Shown: piece after piece, positions 1 through 64,000 of the stretch | Layout: the number at the start of each line of letters is the position of its first letter | Position numbering within the stretch: the stretch's first letter is position 1 | Origin: Octopus sinensis | Lineage: Eukaryota | Assembly: GCF_006345805.1 (NCBI RefSeq) | Contig: NC_042997.1 | Span: 120,652,001-120,716,000, forward strand | DNA: 64,000 nucleotides | Direction of reading: 5' to 3' | Notes under the pieces: model-generated | The model's database searches: none | What the model was told of the DNA's origin: nothing | What the model saw: only the letters and a program-made list of their open reading frames with translations | Made by a program: the position numbers and the translations under genes

Positions 1-148
1 ATGTATATTTGTATGTACGCATCTATCTATCAATCTATCAATTATATATATATATATACATATATACATATATACATACACATGTATATATACATCCATA
101 CATACATGCATAACACATACGTATATACACATGTATGTATATATGTAC

Positions 149-186
<38 letters not shown>

Positions 187-195
187 GAGAGAGAG
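1..195. repeat. Compound microsatellite (TA/TACA/GA)
   Basis: Direct tandem TA, CATA and GA runs. Confidence 0.95.
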
Positions 196-261
196 AGAGA
201 AAGAGAGTGTGAGAAAGGGGGATTTGTATATGTATTTATATATTTTTATTATTTTATGTGT

Positions 262-469
262 TTTGGATGTTTGACTGTGGCCATGCTGGGGCACCGCTTT
301 TAGTCGAGCCAATCGACCGTAGGACTTATTTTTTGTAAGCCTAGTAGTTATTCTATCTCTTGTCGGACCGCTAAGTTACTCGGACGGAAGCATACCAGCA
401 TCGGTTGGCAAGCGATGTTGAGGGGTCCAAACACAGATACGCAAACATACACACACACATACACACATG

Positions 470-515
<46 letters not shown>

Positions 516-618
516 AACAAAGGGGCTTTTTCCAGTTTCCCTCTAACCCACTCACAAGGTTTTGGTCGGCACGAGGCTGTAGCAGAAGAGTGAACCCGGA
601 AACTTACCACTCAACCTC
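262..618 (-). mobile_element. Octopus-type SINE, degraded (family A)
   Basis: Reverse complement matches the copies at 18237 and 42745: GCGGTGCCCCAGCATGGCCACAGTCAAA tail, central (TG)n/(TA)n, and the CCGACCAAAACCTTGTGAGTGG block. Confidence 0.85.
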
Positions 619-637
619 ATATATATATACATATATA

Positions 638-714
<77 letters not shown>

Positions 715-1240
715 GGGTGCTATTTCCAACGTGGTGGTATCTCTTAGATACCCTAAATTATAAATTTAATAATAATTATTACATTTGAAGATATTATTCC
801 CATGCTGGCTACCTGATAGGGATAGGAAGGAAATGTAAAGAATAAATATGGCCGAGGAGTGAGAGGCGGGTTGATCTGTTTGAAAGGCAATAAGGTGGAG
901 AGGTGGGTAAAAAATTGGTACGGGTCGGGTTACTAAAGTGCGTAGTAAACCCTAGAAAGAAAGGGAAGAATAAAGTATATAATGGCCAAGTTTCTAAAAA
1001 TAGACACAGGTCTTTATTGTACTGGCTAATATCATAGTGGAGACTGAGGAATCAGAGTGAGAAAGATAGAAGTGTATACTGTTACACGCATGTGCGCACG
1101 CATATATACATAAACTTGTGCATATGTACTATTATATAGGCCCGCATACTTATGTAATTTTAAACCCATACGCATATATGCACACACAGTCATACACAAA
1201 CACGTGCGCGCACACATACATACACACACGCGCGCGCACG

Positions 1241-1272
<32 letters not shown>

Positions 1273-1423
1273 CCTTTACATATTCATTTTGTAAGATTCT
1301 TGATGTGAATTCGTGTGTTGAAAGAGATATTGTTGTATTTGGGGATGGTCAATTTACCAGTTAATCCACTGAAAACACGCGCACTACATATTTGGTGTTC
1401 ACTTGCTTCAGCTTTATTTTATA

Positions 1424-1817
1424 CTAGCAGTATCGCCCGGCGTTTCCTCGGGTTTATTTCGACCCTTTAGAACTGGAATTTTTGAAAAGTAAAAACTTTA
1501 CATTATGTAACTTACATTATGTAGCTCTTTAAGTGATTTTTTTTCTGATTTAAATACACCGAAAAATGGCGACACAGCAGTCAAAATATCATAAAAAATA
1601 GGAACTTTCATTGAATAATGCATCGTTACGATGTAAATAATTTTTGATCTTAACATGGTCCGATTTGAATTTTTTCCTTTTACAGAATGAAGAGCGAGCC
1701 TTCTTTTATCATGCTCTCAATTTTGGTCAACTTGCGCCGTAGTGTCTCAGAGGAGATAGTATTAGTTGAAGGCTACCAAACCTGCCATACACAGAAAACT
1801 TCAGCTTTATATATATA
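1424..1817 (-). mobile_element. Non-autonomous Helitron (~0.4 kb)
   Basis: Minus strand ends CCCGAGGAAACGCCGGG-CGATACTG-CTAG|T (hairpin plus CTAG at 1424-1427), nearly identical to the 3' end of the 7830-13958 Helitron. Its 5' TATATATAAAGCTGAAG abuts the Tc1 TIR. Confidence 0.8.
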
Positions 1818-3443
1818 CAGTTGCGGCCAAAGTGTTCAGAACGGCATTGTTTTTGTCAGAAAAGTAGATATAAGTTTTTATCAAAGTTGTTTTATATGGT
1901 ATAATTTTCACAGACAATAAATACAATATTATTTGTTATTGTCCGCGATTTTGGTGTAATTTGAGTAGATAATACAAAAGTTATGGATGATTTAGTGATT
2001 TACTGCAAAGCCCATGGCGGCCAAAATGATCAGAACGGTTGAAAAAGTAACGAAATAATCAAAAAGTTACAGAGAATGCTGGAATTATTTCATATTTAGT
2101 GTGAAGCCCTTTCGCTTCAATCAAAGCTTGACATTTTCGACTGCATGGGGAAATTAAATTTTCAATTTCTTGCTGGGTGACCTTATTCCATTCTTACTGA
2201 AGGGCATTCCATAATTGCTCGGTTATTTTAGGATTTCTGGCTTTCGAACGTTCTCCTAGAATATTCCACTCATTTTCAATAGGATTTAGGTCTAGTCTTT
2301 GAGCAGGCCAATCCATAACAATAACCTATTCAGCCTTGACGAAGTTCATGACCACCTTAGCCTTGTGACATGGAGCATTGTCCTGCATGAATATGGGTGG
2401 TCGCTTAGTTGAATTTCTCAGCACAGGCAAGACATGATCTTTTACAAGTTGTTTATAAACTCCTGCATTTACCTTTCCATGTAATCGCACCAAAGGGCCC
2501 ACAACATCGCGAGATATCATCTCCCAAACCATGATACTTCCTCCACCGAATTTAACACTGGTCTTAAGGTATTTAGACGACAATGTTTCACCTACTTTTC
2601 GACGAACGTACCTTTTCCCATCTGAGCCAAATAACATAAACTTACATTCATCACTGAAATGCACCGATTGCCATTTTTCTTGAGACCACAACACAAGTTC
2701 GGTTGCAAAAGTAAGACGACACTTTTTTATTCTTGGAGCTGATCAGTGGCTTCACTGCAGGTGCTCTTGCTTGTAGGCCATGTTCAACTAAACGACGAGA
2801 CAGTTTTTCGAGATAAAGTTTTCGTTAGTACAATGCACATTTCCGAAAAACAGCAGCAGCAGTTTTAAATCTGTCCTTTTTAACCAACTTTACCATAGCA
2901 CGATCTTCTCTCTTGGTCGTTTTCTTGGCCTACCTGTAGACTTTCTTGCTTCACACGAACCACAGTCATCGGAGACCTTATGAATACCGTGAACAACACT
3001 TTTTGATTGTTAACAATCTTTGCAATAGACCTAATACGTAGATTATCCTTCTTTCGAAGCTTAATAATCTGCTGACGAATTGGTAACGGAGTAAGTGGCA
3101 TTATGTTAACAAAGTACACTGCAGATATTCTTACTAATGTTTAGTAAACGAACTGTCACGTAAACAAATTCAAAACATTAGAGTTCGACAGTTAAATATA
3201 CTAAAACATGGAGTAAAAGCAACCGTTCTGATCATTTTGGCCGCCATGGGTTTTGCAGTAAATCACTAAATCATCCATAACTTTTGTATTATCTACTCAA
3301 ATTACACCAAAATCGCGGACAATAACAAATAATATTGTATTTATTGTCTGTGAAAATTATAGAATATAAAACAACTTTGATAAAAACTTATATCTACTTT
3401 TCTGATGAAAACAATGCCGTTCTGAACACTTTGGCAGCAACTG
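1818..3443 (-). mobile_element. Tc1-family DNA transposon, IR/DR type, copy 1 (1626 bp)
   Basis: 224-bp TIRs (1818-2041, 3220-3443) starting CAGTTG, flanked by TA on both sides. Each TIR has two 22-bp direct repeats (1823-1844 and 2017-2038). Confidence 0.95.
2089..3101 (-). pseudogene. Tc1 transposase (DD34E family), frameshifted
   Basis: ORF pieces MPLTPLPIRQQII..., VHFSDECKF, GGGSIMVWEMIS, FMQDNAPCHKAK; several frameshifts and stops. Confidence 0.93.
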
Positions 3444-3448
3444 TATAT

Positions 3449-3530
<82 letters not shown>

Positions 3531-3544
3531 TATATATATTAATT

Positions 3545-3887
3545 GTATTTCGACAAGAATTCTTTCGTCACACTCTTTGACCTCATCAGTGGTCCTTTGC
3601 TTTCTTCCGATCTGCCATTTTGTATTCCTAATGTATGAGTCTTTATTTTAACTTCTATGTTGTCGAGCGAGCCTCCGTGCTCCTGCTTGGCCTGCTGGTA
3701 TAGAACCGATGAGCTCTTCTCTTCCTTAAGTTATCTCCAATGCTCATTTACCCGCTCTCCTATGCGCCGTGTTATTTCTCCTACATACGTTGTTGTCTTG
3801 TTACTTCATCGTCCATCAATACATCTTATATTGTATGTAGATTTTAGCCCACAGACAAACTGTAAAGCTAGGACTGTAGTATATAGT
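3545..3887 (-). mobile_element. 5'-truncated Penelope-like element fragment (GIY-YIG C-terminal part plus pLTR remnant)
   Basis: Homologous to 29510-29740 (TTYVGE..R.IGERVN.HW) and to the 30290-30390 terminal region. The 5'-most 58 bp (3830-3887) are inverted. Confidence 0.85.
3551..3595 (-). ncRNA. Minimal type I hammerhead ribozyme motif (PLE-associated)
   Basis: Minus strand: GGACCA-CTGATGA-G-GTCA(aagagtg)TGAC-GAAA-GAAT-TC-TTGTCG. Core intact, stem I partly mismatched. Confidence 0.7.
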
Positions 3888-6850
3888 GTGCTCGAATGGA
3901 TTCCACTATTCAAAACTTCTGTTCTGTTCCCAGAAAATACTTCATCCTGAATAGTTATTTTCCACGGATTCCAGTATTTGACAATGTTGACAGGAGGATC
4001 TTGTAGTCGACTCTGTCGAACGCTTTACTGAAGTTAAGCTATATGATACCAGAATTTTAAGGAAATCATGGATGTGATATAAAAGCTATGCTACACAGTC
4101 CCTGCCACAGCAAAAGTCATGATGGTTGAAATTTAGAAGTTTATGGCACTCCAGGAAGTAAGTTATTCTTGATCTTACCGCTCAGTTTGATGATATGAGA
4201 ATTGAGTGAAATGAGACGAGAGTTAACTGCAATATACCTGCTTTCCTTTTTGAAGACGGGGATATGAGATTGGAATAACTACTGTTTCGGTATATAGCCT
4301 GAGTCTAAAGAATTTCTTCAGGAGTCGGTTAGAGGGATTGCAAGTATTGTCTACTTTCCTTCATAGCACTAGCGGATGATGTATCAGGACATACATTTAT
4401 TGCTGTTATGATGTCTAAAGCAGTAAATTTTATGCCAAAATAATATGTTTAGCATTGATTTCGTTCATAACTCCTGCATCAATATCAGTGGTGTTACTAA
4501 AGACAAAACAGTATTGTTTCTGCAGTATTTTTGCCATTATTTTTACGTCATGTTGGAGAGTGCTGTTATCATCAATCAGTGGATGAACGGGTGAGACAGT
4601 GGCCCAGTAGTTTTCGGCATAGAATAGAACACTTTCGAGTTCTATTTTATTTTTAATTATCCAGTTTTTCGTAATTGCTCTTTGATTTGAGATGTAGATT
4701 TTCATGGTAAACTGCAGACGATGTATTTCTCACTCGAGCCATTTAATTGCTGTTGAATGCGAATGCAGCTGTTGCTAGTATTTTAATTGGCGTATTTCTT
4801 CTATTATTAAGGTTTTTTAAAATTATTTTATTATTAAGTTTTTTTTATTCTCCTAATTAGTGTTTTTATTTTAATCTTTAGAGCCTGTATTTATTAGTGC
4901 TCACGCGGTTTGTAGGAGCATGATTTCAGCATGTATATGTAACAACAATTCTAAAACGCTGCATGGTTCTTTCAATGTCAGAGAAGCACTGAGTGAAGAA
5001 CCATTCGGTGTGTGACAAATGTTTTTTTAGTGGCTTTCCTGTTTACTTTGTGAAAGTTGATGTAGTCGAACAGATGTTCCGTTTGGTTATGACATATCGG
5101 AAACGACAGAAACCATGTTAAGGAAAAGGAGATTTTTCAACTGAAATGCTATGTATAGCTTTAGTTTGTTAATGTCAGGTCCAGGTTCAATTTGTCTTAT
5201 CTCTTTGGGTCAAGCGCGTTCGATTTGGAAAAATTAATGCATTAAACCAAATAGTAATTCTGCTGCTGCTTTGCATGTTGTAGTGCAGTTCCCTAGCTTC
5301 AGAGTATTTATAGGCAAGTTCACAAATGGGAGCATAATATATGTTCCTTGAATTGTATTTTCGAGAGGAGACTTGAATTCTTTGAGGCACATTTTAAAGC
5401 AGTGTAGGAGTGATTCATAAGGCGTGCAGAGACCGGCAATATTTATGTCATTAACTTCCTTGAATAACGATATGGATTCTGAGTTACTATTTGAAAATAT
5501 GTCTTTGGCATCCAAAGAATCGTGGTTAAAAGTGGCTGCTCATTCATCGTATTGGTCTGTGCGATCTACACGGATGAATGTGATTTTTTTTTTACCAGCC
5601 CGACATTCATATGTATGTTGTTTATGTGAATTTCCTCACGGATGACGAAAAGGATGCAAAAGAGTGTGATTTCCACAGCCAGCTCTTCATGTATAAAATC
5701 TACCAGTTTGGGGTTATTCAATGAAGGGGTCGATGTCACCTAAATGTAGCAGTAATGTTGAACTGTAGTTTGGTTGTTGTTTGTATTGTAATAATTACTT
5801 TGTTTTAGGTATTTTGTTATTCAGTGGCAAAATTCAGGATAGTTTTTGTAAGGAACTCTTTGTGAGAAGTGGTATTGTAATTCAGTGGTCTCAAGCATTT
5901 ATTGCCTAGCGACCCCTTTGATTACTATTTTACTCATGTGAACCTCTACAGTTGATGTATATAAAAATCCCACTGAAGTTTTACAATTTAATATTATTAG
6001 GAATTGTACAAAACATTAAAATATTCTGCGTATTGTAAAAGTTACCCAAAAACAACTTTATATGGACGCCCAAATATCACATGGACTTCGGTTAAGATAC
6101 ACTATTCTAGTAAATGTTGCTGAGTATTCCTAGAGCTTTTAATATACGACTGCTGACAGCCGCTGAACCTCCAAGCTTTGGTCGGGCTTCGTGTTCTTCA
6201 GATTAGTCAGTAAAAAGAAATTTCCCTTTTGGTTTGTCATTAAATGAAGTGATATATAGTGCTTTTTTAGTTTATTTCGTTTCCCTATTGTTCTTTCTGA
6301 TTGATAGGGTTATTCGACGGTAGGTATTAGGAAGTGCACTGTGGTTTTATTTCGTTTTGGGTGCACCTCCCTTATGCTCTTTGTTTTTCATTTGTTTTGA
6401 GCCAATCAGATGGCGGTAGCTGCATTCCGGATTCAGGTAAATTCTTACAGAGAGAGAATTGGGACATAGTTTAGGATGGAAGAAGGCACACATTTGTTGC
6501 ATCCATATTTAGGGACAGGCTAAAGGCTTATTGAGATGACCCCCAACCTGTTGTCATGGAATCAGGTGCTATTCTGCACCCACTGACCAGTATAACTTCT
6601 AGATTTTCCATATTCTCATGAATTCTTTGATTGCATTCGCAGTTTTTATGTTCTGTAAAAAAGATTTTGAAGCTAATGTTACCCCTATTTTACTGTAAAT
6701 ACTGGCTGTTTCATCATCGTAGGTCGCTAGGTGTTCCAAGCTTTTGTTAGAGCATTCATTTTATTATATAGCCAGTGACGTTCCATAGAGCTATTTGCCA
6801 TGTTCAGTAGATAGAGTACTATTCTATACTAGACACTAGTTATTGGTCAG
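3888..6850 (-). mobile_element. Old degenerate CR1/L2-group LINE relic (ORF1 zinc-finger remnant, APE endonuclease, 5' half of RT)
   Basis: Minus-strand translation gives FSKAFDRVDYKILL (~4000), KGSRYIAVNSRLISLNSHIIK (~4200), an endonuclease-like stretch 5234-5650 (R.DR; FKMCLKEF..LENT...IMLPFVNLP), and AFFHPKLCPNSL...NPECSYRH (~6420-6500). The 5' limit is approximate. Confidence 0.75.
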
Positions 6851-6995
6851 TTAGATAATTCAGTTTAATATATAATTGTGTTTGATGCCTTTACCCAAAA
6901 TTTCTCATAAAAGCCTCTTCCTATAAAGCTAGTTTTAAGTCTCTTTCTACGTTGTTTCTGAGCATAAACTATAATTTTCTAATCGGATTATTTAA

Positions 6996-7211
6996 CCCTT
7001 TAGCATTCAAACCATATCATGCCAAACTATTTAATCTGTTTTATGTTGAAACCGACCAGATCTGGCCTCTAAACACAACCCTACAACGTCATTCCAAAAA
7101 TAAGCAATCACATCATCTATATTTCTAAACCACAAGATAATGCATGATTAATTCAAAACAATATACACAAACAAGCATTATATTTTACGAAATAATCTGC
7201 AAACCAAAGGG
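6996..7211. mobile_element. piggyBac-like MITE
   Basis: TTAA|CCCTTT ... AAAGGG|TTAA: TTAA target duplication (6992-6995, 7212-7215) and CCC/GGG termini; 216 bp, non-coding. Confidence 0.75.
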
Positions 7212-7829
7212 TTAAATATAATTTTAGAACAGTGTATAACTTAATATTTATTATCAGCTACAATTTCATTCCTAGCACAACATTTTACTACAGAGCACTC
7301 CTAATCCTACTAATTGAAGAAGAAAATATTGAAATCGTCGTTTTATTAAAAATTTAAGAAAAGAATTTATCCTGAAGGAAACTATCTTGCAAACAAATTT
7401 GAAAAACAGAGACAGAAAAATATAAATAAAATAAATGCACCTGAAATTCGTTTCTTTTGTGCTTTGTAATTTATTATTTATTAACAATCCATTGTGATTG
7501 TAAAAACAACTATGCTCTCTCAATTGACTAATATGTGTGGTCTGAACCACTCCTTTTCCACTATTGTTTCTCTAACTAACAGATAACGAATGCAGCTCTA
7601 TAAATAGAACTGGCAATGTTTTTGTTTAAGACTCAATGAATTTATATTTAGACTAGGAAGAACTAAAAAGGAATAAAAATGAAATAACATGTAAACACAT
7701 ACGCACACACATAGCGAAAACATTTTTGTAAACAAACATATAAGCGTGCAGTGAGTCAATGTTCTACTAAAGATAAAGGGAATCTCGAACGCAGGCTGTC
7801 TGTGAGGACAACTTAGAAAATCGGATAAA

Positions 7830-10800
7830 TCTCTCTATATATAAACGGCAGTTTGTCTGTGCGTGCTTCTGTGTGTCTGTTTTCTCGTACCCTCACCCTG
7901 ACCACGGCTTTCAACCGATTCTGATAAAACTTGACACACACATAGCCCAATGTCATAATTCAAAACTAACGCAGCGAAAATTTTGAAAAGTTCCCCCAGT
8001 TCTGAAAAAAATTGATAAATTCGACATGGGGTCGAGAATCATAAACACGAACCACAGACTGTCTAGGGGGCGCAACTCGAGAATCTAAGCTTTTTTTATG
8101 CAACGCATTATCTATGGTAGTTTTCACAACTTGCAATCGATTTTCACCAAACTCATGGTGAAGCTTAATGTTACCCTAAGAAATCAATTCTGACGTAGTT
8201 TTCCATGCAATACCTACCATCAGAAACAATCGATAAAATCATGCCATTTTGGGAAATCGCGTTCAAATTCAAGATGACATATTTTCGACAATATCTTTCA
8301 CAAATTGGCAGAATCTTTTTTTTTTCACAACGAGCATCATGTCTGCTCCAAGGAGCTATATAGCCCTTTTTATTCCAATAGGATACATTATTGGAAAAAA
8401 TCGGTTAATTTAATCATATGTGGCACACATAGCAAACAAATTTGTGTATATTAAACACAAACCAGACTGTCTAGGGGACGCAACTTGACCTTTTTAGCTA
8501 TCGATAATTCGATCCAACCAATTCCTACCAGGAAGAAGAAATTACATTCGAGACTTTACCCCAACACCCGCCATTCTGCTAATAGCTGCTGCAGCCGCAA
8601 GTTATTCGAATACTTTTTTGTTTAAACTTTCTTTATAACTACCACCCCAAACGTTTTACCTTCAATTTGACGTACCCTAACGGTCCTCGACGCTACTTGC
8701 AAAAACTTTGATTATTATAAACCACTTTTGTCGTGTGCATCAAAAAACTTTTCCTTTCGTTTGTTCAGTTTGATCACTTTTGACTTTTTCGTTGTTGTCA
8801 CTCACATTGCTGCCAGCTTTTTGGCCGTTTGTACATTTTTATACATTTTCAGATACTTACCCCACGAGCTCCTTTTTATTACACCTTTACCAAACACATT
8901 GCTATCCACCAAAATACTTACCCACGTGTTCCTTTTATTACACCTTTGCAAAACACATTGCTATCCACCAAAATGCCACCCAAGAAGAGAAGGACCCTCC
9001 TCAGCCCTCGGACGGCCAAGGCATCGACTGCTAGGGCTAGAAGGGCACGCGAGACCCACGAGGAAACCGCCTTGCGCCTCTCGCAAACAGCTTCCCCTTA
9101 TGCCGCTGCTCAGGCATCTGAAACTACTAGCGACCGTTCTACCCGACTTGCAAGGGTTCGCAGCGTACAGATCTTCCCTCCGCTCGAGGTTGACGAAAAG
9201 AGCAACAGTCCAGCCAAAACCATGCGGGTTCTTACTGTGCTTCCATCCGCAGAGCTCGCGAGAACCCCGAACAAAGGGCCATTCGGAATGCGGCTAACGC
9301 CACTAGCACCGCGGGACACGATCTGTCGAAACCTCACAGCAGAGGAGAACTCGCCAAGATGCTGACGCCGCAACAAAGCCATGGCCAAACTGCCGAAACA
9401 CCTCAACAGAGGAGAGCTCGCCAAAGCTGAAACGCCGCAAACACAGCCAGGGCTCGATCTGCCGAAACTCCACACCAACGGACTATTCGGACATCCAGAC
9501 ATGCCATTAACACTGCTTCTGCTAGGGCTTCAGAGGGTGCTGAGGCGAGGCCTGTGAAAGGCTTCCAAGGGACGCCACTGCTACCGCTGTCGCACGTGCA
9601 TCTGAATCTGCTGAGGCACGGTGCACTCGACTTGAGAGTATCAACAAAACGTCGGGATATCATTCGTGGTGTACGTACCCCTGCCCCCGCTTTCTGGTTG
9701 TCACTAGCATTCAACTACGACGCCACAATTAACTTCCCCTTGCGTGACGACATCAAGATAGGGTCAATGACAATGTATGCCAATTTTGCAAAGCCAAGAA
9801 AATGGGCCCGGAGAGCCACCTGGTTTGTGCTGCTCTGGTGGCAAAGTGGACCTGCCACCCCTACGGGAACCACCTCAACCACTGAAGGATCTCGCGGGGG
9901 GTTTAACCCCCGATTCGTCACAATTCCTTGAAATAATTCGAAAGTACAACTGCTCATTCCAAATGACCTCTTTCGGGGCCAAAATTCCTCCCAGAGAAGG
10001 CTGGATGCCTACTTTCAAAGTGCAGGGACAAGGTCTACCATCTTATTGGGTCACTTCTGCCAGACGAGATTCAGCAGTCTTCTTTCCTCCAAATATACTT
10101 CATTGCCGACTACAACCACCAGGTTGATGCACGCCTTGGAATAATACCGGGTACAAGCTATGTTCCCCGCAAAGACATTCTTCTCCGTCTCCAAACCATG
10201 CTTCATGATATCAACAGCTACGTCTGCAGCTCAGATATGCCTTGGACAGTGCTCCATCTCCAAACTTCACCGTTGTCATTGATGCTGATAACGACCCCAC
10301 GGGGAGCACGAACGCCGTTTCAACGCACCTGCGTGCAACGAAATTGCCGCAGTCATACACGGAGAGCAACACAACACCGTGACATAATCATCTCCTCCCG
10401 TGGTAACAACCTACACAGGATCAGCGAGACTCACAGATCTTATGACGCGCTTCAGTATCCATTGCTTTCCCTTTATGGGGAAGACGGCTACACACTTCGG
10501 AATTTCTTTACGGCAGCCCTCCAATGAAACTACTGCGGCATCAAAGACGGTTTCCTGCAGAGCGTTCTACTCATACCGGTCATGGTCAGGGAGGGTAAGT
10601 TCAACTTATTGCCCCGTTTGTCGTCAGCTTTCAAACCAGTTCCCCGTAGACATGGCCGCAAAAATGGGATCGGAAAGGAAAGGCTGCTATACATTAAACT
10701 TAATCAGACCAAACTTCGCTCGGACTCCTACATTCATCTCCGTGACGGTTTGCAACAAGAAAATGACCCTCGCAACATCGGCAAGCCATGCATTCTACCC

Positions 10801-13800
10801 TCCACCTTCACGGGAGGACCGCGATATATGTGTGAAAGGACCCAAGACGGCCTTGACCTACGTGCGCATTTACGGCGGCCGGACCTCTTTATGACCTAAC
10901 AGTGCACATCCCAGCTGCGACGAAATCACTACTACGAACTCCTCCCCGGGTCAATCTCACACCCATCGACACGACATCGTTGCTAGGGTTTTTCCGTCTG
11001 AATTTGGGCAAAATAAAGGATTTGATAGTTAAGGGTCAGATTTTCGGGCATGTCAGGTTCCACATGTTTCGGTCGAGTGGCAAAAGAGGGGCTTGCCACA
11101 TGCTCACATCTTAATTTGGCTCACTCATAAAATCGAGACTAAGACATTGACAAATTCATTTCCGCCGAGATTCCTGACCCCGATGAGGACCCCGGACTCT
11201 ACGAAATTGTCCGCACTACCATGGTACACGGGCCCTGTGAACCAAATTACGCCAACACACATGCTACAAAAACGGATTAGCCTGCTCAAAGGGATTCCCT
11301 AAACGGTTCACTTTGGAGACTCAAACAGGCGGCGATGGGTATACGCTGTACAAACGAAGGAGTCCAGCCAATGGAGGCCGCACGATTACGGTTGGGCGAC
11401 ATCAAGTGGAAACACAGCTACATTGTCCCCTACTGCTCTCCTGTCGAAGATATTCAAAGCCCATATCAACGTTGAGTTCTGCAGCTCCATCAGGTCATAC
11501 AATATGTCTGCAAATATATCAACAAAGGCAGCGATGCTCCATGATCAGCATCCAGAGGACCACCAGTCGCGACGAAGTGTCCAACTACTTGGCTGGCCGG
11601 TACCTCAGCAGCAACGAAGCGTTTTGGCGCATTTACGGCTTCCCGCTCCATCAGAGACACCCGGCTGTGGTGCAGCTTGCTGTACACTTGGAAAATGGAC
11701 AGCGGATTTACTTCACAGAGCAAAGTGCTGTGCAGATAGCCACCAGCCCTAAAGACACAGCGTTGACTGGTTTCTTCAAATTATGCCAACGTGATGACTT
11801 CGCTCGAACGCTTTTGTACCCACAGGTCCCATCGTACTTCGTGTGGTCTAAAAACACCTGGGTTCGACGGAAATCCGGCAAAAACGTCGAAAGCTTCCCA
11901 GGCGTCAAGTTTGACGCCTGCCTGGGTCGAGTTTACAACATCCCGCCAAACCAGCAAGAATGCTTCTACCTCCGTCTCCTTCTACATGAGGTCACTGGTC
12001 CAACAGGTTTCGCCAATATACGTACCGTCAATGGGGTTCTGTGCGACACCTTCAGGGAAGCATGTATGAGACTGGCCTTCTAGAGGATGACTCCCAGTGG
12101 GACGCCACGATGGCAGAGGGTGCTTTACTGCAAACGCATTCGGCCCTACGACATCTTTTCGCAATCCTTCTTCAAAAATGTCAGCTTAGTGATCCACTAA
12201 GTCTCTGGATGAAATACAGGGATGACATGTCGCACGACTTCTTACGTACGGCTCAGCAACACTGCCCTTCCGCCGAGATCACGTTCACCAACTTCATTTA
12301 CAATTTTGCGCTCATTCAACTCGAAGACGCTGTCATCGATATGGGTGGGTCTGCTTTAACAGAGTACGGCCTTCCACCACCCACACGTGAACACGCAATG
12401 TTATGTCTGCTGAATTGTTACGCGAAACTTCCTACTGCATTGAGGAACGCACCAGTACGTCCAAGATAATGAACCACGGCTGCTTCCAGACCAGCGCATA
12501 GCCTACAACACCATCGTAGATTCTGTCAGACAGCAACGTGGGGGATTTTCTTCCTTGATGCCCGGCGGCACTGGCAAAACCTTCGTCACTAAACTAATTC
12601 TGGCAGAGGTCAGACGCAATACGGACATTGCCCTGGCTGTAGCTTCCTCTGGTATCGCGGCCACGTTGCTTCCGGTGGCAAACCGCCCACTCTGCCTTCA
12701 GACTCCCGCTCGATCTGGCAAAGTCCGAGTCACCTATCTGCAAACATCGCCAAGAACTCAGAACAGGCCGAAATTCTGCACAGATGCAAACTCATCGTAT
12801 GGGACGAGTGCACATGGCACACAAAGGCGCCCTTGAGGCATGGACAGGTCCCTGCAAGACATCAGAGACTCTACGGCCCCCATGGGAGGATTAACTTTAC
12901 TTCTTTCAGGAGACTTCAGGCAGACTCTACCTGTTATTCCAAAAGGAACCGTGCCGATGCCGTGCGCGCGTGCCTTAAGTCGTCAGCTCTTTGGGCACAT
13001 GGGGCCCTTGCACCTCCAAACTAACATGCGCGCGCAGTTAGTTGGTGACAGCGGATCCGCTGCATTCTCCAGGGACCCTCTATCGCTCGGTTGAAAATAG
13101 GATGCTGTCTGATGCGGATGGCTACGTTCAATTGGACTCACTTTGCCACCATTGTCGACACCTGCTAGCCGCCTCCGGGACGCTGTCTTCCACGACCTAC
13201 AAAACAATTTACGCGACCTAAAATGGCTGGCAGGCAGAGCTATTCTCGCACCCAAAAATACAACCGTCAACTCCATCAATATCCAGCTACTTGAAGCTAT
13301 TCCTGGTGATGTCCACTCTACAAATCTATAGATAGGACAGCAGACCCCGCCCAGCTTGCCGATTATCCTGTTGAATTCCTGAATTCACTTGAACCGCCAG
13401 GCTGCCACCACACATCCTGAAGTTAAAAGTCGGTGCGCCCATTATGCTCATCAGGAATTTGGTTCACCTAAACAGTGCAACGGCACACGTTGGTTGTGTG
13501 AAACATTTGGCACCACATTTAATAACGGCCACAATACTTACCGGTTGTGGGAAGGGAGAGGACGTCTTCATTCCACGGATGCCACCTTCAACCGTCGGCG
13601 CTGACCTACCAATCCACTTCAGGCGTTCTCAGTTTCCTGTTAAACTCTGCTTCGCAATGTCCATCAATAAATCCCAAGGCCAAACGCTACAAGTCGCTGG
13701 GTACATTTGGGCGAACAGTGCTTCGCCCACGGTCAACTCTACGTGGGCTGTTCACGCGTTGGGAGGCGCAATGATGTTTCATGTTTTCGCCCAAACGGAC

Positions 13801-13958
13801 AGCTAGGAACATCGTATATACAGAAGTATTCCAGTGAAGACAAGACATTGCAACGTCCACATGCACCTTCGTTCCCTGGAGGGAAAGGACTACATTGGGA
13901 TTAGTCGTTGCCTACTAGGGGCTCTTACATACCCGGGCACGCCGGGCTATGCTGCTAG
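7830..13958 (+). mobile_element. Helitron, both termini present (6129 bp)
   Basis: 5' A|TCTCTCTATATATAAA at 7830; 3' hairpin CCCGG-GCACG-CCGGG (13932-13946) then CTAG|T (13955-13958); inserted at an A|T site; encodes Rep-helicase. Confidence 0.95.
8973..13837 (+). pseudogene. Helitron RepHel (HUH Rep plus PIF1-like SF1B helicase), multiply frameshifted in this sequence
   Basis: Stitched ORFs give MPPKKRR; C..C.A.K..GLCCSGGKVDLPPL; KYNCSFQMTSFGA; RPDLFMT; EWQKRGLPHAHILIW (HUH); HINVEFC; PGGTGKTF (Walker A); VASSGIAATLL; SGDFRQTLPVIP; LQTNMRA; FAMSINKSQGQTL; HGQLYVGCSRV. Confidence 0.95.
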
Positions 13959-14059
13959 TACCCTTTAAAATCCAGAAACAAGTAGCCAGCAAATTGTCTA
14001 CAGGGAATTGAATACATACATATATATATATATATATATTATATATACATACATACATG

Positions 14060-14124
<65 letters not shown>

Positions 14125-14134
14125 AGAATTTAAA

Positions 14135-14310
14135 AAAACAGAAGACGAAGACGGGTGTGTAAACAACAAACAGATGTATTAGTTCAACGTTAGGGAAGTG
14201 AGAAAGTCTTTTACGTTTCGAGCCGACGCTCTTCCACAGAAAGGAGCACAGAAATAAGCAGGGAGAGAAAATAAAAACAAAGGTCTAGTGGCTAGCGGTC
14301 AGGTCTGTTG
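14135..14310. repeat. Dispersed repeat resembling a Penelope pLTR remnant with a decayed hammerhead-like core
   Basis: Minus 14206-14243 reads CTGTGGA-AGAGC-GTCG-GCTC-GAAA-CGT: stem II and GAAA intact, CTGANGA altered. Confidence 0.45.
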
Positions 14311-14379
14311 GCATATTAACGAAGCTAAAGTATGTAGAGTAAAGACCTTTGGTACAGTTTGGCCTTGACTTCTGTTGTG

Positions 14380-15050
14380 CAAGCGCTCTAAGTTTTAACG
14401 CTCTAGCTTACTTGCGCCGTTTACTGAAGTGTTTGGGAGGAAGGTACGATGCGTGTGATCGTCGCATTCACCATGACAGACAATGTTGAGCAGAGAATCT
14501 GCATCAAATTTTGCGAAGAGCTTGGCGATACCAGCTCAGAAGTCTACGCAAGCATTTCAAACAGTTTTCATCTCTCCCGACTCAATCAAAGAGATGTTGT
14601 ACAAACAAAACCCGAGTGAGTTTTTGGCCAGCTGAAAGTAGGTTTTGCGCAAACTTAGCACACACGCGTTTCATACCCCAAATCGTCAGCCATGTTAGAC
14701 TGGACGGAACCGTAACTTATCGGTACATCCTCTGCAAGCTCACGGATGGCGATTCGATGATTTCCGTTCACAGCTTCGCCCATATCTGCGATGTTTTTCT
14801 CAGTTCAGCTGATTGCGTGTCTCCCAGAACGTTCGTCAATATCGATATTGTTTCGGCCATCTGGGATACGTCTGAACCACATGTACACTTGTGTGCGGAT
14901 GATATACTCCTCTCCATATCCTTTCTGCAACTTTGTGTAGGCCTCTGAATAGGTATCGCCATGGCTACTTTCTCTCTCATAGTCAATGAGACAATCACAT
15001 ACTACACACCTTCCTTTCAAGCATTGCTGAATACCTCCGTAGCGGTTGAC
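14380..15050. mobile_element. Mariner relic made of two 5' portions in inverted orientation
   Basis: Plus 14473-14552 encodes MTDNVEQRICIKFCEELGDTSSEVYA. Minus ~14550-14968 encodes GDTYSEAYTKLQKGYGEEYIIRTQVYMWFRR...DERSGR...GMKRVCAKF (mariner HTH region). The 5' UTR homology (GGAAGGT..GTGTGAT.GTC.CATT) is also present on both arms. Confidence 0.75.
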
Positions 15051-15069
15051 AATGGTGCTGCTACACCAT

Positions 15070-15850
15070 ATATTGCGTATGGAGTGGTTGGTGAGAGTTG
15101 TACAAGTCATGTACTGGCATGCTTTCCATAAACTGAGGGTTGCCAAAGAGTACAGGAAAAATTTTAGGGTACAAGTAGGTGTTCACCTCAGACCCCTCTT
15201 CTTCATCATAATCTTCCGGGCAATAACAGAGGAATTTAAGACAGACTGCCGCTATGATGATGATCTCGTCCATATAGCTGATTAAATACCAGATATATAG
15301 TAGAAGTTTCAGTCTGGAAGCTAGGTCTAGAAACGAAGGGACTTCGAGTTCACCTCGCAAAAACCAAAGTTTTAGTAGAAAGGTAGATGAAACACAAATC
15401 CATTTATGTAGATGGCCCTGGTCGATCTCTAGAAAAGGTGTATGTAAAAACTCCATAGGATGTACCCGATGTAAGCTATTAACCCATAAAAGGTGCAGCA
15501 ATATCAGAGGAAAGTTAACAGAGAAAATAGGTTTTGTGTGTGGAAAATGCACAAGTACAACAGGCAACAAAAATGCCCAAAAGATAAATCCCATCAACAG
15601 TCAGGTGTGTATGCTAGAGTTAGTAAATAATAGCTTCCGTATTCTAGTTGGCCAGTTAGTTGCGGAGGTGGATGCTCTGAGAGCTTAAGTGTGAGGATAA
15701 GAATACGATGGCAGAATTCCAGAGAGCCCCTACGTCTGATAGCAACAGTGGGCCTCTTCCTCTTCCTCAGAGTTAAAGGCAGGTATTATGATGCCTGTGT
15801 ACGGACAGCAATGCTACACGGCAATGAAACATGGGCTGTAACAGCCGAAG
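15070..15850 (+). mobile_element. RTE-clade LINE reverse transcriptase fragment with internal deletions
   Basis: EWLVRVVQVMY...FRVQVGVH...PLFFIII..AITEEFKT..(Y)DDDL, followed by RTE-like C-terminal sequence (YDACVRTAMLHG.ETWAVT). Confidence 0.85.
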
Positions 15851-15879
15851 ACACGCAGATAGATAGATAGATATAGATG

Positions 15880-16197
15880 TATCACCGTGATCACCGTGAC
15901 GGATCAGGCTATCAGATGTTGCTACACATCGCTGGTCACAGTGCGCTTTGCATTGTTTTAGCTTTCAAATGACGCCACCCCGCTGGCTAAGCGAGGAGGG
16001 CAACAGAGGAAAGAGTGAGATAAAGTTGTGGCGAAAGAGTACAGCAGGGATCAGCGCCATCCCTTGCCGGAGTCTCGTGGCACTTTATAGGTGCTTTCAC
16101 TCAATAAACACTCATAACACCCGGTTTGGGAATCGAAACCACGAGCCTACCACTACGAGTCCACTGCCTCAATCACTGGGCCATTTCGCCTCCATAC
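15880..16197 (-). mobile_element. tRNA-derived SINE (family B)
   Basis: Minus 5' end GGAGGCGAAATGGCCCAGTGATT (A-box-like) and GGTTTCGATTCCC (B-box-like); no complete cloverleaf. Confidence 0.75.
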
Positions 16198-16312
16198 ATG
16201 CATGCATGCACAGATACATGCATACATACATACATACATATGTATATATATATATGTATGTATATATATATATATTATATTATATATATATATATTATAT
16301 ATATATATATAT

Positions 16313-16345
<33 letters not shown>

Positions 16346-18139
16346 CACACGGCTGAATGGACAACGAAAGATACATATTTAAACGGCTTGATTCGGCTCC
16401 AATGCGATACTTGAAGTTGCATGGGTACCGAATTAAGTATGTGTGTATGTGTTTATGACATATTATGGCGTATGCATGCATATTTACATAAATGCATTCC
16501 TATTGGTCACTTGTGTGGTAGTGTGAAGCAAAATGTTTTTATCATGAGCTATAACTACTTATTTGCTTATATAAAGTGATATATAGTTTTGTGCGTTAAA
16601 CGTAAAATATTGAGACGTTTCCAAACTCTTTATTCATATCTTTGGAATTATATTCAATCAATTCGTACATTGTTTTGTTGTTTGATGTGTACATCTGAAA
16701 AGAAACGATCAGTAAATTAGACAGATTTAAGAAGATTAATCCGTGTTAATATATAATCTGAGAAATATGGTATCCCGAGACTCAATATTTCTCAAATACT
16801 GAATCGGAACACCGTATTTCTTGAGACTAGAAGATTTACCTCACGGACGTTTGTATTGTATCTCAGCACATTAATAAGAAAGCGTATTTTCTTATGTCGT
16901 AATCTCTGAAGATTAAGAATATAAGTAAGCGAGATATTAAAACTTACTATTTATGGGTTTTTCAGACGTAGGAGCTTGCATTGAAAGTAGTAATTTACAG
17001 AGTCGGATATCGACTAAAATCGATTAAATTGTACACAAATATCTTTCTATTAACGTCAGGTATTTAAACGAAACAATAAACACTTTCTGGATAAGTATAT
17101 TACTACGGATTTTGTAATCCTCACAATATAATAGATACTGTTAAACTCGCTCGAAAGTAGACATATGATGATTTCAACAAATTGACAATTAATATTTCCT
17201 TTGTAGACGATGTTAACCATATATCTAGGATTATATGCATGACCTATTGTAAGCTGTGTTGTCAAAGAGATGTGGCTCAGGCGTTCTTGTCTACGCCCCC
17301 TAAGCCACTAATCTTGTCCCTTATTTTGCAATGCCGAACACGACTTGTAGTATTGCAGTTGTAGGTCTTACTCTCAGAACAAACACATACACTCAGACGC
17401 GCACACACACCCACAGGCTCACACACCATACATTTAATACATTATATTGACAGGCATCCTATCTAACGTTGTAGCACTTTCATAAATCTACTGCTCAAGA
17501 TCGGATTTTCTTTTTATCCAATACGAAATGATGGAATGAAAAACTGAAATTAGTATCATGTTAAATCAGGGTACGGGAAGTTGCAACAATTACAGTGAGC
17601 AATTTTAACGTTTAAGTGAATTACTAAATCATGCACTTTTTGAAGAATTTACGAATTCATGATATGGACACGCGACCATTTGACATCAATACTAGTGAGA
17701 TAGTTTTGGCGTATATTTCTGAAATTAGCGCACAGACACCTTTCTCTGATCTTGTACTTTTCACATCTCCACTCAGCCACTAAACACTCTCAAACTACTA
17801 TTATTCTCGAGCGGAAAAATATCAACATTGACAGGTCGTTCTTCTCATTTAAGGCATCTCGATTTATCCCTTGCTCATGATTTTCCTGTTCAGAAGCAAC
17901 ATTAGATGCATAGCACATCTTTGCAAAGTAACTGCAAATCTTATGGAGACAGAACAGTATTTACGCCAATATAGAAATATAAATATTTCCAAATGTAGAC
18001 TCTTATAGAGTAATACATAACACTGTATTTACGACTGAGTTGAAAGTTCGGTTAGATATGTTCTGCACTTCCGGAAAATAGGTAACTTTCTCAAAGTTTG
18101 AAAGGTGCAGTGACATTGTATATATATGTATATATATAT

Positions 18140-18236
<97 letters not shown>

Positions 18237-18238
<2 letters not shown>

Positions 18239-18636
18239 CGCAGGAGTGGCTGTGTGGTAAGTAGCATGTTTACCAACCACATGGTTCCGTGTTCAGTGAC
18301 ACTGCGTGGCACCTTGGACAACTGTCTTCTACTATACCCTCGGGCCGACCAAAGCCTTGTGAGAGGATTTGGTAGACGGAAACTGAAAGAAGCCCTTCGT
18401 ATATATGTATATATATATATATGTGTGTGTGTGTGTTTGTGTGTCTGTGTTTGTCCCCCTAGCATTGCTTGACAACCGATGCTGGTGTGTTTATGTCCCC
18501 GTTACTTAGCGGTTCGGCAAAAGTGATCGATAGAATAAGTACTGGGATTACAAAAGAATAAGTCCTGAGGTCAAGTTGCTCGATAAAGGCGGTGCTCCAG
18601 CATGGCTGCAGTCAAATGATTGAAACAAGTAAAAAA

Positions 18637-18640
<4 letters not shown>
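18237..18640 (+). mobile_element. SINE family A, full length, tandem copy 1
   Basis: GGCGCAGGAGTGGCTGTGTGGTAAG head, CCTTGG.CAA.TGTCTTCTACT block, central microsatellite, tail GGCGGTGCTCCAGCATGGCTGCAGTCAAATGATTGAAAC. Confidence 0.92.
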
Positions 18641-18671
<31 letters not shown>

Positions 18672-18704
18672 TATGTATATATATACATACATACATATAT
18701 ATAT

Positions 18705-18764
<60 letters not shown>

Positions 18765-18773
18765 CCTATATAC

Positions 18774-18841
<68 letters not shown>

Positions 18842-18863
18842 TATATATTATATATATATATAT

Positions 18864-18922
<59 letters not shown>

Positions 18923-18923
18923 A

Positions 18924-18968
<45 letters not shown>

Positions 18969-18970
<2 letters not shown>

Positions 18971-19366
18971 CGCAGGAGTGGCTGTGTGGTAAGTAGCATG
19001 TTTACCAACCACATGGTTCCGTGTTCAGTGACACTGCGTGGCACCTTGGACAACTGTCTTCTACTATACCCTCGGGCCGACCAAAGCCTTGTGAGAGGAT
19101 TTGGTAGACGGAAACTGAAAGAAGCCCTTCGTATATATGTATATATATATATATGTGTGTGTGTGTTTGTGTGTCTGTGTTTGTCCCCCTAGCATTGCTT
19201 GACAACCGATGCTGGTGTGTTTATGTCCCCGTTACTTAGCGGTTCGGCAAAAGTGATCGATAGAATAAGTACTGGGATTACAAAAGAATAAGTCCTGAGG
19301 TCAAGTTGCTCGATAAAGGCGGTGCTCCAGCATGGCTGCAGTCAAATGATTGAAACAAGTAAAAAA

Positions 19367-19372
<6 letters not shown>
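18969..19372 (+). mobile_element. SINE family A, full length, tandem copy 2
   Basis: Identical by eye to copy 1, offset by 732 bp. Confidence 0.92.
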
Positions 19373-19401
<29 letters not shown>

Positions 19402-19434
19402 TATGTATATATATACATACATACATATATATAT

Positions 19435-19492
<58 letters not shown>

Positions 19493-19501
19493 CCTATATA
19501 C

Positions 19502-19601
<100 letters not shown>

Positions 19602-21239
19602 TATATATATTATATATATATATATGCTTGTTGTTTGGTAAATTTTCTTTAAATGCGAGTCCCTAAAAATGGTAGGTGCTTTTTAATCTAATATTTTGAA
19701 ATATGTTCTGTTTGTCAATTTACGAAAGGCATTGTTAAAATATTATATACACGTCTTTGACATCGGTACGCCGCCGAACTTTCGATTTTGTATTTCCATA
19801 GTCATTCTGACCTCTATTCTTGCATAACAAGTAATACTGTTCACATAATTTTCACGCTAGATAACTTCGAAAGAATACTGACCACTATAAACACAGATAG
19901 AAAGAGAGACAAAAAGTCGAGCAGTAAAATAAAGAGATGAAATAGAAGTAGAAGTGATAAAAAAAGTTCTCTAAAAGGTAATATATTTGCAAGTGAATAA
20001 TCGAAACGTGCAGAAATACAAGCCATTGTTCTAGGTTTCTTTGTAGCTTTAATGGCGTGACTTTAAACCTCTGTCTAGAATTGCAGATACAAAGAACTAT
20101 AGCCATACTTATTGTGGAAACAATGCCTTTTATGCTAGATTTACAAATACTTGAAAGCCTTTTTCGCTATGAAAACACACAATATTCCTTTGTATTTTTT
20201 ATCAACTTTTAATCCTTTATCAGTGTTGTAAGAAACGGACATAAAGGAAAGAATATAACCCTTAATGTTGCATCGCAAGTTAAGTATTAAGCTGTAATTT
20301 TCAGAGACCTTATAACTGTGTGGCATGAGAGACTCTCTTCACTCACTGCTATGTATCTCTATTTTCAGCTCTCGTATGACAAACTTATGATCACACACAT
20401 TCCAGCCTGGATCATCTATTTTCCTTGAAGTAAAGTAAATATATTTTTTCTGTTTTGACATTCACTAACATATAATCTTATGAGAACATGGTTGTAATTT
20501 CTAGGAGGGAGTATCAACAACAGTTTTAGAAATCTTATGAATTAGTTGCTTTTGCTATGAATAAATTTTAACTAACCAGAATGGAAATGCTATCAAAAGA
20601 ATGGCAACCAAGTAGTTAAATATTTCATATTTCGAACGCATTAATCTCTATGCAGGAGTGACAACAAACTGCGGTTGATAAAATATACCTCTGATAACAG
20701 TATGTTTAATGGATATTTCACAGCAAATCGAAAATTGTGTTAAATATTTTGAACTGATACACACATTGACCAAACGATATTCTATGTAAAAGTGCAAAAG
20801 AATCCCTACAGACATACATATAATATACACGCACAGATTTGTGTACATGTGTGTATACATATATGCACGTATACTTACATATACTAGATAATGAGCAAAG
20901 CTGAAGAATAAAACAAGACTTGATGGAGAAGTTTTGGATAAAAGTGTTCTTAGTAGAATGCTTGAAAGGAAAGGAAACGAAAGTCATTAGGGGTTCGGAA
21001 GCTAGTCCTCCTCCAGCAGAAGAAGACAAAAGAGAAAGGGGAAACAGGGAAATAGGAATAAAGTTAGTGTGAAAGAAAAATGACTTAGGGCCAGATGAGA
21101 ATTGTTGTTCTATCGGAAGGACTTGGGAAGCGGGAATGGCCAATGCGGTGTGTGCGTCATACACAAGAGGGTATCCGTTTTATAGAGATGGGCCAACTTC
21201 CGCACTCCCTTTCACTTTCTTCCTTTCAGTGTATCTTGA

Positions 21240-21420
21240 TGTCTCTTTCTCTCTCTCTCTCTTTCCTCTCTCTCTCCATCTATCTTCCCTCTCTCTTCCT
21301 CTTCTTTTTCCCCTATCTCTCCCTCTATCTCCCCTCTCTCTTCCTCCTCTTTTTCCCTATCTCTCCCTCTACCTCCCCCTCCATTTTCCCCTCGCTCTTC
21401 CTCCTCTCCCCCCTCACTCT
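21240..21420. repeat. CT-rich low-complexity tract
   Basis: Degenerate (CT)n/(CTT)n polypyrimidine stretch. Confidence 0.9.
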
Positions 21421-22007
21421 TTCTGCTATACTTTCCTGTCTCTTTTCCAAGTCACCTCCTGCTAATGCACAAAACTACTTTCCCTCAACTATTTTACCTC
21501 ACGAGTGTCGCATGACCACACAAGCCCGTTAGATCTTTCTCATCAAGAAGCACCTGACAAGCAGTCTATTTTCTAATTTCATTCTACGCTAGTATTTTCC
21601 ATGTATATCTGAAGTCGAAAACCCCACTTCCAAATACACCGCATTTGTTTGTTTTTGTTTTTCCTATCAGCATTTTCTCATTGTCATCTCTGTTTTCAAT
21701 CGAATGATTTCTTTCATGTCTCGTGTATTTTCAGCCTCAAGATTAATCTTCCTTTGTTTTGTGAGAACCCTGGCATTTCCAGCTGACGGACACCAAGATA
21801 TTTTCAAGTGCCGAAATCAGGAGTTCTAGAACAAAAGTAAATCGTGTTCTCCGTGTCTATAGTTTGTCTTTTCCGTTCCTTGTTGAACACGTTTCACACC
21901 ATTATTTTCACTTAAACACACACACAAACATGCACACACATATTCACACATGCGCATACACACACGCACACACAGGCACACATACATATAAATACATATA
22001 TATCTTA

Positions 22008-22745
22008 GTAGGAGTAAGGCGGCGAGGTAGCAGAAATATTAGCGCGCCGGGCGAAATGGCCAGCAGTATTTCATTTGTCGCTACGTTCTGAGTTCAAATT
22101 CCGCCCAGGTCCACTTTACCTTTCATCCTTTCGGGGTCGATAACTTAAGTACCTGTTACGCACTGAGGTCGATATATTCCACTGCATCCGTTTGTCTGTC
22201 CTTATTTGTCCCCTCTGTGTGTAACCCCTTGTGGGCAGTAAAAAAATGGGTATTTCGTTTGCCGTTACGTTCTGAGTTGAAACTCCGCCGAAGTCGACTT
22301 TGCCTTTCATCATTTCGGGGTCGATAGATTAAGTACCAGTTACGCACTAAATAATCGACAATCTGTTTAACCCCATGTGGATAGTAAAGAAATAGGTTTT
22401 TCGTCTGCCGTTACGTTCTAAGTTCAAATTGTGCCGAGGTCGACATTGCCTTTCATCCTTTCGGGGTCGATAGATTAAGTACCTGTGACGCACTGAGGTC
22501 GATGTAATCGACTTAATTCCTTTGTCTGTTCTTGTTTGTCCCCTCTATGCTTAGTCCCTTGTGGGTAATAAAGAAATAGGTATTTCGTCTGTCTGTACGT
22601 TCTGAGTTCAAATCCCGCCGAAGTCATCTTTGCCTCTAATTCTTTCGCGGTCGATGAATTAAGTACCAGTTACGTACTGAGGTCGATCTAATCGATAGCA
22701 TCTCCCCACCCCAAAAAAGATTGCGGGTCTTTTATCAAGAGTTGT
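22008..22745 (+). mobile_element. tRNA-derived SINE (family C) with four tandem body units
   Basis: One head (AAGGCGGCGAGGTAGCAGAAAT...), then four repeats of TATTTCGTC.GCCGTTACGTTCTGAGTTCAAA...GCCTTTCATCCTTTCGGGGTCGATA.ATTAAGTACC, starting near 22065, 22250, 22395 and 22580. Confidence 0.85.
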
Positions 22746-23182
22746 AAAGTATATCTTAGTATGCGTGTATAGGGAGCTGGGTAGATTTTCGTGTGACTGC
22801 GAGTGTATAGACATAGAAAGAACAAGAACGTTATATGCCTTAGTAACGAGGAAATAAGAGGCACTGGAATTCAAAAAGTGTAAGTCTTCCTTTGATTTTA
22901 TCAAAAAAAATAAAACCCACTTAATTTTTCACTGACTGAATTCGATTTTCGTGAGTAAGATATATTACAATAAACTTGTCATGAAAAGCCTACTAATACA
23001 TTTGGCATGTTGCATGATGGAATATTCTGCAAAATTCTCAAATAACTTTAATGTCAGATGATGGTATTACATAAGTTTGTAATCACATAAATATGGTTGA
23101 TTGATAGAAGTGTACACACACACACTCTCACACGCGAAGAAGATCTTACGCATTTTGCTCTTTATATATGTGTACACACACG

Positions 23183-23250
<68 letters not shown>

Positions 23251-24173
23251 GAGTGTGTGTTTATGTGTTGTGAGCGTTGTGTGTACTTATGTACGGGCTT
23301 GTCTATGTGTGTGTGTTCTTGAAGGAGGAAGAGAGAAGAGAGTTGAAACTAAAAGAGAAAAAATGTAAATGGAGAGATGTTTTAAAAAATGGGGTAAATA
23401 GGCGTGCGTATTTATGAATGTATATCTCAGGCACTTAACATGTCACATAATAGGATGAAGTTGATGTAGTGAGAAATATATGTGAATCTTAATGCTTAGT
23501 GGTAGGAACACACTCATGCACAATCCCATACACAGTTAACACAAACATTATATATTTATGTGTATGTACATTTATTATATAATACAAATATTATATATGT
23601 GCATACACAAATGTATACATGTGTACGTCTTTATATAATATACATTCACATATTACATATACGTGTGTATTATAGAATATGTAATATACTTAAAATATCA
23701 GCGTATTTATGTGTGTTGTCTATGCCTTCACACGTGTATGACACTAAGCAATAATACAAACATCTACATCTCACTATACCATCTTCATCCTATTCTATCA
23801 CATATTAAAAGCCTAAAATATACGCATATAGAGAAACGCCAATTTTTACATATTAGCAAAATTCTCTCTTTTTTCTCCATTTGTTTCCTTTTTCTTATGT
23901 TTTCCTATTTCCTGTATCATACATGATTCAATCTTACAGATAGCTATGATGTTCAAAACACAGATGCATATATGAGTTGGGGTCTATATATCTATGCGTG
24001 TTCGAGTGTGTAACCGCGTGATCATCTGCATACACGCATATATAAGTGTAAGAGGGTACGTGTGTTCTTTGCATTTCCAGGTATAGACAACGTATTGTGT
24101 ACAAGGATACATGGTTGTATAATCACACACACAGGTATATTCCTATATACATACATGCGTATACGTATGTATG

Positions 24174-24209
<36 letters not shown>

Positions 24210-24531
24210 ATATAAAGACACATATAATATGTACTAATTCGGGATTGTTCATGAATCATACTAACTTTCTTATCTATCGACCCCATTGATTCTAATACGG
24301 ACATTCGGACCTCTCAAGTACATCTATGTATTCATATGCATGTGTTTATATATTTATAAATTTTCGTATGTTTATATGTATTTATAAATTGTTATACATT
24401 TTTATTACGTCTCATATATATAAACACATCTATGAATACTGTATATTGGTGAGTCCTTCGATAATTTGAAATGGACTGAATAAATATATAAACCGACCTC
24501 TGAAATTTGCTTCCCTCCTTCTAAATTTCAT

Positions 24532-24606
<75 letters not shown>

Positions 24607-26126
24607 GTATGCTATCCATGCAATATTGAAAATCACTGCCAGTATCAATTTGAAGAAATATCTTATTTGTGTTTACACTGAAATTCAGTGACATAAGTAC
24701 ACATTCACAAACATTGCTGTATGTGATAATATGTGTGTAAGTAACAATGTATTTGTGCACGTGTGTGTGTAAAGTCGAATTATTATATATTAGATTATAT
24801 CAATTATAAAAGCGTATTTTTTTGTGAAATTGTCTTCACTTCTAGTGGGAAATAGAGAAATGCGCTCAGACCTAAATGAGGTGCGTTAATATGAAGAATT
24901 TAGAATTCTCCGTAATTGTCATACCTTGATCAAAAAGAAGTTTTATTCATCGGCGAGCAAAATGAGAGCTATCCAACAAGGTACTGTCGAAATAGGCGTC
25001 GTTAACCCAACGTTTACTTTACGTTGAAAACTACCGACGGATTAGAAACCTTTTGAGCCCCATAATAATGTATATAACTAAAATAAAAGAGAGGAATGAA
25101 GGGTTATATAGCCCATGTCATATAATACTTTATAGATAAATATTGCTGTATCAAATATTATTTTTGGTTTGAGTTATTTCAATAAAATTTTCTTGATCAA
25201 GAACTCATCTTCTATTTTATTGATCAATGCCAGAATGTACTATGATATATTTTGCTCGTAACTTTGAAAACAAATGCAGAAATTAATTAGCCAGTTGAAG
25301 TTTCAAAATATATTTGGTGGTTGAGTTATAAACGAAAAAGAAAATATATGACACAGAAAATCCCTATCGAACAACTTCTTAATTAATTCATTTGGTTTTT
25401 TGTAGGATGAAATGCTACGAAACCACTTTAATGGACAGCGACACTTTAGCAAGCATCCTAGGTTCAGCAAGCGAAATGAAAGAACATTTCAAGTCAAGCT
25501 AGAAAACACATGTTAAGCTACATGTTTAACTTTAAAAATACTCGTCTCTCAACTACTTAAAAGCTAACTTCAGCGTCATGAAATGTGGTTTATTCAATTT
25601 TTCCAATATTACATCCAAAACAACTTACAATTTGTTGTATGATTGTAAGGCAAGTATAACTTGATTAATCACCAAAGACCTTAAAACAAGACATGTTTCT
25701 CTTGCATGAACAGATTTTTAGCTACTACCTGTTTATCTCTAAACCAAATTCCTTAAATCTTTACAATATTCATAAACCAATATTCAAAACGAACCCACAG
25801 AATTTAATGGTATTCCTGAACGCAAGAAAATAAATTCATCTTCAAGACAATTTCAGCTAAGCCATTTGACGTGAGCAAACGTTTGAATAATTCTACCAAA
25901 TATGGCGATCCTGTGGTTTCCATACCATACAGATTTAATGCAAGCAATTTTCTTTGCTTCAAACTGTTTGTAAATGGACGAAGATTGACGTCTAGATAAA
26001 CACGTCAACCTATCTTTAAATATAATTTAGTGTCAAGGTAAACACATGCGTATTAAAGGAACAGAAGAACCTATATTTTACCATATGTAAGTATGTATTC
26101 AATCACACACACATATAAATGTATAA

Positions 26127-26174
<48 letters not shown>

Positions 26175-26336
26175 ATGTATGTATATGTATGCATGTGTGT
26201 GCATGTATACATATATGCATATATATGTGTTTGTATATCAATATATATGTATATATATTTATACATATATACATATATATTGATATACACGCAAACACGT
26301 ATGTATATGAATATATTCATATATACTTATATATTC

Positions 26337-26401
<65 letters not shown>

Positions 26402-27251
26402 ATATAGATATATATATATATATATATAGATATATACATATAGTTTGTAAATGTTCCGAAATTATATGTAACCTTTTCAAAGGCATTACTCACATCTATG
26501 AAAGGCATTTCATCTGTGCCCTCTTAAATCATAGGAGGTCTTATGCCTCAAATTAGAAATATTAATGAAATACCATCATGGTTATTCCTCGCTGATACTG
26601 GACTTTAGAAATCTTTACTTACATATATCGAAATATGAATATTTCGGTGATGGCTATCTATGCAATTATCTATGAATAAACATATCGCTGACTCTATCTA
26701 ACCATCTATCTGTCACCCTCGCGCTACATTCAGACATATACACACGCATGAATACACGAGCACAATTATGCAAGCATTCATATACGGACATGTATGTCTG
26801 TCTCTGAATATGCATTTTTTGTTAGTCTGAATATAATCTATATTACACAACAATAGATAAACATGAGATGTATGAGATGCACATATACAAAAACAATGCG
26901 TATGTACAAAAGTTAAGTTACATGATTTAACATGTATGGTTAGAAAATTTCGCTAAGTGCATCCACCAATGCATCGATCATTATCACGACCAGAACAATG
27001 GCGTTTTTGAAAACTGTTGCTGGAAGTCATACTCGAATGTACACAATAGTGAATTAGATTTTCCAGTTGGTTTATTTAGAAAGATCAAAGCCAAAGAAAA
27101 CAATTAATCACTTATATTTACTCGAGTATATCTTGCTGTTTGTGCAGGTATTTGTGCAAGAATATTCAGGCAATAACTTATATGAATCATTTTCAAAATA
27201 TATAAAAATCAATAAATAAACCTACATACATATGTATACATGTATATAGAA

Positions 27252-27330
<79 letters not shown>

Positions 27331-27574
27331 CTATATACATATATACATATATATATAATATATATAAAACAAAAACAACTATGTACGAAGAACATTATAT
27401 ATTTCTTTTAGATCACAACTTAAAAATCCAACAATTGTTTCAATTCCCTTAAAATATGTACACACACACATACTTACATACATACATACATACATACACA
27501 TACATACATACATACATACATACACATACATACATACATACATAACTATATATATATTTAATCCAAACATGAAC

Positions 27575-27770
27575 AAAAAGAAAACACAACAAGGTGAGGA
27601 CGTGGAACTAATATAGTGTTATTGGACGCTCAGAAAAAGAAAGAAAGAAGGAGCATTTAACGTTTCTAGCGGAGATCTTCGTGAGAAATATAGAAAAAGG
27701 AAAGGTCCAAGGAAGGGAAGACGGAGGAAGAAAGTCGCCAACGATATACTTGCGGTGTCATATTGAACAT
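27575..27770. repeat. Dispersed repeat, probable Penelope pLTR remnant
   Basis: TTAACGTTTCTAGCGGAGATCTTCGTGAGAAA is the reverse complement of a strongly decayed hammerhead-like motif; same layout as 14135-14310. Confidence 0.4.
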
Positions 27771-29194
27771 TATTACAATTAACAATATCATGCACGAAAA
27801 TTTGTCAACATAACATCATCCAGGTAATACAAATTTATGAAATGCTAACTGAAAAACTCAAAATATTTAGCTATTAAAAAAGCACTAACAAAAAGAAACG
27901 CCAAACCAAATTTTGCTTTAGACTTTCATTCTTTCAAGGAAGAGCCACGTTATTGAATAACTAATTTTGTTTATAAAAATAAAATATTAAAAAAAATTTT
28001 TTCGATACTTTTTGACAATTCGTAATATACATAAAAAAATCGAACGTAGACAACGAGTTTATACCTACAAAAATTGATGACGTGACCGGGTGTCTAAATA
28101 ACAAAAACAGCCGACAAGTATTCTACGTTAAGCTTAACTGTAGAATAAAACTACATATAATAATTCTACGTAATGCTTAATAGAAACTTATATACTTTAC
28201 GTCGCAATAAGTAATTACATATCTATTTATTTAATATAATAAACCCTTCTAGAGGAATTAATGCTATTTAACAATAACTGAAGAATGAGAATACTGAATA
28301 ACATATACCATCATCGAACATCTTGCCGGGTAAATAATACATACAAATTAGAGATAAACCAACTAAATAGCTATTTATTCATTTTAATACATCTTATGTA
28401 GGAATTAACCTTATTATATCGTAATTGAAAAAGTAATATAATTAAGAATAAGATATACAATTATTGATGACTATGCTAGATTACTAAAGAAAAAATGCTT
28501 TAAGATAATTAATACTTATTTATTTTGATATGATACCATTTTACAAGAATTATGGTTTTTTATATATACCATTCTTGATGACCTCGGTGGATAATCAAAA
28601 GAATAAAAATTATAGATAAGAATTCTCCGGTGCACTTTATCGTTAATCGTAATAATAAATAACAAATATCTTACTCATTATATTAGCCATATTAATTGAA
28701 AATAACCTTCTTATATAATAATTAATTCAAATATTATTATAATTAATAATTGAAATAATTAAATGTCTTTCTAAATTTATGGCAACACCTTCAAGTTTAG
28801 TGCCCATTAGAATTCATTAGAATACTTCGAGGCAAAGATCACAGGTAGAATTACCAACATTATACGATGGTGCATAATTAATTATAAAACCACTTTCATA
28901 GATTACCAGTACTAGATACAGAACTCTGGCTAGAAACTGTGAATAATAAAACCCAAATCCTTCATTCGTACCATGCCAAACCTATGGCCTCAAAATACTT
29001 GATCCTCCGGAACACAGCCATTGCGGACAATGCCAAATTCAATATTTTGATGGCAGACCTCATCAGAATAATGAGAAACGTGTCACGCATGTGCGAACCT
29101 ACAGAGTTAAAGAGACGCATACAGTATTTCATTCACCGCATGCAGTTCTCATGGTTACATCCATAAAGAAAGGATCAGAGTATACAAAGGAGCC

Positions 29195-29875
29195 ATGAAG
29201 AAATTTGTTAATATATTATGTAATGATAGGAATGGGATTTGCCCACTCTATAGGAACAAGTCATGGAACACTATAGAAAGGACAAAAAAGAAAATAGGGA
29301 AGACAAACTCTTGGTATGATAGCCATACATACCAGAGTGTGATGTTCCTTGACACCACCCCTGGAGGTGAACTGGCGTACCGTTTTAGAAGGACCCTAGA
29401 CAAACTTAAGCTAATGATTAAGGTTGTTGAAAAGCCAGGCAACCCTATCAAATCTATAATTTGTAGAACCTACCCTTTTAGTAGAACCCCCTGTACGGAT
29501 AAGTACTGTACTGTATGTAGATTTAGCCCACAAACAAACTGTAAAGCCAGAAATGTAGTCTATAGTATAAGATGTATAGAGGGACGATGCAGTAACAAGA
29601 CAACGACATACGTAGGGGAAACGGCAAGAAGCATAGGAGAGCGGGTAAATGTACATTGGACAGAACGTAAGGAAGGCAAAAGCTCATCAATTCTGTACCA
29701 ACACGCCGAACAGGAACACGGGGGATCAATCAACATCATAGAAATTAAAATATTGTCCACACATAGAACAGATGCAACAATCAGACAAATTACAGAAGCT
29801 AAACACATAATAGAAGATAAACCTAGCCTGAATAGGAAACTGGAATGGAACACAAGCACACACCACAACATATGA
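29195..29875 (+). pseudogene. PLE linker plus GIY-YIG endonuclease (226-aa open segment, separated from RT by a frameshift)
   Basis: C..C..C..C...NCKARNVVYSIRC..C...TYVGETARSIGERVNVH...LYQH..EH...RQITEAKHI..KPSLNRKLEW. Confidence 0.88.
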
Positions 29876-30345
29876 CGGTAGAGGATCCCCATAAACTGGT
29901 TACAATATAAACAAAACCAAAAACATAATAAATAAAATACACAGATAAATAAACAAATAGAAATAGATAACTATATAGGTTTTTTTTTAATTTTTTATTT
30001 AATTTTTTTTAATTTAAAATATTTTAAAAAGAATATTATTATTTTTATTATTATTACCAGTATTGTTGATATACATACATACATAGAAGCATACGTAATG
30101 ATAATAATAATAAGTGGATGTAAACACATGAACAAAATAAGAATAAACAAAACAACAACAAAAACAAATTACATGAATATATATAAACAGAAGATACAAA
30201 TATTACAGGCATCCCCCCACACATACACTAAATAAACATTGACGCACATAGAGATATAAGCATGCGCAAATGAAGACATACAATAGAAATACAAAATGGC
30301 TGACGGTTAGTAAAGAGAGACACAAATAAGAAAGAAGAAAACAAA

Positions 30346-30390
30346 GGACCACTGATGCGGTCACAGGAGTGTGACGAAAGAACTCTGTGG
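30346..30390 (+). ncRNA. Hammerhead ribozyme-like motif, variant core (CTGATGC)
   Basis: GGACCA-CTGATGC-G-GTCAC(aggagt)GTGAC-GAAA-GAAC-TC-TGTGG. Confidence 0.55.
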
Positions 30391-30989
30391 GAACAGGAGA
30401 CTAGAAAACATTATTATTATTATTTATTTACCATCACAGGTACTTCATTGTCCATGTGGGCAAAATTTATATGATATCTCATATTAGAAATTTTGCTTAC
30501 AGTGCACCAAGCAGTATTTATTCAAATAGTCAAGTCATAAATATTTCATTGTCTGAAGAACTTTATGGGAGATATCTTACCAATTTATCCTACCCATGTC
30601 ATTTTGTAAATCCTATTAACGAAATAAATGTAATAGTAAATAAATAATACCAAAGATATTTTCCAATCCACCCTTCGGACATGTATTAGTATATATATTT
30701 TATATATATGTATATATATGTATATATTTTCTATTATGTTTCTGATGAATATATATGGCTGAATTATTAAATCAAGCTTTTGTAAGGAAGGTGGTTTTTA
30801 TGTAATCGCCTAAATAACGCTTCTAAATGACAACTTTGAGACGCAAAGAAAGATTATAATGTATTTCGGTGTAACCTTGCAAAGAATACAGCAGAAGGTT
30901 AAAGATGATATCTTTAAACATAATTGATAGCAGCTTAGGTCATGCTTCAACACATACACATACACACAATCAGACACACAAGCACACAC

Positions 30990-31035
<46 letters not shown>

Positions 31036-32449
31036 ACATGTATGTATCTCTGTTCCATATGAGGAATATAAATACAAAAGAAGCGAAGGCGAGGTGAAAG
31101 ATCAAATTAGTTGTTTGAGAATAACGTTCAGGGAAATTGGAAGAAGACTTTAACATTTCGAACGCAGGCACTTCTACAGAATACTGATACGCTTGTTCTT
31201 TTATGTTTGATTTTCTTTTCTGTCTTAATCTATCTTTTCCACAGAAGAGCATAAGCACGAAACTAGAAAGACTTCTACTAATTTTCCTGATCGTCACCCC
31301 AATGCACCCAGATTGCTCAATATATTATTTCTCTTTTCCTTGTATGAAATTATTTTATTCATTTCTTGTAACAATATATCACATATGCTCATATGGTCAC
31401 TCCACTTTGATCCACCCTGAAAAATGTCCGCCTCTGTCGTCTTCATGTTGAGCCCCTTCTCTGATAACTGTCACCTCTCACCGACTAATTTACCACTGTA
31501 CTCTAATTGGATTACCAACTGGAACTGCATTTGAACACCTTTACATTGATTACTAACATCGTAGATCTTACTAAGCGCTCTTGTTGACATACATACATAC
31601 ATACCATACGTATTTGGCGTAGGAGATTATCTATCGAAAATACGATGAATTTTATCTCCCACTTCGGAACCATAACCAACAGCCTTGTTAAATAACGGGT
31701 TAATCTTCAGATAAATTGACTGAGGGAGACTTTTATCACGACCGTAGTGATTAACAACTGAAACTTGAATTTAGCATGCTACAAACAATTTAGTTACTAC
31801 TAACAACAAGGCTGAACACAACATCAACAACAGCTCAAGAAGTAAAAAAAGTTTCTTTGTAGCTGTGGAAGAAACGGTAAGTACAAAACTCATTTCTCTT
31901 GGAGAATAATGATCTGTTTACCTGCTATGAGATAGCGAAACGAAACTCAACTGTTGGCTATATGAGACGATTAGAATCATTGGGACGATCTGCATCCAGA
32001 ATTAAATCATTTTACTGCGAAGCAACTACGCCAAAAGCCAACATTTGTAGAACATAGAAAGAAGGTTAATAACTGCAAATTTATTAATAAATCGAAAATT
32101 AATCTTCTTCCCAACTCTATAGACCAAAACAGAAACGTGAATGATATAAGACAACCACGTGTTTTCGCGGTTAGGGACATTCCAATATATTCTATAGTGC
32201 CTGCCAGCCAGCCAAACTACATTACTGGTTCAAGTAAGTGACCTCTGTCCCCTTACTACGACTATGGTATATAGCAGGCTCACCAAGATAGTTGCCACAA
32301 CTTTTCCATAGGAGTAACCAAAGTTGGCGGTGCTGGATTCGATTTTGTGCAGGGGGTGTGTCAGTATGGATGATGCTGTAGTCTATACAGGTTAAGTGCT
32401 GTGCTCGCTGAATTTGGGGATGGCAATGCTAATGCCGTATATCTGAATT

Positions 32450-34330
32450 GTTCGCTTCCAGTCGCATCAATGTTATTATCAGAACGTAACTCTGGTTGCA
32501 ACAAAAAAATAATTCATTATTTCTTTTCATGGATATGCAGATTGATTCCTTGTAACCTCCTGTGGATGCGGAGTGCGTAATTGTGAACTCCGGGTGAATA
32601 GACATCCTGTCAGTCATAATCCTTATGAAATTAGAAAAGGCCTTCGTGTGGTCACGAATATAACGGTAAAATGGCAAAAAAGGAGTATTACATATTTCAT
32701 TTCACGAAAGAGTGTATATGCTGGAACAACATAACACTTGAGAGGCTGCATCTTCCAAATAGACGATTGTCAGTATTCTGGATGAAGCAACTTAGGTTGT
32801 GTATTGCATGTTGTGTAAATCTGAGTTCACCTGTATTCTTGTGTGCAATGTTAGAGACGATGATGTTTAAACAGTAGTAACTAACTTTGACGTTAGAGTA
32901 GTTAAAAAGTTTATAATACATATGGGTTCTTGAGAACTGTTTCTTAATTTCCATCCAGACGCCCCTAATTATATTGCTTAAAACTTCTACGTTATAAGGA
33001 AAATAAACCCAAAATACATTTCCCTTTCTGGTCGTCTTAGATTTCAGACTTGAGATGGGATAGCCTCCATATCTCTGAGTGAATCTACTTCTTGCTACTC
33101 TCTTGTTACAATGGGAGTCAGTTTTGTATAAGATCTATCCAGTAGTAGGTTAAAGGTTCTTATTATTAGACATGTAACCATGTTTTAAATTATAGCTTTT
33201 GGGTGGTTGGAGTTTCCTTCGTTGAGCTACCTTGAAGGGTAATATTTGCCTGCCTTTAGGTTTAGAATTTCGTCCAGGAAATCCATTTTTTTTTCAGAAT
33301 TGGCGGTGGCCGTTACAAATAGGCTGAATTCGTTGAAGAGCTGATCAGATTCTTCTTGATCTAGTCCATGAAATAGCTGTTTATATGACCTGAGACTGAC
33401 AGTCCGTCGTCCGGAATTGGAGCCGAACAAATAGGGTATGGACACGAGATCCTCAATTTCAGCCTCCTATATACGTCGGACAATAGGTCACCTTCCGTCC
33501 TTACCAAATTGGTATCATCGTGAACCAAGATTGACTGATTTCTATATTCAGGTCTCTGATATTTGCATATTACCTACCAAAATATAAAGCTCTCTGGAAG
33601 AGACATTTCGATATTAAAGAATAGAAATTTACGATATTCAACTGGTACAGAGTACATAGTGCTTTATTCTCAATGCCGAGAAATCAATTGATTATTGTGA
33701 TTCTCCAAACTCATTGGATCAATTCCGCCCGCAGCCCTTCTGATATCGGAGTTGATAGTATTCGAATATGTACACTGATTGAGTTTATATCTCTCTACGT
33801 GTGTTAATCGACCTACATTTATGATTAAAAAGTGCGTTGGGTTTATGCTCCTTCAACGTGGTATTAAAGTGCGACATAACGTTGCACGCATTCCTCTACA
33901 TTTAGAAGAGTGGTCAGCACTTTCACTTCTGAGTTTTAATATGTAGAGATGTTTTTCATGTACGTTACGGTGATTCGGTTTGTAATAAGTATTGAATACG
34001 TGGACGTATTTGTCTCCTTTGTTTCGTCGTCAAATAACTGCTACATTTTAGTCCTGAAATTGTTGAAAGAGTTTAGGATGCCAATATCTTACCTTCTTTA
34101 CGATGTTCAATAACTTAGCCTAAAATGTCCCAAGGTGGTTTATCTAGGGAGGACAATTTCGGCATTTAAAGCCGAACATTTCCGCAGTTGTGATGGTGGA
34201 GAGATTCTCATAGAAAGCATCCCAACGCATACATTTGGCGACACTTTAATCTTTTCCCGATAAGGCGCAATAAATAACACTTCCTAGGTGATATTTGGAG
34301 TACAACAGCTTTTATCTCTCCATTATGAAC
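32450..34330 (-). mobile_element. Near-full-length degenerate Penelope-like element (second family, Naiad-like)
   Basis: Manual minus-strand translation gives, in order: KCMRWDAFY..FGFKCRNCPP; TLKEHKPN..HKCRSIN; F.GIENK..FLFFNIE; GAEIEDLVSI; (R)DDGL; KMDFLDEILNLKAGKYYP..SNHPKAII; KQFSRTHMYYKLFNYSNVKVSY; PFYRYIRDHTKAF. These match PLE RT and GIY-YIG motifs in sequence. Confidence 0.8.
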
Positions 34331-34964
34331 TGTTTTCTGTCGTTTGCCGACGGAGAATTTGGAGCACGAAGACGAATAAGTGAACAAAGGGAAGAAAGCT
34401 TCTCTCAACGCATTTGCTTGGAGTTACATGTAGTATTTGATTACAGCATGACTGAAAGCGAAATTAGTTATCATTGTTCTCATGTACACATACACTAACA
34501 TGCTAATGTTTGGTGCAGCATTGCCGTATGTGGCTTTTCCAACCGAAAGGGTGTTGTCGTTTTTGTGTTACCTCTACATTAACACGTGATAATACACCAC
34601 CCTTCTGTGTATAGCAACATACGCAACGAAGTGTTGTCTCTATGTAAACTATACAGAAGGCACCCGTCGTAACGGTATCAGCTGCCTACATGCGCCTGTC
34701 CAAATACGTGGACCTGGAAAGGAAGATAAACTGATGTATATTTCCAGACCACTAACACGTCGTGGCCTAAGAAGACTCATACCGGCCTAACATGCCTAAC
34801 ATCTAGGAGTTATATAGAATTCACCTTATTCCCCCTTGATTTCCAAGTGCTTCAAAAGATAGGTTCGGTTCCTTGTACTAGTCTACGGAATTGTTATAAG
34901 ATAATACGTGTAAATAGCACCAAATATGCTGAGTACAACTTTCTTTCGTTTGTCCACTCGCTGT

Positions 34965-35027
<63 letters not shown>

Positions 35028-38000
35028 GAAAGGCCTTTCCAATCTAACACGTTATGTACTGTAAATTAGAAACAACTTACTCAACTTAAGACTACGTAGT
35101 ATATACGACAGAGCAATGGATACTGCGGAATAGTGTTGTTCCTCTCCTTCCTAAAACCTCAATTGTTCTTGGATCTTAGATATAAATAAATATTCGTAAT
35201 TCTATGCCATTTCTTATAGTAAAAAATTAGACAATTACACATTAGTTGACTATACAAACCTAAATGTAAAACTGTTTGGCTTCCATAATTTCAGTCGGTT
35301 TTGGCATATAACATTTAATTTTGATTTGTCGGTTTCATGTTACAAACTAGCACCTGGAAAGCCCATCGGTACATGTCTCCAGTGTTAATACACGTTCACC
35401 TTTCCGTTACGTGGTGGGTGTAAGTTTGTATTTTTATGTATGACTTTAAAAGAAGATATGTCTCTGAATCCCGTGTCATATCTTCCAGAGTGGTTTATAT
35501 AAAATAGCTTCTCTTATCATTTTGTGAGATGCCTTGGATGCATTATCTATCCCCAAAGCCTCACATCTGCAGAAAATAATAAGCCTGCATATATTATGAT
35601 CTTTCCCTTTCTCCTGTCGAAACACTTGCACATCAGCATTTATGTATCAGTGAAAGCAAGATCGATTACATTAAAACAATGGTACCACCTCCGTTTCAGA
35701 CATTCAGGAGTGGTTTCACACCGACAGATTCTCGCAGTTCTCACTTTCAAACAATGACTGAAATCTTGAATATCAATAAATAATCATTCTCAATCTTCAA
35801 CCTGTCATGCGTTGAATCCTGCAAAAGCAAACAATAAAACTACTGGAAAATATTAATTCAAAATTCTGGCGTCGACACTCCGCTTGCTGTAGCCAACTTA
35901 ATGCTGAAAAATGATGTTTTGATGCCAGGCAAGAATTTATTAAAATGTATATTATATTCATATAATTTACACATTCTAAGCTTCATAAATTTTGATGATG
36001 TTACATGGCAACTGCAAATCAATAAAGTATCCAATTTTACATCGCTTATTTAGCGCAGAAAATATTTCAATGCTGAGCAATGACCGACATTGTATAACAT
36101 AAAGTGACCGAGTATTAGTTAAAGTAATACCCACATAATTATAGTGCCAGCGCCGCTTCACAGACATACGTAGAATATTGCAACACAAATTAATTCTGTG
36201 TTTGTCAGACCGTGTTCTCTCTCCCATCTAACAGTTTGTATTTGTTGAAATCTCCATTTATCATTTTACTTCAATGACGTACTAAACGCCATGCTAAAAA
36301 GTGTGAAAGAACGAAATATTGGCCTGCACAGCACTCCATAGATCACACTTGTCAAATGAGAAAAAGAAATCTCATTTAGAGCAATAGGCAGACGTTTCCT
36401 TTTCATATGTTTAGAGGTATCGCCTTCCATTCATTCATCTTCTGAATATTTTATTGGTTAAGAATGATCACTCATTTGTGAGCAACCCTGCGATCATTTC
36501 GAGAGCAAGATCTCCATCTTATATTTTTATTTTAAACCTTCCTTCATCAGTGAAAGTTTCTCACTATGATGTATAAAACACAAACAATAGGATGGATTAC
36601 AATAACAACCTGAACAATTAACTATCTTTATCTGGAAGTGGAAAATAACTTTTTTACCACCAGAGAACGATTACAGAATTTACAATATTTATAAAATCTG
36701 ATGTTCTTTGTACATTGCATTTGAATCAAGAGGAATATATTCTGAGGTGACTCGGTAGAAAGGTAGGTACACTAGCGTTAGTGTGAATAGTGTGCAAGGT
36801 TTGCATTGACAATACACGAAAGAAACAGCAGATTGATGAGAAATAATTTATTTTCTATCATTGAAAGAAAAATTACAAAGAAATACCTCTTCTTTTGTTA
36901 CAACGGCAATATCTGTTCTTTTGAACTATCAAACGTGTAACCAAGATTTTCTCTCGTCCTCTCATTTCTTTTATTAAAATATTTCAAACTAAAACACTCG
37001 ACCGAATTCATACTAAAAAGTATAACTCTAAGGGAACATTGCCCAGCTCGCACATTACTTCAAATGGTCAGCTTCATCAATATGACTCGTCGCTAATTTA
37101 TACAAAAGGTTATATTAAATGTTATATGCCTTTGACTATGGAGTATGTGACGAGAATTGAAACTGAAATCGCGTTTTAATATAAATAAGTGTGCTGGCAT
37201 ATTTTATATTAAGATTTTTGAATGCATCATTCAAATAGGAAAAAAGTTAATTTGCGAGAAAAGTATAATCATAGGTTTATATCATCAACATTTTTTCCAC
37301 AAAATACAGCTGCGTATTTATTTCTTGATATTCTGAGATTTTAAGCATCGGTAATTATACATAAACGTCCAAAATAAGCCTAATATAATGCTTCAACACA
37401 AATATATTGAAATTATGTAAATTGCGATGCAGAAATATGCATATTTAAATGCAATATGGATGATTATCACATGTTAATTTTACCGCAGTAAGTTTACATT
37501 GTTGTTTTGATTTTTTCCAACTAGCATACGAGATAGAGGAATCAATGAACAAGAGAAACTGATCGTGCGGTAATCGATATTGTTAATTAAAATAAGATGT
37601 AAAAACAACATAATATATTCTATTGTTATTCTAATTCGTAACAGCTTGCAACTTATGTTATTTAATACGTTTTCACTGACTTTGGAAAAAAGTATTTCCA
37701 AGTTTCCTGAACTAATGTATTTTATATCTCCCGTATTTAGAATTTTAACAGGGTGGGTAGAGGATGTGGCAGAGTGACTCTGGTAATATTGGGCATGAAT
37801 TATTCAAGGTGAGTATATTTTCTACCACAAGAAAGAAACAAGCATCTGTGTGTTACAAGTTTTCTTTTTCTTTCAAGGTGTAGTAGAATGTGATGGACGT
37901 CAAGCAAATACAGCATACTAATTTGAGATAAACATTCCAAACAAACGTATGTTCAAGAGATTGTAAAAAAAATATCGATGTCAAATTTGAAGTGAAAAGA

Positions 38001-38402
38001 GCAAAATAAACGAATAGTGTTAGAATGAGATATCATTTTCCAAGCAAAAAGATATTTCGAAGAATTTGTGATCAATAATAATAATGCTCATTGTCAGTTG
38101 ATTAGTAACAATAGAACTACCATGCTGCTGTATATACAATTGATCAATATGTTTCTTCTGTAATTAATTCTTTTCAAACAGTAGTATTTATAATGATATC
38201 ATGTGTTCATTGCAAATATACTAGGGAGAGGTTAGTATTATTTAAGTGTGTTTTAAATTTCTATGCTGAAAAATGTTACACAATTCATTATTCTGTATAA
38301 GCACCATGACAGTAGATGGATTAAATTTATCATTAATAATTTTAGAAAAAAATATTACTTGAAATTACCGAGTGGGGAAAGTGAAGTATATATCATATAA
38401 GG

Positions 38403-38441
<39 letters not shown>

Positions 38442-38768
38442 ATAGTAAGAGAGAGTGTCTGTGTGTGTATTAGGTGTGATCAACAGAATTGAATATTGAG
38501 AAAAATGTCGTCAGAATTTTTGGAAAAAAATCCTTTCATATCTATATTATTATTAGTACTTTCGTTCCCCTGTAGAACTTGTCGAATACAATTTGGTGAA
38601 TGTAAAAACAGCTTGTTTATTTACATGAAACATATTATTTCGGGAGGCTTTGTTTAGAAGAGAACATTGTTTTTAGGTGAGGTTCCGAGACAATGTAGAT
38701 GGAGAGATAGAAATATAGGTAGGTAGATGGGCTGATAGATAGATAGATACATACATAATTAGATAGAC

Positions 38769-38844
<76 letters not shown>

Positions 38845-38846
<2 letters not shown>

Positions 38847-39365
38847 TCATCATCATCGTTTGACGTTCGTTTTCCATGCTAGCATGGGTTGGACAGTTCA
38901 ACTGGGGTCTAGGAAGCCAGAAGGCTGCGCTAGGCCCAGTCTGATCTGGCAGTGTTTCTACGGCTGGATACCCTCCCTAACGCCAACCACTCCGTGAGTA
39001 TAGTGGGTGCTTTTTACGTGCCACTTGCACAGGTGCCAGACGAGGGTGGCAAACGGCCACGATCGGATGGTGCTTTTTACGTGCCACCGGCAAGGAGGCC
39101 AGATGGGGCTGGCAACGGCAACAATTAGATGGTGCGTTTTACGTACCACAGGCACGGAGGCCAGTCGGGGCGGCGCTGGCAACGGCCACGTTTGGATGGT
39201 TCTCTTACGTGTCATCGGCACGGGTATCACAGCTACAATTTCCATTGATGTTGATCGATTTCGATTTTGATTTTCACTTGCCTAAACAGGTTTTCACAAG
39301 TAGGGTCTGTGTCACAAGAAGGAAAGGTATGCATAAGTGGGCTGGCTATGTCCCAGGTAGAGGCC
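38845..39365 (-). mobile_element. RTE-type 3' end (LINE 3' UTR or RTE-tailed SINE) with internal tandem repeats
   Basis: Minus strand contains GGTTGGCGTTAGGGAGGGTATCCAGCCGTAGAAAC (RTE-type 3' motif) and ends in (GAT)n; 3-4 internal ~65-70-bp repeats GGTGC.TTTACGTGCCAC...CTGGCAACGGCCAC. Confidence 0.8.
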
Positions 39366-39488
39366 ATATATATATATACATATATATATATGTGTGTGTG
39401 TGTGTGTGTATGTGTGTGTGTTTCTATGTATGTATGTATGTATGTATATATATATATGTGTGTGGGTGTATGTATGTATGTATACATA

Positions 39489-41052
39489 CAGTAGCGGCCA
39501 AAATGTTTTATATTCTATAATTTTCACAGACTATAATTACGATAAGAATTGTTATTGTCTGAGATTTTGGTGTAATTTGAGAGGATAATACAAAAGTTAT
39601 GGATGGTTTAGTGATTTACTGCAAAACCCATGGCGGCCAAAATGACCAGAGCGGTTGAAAATATAACAAAATAATCAAAAATGACAAAGAATACTGGAAT
39701 TATTTAATATTTAGTGTGAAGCCCTTTAGCTTCAATCACACTTTGACATCTTCGACTGCATGGGGAAATTAAATTTTCTATTTCTTTCTGGGTGACCTTA
39801 TTCCATTCTTCCCGAAGGGCATTCCATAATTGCTCGGTTGTTTTAGGATTTCTGGCTTTCAAACGTTCTCCTAGAATATTCCACTCATTTTCAATAGGAT
39901 TGAGGTCTAGTCTTTGAGCAGGCCAATCCATAATAATAACCTTTTCAGCCTTGAGGAAGTTCATGACCACCTTAGCCTTGTGACATGGGGCATTGTCCTG
40001 CATGAATATGGGTGGTCGCTTAGTTGAATTTCTCAGCACAGGCAAGGCATGATCTTTTACACGTTGTTTATAAACTCCTGCACTTACCTCTCCATGTAAT
40101 CGCACCAAAGGGACCCACACCATCTCCAGGTATCATCCCCCAAACCATGATAGTTCCTTCACCGAATTTAACACTAGTCTTAAGGCATTTATGCGACAAT
40201 TTTTCACCTACTTTTCGACGAACGTACCTTTTCCCATCTAAGCCAAATAACATAAACTTAGATTCATCACTGAAATGCACCGTTTGCCATTTTTCTTGAG
40301 ACCACAAAACATGTTCGGTTGCAAAGGTAAGATGACACTTTTTTATTCTTGGAGCTGATCAGTGGCTTCACTGCAGGTGCTCTTGCTTATAGGCCGTGTT
40401 CAACTAAACGACGAGACAGTTTTTCAAGATAAAGTTTTCTTCAGTACAATGCTAATTTCCCGAGAAACAGCAGCAGCAGTTTTAAATCTGTCCTTCTTAA
40501 TCAATTTTACCATAGCACGATCTTCTCTCTAGCTCGTTTTCTTGGCCTACCTGTAGACTTTCTTGCTTCACACGAACCACAATCATTATAGACCTTAAGA
40601 ATACCGTGAACAACACTTATTAACTTGTTAACAATTGTTGCAATAGACCCAATACTTAAATTATCATTCCTTCGAAGCTTAATAATCTGCTGACGAATTG
40701 GTAACGGAGTAAGTGGCATTATATTAACAAAGTACACTGCAGATATTCTTACTAATGTTTAGAACCGTCATGTAAACAAATTCAAATCATTAGAGTTCGC
40801 CGGTTAAATATACTAAAACACAGAGTAAAAGCAACCATTCTGATTATTTTGGCCGCCATGGGTTTTGCAGTAAATCACTAAATCATCCATAACTTTTGTA
40901 TCCTCCTCTCAAATCACACCAAAATCTCTGACAATAACAAATAATATCGTATTTATTGTCTGTGAAAATTATAGAATATAAAACAACTTTGATAAAAACT
41001 TATACCTACATTTCTGACGAAAACAATGCCGTTCTGAACATTTTGGCAGCAA

Positions 41053-41055
<3 letters not shown>
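39489..41055 (-). mobile_element. Tc1-family IR/DR transposon, copy 2
   Basis: Same family as 1818-3443; TA-flanked; right TIR ends CAACTG|TA; left TIR has a 55-bp deletion. Confidence 0.95.
39704..40719 (-). pseudogene. Tc1 transposase DD34E, frameshifted
   Basis: FSDESKF ... QDNAPCH-(34 aa between D and E)-NPIENEW ... EAKGLHTKY-stop; the C-terminal 139 aa are open. Confidence 0.95.
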
Positions 41056-41650
<595 letters not shown>

Positions 41651-41769
41651 CAGCGTGAGAGATAGAGAGATAAAGAGAAGGAAAGAGATAGAGGGAGAGA
41701 GAAATAGACAGACAGCTATTCAACTGAATGTAAAAATATAATGTTGAAATGTAAACGAAGAAATTGATT

Positions 41770-41950
41770 TCAAACTTTGGCAGAAAACCAGCAATTTAGG
41801 AAGAAGGAAAAGTCGATTAGATCAACAGAAGAGCTCAACCGGTACTTACTTTATCGACTTCAGTAGAATATGAACTCAGAAAAAGCAGACGGATGTACTA
41901 CAGATAAGCATTTTGCCCGTCGTGCTAACGATTTTGTGAGCACGCTTCTT
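41770..41950 (-). mobile_element. Degenerate SINE family C
   Basis: CCGGTACTTACTTTATCGAC..ATGAACTCAGAA..GCATTTTGCCCGTCGTGCTAACGATT is the reverse complement of the family-C head and body. Confidence 0.7.
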
Positions 41951-42564
41951 TGAATATAAAGACTTATTAAATGTATTATGAAGTTTTTAGTATTCTCGAT
42001 AAATTATTCGCATAAATGTTTATGTTAAATTATTAAACAATTTATGCATCATTAGAATTAATAGCTGTATGTGTAGACATGTTCTTATTGCCAACATTAT
42101 ATACATATGTAACACATTAATTATCAAATAAATGGATATAATATTTCTGAAAATATTGTATGATTTAAATTCCGAATTTTAATTCTATAACTTCAATTCT
42201 ATGTATGTTAAACTTAACCAGAAAAATTCTTGATACCTGTATCATATTTTCTAATCGTCAATAAAAATAATCATTACACATTTGTATTTTTTTTTCAAAT
42301 TTAATAATTACTTAAACTTTATTTTATGGGGACATTTAATGTTTTCGGTGCATTGAAATAAACCTCGTTGTATACATGATTTCTGAGTTGAAAATTATCT
42401 CCGAAAGAAGATGTTTCCAACTTCAGCATATCATTATAGATTATCTTTGAATATAATGATGAGGGACTTGTTGCGGTCGAAGTATGTTAAAAGTGCATGA
42501 AATTTATTAAATATTTAATTTATTAAATATATATTAAATATATTAAATATTTAATTTATTTATA

Positions 42565-43010
42565 GGCGCAGGAGTGTATTTTTGATAAGTAGCTTTGCTA
42601 CCAACCACATGCTTCCAGCTTCAGTCCCAAAGTGTGACAACTTGGGCAAGAGTCTTCTACTATAACCTCGGGCCGACTAAAGCCTTGTGAGTGGATTTGG
42701 AAGACGGAAACTGAAAGACGCCCATCGTATATATGTATATCATGTACTCTTTACTCTTTTTACTCTTTTACTCGTTTCAGTCATTTGACTGCGGCCATGC
42801 TGGAGCACCACCTTTAGTCGAGCAAATCGACCCCGGGACTTATTCTTTGTAAGCCCAGTACTTATTCTATCGGTCTCTTTTGCCGAACCGCTAAGTGACG
42901 GGGACGTAAACACACCAGTATCGGTTGTCAAGCAATGCTAGGGGAACAAACACAGATACACAAACATACATACACACACACACATATATACACATATACA
43001 TATATATATA

Positions 43011-43041
<31 letters not shown>

Positions 43042-43214
43042 CATATATACGACAGGCTTCTCTCAGTTTCTGTCTACCAAACCCACTCACAAGGCATTGG
43101 TCGGCCCGGGTCTATAGCAGAAGACACTTGCCCAAGATTCCACGCAGTGGGACTGAACCCGGAACCATGTGGTTGGTTAGCAAGCTACTTACCACACAGC
43201 CACTCCTGTATATG

Positions 43215-43257
<43 letters not shown>

Positions 43258-43516
43258 GTGTGTGTGTATCTGTGTGTGTGTATGTGTGTGTATGTGTGTG
43301 TGTGTGTTTGTGTGTCTGTGATTGCCCCCACACCCCAACATCTCTTGACAATCGGTGCCGGTGTCTTTACAGCCTCGGAAATTACCGGTACGTCAAAAGA
43401 GACCAAATAGAATAAATACTAGGCTTACAAAAATAAGTTCTGGTGTCGATTTGTTCGACTAAAGGCTGTGTTCCAGCATGGCCGCAGTGAAATGACTGAA
43501 ACGAGTAAAAGAGTAA
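42565..43516 (+). mobile_element. SINE family A (outer, plus) split by an inserted minus-strand copy
   Basis: Head 42565-42740; tail ~43300-43516 ending CAGCATGGCCGCAGTGAAATGACTGAAACGAGTAAAAGAG. Confidence 0.85.
42745..43208 (-). mobile_element. SINE family A (inner, minus), full length
   Basis: Minus: CAGGAGTGGCTGTGTGGTAAG...CCTCACTGC-like body...GGTGCTCCAGCATGGCCGCAGTCAAATGACTGAAAC(GAGTAAAA)n. Confidence 0.9.
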
Positions 43517-45454
43517 TTATTTATTTCACAGACTATTTCAAATAAAAGCTGAACGAAGTGAATTTTTAATTAATATTGATCAAGTATATAATGACCCGGC
43601 ATTTTACAAATTGTAATTCTAGTGTGTTTATACACAAAGAATGAGTTGAAATTCATGACATGGTATCTTTGTTGTCTAGTAAAATTTAGCTTGAAATATG
43701 TTATTCAACGGGCTAGGCCTTTTGTTATCACACTTTTATGTTATATGAGTGAGTTATCGATGATATTTCAAAAGGTTTAACCCATCAAAAAGAGATACCC
43801 TCATTGGATCATAGATCTAGGCAGTTAGGATTACAATAGTGCTCATTGCTAAATCTCAGCTCCTGGCACACAATATATAATATTTAATGTTATTGATAGG
43901 CGTGCCGTCTATCAAGGTATGTAACAAAGAAATTTATGAGCAATCGATATAGCGCGCTGGTATACTTAACATAACACTAGAAAGTATAAAAAGTCAACAA
44001 TGTGCGTCAGCATAGCTTTCCACTTACTAGCAATGGGAATCAAATCTCCCACAAATGATAACCTATTGTGTTAGTAACAAAAGCAGACTTTAGTTAAAGT
44101 ATTCAGTGATATTCTGTGCGTGAAGTAAAACCAAGATAGATTGGGTAGAACGACATTGATGTATAGTTCTGCTTAAATGTAAACCAAATAAGACCAACAA
44201 ATACAAATATAAAGAAATCATTGAATTTTTGCTGTGAATGTCGACAAATTTATACATAATCTGAGTCTGTGTTTATGTTTGTATGTAAATGTGTGTGTTT
44301 ACGCATCTGTGCGTGAATATGTATGTCAATGCGGTTGTGTAAGCCAATAAGTCAGGTGAATGATTAATGTAGTTCCTTTAGCCATAAATGACTTCAAAAT
44401 CTATTAACCATTGTATGTTATTAATCTATTAATTAGCTTTGCGCCATTCCTATTATTTAACGGCATGTTTGGTGAGACGACTAAGGAGTGTAGAATACTA
44501 ACTTTACATTTAAACAATAATTGCAGAAACGTTGTTTGACCGAGTCTGCATAAACATTCGTTGTTATCTCTCGAATTGCAGAATTAAAGTTAGTTAGTGC
44601 GTAAGAGTGCGAGCGAATAAACCAGTCAACAGAATCATAAATTTGTTTGTTCGCATTACAGTCTAGCTCTGCTGTTGTTGTCAGCTGCAGGTTAGGCGTG
44701 CTGGAGCATAAATATGATCAAACATACCGGTATTCCAGTCATATAATTCTCTCATGTTAACGTATCTAAGTCTTCTTTTACAGGGACACGTTTTGCTTAG
44801 ACACGTTCGTTGTGTGTATTTAAAGTAATTAAGCTGACATTTGTGGCAAAGCCGGCAAGCAGAGCCTGTGAGTTCAAAAAGCGAGGGATTAAATGTGTTG
44901 GTGTACGGTATTATATGTGTCTTACTATGAATATTAGGGACTCGGATAACGCAATGCTCTGAGAATATGTTTGCTTTGTAGTTAGTACATTGTGGCGGAA
45001 CAATGAATATTATATCAGCTAACAGAAATTGCTATTAGATCTATGAATATTGTTGTTGATGATGTTCTTGGTGCTACAGTAGTTTAGCCCCCACCTTTGG
45101 TAAGATATAATCGACAGATCGATCACCAAAGAAATTTTAGCCGTATGAACCCTGTTTTCCTCATTGACAAGAAACACAAAATTGATAGAAACGAATTCTT
45201 TCGTAAAGCGGTTTATTAGGACTCGAGGGAGATTTATTTGCTATTTCATGTAGTTCTAGGGTTCCTGCAGTATTTTACTCTTGCACGAGTATGGAGGAAG
45301 TTGGAGTGAATGTCAAATTATTTGCTAATCCTTTTTTTGCCGGTTCTCCCCTTTGGTATATTATAATCCCAGACAAAATTAATAATCCCAATCATGAATA
45401 TGGTTAACGAAATATGATCAAAACGTGCAATCTGACTTCTTTTCTTATATTGTT

Positions 45455-45665
45455 TTCAAAGTTTTGCTCCAGACCAGCAGTTTGCGGGTAAGGGCTAAGT
45501 CAGTCAAATGGTCCCCAGTACTCAGCTGGTACTTATTTTATCGACCTTGAAATGATGACAGGCAGAGTCAACCCCAGCGGAATTTGAACATAGAATGTAG
45601 CGACGGACGGAATGCAGCTAAGCATTTTCTTCGGCGTGCTGACGGTGCTAGCAGATCACCGTCTT
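45455..45665 (-). mobile_element. SINE family C
   Basis: GGTACTTATTTTATCGACC..GGCAGAGTCAACCCCAGCGGAATTTGAAC..GCATTTTCTTCGGCGTGCTGACG. Confidence 0.75.
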
Positions 45666-45699
45666 CTCTTTTCCTTACTTTAATATCTACAGGAGGAAT

Positions 45700-46550
45700 T
45701 ACAACCGTGTTTCGTGGTTTGCTACCACAACAGCTCCTTTATAGGATCCAGTTAGCTCAAGACATCATCAGGAGGAACCACGTCCGGGTTCGGCCCCTAT
45801 TCCTCTACCGTTTTCACGTGCCCCCCCCTTCGGAGGTGTCTTCAGCTCTGGTGTTGGGTGCATGTCTTCTTTCTTCTTTCTTCTGTTCTCTAGCCTCTTC
45901 GATGTATCGCCAGCGAGTGTCAGCCTGTGACTGACTGACTTATTCGACAATGCATGTTTATTTTTTTGATACGGCAATATGGTGTCATTTAGAGACGATC
46001 TGGAATGCTCTTGCCGTTGATTATCGTTTACAATGTATGAGTATTTCAATGTTTTGTTGAGTTCATAATAATTCCGTGTAAACCAGCCTACGTAGGAAAC
46101 AATTTTGGCAATGCATTGTCAAGAGAAAGAAAGTTTACAGCAAACCTCAGTCTCTCTGGCTAAAATGGCTTCACGTTTTAAATCCTCCTCTATTTCTTTT
46201 CATTACTGTAACTGTACAGTTTGAAATTTTATGTAGATGTTTTTATTTTCGAGAATAAATTCCCTCGAGTGCTGCATTAGCAATATTTCATAATTTTCTC
46301 CAAAGGATTTGCCACTCTCAAGAAATAGTGTGAATTTCCAAGTGAATACATTATTGATGACTGCTACTTCAATTTGTTTTCCGGTTAAAGTAGGGGAATA
46401 TTGCTGAACCAATACAGCTCTCCTAATTTTAGGTGAAATGCATTCAACGCAGATTTATAAAATCAATTTTCTAAAATGGAAATATCTCGCTGTATTGCAG
46501 TTCAGAATGTTAAAGCTTGTGCTAATTTCGTACAGCGAGGGCTTAAGCAT
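45700..46550 (-). pseudogene. Decayed ~280-codon reading frame of unknown origin
   Basis: One minus frame stays in phase from ~46550 to 45768 with only four stop positions, joining track ORFs 46203-46412 and 45768-46049; no family recognised. Confidence 0.35.
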
Positions 46551-47357
46551 TTTATGATCAGACAAAAGAAGAGCTTATTTATATGTAGTAATTCTTGTAT
46601 ATTTTATATGTCGCTTTCATTTACGCCTATACGGCTTGAATAGTAATTGCTAGTCAATAGGAATTTTGTAACAGATTTGATACTACTCACATTATTCTCC
46701 TCCCTTCATATAAATGAATATTCTGTTGTTATTCTTGAAACTGTTTTAAAATAACATGAATTTTACAGATATACACATACATAAAGGTACAAACACGAAC
46801 ATACGCACACACGCATACACACACATATATACACACGCATATACGTATAAGTATGGATATGAAAATTTATGAACGCGCTTGCTTCTTTCTCTTATCGCCC
46901 TGCACGCCAGCTGTAAAACACATTAAGTGCAGAAACTTGACGACGCCGTGAAACGTTGCCGTTGATATATGGGCACACATTTACCTAATATATTTCCTAT
47001 CTGGATGAAGCGTTGCTATTTAGCTATAGCACATACATATAGATTCGTTAAAGAACCCCTGTTTCGTAAATAGTTTCAGAGAACTTTCATTTAATACGTT
47101 TATCGATTAATTGAATAGGGATCACACTTGTAAATCATCGCTCGAATTTCTCTTACGTATTTAAAATTTCTAAAATCTTTAACAAAAATTTGTAACTAAA
47201 TAAATTACTCATTAGAATAAGAGGAAGTATTTTCAATGGCACAGGATTTTATCGATTTCAGATACACTCACACACGCGCACACACACATACATATACAAG
47301 CATATACATATATATATATTTACACGCACACACACACACACAACACACACACACACG

Positions 47358-47389
<32 letters not shown>

Positions 47390-47436
47390 TACATATACAA
47401 GCATATACATATATATATATATATATATATAATATA

Positions 47437-47468
<32 letters not shown>

Positions 47469-48321
47469 GTTCGCTTGGTTTGTTCTTGGAAGTTCGTGTC
47501 ACCTGATATTCTACTATTATAACAAATTGCTAATTAAAACATGGCCTTACTATCTGAGCCGAATTTTTGCATATACAGTATATTATCTGGAAAAGGAGTA
47601 TCGGTTAAATATCCGCGTATATTCTTAATAGGGGTATATTCGAAATTCATTTAATATCCGATTGTTTATTTCTCAATGACTTTCACTATTAACGTCTCAG
47701 TCCTTATTGAGTACATTCAATCAATAAATTCTTGGATTATACAATTACACTACTCTCAGTCAGCCCCACGGACTGCTTCATATATTATATGAATGCATAA
47801 AACAAAGGCGATATCATGCTTCCACTTTGATAAGCAAAATTATCGAAGTAGTTCTGTACTCGTATAATAGGCGTCGTATAGTTGGCTGCTTGTAGAACAC
47901 ATCTTAAAGCTCAACTACGCGATAAGGGTACACTAAACTGCATTATATACTCTTCAAAGAAACTTATAAAATCTAAGACTACAGGTGTCTTATATGAGAC
48001 GAGAAATAAACGATTTCGGCGAAAAACAAATCGATATCTATTCCATATAAAACAGCTATGGAAATTGCATATGCACACATATGTGTGCACATTGTTCATT
48101 ACACACCCACACATACTCTCTAATTTTCTTTATGTGTACATATATATATATATATGTGTATGTGTATCTGTTATTAAATGAGAGTCTGTGTGTGCTTGTA
48201 TACACAAACAAATATATACATTTATACATATATGTAGATTTATAACATACTCATATATGTATATACATATGTGTGTGTATATGTATTAGTGTGCATGCAT
48301 GCGTGGGTGAGTGGCTATGTG

Positions 48322-48470
48322 CAGGCTTAGGTGTGGCTGTGTGTTAAGAAGCTTGCTTCCCAACCACATGGTCCCGGCTTCTATCCCTCGAGGGCAAGTG
48401 TCTCCTAACATAGCGTAGGGCCAAATAAAGTCTTGAGGTGATTTGGTAGACGGAAACTGAAAGGAGCACG

Positions 48471-48505
<35 letters not shown>

Positions 48506-48835
48506 TGTATGTGTGTGTGCGTGCGTGCGTGTATGTGTGTGTATAATAAAATATCATAATAATATATATATATTCCGATTCCGTCCGTATCTTACAAATC
48601 CTTTTGGGTTATTTATATATATAGTATGTGTGTGTGTGTCTTTATGTCTGTGTTTCTGTGCTTGTACCCCAACCCCGTCATCACTTGATAGCCAGTGTCG
48701 GTGTGTTTACGTCCGTGTAGATTAGCGGTACTAGGCTTTAAAAACGTCTTGTAGTCGACGTGTTCGACTAAAATTTTCAAGGCGTTGCTCCAGCATGGCC
48801 ACAGTCAAATGACTAAAACTAGTAAAAGAATAAAA
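48322..48835 (+). mobile_element. Degenerate SINE family A
   Basis: GTGGCTGTGTGTTAAGAAGCTTGCTTCCCAACCACATGG head; GATTTGGTAGACGGAAACTGAAAG; tail GCTCCAGCATGGCCACAGTCAAATGACTAAAAC. Confidence 0.85.
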
Positions 48836-49944
48836 CATATATATGTGGGGATGAAGTGTGAGAGAATTAAACTATCAGAATTTTACTCTCAAACAGTTTC
48901 TTCGTAAAAGTATTGTGATATCAATAAGAACGTTTTGGGACTCATCAACTCGCGCGTTTGGTTGCATCTCTTCATGGAGTGAGGAGGGTGGATTACCGCT
49001 ATTGGACATCGACCATTCATTCAAGTAAATAGCCTGTTTCTGCATTTATGTGAATGTTGTTTGACTGTACAGGCACATGAAGGCATGTTGTCATTATAGG
49101 GAGAATCAGCATGTGATACGACTGTGCTTATTCAATTCACTCAATTGACTTCTATAGACTGTTTCTCTTTCCATAATCAGTCATAAACTGTGGTTACAGA
49201 AATCATATTTTTGCAAATCCTTTGCAAGATAAATGCTGTGTGGACGCCCCCCAGACGATGAAGTAGACTAGCCCAATACGTAGATATAGAGGGAGAAGTC
49301 TTGACGTCAATAGAGCACAGTCGAGTAGTAGACTAGTGAGTAGGGTAGAGCATAGTTGAGTAGAAGGCATCCGAACGTGCGACGTAACAATAAACGAATC
49401 TGGAGTCTCAAAGATGATCAGATTTCAACTGTATTTGATATGCAACTGTATGGAAAATAGCTTTTAATACATGCATGTTTTGCAATTTGCTGCTGTCTTT
49501 TCAGCTTTGAACTAGGACCTAACTTCGCAAATAAGGATTTGTGAACGACTTGTATTTTTCGGTCCACTTGTTTCACTTGTTTGGACTTGTTGAACATTTG
49601 GAGGACAAGTTATATGAAATATATCAGGCATTTTCCAGATTTATATCGTTCTAATCGTCTATCATGTGCATCGTATTGCAGTATGAATATTGAGTGTATC
49701 CTGTGTAGCTCTTAGTACGAGCTCTACTCTCGGTATCACAAAAGCCTTATTTTTTTACACCATGCAAAACAGTAAATTAAGTTCCTTCCTTTTAGGACCC
49801 GTGCTAAACAATTATTTCGACATATAAAATAAAGTTTAGGATATTTGACGAGTTTCTCCGTTACGTAGATTTCATTAATAGATGTGTGGTAAAGGTTGAT
49901 CATTAATCACAATTTAACCAGGCACTTCGCTAATTACTATACAG

Positions 49945-49985
<41 letters not shown>

Positions 49986-49988
<3 letters not shown>

Positions 49989-50817
49989 CAATTAAGGACA
50001 ACTTCTTAATAAGGAAAACTTAACAAGAAATTATCGGGTAGATAGCGTGAAAAAACCTCATAAAAGAAAAAATTTCGAAAATAATTCTTTCTTATTGAAC
50101 ATATTAATTTATATATAGAGGGCATTATTATACATACATGCCACACGCTAAGAGGGACAAAATTAGTCATTTCTACCAAAAATTTTACTAATCCCACCGA
50201 ATGCAATTTTTCAAAGTAAGACATTTAAAAATATGGACTTGTATCACCTGTAATTTCATACCTCTGTATTCATCAGCAAGTCTGGATGTATCATAAATAA
50301 ACGAACCCACCTCATCCAAGCCTAGCAGCTAACTGATCGACTCCAACGAAGCACATGGGTTGGTTTACATATATTACATCCGGTAAATGGCATTTCGGGA
50401 ATGGAAAAGTTTTTTCACGCTATCTACCCGATAATTTCTTGTTAAGTTTTCCTTATTAAGAAGTTGTCCTTAATTGCTAAATTTTTATTCCGAAAAAACT
50501 TTTCCTTTCCCGAAATGCAATTCGTAAAAGTCTGCCATTTACCGGATGTAATATATGTAAACCAACCCATGTGCTTCGTTGGAGTCGATCAGTTAGCTGC
50601 TAGGCTTCGCTGAGGTGGGTTCGTTTATTTATGATACATCCAGACTTGCTGATGAATACAGAGGTATGAAATCACAGGTGATACAAGTCCATATTTTTAA
50701 ATGTCTTACTTTGAAAAATTGCATTCGGTGGGATTAGTAAAATTTTTGGTAGAAATGACTAATTTTGACCCTCTTAGCGTGTGGCATGTATGTATAATAA
50801 TGCGTTCTATATATAAA
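49986..50817. repeat. Interleaved double inverted repeat A-B-A'-B' (foldback/MITE-like)
   Basis: A 49986-50056 and A' 50409-50479 are a perfect 71-bp inverted pair; B 50108-50416 and B' 50492-50817 are an inverted pair with a few mismatches and a 17-bp indel. Confidence 0.9.
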
Positions 50818-50944
50818 AAATATATATATATATATAACAATATATGTATATATATATGTATATAAATATATATATGTAATATATATATATATATTATATA
50901 TATAATATATATATATATGTATATATATATGTATATTATAAATG

Positions 50945-51008
<64 letters not shown>

Positions 51009-51207
51009 ATCTCAATATATGTATATATATGTATATATATATAATATATGTTATATATATATATATTATATATATATAATATATATATATATATATGTAT
51101 AATATATATATAAATATATGTTTTTGATTGATTGATTGATTCTATTTCAGCTTATGAGCTGTGGCCATGGGGGGCACCGCCATTTGGTGTTGCTACTTGG
51201 TTTCACT

Positions 51208-54196
51208 TCATGGAGGCTTTCTAGCAACTGCTATTTGGTGCATGAGAGAGTTCGATGCAGCTGCCCTCATCTGCCCCTCCTGCCGTGAAGTTGGTTCATC
51301 TGGGACACCTGACGTGAAGAGATCCAGCTTCATTTTAAAGACATCTGTATCCACCCCATGCAGGTCTCTCAGGTTCTTCGGGAGGATATTGAAGAGCTGT
51401 GGGCCTCGGAAGCCCAGGCTATCACAGAATCTTGTCCTACATCTTGATGGCAGGTTTGGAGTCCTAGGCACCACGCAGTGGCGCCCAGTTCTGGCATTTG
51501 CGTAACTCTCGATGCCAAAGTTCAGAACACTTCCCTCCAGGATCTTCCAGATGTATATTATGGCATATCTTTCCCGCCTACGCCAGAGAATATAATTTTA
51601 ATCTCTTGAGTCTTTCCCAGTAGCTTACATTCTGCATAGAGGCTATCTTCTTTGTGTAGCTTCGTTGGATCGCCTCAAGTTCTGTGATCAACTTGACACT
51701 GGATGGTGACCATAGCTGAGAGCAATAGTCAAAGTGGCTTAGGACAAGTGTCTTCCAGAGGACCATCATGGTTTTTTGTTCTCTTGTTCTAAAGGTTCTA
51801 AGAACCCATCCAGCCAGCCGTCTACAGTTCATTGTCAGTTTAGCAACATGTACATGAAAGGTCGCGTCATCACTCATGTGAATACCCAGGTCACGCACTG
51901 ATTGTGCTCTGGGATTGCAATCCCTCCGGGTCCAGTGTATTCATTGGTATTGCATTCAGTTTTGCATGCTGATAGTATAAAGCTTGAAACTTTCCAGCAT
52001 TGAACTGCATGCTATTCTTTTCAGCCCACTGTATATTTCGTCCAGCTCACATTGCAGGTGTTTAGTGTCCTCAGGGTTCTGTATTGCCTGTGAAACTTTT
52101 GTATCATCTGCATAACTTGTGATCGTGGCTCTCTGCGTGGCTGAGGGCATGTCTGAGAGGGCCATTATGAACAGTAGTGGTCCCAGAACAGTGCCCTGCG
52201 GAACACCGCTCACTATTTGTGTGTTAATGGAGGTGGCCCCATTGGCTACTACCACCTGACTTCTATCCTTCAGAAAGTCATGAAGCCATTCTCCCAGTTT
52301 TCCAACTATGTTGAGATCACGCAGTTTGTGACATATCATTCCATGATCGACTTTATCAAAGGCCTTTGCAAAGTCGAGATATATCACTTCCACATTTGAG
52401 TGGTTGAGCAGCCGTTTCAGCACCCAGTCATAGTGTTGTAGGAGCTGAGTTAAACAGCTTCTCCCTGGTCGGAAACCATGTTGGGTGTCGGGCAGCAAGT
52501 CATTCTCTTCAAGGAAGGTGATCAGCTTCCTTCTGACTATTCGTTCCATGACTTGCTGATGTGTGAGGTCAGAGAGATAGGTCTATAGTTCTTGGCTTCC
52601 GCTCTGCTACCTCCTTTATGAATGGGGCATATTTAACCTTCCTTCAGTTTTCCTGGAAGTTTGCCAGCTGCAAGGAAGCTCTGAAAGAGGAACTGCAGTG
52701 TTATTGCTAGGACTCTCTTACATGCTTTTAGGAGGATTGCCGGGAATCCATCCGGGCCAGTAGATGAGTCTGTTTTCATTTCATCTATAGCCTTGGTTAC
52801 ATCGTCTTCCTTATATCGATGATGTAATCTATCGTCGCCGCCTCTGATTTTATATCTGCAGTGGTAAAAAAAGTCAGTGGATGGTTGTGATTTGGAGATG
52901 CCCAAGGGGTGGAGTGAAAACACTCTTGAATTGCTCATTCAGTATTTCACTTACCCTCATTGGTTTTCCTGTAAGTGTGCCATCCTTTTCGAGGAGTGGC
53001 CCTATTCTACAGTGCACTGTAGCTGTTTCTTTGGCATACCTGTAGAAGCTCTGGGGTTAGATTTTATGTTTTCTATAGCCCAGGCTTCTTTGTCTGCTCT
53101 TTCTTTTTCATGGGAGAGTTGCAGACATTTTCGATTTCCAACAGTTTTATTTTTAGGCGGGACTTTTCACTGCTTTCAATCTGTTGTTTAGGCGATTTGA
53201 AAATTTCGTACGCCGTCTCATTAAACTTTTCCTCTCTCTGGGGATTTTGTTCTTGTGTACAGTGGCCTTTCTCTCTGGGACACATTGTAGCATATGGCTT
53301 GCATTACAGACATGAATTGTTGAAGTTTCACGTCGATGTCTGGCGAGGAGAGACATTTAGGCCAGTTTTGTTGAGGATCTCTTTCTCAATTTGTTTCCAG
53401 TTGCCTTATGGTAGTTCAAGCTGGAAAGATTTTGAGGGTTTCTTGTAGGCTGCATGTCCGTGCTCTCTTTTGGCCCGTACATGGTCAGCTCTATCATGTT
53501 GTGATCCGAGAGTAGTGTCGGTGTCACTTTCACATTATGGATGAGATCCATGTCATTTGTGAAGCAGAGATCCAGTGTGTTACCTGCCCTGGTTGGTTGG
53601 AGTATTACCTGCTCCATGTACAGGGTGTTGATGAGGTTCAGGAGGGACCTCGCCTGTCCTCGTTCACATCTTGTCATTCCTGGGAGAGAAAGGCCCTCGG
53701 GCCATCTGACATTGGGCAGATTGAAGTCTCCCATAAGAAGCACACCTATGTGTTGTTCTAATGTGGTTAGAATTTCTTCTATTTTTATAAGGCAGTCTTC
53801 AAACTTGCCCACATGGCTTGCGGCATCTGGAGGGCGATATGTAGCACACACAACTACATCAAGTTGCCTAATATGTACAATTAGTGTGTCACACACCGAG
53901 TTTGAGTATGACAAGAGGACCAGGAGTGTGAGGTCCTCACGGATGTACATAGCAACACCTCCATGACTCCTTTCTTTCCTGTCGGTCCGTAGTACAGCAT
54001 ACTGTGGTATGTGTAACTCCGCATCTGCTATGTCCGGTTTCAGGTACGTTTCTGTAAGTGCTATGCATAAGGCTTGATTGCATGCAACAAAGTCTCTCAG
54101 GAACGGGATCTTTGTCCTGTTACTGAGTGTTTGCAGTCCTCTGATGTTCAGTAGGAGTATCGAGGTGAGGTGTACGTTGTTGCCGGCGGTGTCCAT
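51208..54196 (-). pseudogene. LINE ORF2 (APE endonuclease plus reverse transcriptase), multiply frameshifted in this sequence
   Basis: LLNIRGL, ALTETYL, RTDR..GGVAMYI, YRPP, MGDFNLP, NTLDLCF, SDHNMI; TGPDGFP, QHGFRPGRSCLTQLL, YLDFAKAFDKVDH, SGVPQGTVLGPLLF, YADDTK, RDLGI, DYCSQLWSP, VPDEP..AASNSL. Confidence 0.95.
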
Positions 54197-55058
54197 CCTG
54201 TGTCTGTTTGCTGTGGTGGTCTGGTATATAGTGGGTAGTCCCACCTGCGGGCTTGGTTTGATGAAGCCAGGTCAGCTGCTGTACAATCTTTTGTGCCATG
54301 CACAAAAAAGATTGTTGCTCAGCAGCTGCTCTTTCGACAACATCATGTTGGCTGTTTGTGGCGCGCACAACATCTGCGTACCTCCGCTTTGGAGCAGGTG
54401 GTGCGTGGTCCATCCCTTTTCTTTGTGTTGATGGTTTGTCCATCTGCCTCGTGTCTCTGTGGCAGGGTCCCCGATGTGCAAAGCGGCAGCCTGCACCTTC
54501 CTTTCCATGCCAGCAGGAACCTCTCAGGTAGAACATACACACCCGTGTGCGCTGTTTGGTTCCATCCTTTGCGGTTCCACTTCTATTTCTGGTTGTTTCA
54601 CTCTTTGGTCTTGCTTGAGCTTTTTCTTTTCCTTTAGCTCTTCCAGTCCTTCTTTTAGTTCTTCTTCCCCCTCTACCTCTTCACCGGGTTCTCCGTCTCC
54701 ATGGCCCTTGCTGCCGGTTGGAGAACTTGCACCTGGGTTCACTTCCCGGGCAGGTTTCATCTCATCAAAACTCCTCCCGGGCGTCCACCAGGTGGGGGTG
54801 ACTTCTTTCATCGTCTCCATTCTTGCCATCTTTGCTCCGCTCGTTCTCAAAGATGGCATCAAGTGCGCCAATGTGCGACCGTACAAGCGCATATGAGCGC
54901 ACGAATTCCTGTCTCTTTCGCTCCATCTGAGCCGCTGTCCTCTTGTAGCCTCTGCTCTTCAGCGCAGCCGCAATCACCTCCCTAGGGCTATCTCCGCCGG
55001 CGCACTCCCATGCTCGTACGAATAAATCCAGCTCGTCACGTCTCCATGCTCTGGACAT
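54120..55058 (-). pseudogene. LINE ORF1: Myb/SANT(trihelix)-like N-terminus, acidic/coiled-coil middle, CCCH zinc finger; at least 2 frameshifts
   Basis: MSRAWRRDELDLFVRAW...VIAAALKSRGYKRTAAQMERK...Y; EEVEGEEELKEGLEELKEKKKLKQ; CMFYLRGSCWHGKEGAGCRFAH. Confidence 0.75.
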
Positions 55059-55109
55059 GCTGGATAATCCGTCTATCCGTTTATCTATCTAATTATGTTC
55101 GAGAAAAGA

Positions 55110-56100
55110 CAGGAAGATATTAAGGCTAATTAGAAGATAGAGTACTTGAAAAAGAAATATTAACAATATTAAAGTTTGTGTAAAAACGTTATTTGGGTAA
55201 AAACGTTATTTAATCTTAAGGCTAATTAGGGGATAGAGTATCTGAAAATGTATTAGCAATATTAATATTATATTAGAGTGTGGATAAAAACGTTATTTAA
55301 TCTTAAGGCTAATTAGGAGATAGAGTATCTGAAAATATATTAGCAATATTAATATTATATTAGAGTGTGGGTAAAAAAAAAAAAAAACGTTATTTAATCT
55401 TAAGGCTAATTTGGAGATAGAGTATCTGAAAATATATTAGCAATATTAATATTATATTAGAGTGTGAGTAATATTAAACGTTATTTAATTTAATCTTAAG
55501 GCTAATTAGAAGACAGAGTATCTGAAAAATTATATATAAAATATTAAGCAATATTAACCGTTATTTAATTTAATCTTAAGGCTAATTAGACGTTATTAAT
55601 ATTAAACGTTATTTAATTTAATCTTAAGGCTAATTAGAAGATAGAGTATCTGAAGAATTATTAACAATATTAAAACAATATTAAACGTTATTTAATTTAA
55701 TCTTAAGGCTAATTAACAATAATATTAACAATATTAACAATATTAAACGTTATTAATTTAATCCTAAGGCTAATTAACAATAATTATTAACAATATTAAC
55801 AATATTAAACGTTATTTAATTTAATCCTAAGGCTAATTAGACGTTTTTAATATTAAACGTTATTTAATTTAATCTTAAGGCTAATTAGAAGATAGAGTAT
55901 CTGAAAAATTATTAACAATATTAAAACAATATTAAACGTTATTTAATTTAATCTTAAGGCTAATTAACAATAATTATTAACACTATTAAACAATATTAAA
56001 CGTTATTTAATTTAATCCTAAGGCTAATTTGACGGTATCAATATTAAACGTTATTTAATTTAATCTTAAGGCTAATTAGAAGATAGAGTATCTGGAAAAT
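55110..56100. repeat. AT-rich tandem array (13 core units, 48-97-bp periods) upstream of LINE ORF1
   Basis: Core AAACGTTATTTAA(TTTAA)TCTTAAGGCTAATT starts at 55201, 55288, 55385, 55476, 55556, 55604, 55683, 55745, 55807, 55855, 55934, 55998 and 56046. Confidence 0.95.
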
Positions 56101-56560
56101 TATTATATCGAGAACAGATATTGAAAATGTAAACAAACAAAATGACGATCGCAACTTTAACTAAGATGTGGGCCTAAGTGAAAGATAAAATAGAATAAAA
56201 AATAAAATATGTAATAGATGAAATTGATACTTAATCCAACAATGTGGTCTGGATTATTATTTTTTTTTTTGGTTTACGGGATTTTTTTCAAGAGAGATGC
56301 TTCTTTTTTCTTTCTTGCAGGAGATAACTTGATTCAGTTATTTTTGCACCATGTGCGTTTCGGCGAAAATGAAAATTACTGTGTATATGTATATATTTAT
56401 ATATATATTTTTAAAAATATTTTTAAACCAAAGTGTTGTAGTGATCTCTATGACTTAGAGTTTTACGTTTTGCAACTACAGTGGGTTATTTCGCCGTTCT
56501 ATGCAAACTTTTTCACAGAGCAAAGGCAATCACGTCTTTCTCTGCTGAAAACGGAACACA

Positions 56561-56720
<160 letters not shown>

Positions 56721-57888
56721 CAGGTTATCATATAGTGTTTGTGTCGAAAATTTGATGGAGGCATTTAGCAGGGAAAATTGAAGATTTTCGTTCATTTTAA
56801 ACCCCAAAATGAAGAGCTGGAATAACGATCCAACTCCCTAATATAACCAAATTAATTTTTAGATTCTCAGATATATATTATGTTATGGTGAACGAAAAAC
56901 ATTTTAATATTCCATTATTACATAACTATCAATTGCGATTACATACCCCACCTGCAAACTCATTTATATTTTGCTTTCAAGCACTTTTAACGATTACATT
57001 TGCTACAACGTCGAAATTGTTTGACGAAAGTGAGTTATCGGTTTGATCTTGAAGAAGGCACCTGTTAAAGAATATTACATATCCTTTCTTTTACCTTTTT
57101 CAATTACTTCAATAGCAGATGTATTCTTGACAATGAAGTTAATTTTCTCTTTGAAACTGCTCATTTATTATCTTTATTTTCGTATTAACCTAATGTAAAC
57201 CTAGTCGTATCATCTGGAGTTCCTTTAGTAATTATATTTTACTTATTTCGCTGATTGTATTTTTAATGATTATATATGTTGATTAGATTTGTAGTCGATA
57301 TCTCTCTTTGAATCTTCATTCCTCAATAGGATTTACATCAGATTATACTACATTCTTAAGATACTTTAAGAATTTCGCTAATCTTCAGCTCGAAACAACT
57401 GTATTCCTAAATAAGATATTCATCTGTTTGCTTGATGTTTCAAAAAGTGAAATATACTTATGTTCGTCGCTATTCTGTTGCTCATTCACAGAAAATTAAA
57501 GCCACTAATTAGACCTACCTCGACTAGATTTAACTCGCCTTGTTTAATATTGTCTTAGTGCACCAGATACTCTTCTCTGTTACAGTCCAATGCTAATGTG
57601 TGAATGTTTCTTCCTAGTCGTAAACAAAATCATAAATTCAAATATGTAAAGCAATTAAAAGGAAGATCAGAACACATTTTCAAACTTCCTGGTTAACGTG
57701 TGGTAATAAATTTATTAACGGTTGTTAGCTTTATAATGTTTGCAGACCGAAATAAATTTCAACTCCTATCTCAGACGACAGCATTTTAAGTAATAAATCT
57801 TGTAAATTCGCAATTACTGCCTCAAAGAAAATTTCTTTGAAACGAACATCAATGGAATGCATGAAACTGGTATATGTATACATACATG

Positions 57889-57954
<66 letters not shown>

Positions 57955-58018
57955 CATACATAATACACACATTCATATAGGTATATATATATATACATAA
58001 TACATACATACATATAGT

Positions 58019-58102
<84 letters not shown>

Positions 58103-58129
58103 ATATGCATATATATATATATACATATA

Positions 58130-58261
58130 TTGTGTCTGGAGAGAGTAATCTTCTTTTTGTGCCTTCTAATTTAACACACTCACCGCTAAGATTTCCACTT
58201 ATTTCTTATTTTTATTTTCCTAAAATTATAGTTGCGTCTTGCAACCTTTTCAATAGTCTTA

Positions 58262-58304
<43 letters not shown>

Positions 58305-58455
58305 CACCATATATATATATACAAAAACAGAAAGCTCGCAAGACGCAATGCAAATTTTAGGAAACTAAAAAAAGAACAAGAACTAAGTGGATATTTTACT
58401 GGTGAGTATGTTAAATTATAAGGCACGAAAAGAACGTGACTCTCCCCAGACACAA
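58130..58455. mobile_element. Old MITE-like inverted repeat (~115-bp diverged arms)
   Basis: 58130-58242 and 58338-58455 are reverse complements with many mismatches (TGTGTCTGG.GAGAGT...AATTTAACA.ACTCACC...TTCCTAAAATT...TTGCGTCTTGC); the spacer is mostly (TA)n. Confidence 0.75.
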
Positions 58456-59134
58456 CAGAATATGCTTCAACATACGAACTCACATAAAAAATCTTGTAAA
58501 CCAAATCTAAAAACGAAATATATATATATAGATAGATAGATAGATATTGTTTTATGTAACTAAGAAAATGTATATTTTCGAACATAATGTTGCTGATAAA
58601 ACAGCAGAAGTATTGGGTAAATTACTCTTACAAGGCGGAAAATAATTGTCAGCAAACATCCATGGGACTTCAAACCCTATCCCTCAAGGTCTCTGTCTGA
58701 GGGCTTTGACACTATGCTAAACAGTCAGTCCCCTGACAAATTTCCCACTGAATTTAGACTGGAACAATGCAAATTAAAACAAACAAATATTATTTCTTTT
58801 TTTAGAAGCGCCGAAAAAGTGTATTGTATGATACAAGCAAGAAGATGATATTTTTCTAATGCAAAGTTTCCGTTAGAACATCAGAAATATTGTAATGGTA
58901 ATTTAACCAATATTTCTGCTCTCCTGACAAAAACTTCGAAAAAATATCAACTTGTTATTTGCATTATATAATACACGTTTTCTACGCTTTTAATAAAACA
59001 ACAAAATGCAGCCAACCTAGGAATTAACAACACACATAACTTGCGTATGTGCGTTGGATTTTGTTTAAATATATAGAGCTACTTCTAAGTATATTTCAAT
59101 ATATAATCTCACCTTAAAAACCCATCATATACAT

Positions 59135-59290
59135 GCATACAAATATATATATGGCTGACGGTTAGTAAGGAGTGACACAAATAAGAAAGAAGAAAACAAA
59201 GGACCACTGATGCGGTCACAGGAGTGTGACGAAAGAACTCTGGCCGAAATAAGATTAAGTTTAATGTAAAAAATAAATAACACTGAAGCA
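59135..59290 (+). mobile_element. Solo Penelope pLTR fragment
   Basis: Near-identical to 30290-30385 (ATGGCTGACGGTTAGTAA..GACACAAATAAGAAAGAAGAAAACAAAGGACC). Confidence 0.85.
59201..59245 (+). ncRNA. Hammerhead ribozyme-like motif, variant core (CTGATGC)
   Basis: GGACCA-CTGATGC-G-GTCAC(aggagt)GTGAC-GAAA-GAAC-TC-TGGCC; stem I nearly perfect. Confidence 0.6.
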
Positions 59291-59559
59291 AAGTACCACC
59301 AAATATATAGATATATAGTGCGTGTGCTTTTATTGGCTAAACTGGCAAAATGACCATTCCGAAATATATATATATATATATACATATATATATTGATACA
59401 CATACACACCGCGCGCGCACACACACACATATATCGAGTGTTGCGTGAAGTACACGAATTCCTACACAAATAATTCTTGTCTTTGATTTCCAGTTTCCTT
59501 AGCTCGTTGTCTAGAACTGATATTTCTCAATGTTTCCAATTCAATTTCTTCTTTTTGCA

Positions 59560-59745
59560 CTTGTTGTTGTTTTTGTTGCTCTTCTTCTTCTTCTTCTTCT
59601 TCTTCTTCTTCTTCTTCTTCTTCTTCTTCTTCTTCTTCTTCTTCTTCTTCTTCTTCTTCTTCTTCTCTTCTTCTTCTTCTTCTTCTTCTTCTTCTTCTTC
59701 TTCTCGTAGTGGCGGCGGCGGCCTTGTTGCTTGTTGGTGGTTATG
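59560..59745. repeat. Compound trinucleotide repeat (TTG)n-(TTC)n-(GGC)n
   Basis: About 125 bp of (TTC)n with one interruption, flanked by short TTG and GGC runs. Confidence 0.95.
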
Positions 59746-61333
59746 ATGGCGTTGGTCTCAGCAATATACCGTTTAGAATCACTGTTATGATTGTTAGTAC
59801 TCTTATACGTTGAAAAATGGTGAATTGTAATTGTTGAAATGCTCTTCATATTACATTTGTTTGATTCAACAAAAACCCTCAGAGCTGGCTCAGCCCTGTG
59901 CTTATATCTTCGTTGGTGTTCATATATTTTTGAATTATTTCCAAATTTTCGATTCAAAAAACCAACTCTTTTTTAAAGATGAGGTTTGCTTCCAAAATGG
60001 AGGAAGAGATAAGAGATAACCTACAAAGGCAGGTGCTACACATGAAAAATAAAGACGTTTATTTCCAAGCTCAGGCATTTTCGAAGGTTCATATAATTGC
60101 ATTACTCGTTCAGATTCATGTGTTGCCGCAGCAACAAGGAACAATAGTACCAATTGCAATATAAACGGCATGTCACTTAAAGGAGAGGAATGATGTTTCC
60201 TCATTGAAAGATCAATGTTTAAATTTCTAACATTGATATTCAATGAAATCCGTGTAGTACTAATGAGAACAGTAGAACAAAAGTCGCAAAAAGAAAACAA
60301 AAACATTATCAATATCGACGGCAGAATTGAAAAGACGGCCTAAAATGTTTCTGTTGCCAAATTTTTCTGCTTACATCTTTGTCTTACTCGATAGTTTGTG
60401 TGATTATTTGGGATGGGTGAAGAAATACTCCATTAGATTTAACAGAAAAGAGTTACGCTCAATATCGTACAGAAACTTTAAGACTAAACAGTAAAGATTA
60501 CAAATCTTATCAACGAGGAAGCACACAAGAATGTATCGCGATAGATGCATATGGGTTCTGTTGAAAAAGAAGATGCCGATGCATTATTTTGGTTGGAAAT
60601 ATCCATAAATTTGTATACATCCCAATTAGTTTCTAATGCAAATCCGAGAAAGGGGAGAAGATTAAGCGAATAAGGAGAATGTATAAATCAGAAAATGCTT
60701 CTACTTCTTAACCCAGGTATAAATGAAATTGTATTTTCATAAATAATTTGTGTTAATGTGCGTAATACCTGGAATATCTGTTTAGGAAATGAATGTAGAG
60801 GACGGTTTAAGAACAAGTTTCTCTTAGTGATCATTACAGTTTCCTACCATAGAAGGTATAATTTCACACCTTTCTTTTTCTCCAATTACAGGTAGCTAAA
60901 TTGTAGCATTAGCTGCACTGATAATTTCAAGGAACAGAAATATTTTTTTCATTTTCATTACAACAAATGTATACAGCAAATAATGAGTATTGAATATGAA
61001 TAATAGAAGATTTAATAAATGTAAGAATTATTGCAGTTTAGATTTAATTCACTACATGTCGATGGTAATATGATATATATGATTATATGCTGGTTATCGT
61101 TTGAGAGAAATGTAATATTTATTTCGGCCCAAAATGAAAACAAAATTAAGTCAAAAAATCACATTCGAACTTCATTACTTTGATATTAAATTAATTAATA
61201 TGTGCTTCACTCAGAGTAATTTCAGGTGAAACATAGAGCTGCAAATATATTTTTAACAGAGAAGAGTAAAAACACTTAAACATGGTAAACAAACATAAAA
61301 TGAATGAAATGAAAAATGGAAGCAGACCAATAA

Positions 61334-63280
61334 TCCATATATATAAAACAAAGGATGTATGGGTGTGTGTATGTGTATGTGTGTGTGTGCAATACGTCTG
61401 TATTTCTACAGCTTTGAACCGGTTTTCGCCAAAATTTACACACATTACTTATGTGTCATGGATGCCCATGCATTACAACACTTTGCCCAGCTCTCCCGTG
61501 TAATGCGACAAACCGACTGTAAAATTGTTTTCACGTAGGATTTCTGAAAAAAAAACCCTGCAGTTTTCAAGCGATTATCTCCCTTCTCTCTATCACCATT
61601 TCTTTTTCTCACTTTCACATATATATATATCTGTTTCTTTCACTCACTCACTTATTCACTAATTCACTCACTCACTCACTCAATCTCTCACTCCCTCCAG
61701 CCCGCGCTCTCTCTTCCCCTTTCTGAATATTTTCTTCAGAGCATTTCAATATTGGCGTTCGCAAATATCTTTGTCTTCACGTTATTCGTACGTTCTCCAT
61801 ACAACATTACTTTACTTATCTTATATTTTCTGCACTCCATCTATTTAAACAGAATATTTACATTTCTCCCCCTATCGAAAACCGTTGTTTAATATTGCTT
61901 AATTTTTATCCTTTAAATTTTGTGCGTTTGTTTGCGCATTCGATGTGTACGTGATAGCAAAGAACATTTGAAACCACGACGACGACGACGTCACAAATAT
62001 GAGTGTGTATGTGTCTGCGTTTATGTATGTGCGTGTATGAATGTGCATGTCTACCTTATCGTGCGTGTGTTTCCGCGTTAGGTACGTTAATAAACATACA
62101 CAGACATCCATAAATACATATACAGGTGTGACGACTGACATGCGTGTATGTATGTCTTCATGGGTCTTTCTTACTAAATGTATGTGCCTGTATGTGAGAG
62201 CGTAAGTGTGTGTATCGTCATTTTTTAAAAATTTCAACGTGTATGTGTCTGAGAATGTGTGTATGTTTACCTGCCCGTTACATAAGTCAATGAATACAGA
62301 CATACATCTTCACAAACTCTTAACAAAAAAATAATTACGTGGAAGTTCGACGTTACGTAAAAATACGCACCTACCATTCCATTAACAATTCATAATTATC
62401 GTAGCAGTTTCAAGGTTGCAAGGTATTTACAATTCGCTTAAATTTGGTTACGTTACACTACATATGGACATACTACATACATACAAGTGCTTACAAAAAT
62501 AGATATTAATATATATTATTTTCTATATACATACGTTTTTGCTTCAAATATTGAATAAATTATGCCACCAAAGGAAAAACGTAATCTCTCCAGAAACACT
62601 TATATAGCAACGGGGAGAGCAGAAAACCGAAGGCGAGAGTCTCAAGAGATAAGGAACATGAGACTTTCTCAGTACCAGGAAAGGCATGCTGCAGAACGTC
62701 AGGTGGTCTCAAGAAGGGGCAGGATCCTTTCCAAAGGTCACCAAATGTAATCTGCAGCACAATGAATTGAGATAGAAGGGAAAGGAAACTTTCTCAACAT
62801 CAGCAAAAGCATGCTACAGCACGTCCGATGGAGTCCCAAGACAGAAGGGATTGAGACTTTCTCAACATCAGCAGAGGCATGCTGCAGTGCATCAGATGGA
62901 GTCTCTAGAGAGGAGGTGGATAAGACTTTCCCAAGATCAGCAAAGACATGCTGCACGACTCAATGCTGACTCGTTAACACAAGGTTTAGCACTCCATATT
63001 ACACAGATTACAATAGAATAACTCTCCACAGCAGACCACGTACAAATTCGTTATGCACAAAACCTGCAGCTGCTTTCCGATATTATCCCTCTCATTCTCT
63101 CATTCTTATAAAAATGATAATTCTGTCCAATTTGGTGTACTAAACTCAAATTGTCGATTATGCAAAAGCTTTGTCGTCATCTGTTTCAATATGGATATAA
63201 CATAACATAATATAATATATATATATATATATATAAACCTATGCCGTTTTAATCCCGGGCAACGCCTGGTATTTTTCTAG
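61334..63280 (+). mobile_element. Internally deleted Helitron (second family) retaining a RepHel N-terminus relic
   Basis: 5' A|TCCATATATATAAAA at 61334; 3' CCCGGGCAACGCCTGG...CTAG|T (63277-63280); ORF 62562 MPPKEKRNLSR..RRRESQE..RLSQ followed by about five ~63-69-bp coding repeats, resembling the 8973 RepHel start. Confidence 0.8.
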
Positions 63281-63779
63281 TTAGTAACTATTAAAGGTGA
63301 AATAGCATCAAACTATTTAAAAAATATTAATTACTACATAAATTAATAAAGTACTTAATGCAGAGCTTAAGTAAGAGAGCCTCACTAAATCAGAAACATT
63401 CCTTCGACGCAGAAAGATAGAATCAGTGGCAAATAAAATAGATATTCAAGCAGTTCAGAATGCGAAAACAACAAACGAGAAGGTTATTGATCGAGTCGAT
63501 GGCAATGACAATAATTTTCCGATCAAGTGCATCCACTCAACAGTGTTATGAAAACACCTTCTCAAGAAGTAGAACACTCGATAACTTTGTACTTATCGTT
63601 CTAACTCTTAACAGGTACACACGGAAGTGTCTAACATACATTTTCATTACTGATCTGCATACGATCGGTAAACATAAACAAAAAAATATCTTTAGTGTTA
63701 AGAGACATCAAACAGCGAAATCTAATAATCCATACGGAGCTTCTTTACACCTAAAAGAAAGATAATGCTCGATCATCCA

Positions 63780-64000
63780 CGGTGGTAAGTGTTTCAATTG
63801 ATCCAAACAAGGGAACCGCTGGCTCGTGAATTTTAAGTGTAATTGGCTGAGCAATCGACAGGCACATTATGTGACAATGATAACGTCTTGAAAAACAGGT
63901 GCAACTCATTTTTGTTCCAGCGGAGTGGACAGGAAAAACAGAAAATAGAGTGTTATGCTCAAGGACAGAGCGTGCTCCCAGGTATCGAACTCACGAAGTA
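63780..64000 (-). mobile_element. tRNA-derived SINE, truncated by the window edge
   Basis: Minus GTGAGTTCGATACCTGGGAG (B-box-like) followed by GTCCTTGAGCATAACACTCT. Confidence 0.6.

What the first reader, a model, noticed from the sequence alone, without database searches (positions are those of the whole stretch)
54120..55058. LINE ORF1 with a Myb/SANT (trihelix-type) DNA-binding-like domain plus a CCCH zinc finger
Seen: directly upstream of the APE-RT ORF2, three overlapping minus-strand ORFs stitch into one ORF1 of roughly 300 aa. The N-terminus W..DE...FV.AW...IAAAL..RGYKRT.AQ..K...Y follows the Myb/SANT-like (Myb_DNA-bind_4/MADF/trihelix) pattern; then an acidic/Lys coiled-coil-like segment; then C-x7-C-x8-C-x3-H (CMFYLRGSCWHGKEGAGCRFAH). 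Established: the ORF1 domains I know in CR1/L2/Jockey-group LINEs are RRM, CCHC knuckles, PHD, esterase or coiled-coil, and Myb/SANT-like proteins are typical of PIF/Harbinger DNA transposons and host transcription factors. Inference: this LINE family may have captured a sequence-specific DNA-binding module for self-regulation or insertion targeting. I do not know of a described case, but I could not search.
Basis: partly seen in the sequence, partly recalled or inferred. Interest (0 to 1): 0.8.

Follow-up and report, generated by a model that had tools for sequence, protein, structure and literature searches.

The report
Octopod LINE ORF1 with Myb/SANT-like domain
This is a decayed copy of an octopus-lineage LINE retrotransposon whose first protein begins with a Myb/SANT-like DNA-binding-type domain, where related LINEs carry a PHD finger, followed by an RNA-binding-type CCCH zinc finger; I found this ORF1 design in no paper.

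Summary
The main observation holds. On the minus strand, 55058-54148 is a LINE ORF1 that overlaps the start of an APE-RT ORF2.

- **N-terminal domain.** The first ~79 codons belong to the Myb_DNA-bind_4 family. A profile-profile comparison gives 96.9% probability (E 1.4e-10). One family member passes Pfam's cut-off. The AlphaFold model (pLDDT 88) best matches Myb/SANT structures.
- **Zinc finger.** The C-x7-C-x8-C-x3-H motif is a real CCCH finger; its profile matches an MBNL1 finger at E 1.4e-6.
- **Conservation.** The same design occurs in at least 20 protein clusters; all named ones are Octopus. An Argonauta hians copy has both ORFs intact.
ORF1 is one reading frame broken by three TGA stops and one late frameshift, not three stitched ORFs. 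The "acidic/Lys coiled-coil" segment comes from an unsupported frame. The real linker is basic and predicted disordered. A likely coiled-coil helix lies at the C-terminus.
- **Origin.** More distant relatives encode PHD + three CCCH fingers + the same helix. The CCCH finger is therefore ancestral, and the Myb/SANT-like domain replaced the PHD finger.

DNA binding, insertion targeting and self-regulation are untested. I rate it a new variant of a known kind.

The parts
54148..55058 (-). Decayed LINE ORF1, about 303 codons. It is one reading frame with three in-frame TGA stops and one frameshift near 54230.
   Evidence: All homologous ORF1s align in a single frame. The stop at 54150-54148 follows the frameshift.
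54822..55058 (-). N-terminal Myb/SANT-like domain (Myb_DNA-bind_4 type), residues 1-79: three-helix core plus a fourth helix. It starts at the initiator ATG (55058-55056).
   Evidence: Pfam PF13837 E 6e-4 to 9e-4, 20-20.6 bits, below the cut-off of 27. Family member P0133 scores 29.3 bits, above the cut-off. hhalign against true Myb_DNA-bind_4 repeats gives 96.9% probability, E 1.4e-10. AlphaFold pLDDT 87.7 with four helices. Best Foldseek match is the RAD Myb domain 2cjj.
54540..54821 (-). Linker: an acidic stretch, then an Arg/Lys/Gly-rich stretch. It holds the three TGA stops (54767-54765, 54764-54762, 54683-54681).
   Evidence: The equivalent region of intact P0121 (residues 81-168) has pLDDT below 50 and pI about 11.
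54474..54539 (-). CCCH zinc finger, C-x7-C-x8-C-x3-H (CMFYLRGSCWHGKEGAGCRFAH).
   Evidence: Ligand positions are invariant in 10 ORF1s. The finger profile matches MBNL1 at E 1.4e-6 and CPSF30 at E 0.01. Pfam CCCH models match only weakly, all below their cut-offs.
54261..54380 (-). Conserved C-terminal helix (YAD.V...AAAEQ.SFL.MAQ.IV.QLTWLH), a candidate multimerisation helix.
   Evidence: Conserved across the Myb-type ORF1s, with a similar helix in the PHD-type ORF1s. AlphaFold gives a helix at residues 236-275 of P0121 with pLDDT about 90. The heptad a/d positions are mostly hydrophobic.
51208..54196 (-). Decayed ORF2. The ATG at 54196 overlaps the end of ORF1. APE domain 54169-53480; RT domain about 52555-51584; conserved C-terminal region to the stop at 51210-51208.
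   Evidence: It is 82% identical to P0001 and has at least 16 stops plus frameshifts relative to intact relatives.
51125..51207 (-). 3' UTR with two conserved short hairpins (GGCGGTGCCCC..CATGGCC and CAGCT..AGCTG) and an (AATC)n tail. This marks the 3' end of the element.
   Evidence: conserved in 5 copies, each ending in a different short microsatellite-like tail. Only one pair covaries.
55117..56105 (-). AT-rich tandem array directly 5' of ORF1 (units of about 87-97 bp and about 64 bp). It may be the 5' UTR or promoter of this copy; membership is not established.
   Evidence: Upstream regions of L001 and L008 carry unrelated arrays or none directly adjacent.

Best explanation
The region is the dead ORF1 of an APE-type, two-ORF LINE family found in octopods (Octopus vulgaris, O. 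sinensis, Argonauta hians).

Architecture (shown). In intact copies ORF1p is about 290 aa and consists of:
1. a Myb/SANT-like domain of the Myb_DNA-bind_4 family at the extreme N-terminus;
2. a basic, disordered linker;
3. one MBNL-like CCCH zinc finger;
4. a second disordered stretch;
5. a conserved C-terminal amphipathic helix of about 40 residues.

Origin (inferred from comparison). Sister LINEs, with ORF2 42-48% identical, encode a PHD finger, three CCCH fingers and the same kind of helix. One contig (L010) carries the Myb-like domain and, in another reading frame of the same strand, three CCCH fingers; they are linked only by lying on one 965-bp contig. The parsimonious history is a swap of the N-terminal module from PHD to Myb/SANT-like on a CCCH-type ORF1 backbone. 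Two of the three CCCH fingers were lost later.

Mechanism (inferred, not shown). The CCCH finger and the basic linker bind the LINE RNA. The C-terminal helix multimerises the protein, as the coiled coil does in L1 ORF1p. The N-terminal domain is basic (median pI 9.3) and has a conserved Arg/Lys-rich third helix. I propose that it docks the RNA-protein particle on DNA or chromatin, taking over the chromatin-docking role that has been proposed, but not tested, for the PHD finger in related elements.
For: Architecture and conservation:
-.
- L001 has an intact ORF1 (291 aa) and an intact ORF2 (1021 aa).
- Octopus proteins A0AA36F9C8, A0AA36AFU2, A0AA36BK05 and XP_036366487.1 carry the domain.

Myb/SANT-like identity:
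- Pfam PF13837 is the top hit for the window copy.
- the same is true of the isolated N-terminal domain of a copy only 36% identical; for its whole ORF1 PF13837 ranks second, just behind a CCCH model.
- 6 of 22 members match PF13837, best E 1.8e-7, and no competing family appears.
- P0133 scores 29.3 bits against the cut-off of 27. The distant profile hits P0144 and P0146 are true Myb_DNA-bind_4 proteins (E 2e-49 and 1e-40).
- hhalign 96.9% probability, E 1.4e-10, over the whole domain including the C-terminal LD.I motif.
- a confident helical model whose best low-rmsd matches are Myb/SANT domains (RAD, PHR1, CDC5L, GT-1, DMAP1, c-Myb).

CCCH finger:
-.

Modular structure:
-.

PHD-type relatives:
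-.

Intermediate (Myb-like domain plus three CCCH fingers):
-.
Against: - The window copy itself scores below Pfam's gathering cut-off (20-20.6 bits against 27).
- No Foldseek match reaches E 1e-3; the domain is small.
- A sequence search of the PDB with the domain profile found nothing meaningful.
- The direction of the swap rests on ORF2 identity bands and on PHD being widespread in CR1/L2 ORF1s (PMC4120745). It does not rest on a rooted tree.
- In the intermediate L010 the two parts lie in different frames of a 965-bp contig.
- No functional datum exists. Myb/SANT-like folds can bind DNA, histone tails or other proteins.
- The LINE clade (CR1 versus L2 or another) was not determined.
Confidence: 0.8

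Rival explanations
1. The Myb/SANT-like domain is a sequence-specific DNA binder. It would either direct insertion to particular sites, as the Myb domains of R2 and R4/Dong are thought to do, or bind the element's own 5' tandem array to regulate its transcription.
For: - Myb_DNA-bind_4 domains in trihelix factors are sequence-specific DNA binders (established knowledge).
- The domain is basic and has a conserved putative recognition helix.
- Myb domains are linked to site-specific insertion in R2 and R4/Dong (PMC7998251).
- A tandem array lies directly upstream of ORF1 in the window, and a different one lies upstream in L008.
Against: - The upstream arrays of the window, L008 and L001 are unrelated in sequence and position.
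- The window, L001 and L008 share no evident 3' flanking sequence; their 5' flanks were compared only for tandem repeats.
- Copies lie on several O. vulgaris chromosomes.
- The ORF2 endonuclease is an ordinary APE type.
- Only three loci with flanks were available, so the test is weak.
Confidence: 0.2
2. The domain acts as a SANT-type protein or histone-tail interaction module, or as an RNA-binding module, and does not contact DNA.
For: - It replaces a PHD finger, and PHD fingers in other proteins read histone tails (PMC4120745).
- Foldseek matches include SANT domains (DMAP1 3hm5 and the SMRT/NCoR SANT in 4a69).
Against: - Histone-binding SANT domains are typically acidic (my own knowledge), whereas this domain is basic (median pI 9.3).
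- Its sequence family, PF13837, is the DNA-binding trihelix type.
Confidence: 0.2
3. The N-terminal segment is not part of the element. It would be a chance ORF, an unrelated insertion, or a host exon next to a 5'-truncated LINE.
For: - The window copy is decayed, and a double stop follows the domain immediately.
- Several database proteins that carry the domain are short fragments.
Against: - The domain is joined to the same linker, CCCH finger and helix, and followed by an APE ORF2, in the window, L001, L008 and L011.
- In Argonauta it sits in one uninterrupted 291-codon ORF.
- The initiator MSR.W is conserved between the window and Argonauta.
Confidence: 0.02
4. ORF1 is read in three frames, with an acidic/Lys coiled coil in the middle.
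For: - The middle frame is open for 122 codons.
- Some relatives have an acidic stretch just after the domain (P0122, P0125).
Against: - All 13 homologous ORF1s align to the window in one frame through the linker, and none aligns in the middle ORF's frame.
- The first and third ORFs share a frame, so no net frameshift is needed.
- The linker is low-complexity, so this evidence is moderate rather than absolute.
Confidence: 0.07

Closest known systems
PHD-type ORF1 ('Type III') of CR1/L2-lineage LINEs (Kapitonov & Jurka 2003; Khazina & Weichenrieder 2009; Metcalfe & Casane 2014, PMC4120745)
   Same: - It is an ORF1 directly upstream of an APE-RT ORF2.
- It has a small N-terminal chromatin or nucleic-acid-binding module and lacks RRM, CCHC, Tnp22 and esterase domains.
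- The nearest more distant relatives found here (L005, L006, L007) are of this type and share the first CCCH finger and a similar C-terminal helix.
   Different: - The PHD finger is replaced by a Myb/SANT-like domain.
- Only one of the three CCCH fingers is kept.
- The 2014 catalogue lists neither Myb nor CCCH.
N-terminal Myb domains of R2 and R4/Dong non-LTR retrotransposons (PMC7998251; PMC12203849)
   Same: A Myb/SANT-type helical domain is encoded by a non-LTR retrotransposon and is thought to dock the element on DNA.
   Different: - Those elements have a single ORF, a REL endonuclease and site-specific insertion, and the Myb domain is part of the RT protein.
- Their matches are to PF00249 or PF16282, not PF13837.
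- Here the domain is in ORF1 of an APE-type two-ORF element with no evident site specificity.
Host Myb_DNA-bind_4 (PF13837) proteins: plant trihelix GT factors, animal multi-repeat proteins such as Branchiostoma XP_078662762.1 (P0144), and PIF/Harbinger Myb-like proteins
   Same: They share the sequence family and fold, including the W...W...Y core, the basic third helix and the C-terminal F/L..LD..I extension.
   Different: - Here there is a single copy with shortened loops between helices 1-2 and 3-4.
- It is fused to a CCCH finger inside a retrotransposon ORF1.
- No transposase partner or terminal inverted repeats are present.
- The donor gene was not identified.
MBNL1, CPSF30 and RBM22 RNA-binding CCCH zinc fingers
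   Same: They share the ligand order and the flanking residues (C.FY.RG.C..G...CRFAHP); MBNL1 matches at E 1.4e-6.
   Different: The second spacer is 8 residues instead of 4-6. Pfam CCCH models score below their cut-offs.
L1 ORF1p (coiled coil + RRM + CTD)
   Same: The likely job is the same: multimerise through a helix, bind the element's RNA, and use disordered basic regions.
   Different: There is no sequence or domain homology. The helix is C-terminal, RNA binding would be through the CCCH finger, and there is an extra DNA-binding-type domain.

Membership tests
Myb_DNA-bind_4 (PF13837) Myb/SANT-like domain | A single-sequence match to the Pfam model at or above its gathering score (27 bits). 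| tested here: inconclusive
   - The window copy scores 20-20.6 bits (E 6e-4 to 9e-4), below the cut-off.
- The isolated Argonauta domain scores 23 bits.
- Family member P0133 scores 29.3 bits, above the cut-off.
- 6 of 22 members match at E <= 0.01, best 1.8e-7, and PF13837 is the only recurring family.
Myb_DNA-bind_4 (PF13837) Myb/SANT-like domain | Profile-level homology over the whole domain to undisputed family members. | tested here: met
   - hhalign of 22 N-terminal domains against 7 repeats of P0144 and P0146 gives 96.9% probability, E 1.4e-10, over 71 columns. P0144 and P0146 match PF13837 at E 2e-49 and 1e-40.
- A two-sequence profile retrieves those proteins from 1.84 billion representatives at E 4e-4 to 1e-3.
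Myb_DNA-bind_4 (PF13837) Myb/SANT-like domain | A three-helix Myb/SANT fold with an aromatic core, plus a C-terminal extra helix. | tested here: met
   - The AlphaFold model has pLDDT 87.7 and helices at 7-20, 25-35, 42-60 and 63-79.
- The best Foldseek match is 2cjj, the RAD Myb domain (probability 0.91, TM 0.76 on the target, rmsd 2.0).
- Further matches are PHR1, CDC5L, GT-1, DMAP1 SANT and c-Myb R2.
- No match reaches E <= 1e-3.
Myb_DNA-bind_4 (PF13837) Myb/SANT-like domain | Binds DNA. | not testable with these tools
   Only indirect evidence: median pI 9.3 and conserved R40, Q44, K48 and Y56 in or next to helix 3.
CCCH zinc finger (RNA-binding type) | Conserved Cys-Cys-Cys-His ligands in order. 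| tested here: met
   C, C, C and H, plus an H and a G, are invariant in 10 ORF1s from Myb-type and PHD-type elements. The spacing x7-x8-x3 is unusual in its second spacer.
CCCH zinc finger (RNA-binding type) | A significant sequence match to known CCCH fingers. | tested here: met
   - The finger profile matches solved structures: MBNL1 3d2q at E 1.4e-6, CPSF30 at E 0.01, RBM22 at E 0.05.
- Single-sequence Pfam hits are weak only: zf_CCCH_4 E 1e-3 and zf-CCCH E 0.1-0.2, all below their cut-offs.
CCCH zinc finger (RNA-binding type) | Binds zinc and RNA. | not testable with these tools
   AlphaFold models the finger at pLDDT about 71-75. No biochemical evidence.
LINE ORF1 (first ORF of an APE-type non-LTR retrotransposon) | Lies on the same strand, directly upstream of and overlapping an APE-RT ORF2, and recurs in dispersed copies. 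| tested here: met
   Seen in the window, L001 (both ORFs intact), L008 and L011. Copies lie on several O. vulgaris chromosomes.
PHD-type (Type III) ORF1 of CR1/L2 LINEs | An N-terminal PHD finger. | tested here: not met
   Pfam finds no PHD match in the ORF1s scanned whole: the window copy (as three ORF pieces) and the Myb-type relatives L001, P0129, P0140, P0128 and P0141. PHD is present in the relatives L005 and L007 (E 7e-4 and 1.7e-4).
CR1 or L2 clade of LINEs | Placement of the RT domain with reference CR1 or L2 elements in a phylogeny. | not tested
   No reference library (Repbase or Dfam) was available. Indirect evidence only: PHD-type ORF1 in the nearest relatives, and a 3' end with conserved hairpins and a short microsatellite tail instead of poly(A).
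R2 and R4/Dong Myb-bearing site-specific LINEs | A Myb domain in the RT polypeptide, a REL endonuclease, and insertion at one target sequence. | tested here: not met
   The domain is in ORF1. The endonuclease is APE type. The window, L001 and L008 share no evident 3' flanking sequence.
PIF/Harbinger Myb-like protein | Encoded next to a DDE transposase within terminal inverted repeats. | tested here: not met
   The neighbouring gene is an APE-RT ORF2 in all four loci, and ORF listing and translation of the element found no transposase. Terminal inverted repeats were not searched for across the element.

The most novel reading that the evidence does not exclude
ORF1p of this octopod LINE family is a true sequence-reading DNA-binding protein. 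Its Myb/SANT-like domain would recognise a DNA motif and steer the RNA-protein particle to preferred insertion sites or to its own promoter. That would be the first case of target or promoter recognition delegated to ORF1p in an APE-type LINE. It would also give a natural example of swapping a PHD 'reader' for a Myb 'reader' module on a retrotransposon chaperone.
Probability: 0.2. Interest if true: 0.75.

Novelty: new variant of a known kind. Interest (0 to 1): 0.55.

Why it matters
- **Extends the ORF1 catalogue.** The ORF1 proteins of CR1/L2-type LINEs are known to be modular: PHD, RRM, CCHC, esterase and L1-like. The published catalogue I could read lists neither a Myb/SANT-like domain nor CCCH fingers.
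- **Describes a CCCH-based ORF1 backbone.** It consists of one to three CCCH fingers and a C-terminal helix.
- **Shows a module swap.** At the N-terminus of this backbone a PHD finger has been exchanged for a DNA-binding-type Myb/SANT-like domain.
- **Points to a function.** The exchange suggests that the N-terminal module docks the particle on chromatin or DNA. This can be tested with the intact Argonauta copy.
- **Helps annotation.** Several 'uncharacterized' Octopus proteins carrying this domain or this ORF1 design (A0AA36F9C8, A0AA36AFU2, A0AA36BK05, A0AA36AX83, XP_036366487.1) are very probably LINE ORF1 remnants; only A0AA36AX83 was checked against its genomic context (L008).

Tried and rejected
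Searches that led nowhere:
1. The word-indexed protein search with the window ORF1 alone found nothing. Homologs appeared only through ORF2 neighbours, an alignment query and the exhaustive profile search.
2. A PDB sequence search with the N-terminal domain profile gave only spurious ribosomal protein S8 matches at E 0.02 or worse.
3. The scan of JGI metagenome contigs for the domain failed twice. The 22-sequence alignment was too divergent to seed it. A 5-sequence alignment matched 599 patterns, but tblastn confirmed none.
4. A literature look-up of the accessions GCA_024449705.1, SRR22824287 and SRR20902413 did not identify those organisms.
5. Literature searches for ORF1 with Myb, SANT, trihelix or CCCH in LINEs returned only host restriction factors (ZAP, ZCCHC3), the R2 and R4 Myb domains, and general reviews.

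Readings considered and rejected:
6. The three-frame stitching and the acidic coiled-coil middle segment.
7. The weak Pfam hits LisH_WDR26 and Torus, as chance or redundant with the CCCH finger.
8. A shared 5' tandem array as a family feature, since the arrays differ between copies.

Not done:
9. I did not attempt a clade assignment, for lack of reference sequences.


Full report
**What is in the window**

On the minus strand there is one decayed LINE.
- ORF2 carries an APE endonuclease domain (Pfam Exo_endo_phos_2, E 1.3e-12) and a reverse transcriptase domain (RVT_1, E 2e-20).
- Relative to intact relatives ORF2 has at least 16 stops and several frameshifts.
- Its ATG at 54196 overlaps the end of the upstream ORF1.
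- No second copy of this family is in the window. An unrelated RT fragment lies at about 3958-4347.

**Reading frame of ORF1**

- I aligned 13 homologous ORF1 proteins to the window with tblastn. Each aligned in that single frame across the whole span. Examples are P0129 residues 13-368 to 55037-54141 and P0121 residues 1-276 to 55058-54228.
- None matched the frame of the middle ORF, 54892-54524.
- ORF1 is therefore one frame broken by three TGA codons at 54767-54765, 54764-54762 and 54683-54681.
- A frameshift near 54230 follows. After it the true C-terminus (…TRPPQQTDTGWTPP…YSY) ends at the stop 54150-54148. This tail matches the O. vulgaris protein P0122 at E 6e-7.
- The "acidic/Lys coiled-coil-like" segment is a translation of the unsupported frame.

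**Relatives**

The window's ORF1 alone found nothing in the word-indexed protein search. The ORF2 search found more:
- a Logan contig at 82% identity;
- metagenome contigs at 64-66% identity;
- an Argonauta hians chromosome at 59% identity;
- thousands of LINE ORF2s, the best-listed of which are 40-48% identical.

The Argonauta locus L001 holds an uninterrupted ORF1 of 291 aa and an overlapping uninterrupted ORF2 of 1021 aa. Its ORF1 has the same order of parts as the window:
- MSRNW… N-terminal domain (36% identical to the window; tblastn E 7.6e-10);
- basic linker;
- C-x7-C-x8-C-x3-H finger;
- the YADAV…EQ.NFL.VAQ..V..LTW.H tail.

Other loci agree.
- An O. vulgaris locus (L008) has the same layout, with one frameshift inside the domain.
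- A second, divergent family (P0140/L011) comes from the same sequencing run as the Argonauta-like contig. It again shows the domain, finger and tail followed by the start of an APE ORF2.

An exhaustive HMMER search used a profile of just two N-terminal domains against 1.84 billion representatives.
- It returned 24 proteins at E <= 1e-3: the profile's own input P0121, 21 further proteins carrying the domain, one unexamined hit (P0135), and the two weakest hits.
- Several of the domain-bearing hits have the full design (P0129, P0140, P0128, P0141).
- All the named ones among them are Octopus vulgaris or O. sinensis 'uncharacterized' proteins on different chromosomes.
- The two weakest hits are a Branchiostoma protein and an unnamed protein. 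Both are multi-repeat Myb_DNA-bind_4 proteins.

The segment is therefore a fixed part of the family's ORF1 and not a local insertion.

**Identity of the N-terminal domain**

- PF13837 (Myb_DNA-bind_4) is the top Pfam hit for the window copy: E 6e-4 to 9e-4 and 20-20.6 bits, below the cut-off of 27.
- It is also the top hit for the isolated domain of the Argonauta copy, which is only 36% identical (23 bits). For the whole Argonauta ORF1 it ranks second, just behind a CCCH model.
- Of 22 domains scanned singly, 6 match PF13837, with a best E of 1.8e-7. No other family recurs.
- One member, P0133, passes the cut-off at 29.3 bits.
- A profile of the 22 domains aligns to a profile of 7 undisputed Myb_DNA-bind_4 repeats with 96.9% probability, E 1.4e-10. 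The alignment covers 71 columns, from the first Trp to the C-terminal LD.I motif.
- AlphaFold2 with the 22-sequence alignment gives pLDDT 87.7 and four helices.
- Foldseek against the PDB ranks the RAD Myb domain first (2cjj: probability 0.91, TM 0.76 on the target, rmsd 2.0 Å). Other low-rmsd matches are PHR1, CDC5L, GT-1, DMAP1-SANT, c-Myb R2 and TRF2.
- Because the domain is small, no Foldseek E-value reaches 1e-3.
- A PDB sequence search was uninformative.

Taken together, homology to the Myb/SANT-like (trihelix-type) family is well supported. The domain is basic, with median pI 9.3, and R40, Q44, K48 and Y56 are at least 90% conserved.

**The rest of the protein**

- The finger's C, C, H, G, C and H positions are invariant in 10 ORF1s.
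- Its profile matches the MBNL1 zinc finger at E 1.4e-6, and CPSF30 and RBM22 more weakly. All of these are RNA-binding CCCH fingers.
- AlphaFold2 of the intact Argonauta-type protein P0121 shows this layout:
  - ordered domain, residues 1-80;
  - disordered basic linker, 81-168;
  - a moderately confident finger, about 170-200;
  - a disordered stretch, 201-231;
  - a 40-residue helix, 236-275, with pLDDT about 90.
- The helix has mostly hydrophobic residues at heptad a/d positions.

**Origin**

Four loci whose ORF2s are 42-48% identical to the window's (L004-L007) have ORF1s with a different N-terminus.
- They begin with a PHD-like finger (Pfam PHD E 7e-4 and 1.7e-4).
- Three CCCH fingers follow, the first with the same x7-x8-x3 spacing.
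- A C-terminal SFLE… helix ends the protein.

A 965-bp contig (L010, P0133) carries the Myb-like domain and, in another frame of the same strand, three CCCH fingers of the PHD-type pattern.

PHD fingers are common in CR1/L2 ORF1s (PMC4120745). The simplest history is therefore that a CCCH-type ORF1 exchanged its N-terminal PHD finger for a Myb/SANT-like domain. The octopod branch later kept only one CCCH finger. This history is inferred; I built no rooted tree.

**How it probably works (inference)**

- The CCCH finger and the basic disordered linker bind the element's RNA.
- The C-terminal helix multimerises the protein, as in other ORF1 proteins.
- The N-terminal Myb/SANT-like domain docks the particle on DNA or chromatin. 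That is the role proposed, but never tested, for the PHD finger it replaced (PMC4120745).
- Sequence-specific targeting, or binding to the element's own 5' array, remains possible but has no support here. The upstream arrays differ among the window, L008 and L001. The three 3' flanks share no evident sequence.

**Comparison with what is known**

- The ORF1 catalogue for CR1/L2/Jockey lists PHD, RRM, CCHC, Tnp22, esterase and zf/lz, but neither Myb nor CCCH.
- Recent work on cephalopod, mollusc and CR1 elements that I could search does not mention this design.
- Repbase and Dfam could not be searched, so an unannotated consensus may already exist there.
- I rate it a new variant of a known kind (modular LINE ORF1) and of moderate interest. 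The clade (CR1, L2 or another) was not determined.

No step had to be referred. The element is a host LINE, not a virus, and I built no full-length consensus.

Noticed in passing
window 55117-56105: An AT-rich tandem array lies directly 5' of ORF1, with units of about 87-97 bp and about 64 bp. It is full of short palindromes (CTAATTAG, CTTAAG, AACGTT, AATATT). It is unique within the window and unrelated to the regions upstream of the Argonauta and O. vulgaris copies. Whether it is this subfamily's 5' UTR or promoter is open.
   Followed up: partly
window 51125-51207; L001 8385-8440; L008 9755-9812; L003 3160-3215; L002 3445-3500: The 3' UTR is conserved and has two short hairpins (GGCGGTGC…GCATGGCC and CAGC…GCTG). 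Each copy then ends in a different short microsatellite-like tail: (AATC)n in the window, (ATACAAG)2, A-rich, or (AAAT)n. There is no poly(A). Only one pair covaries among five copies.
   Followed up: partly
window 49977-50817: A large foldback lies about 300 bp beyond the LINE's 3' end. One pair of arms, 50108-50392 and 50533-50817, is 285 nt long and 98% complementary, with a 140-nt spacer. A second pair is 49977-50056 and 50409-50488 (80 nt, 96%). The foldback is embedded in (TA)n-rich microsatellite. Its nature (MITE, foldback element or recent inverted duplication) was not examined.
   Followed up: partly
window about 3958-4347 (minus strand): A second, unrelated and decayed LINE RT fragment. 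It is about 33% identical to this family's RT and has 6-7 stops within the match.
   Followed up: no
window 54524-54892 (minus strand): A 122-codon ORF is open in an alternative frame across the ORF1 linker, in purine-rich sequence. No homolog supports it, so it is most likely open by chance.
   Followed up: yes
L010 1-965 (GCA_024449705.1, organism not identified): The contig carries the Myb/SANT-like domain (P0133, the only member above Pfam's cut-off). In another frame of the same strand it carries three CCCH fingers of the PHD-type pattern. It may represent an intermediate ORF1 design.
   Followed up: partly
window 54318-54380; P0129; P0140: The YAD.VR motif before the C-terminal helix is duplicated (YADVVRA…DVVERAA) in the window, P0129 and P0140. 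It is single in the Argonauta P0121 and L002 copies. This is a lineage-specific short internal duplication.
   Followed up: no
L005 1015-2499; L006 2-1222; L007 3-1265: The ORF1s of the more distant LINE relatives combine a PHD-like finger with three CCCH fingers. The 2014 ORF1 catalogue (PMC4120745), which lists 'PHD only' types, does not mention CCCH fingers.
   Followed up: partly
L001 2500-3428: A 39-bp tandem array of about 24.5 copies (92% matches) lies about 1.1 kb upstream of the Argonauta ORF1 and runs to the edge of the region examined. Its relation to the element is unknown.
   Followed up: no
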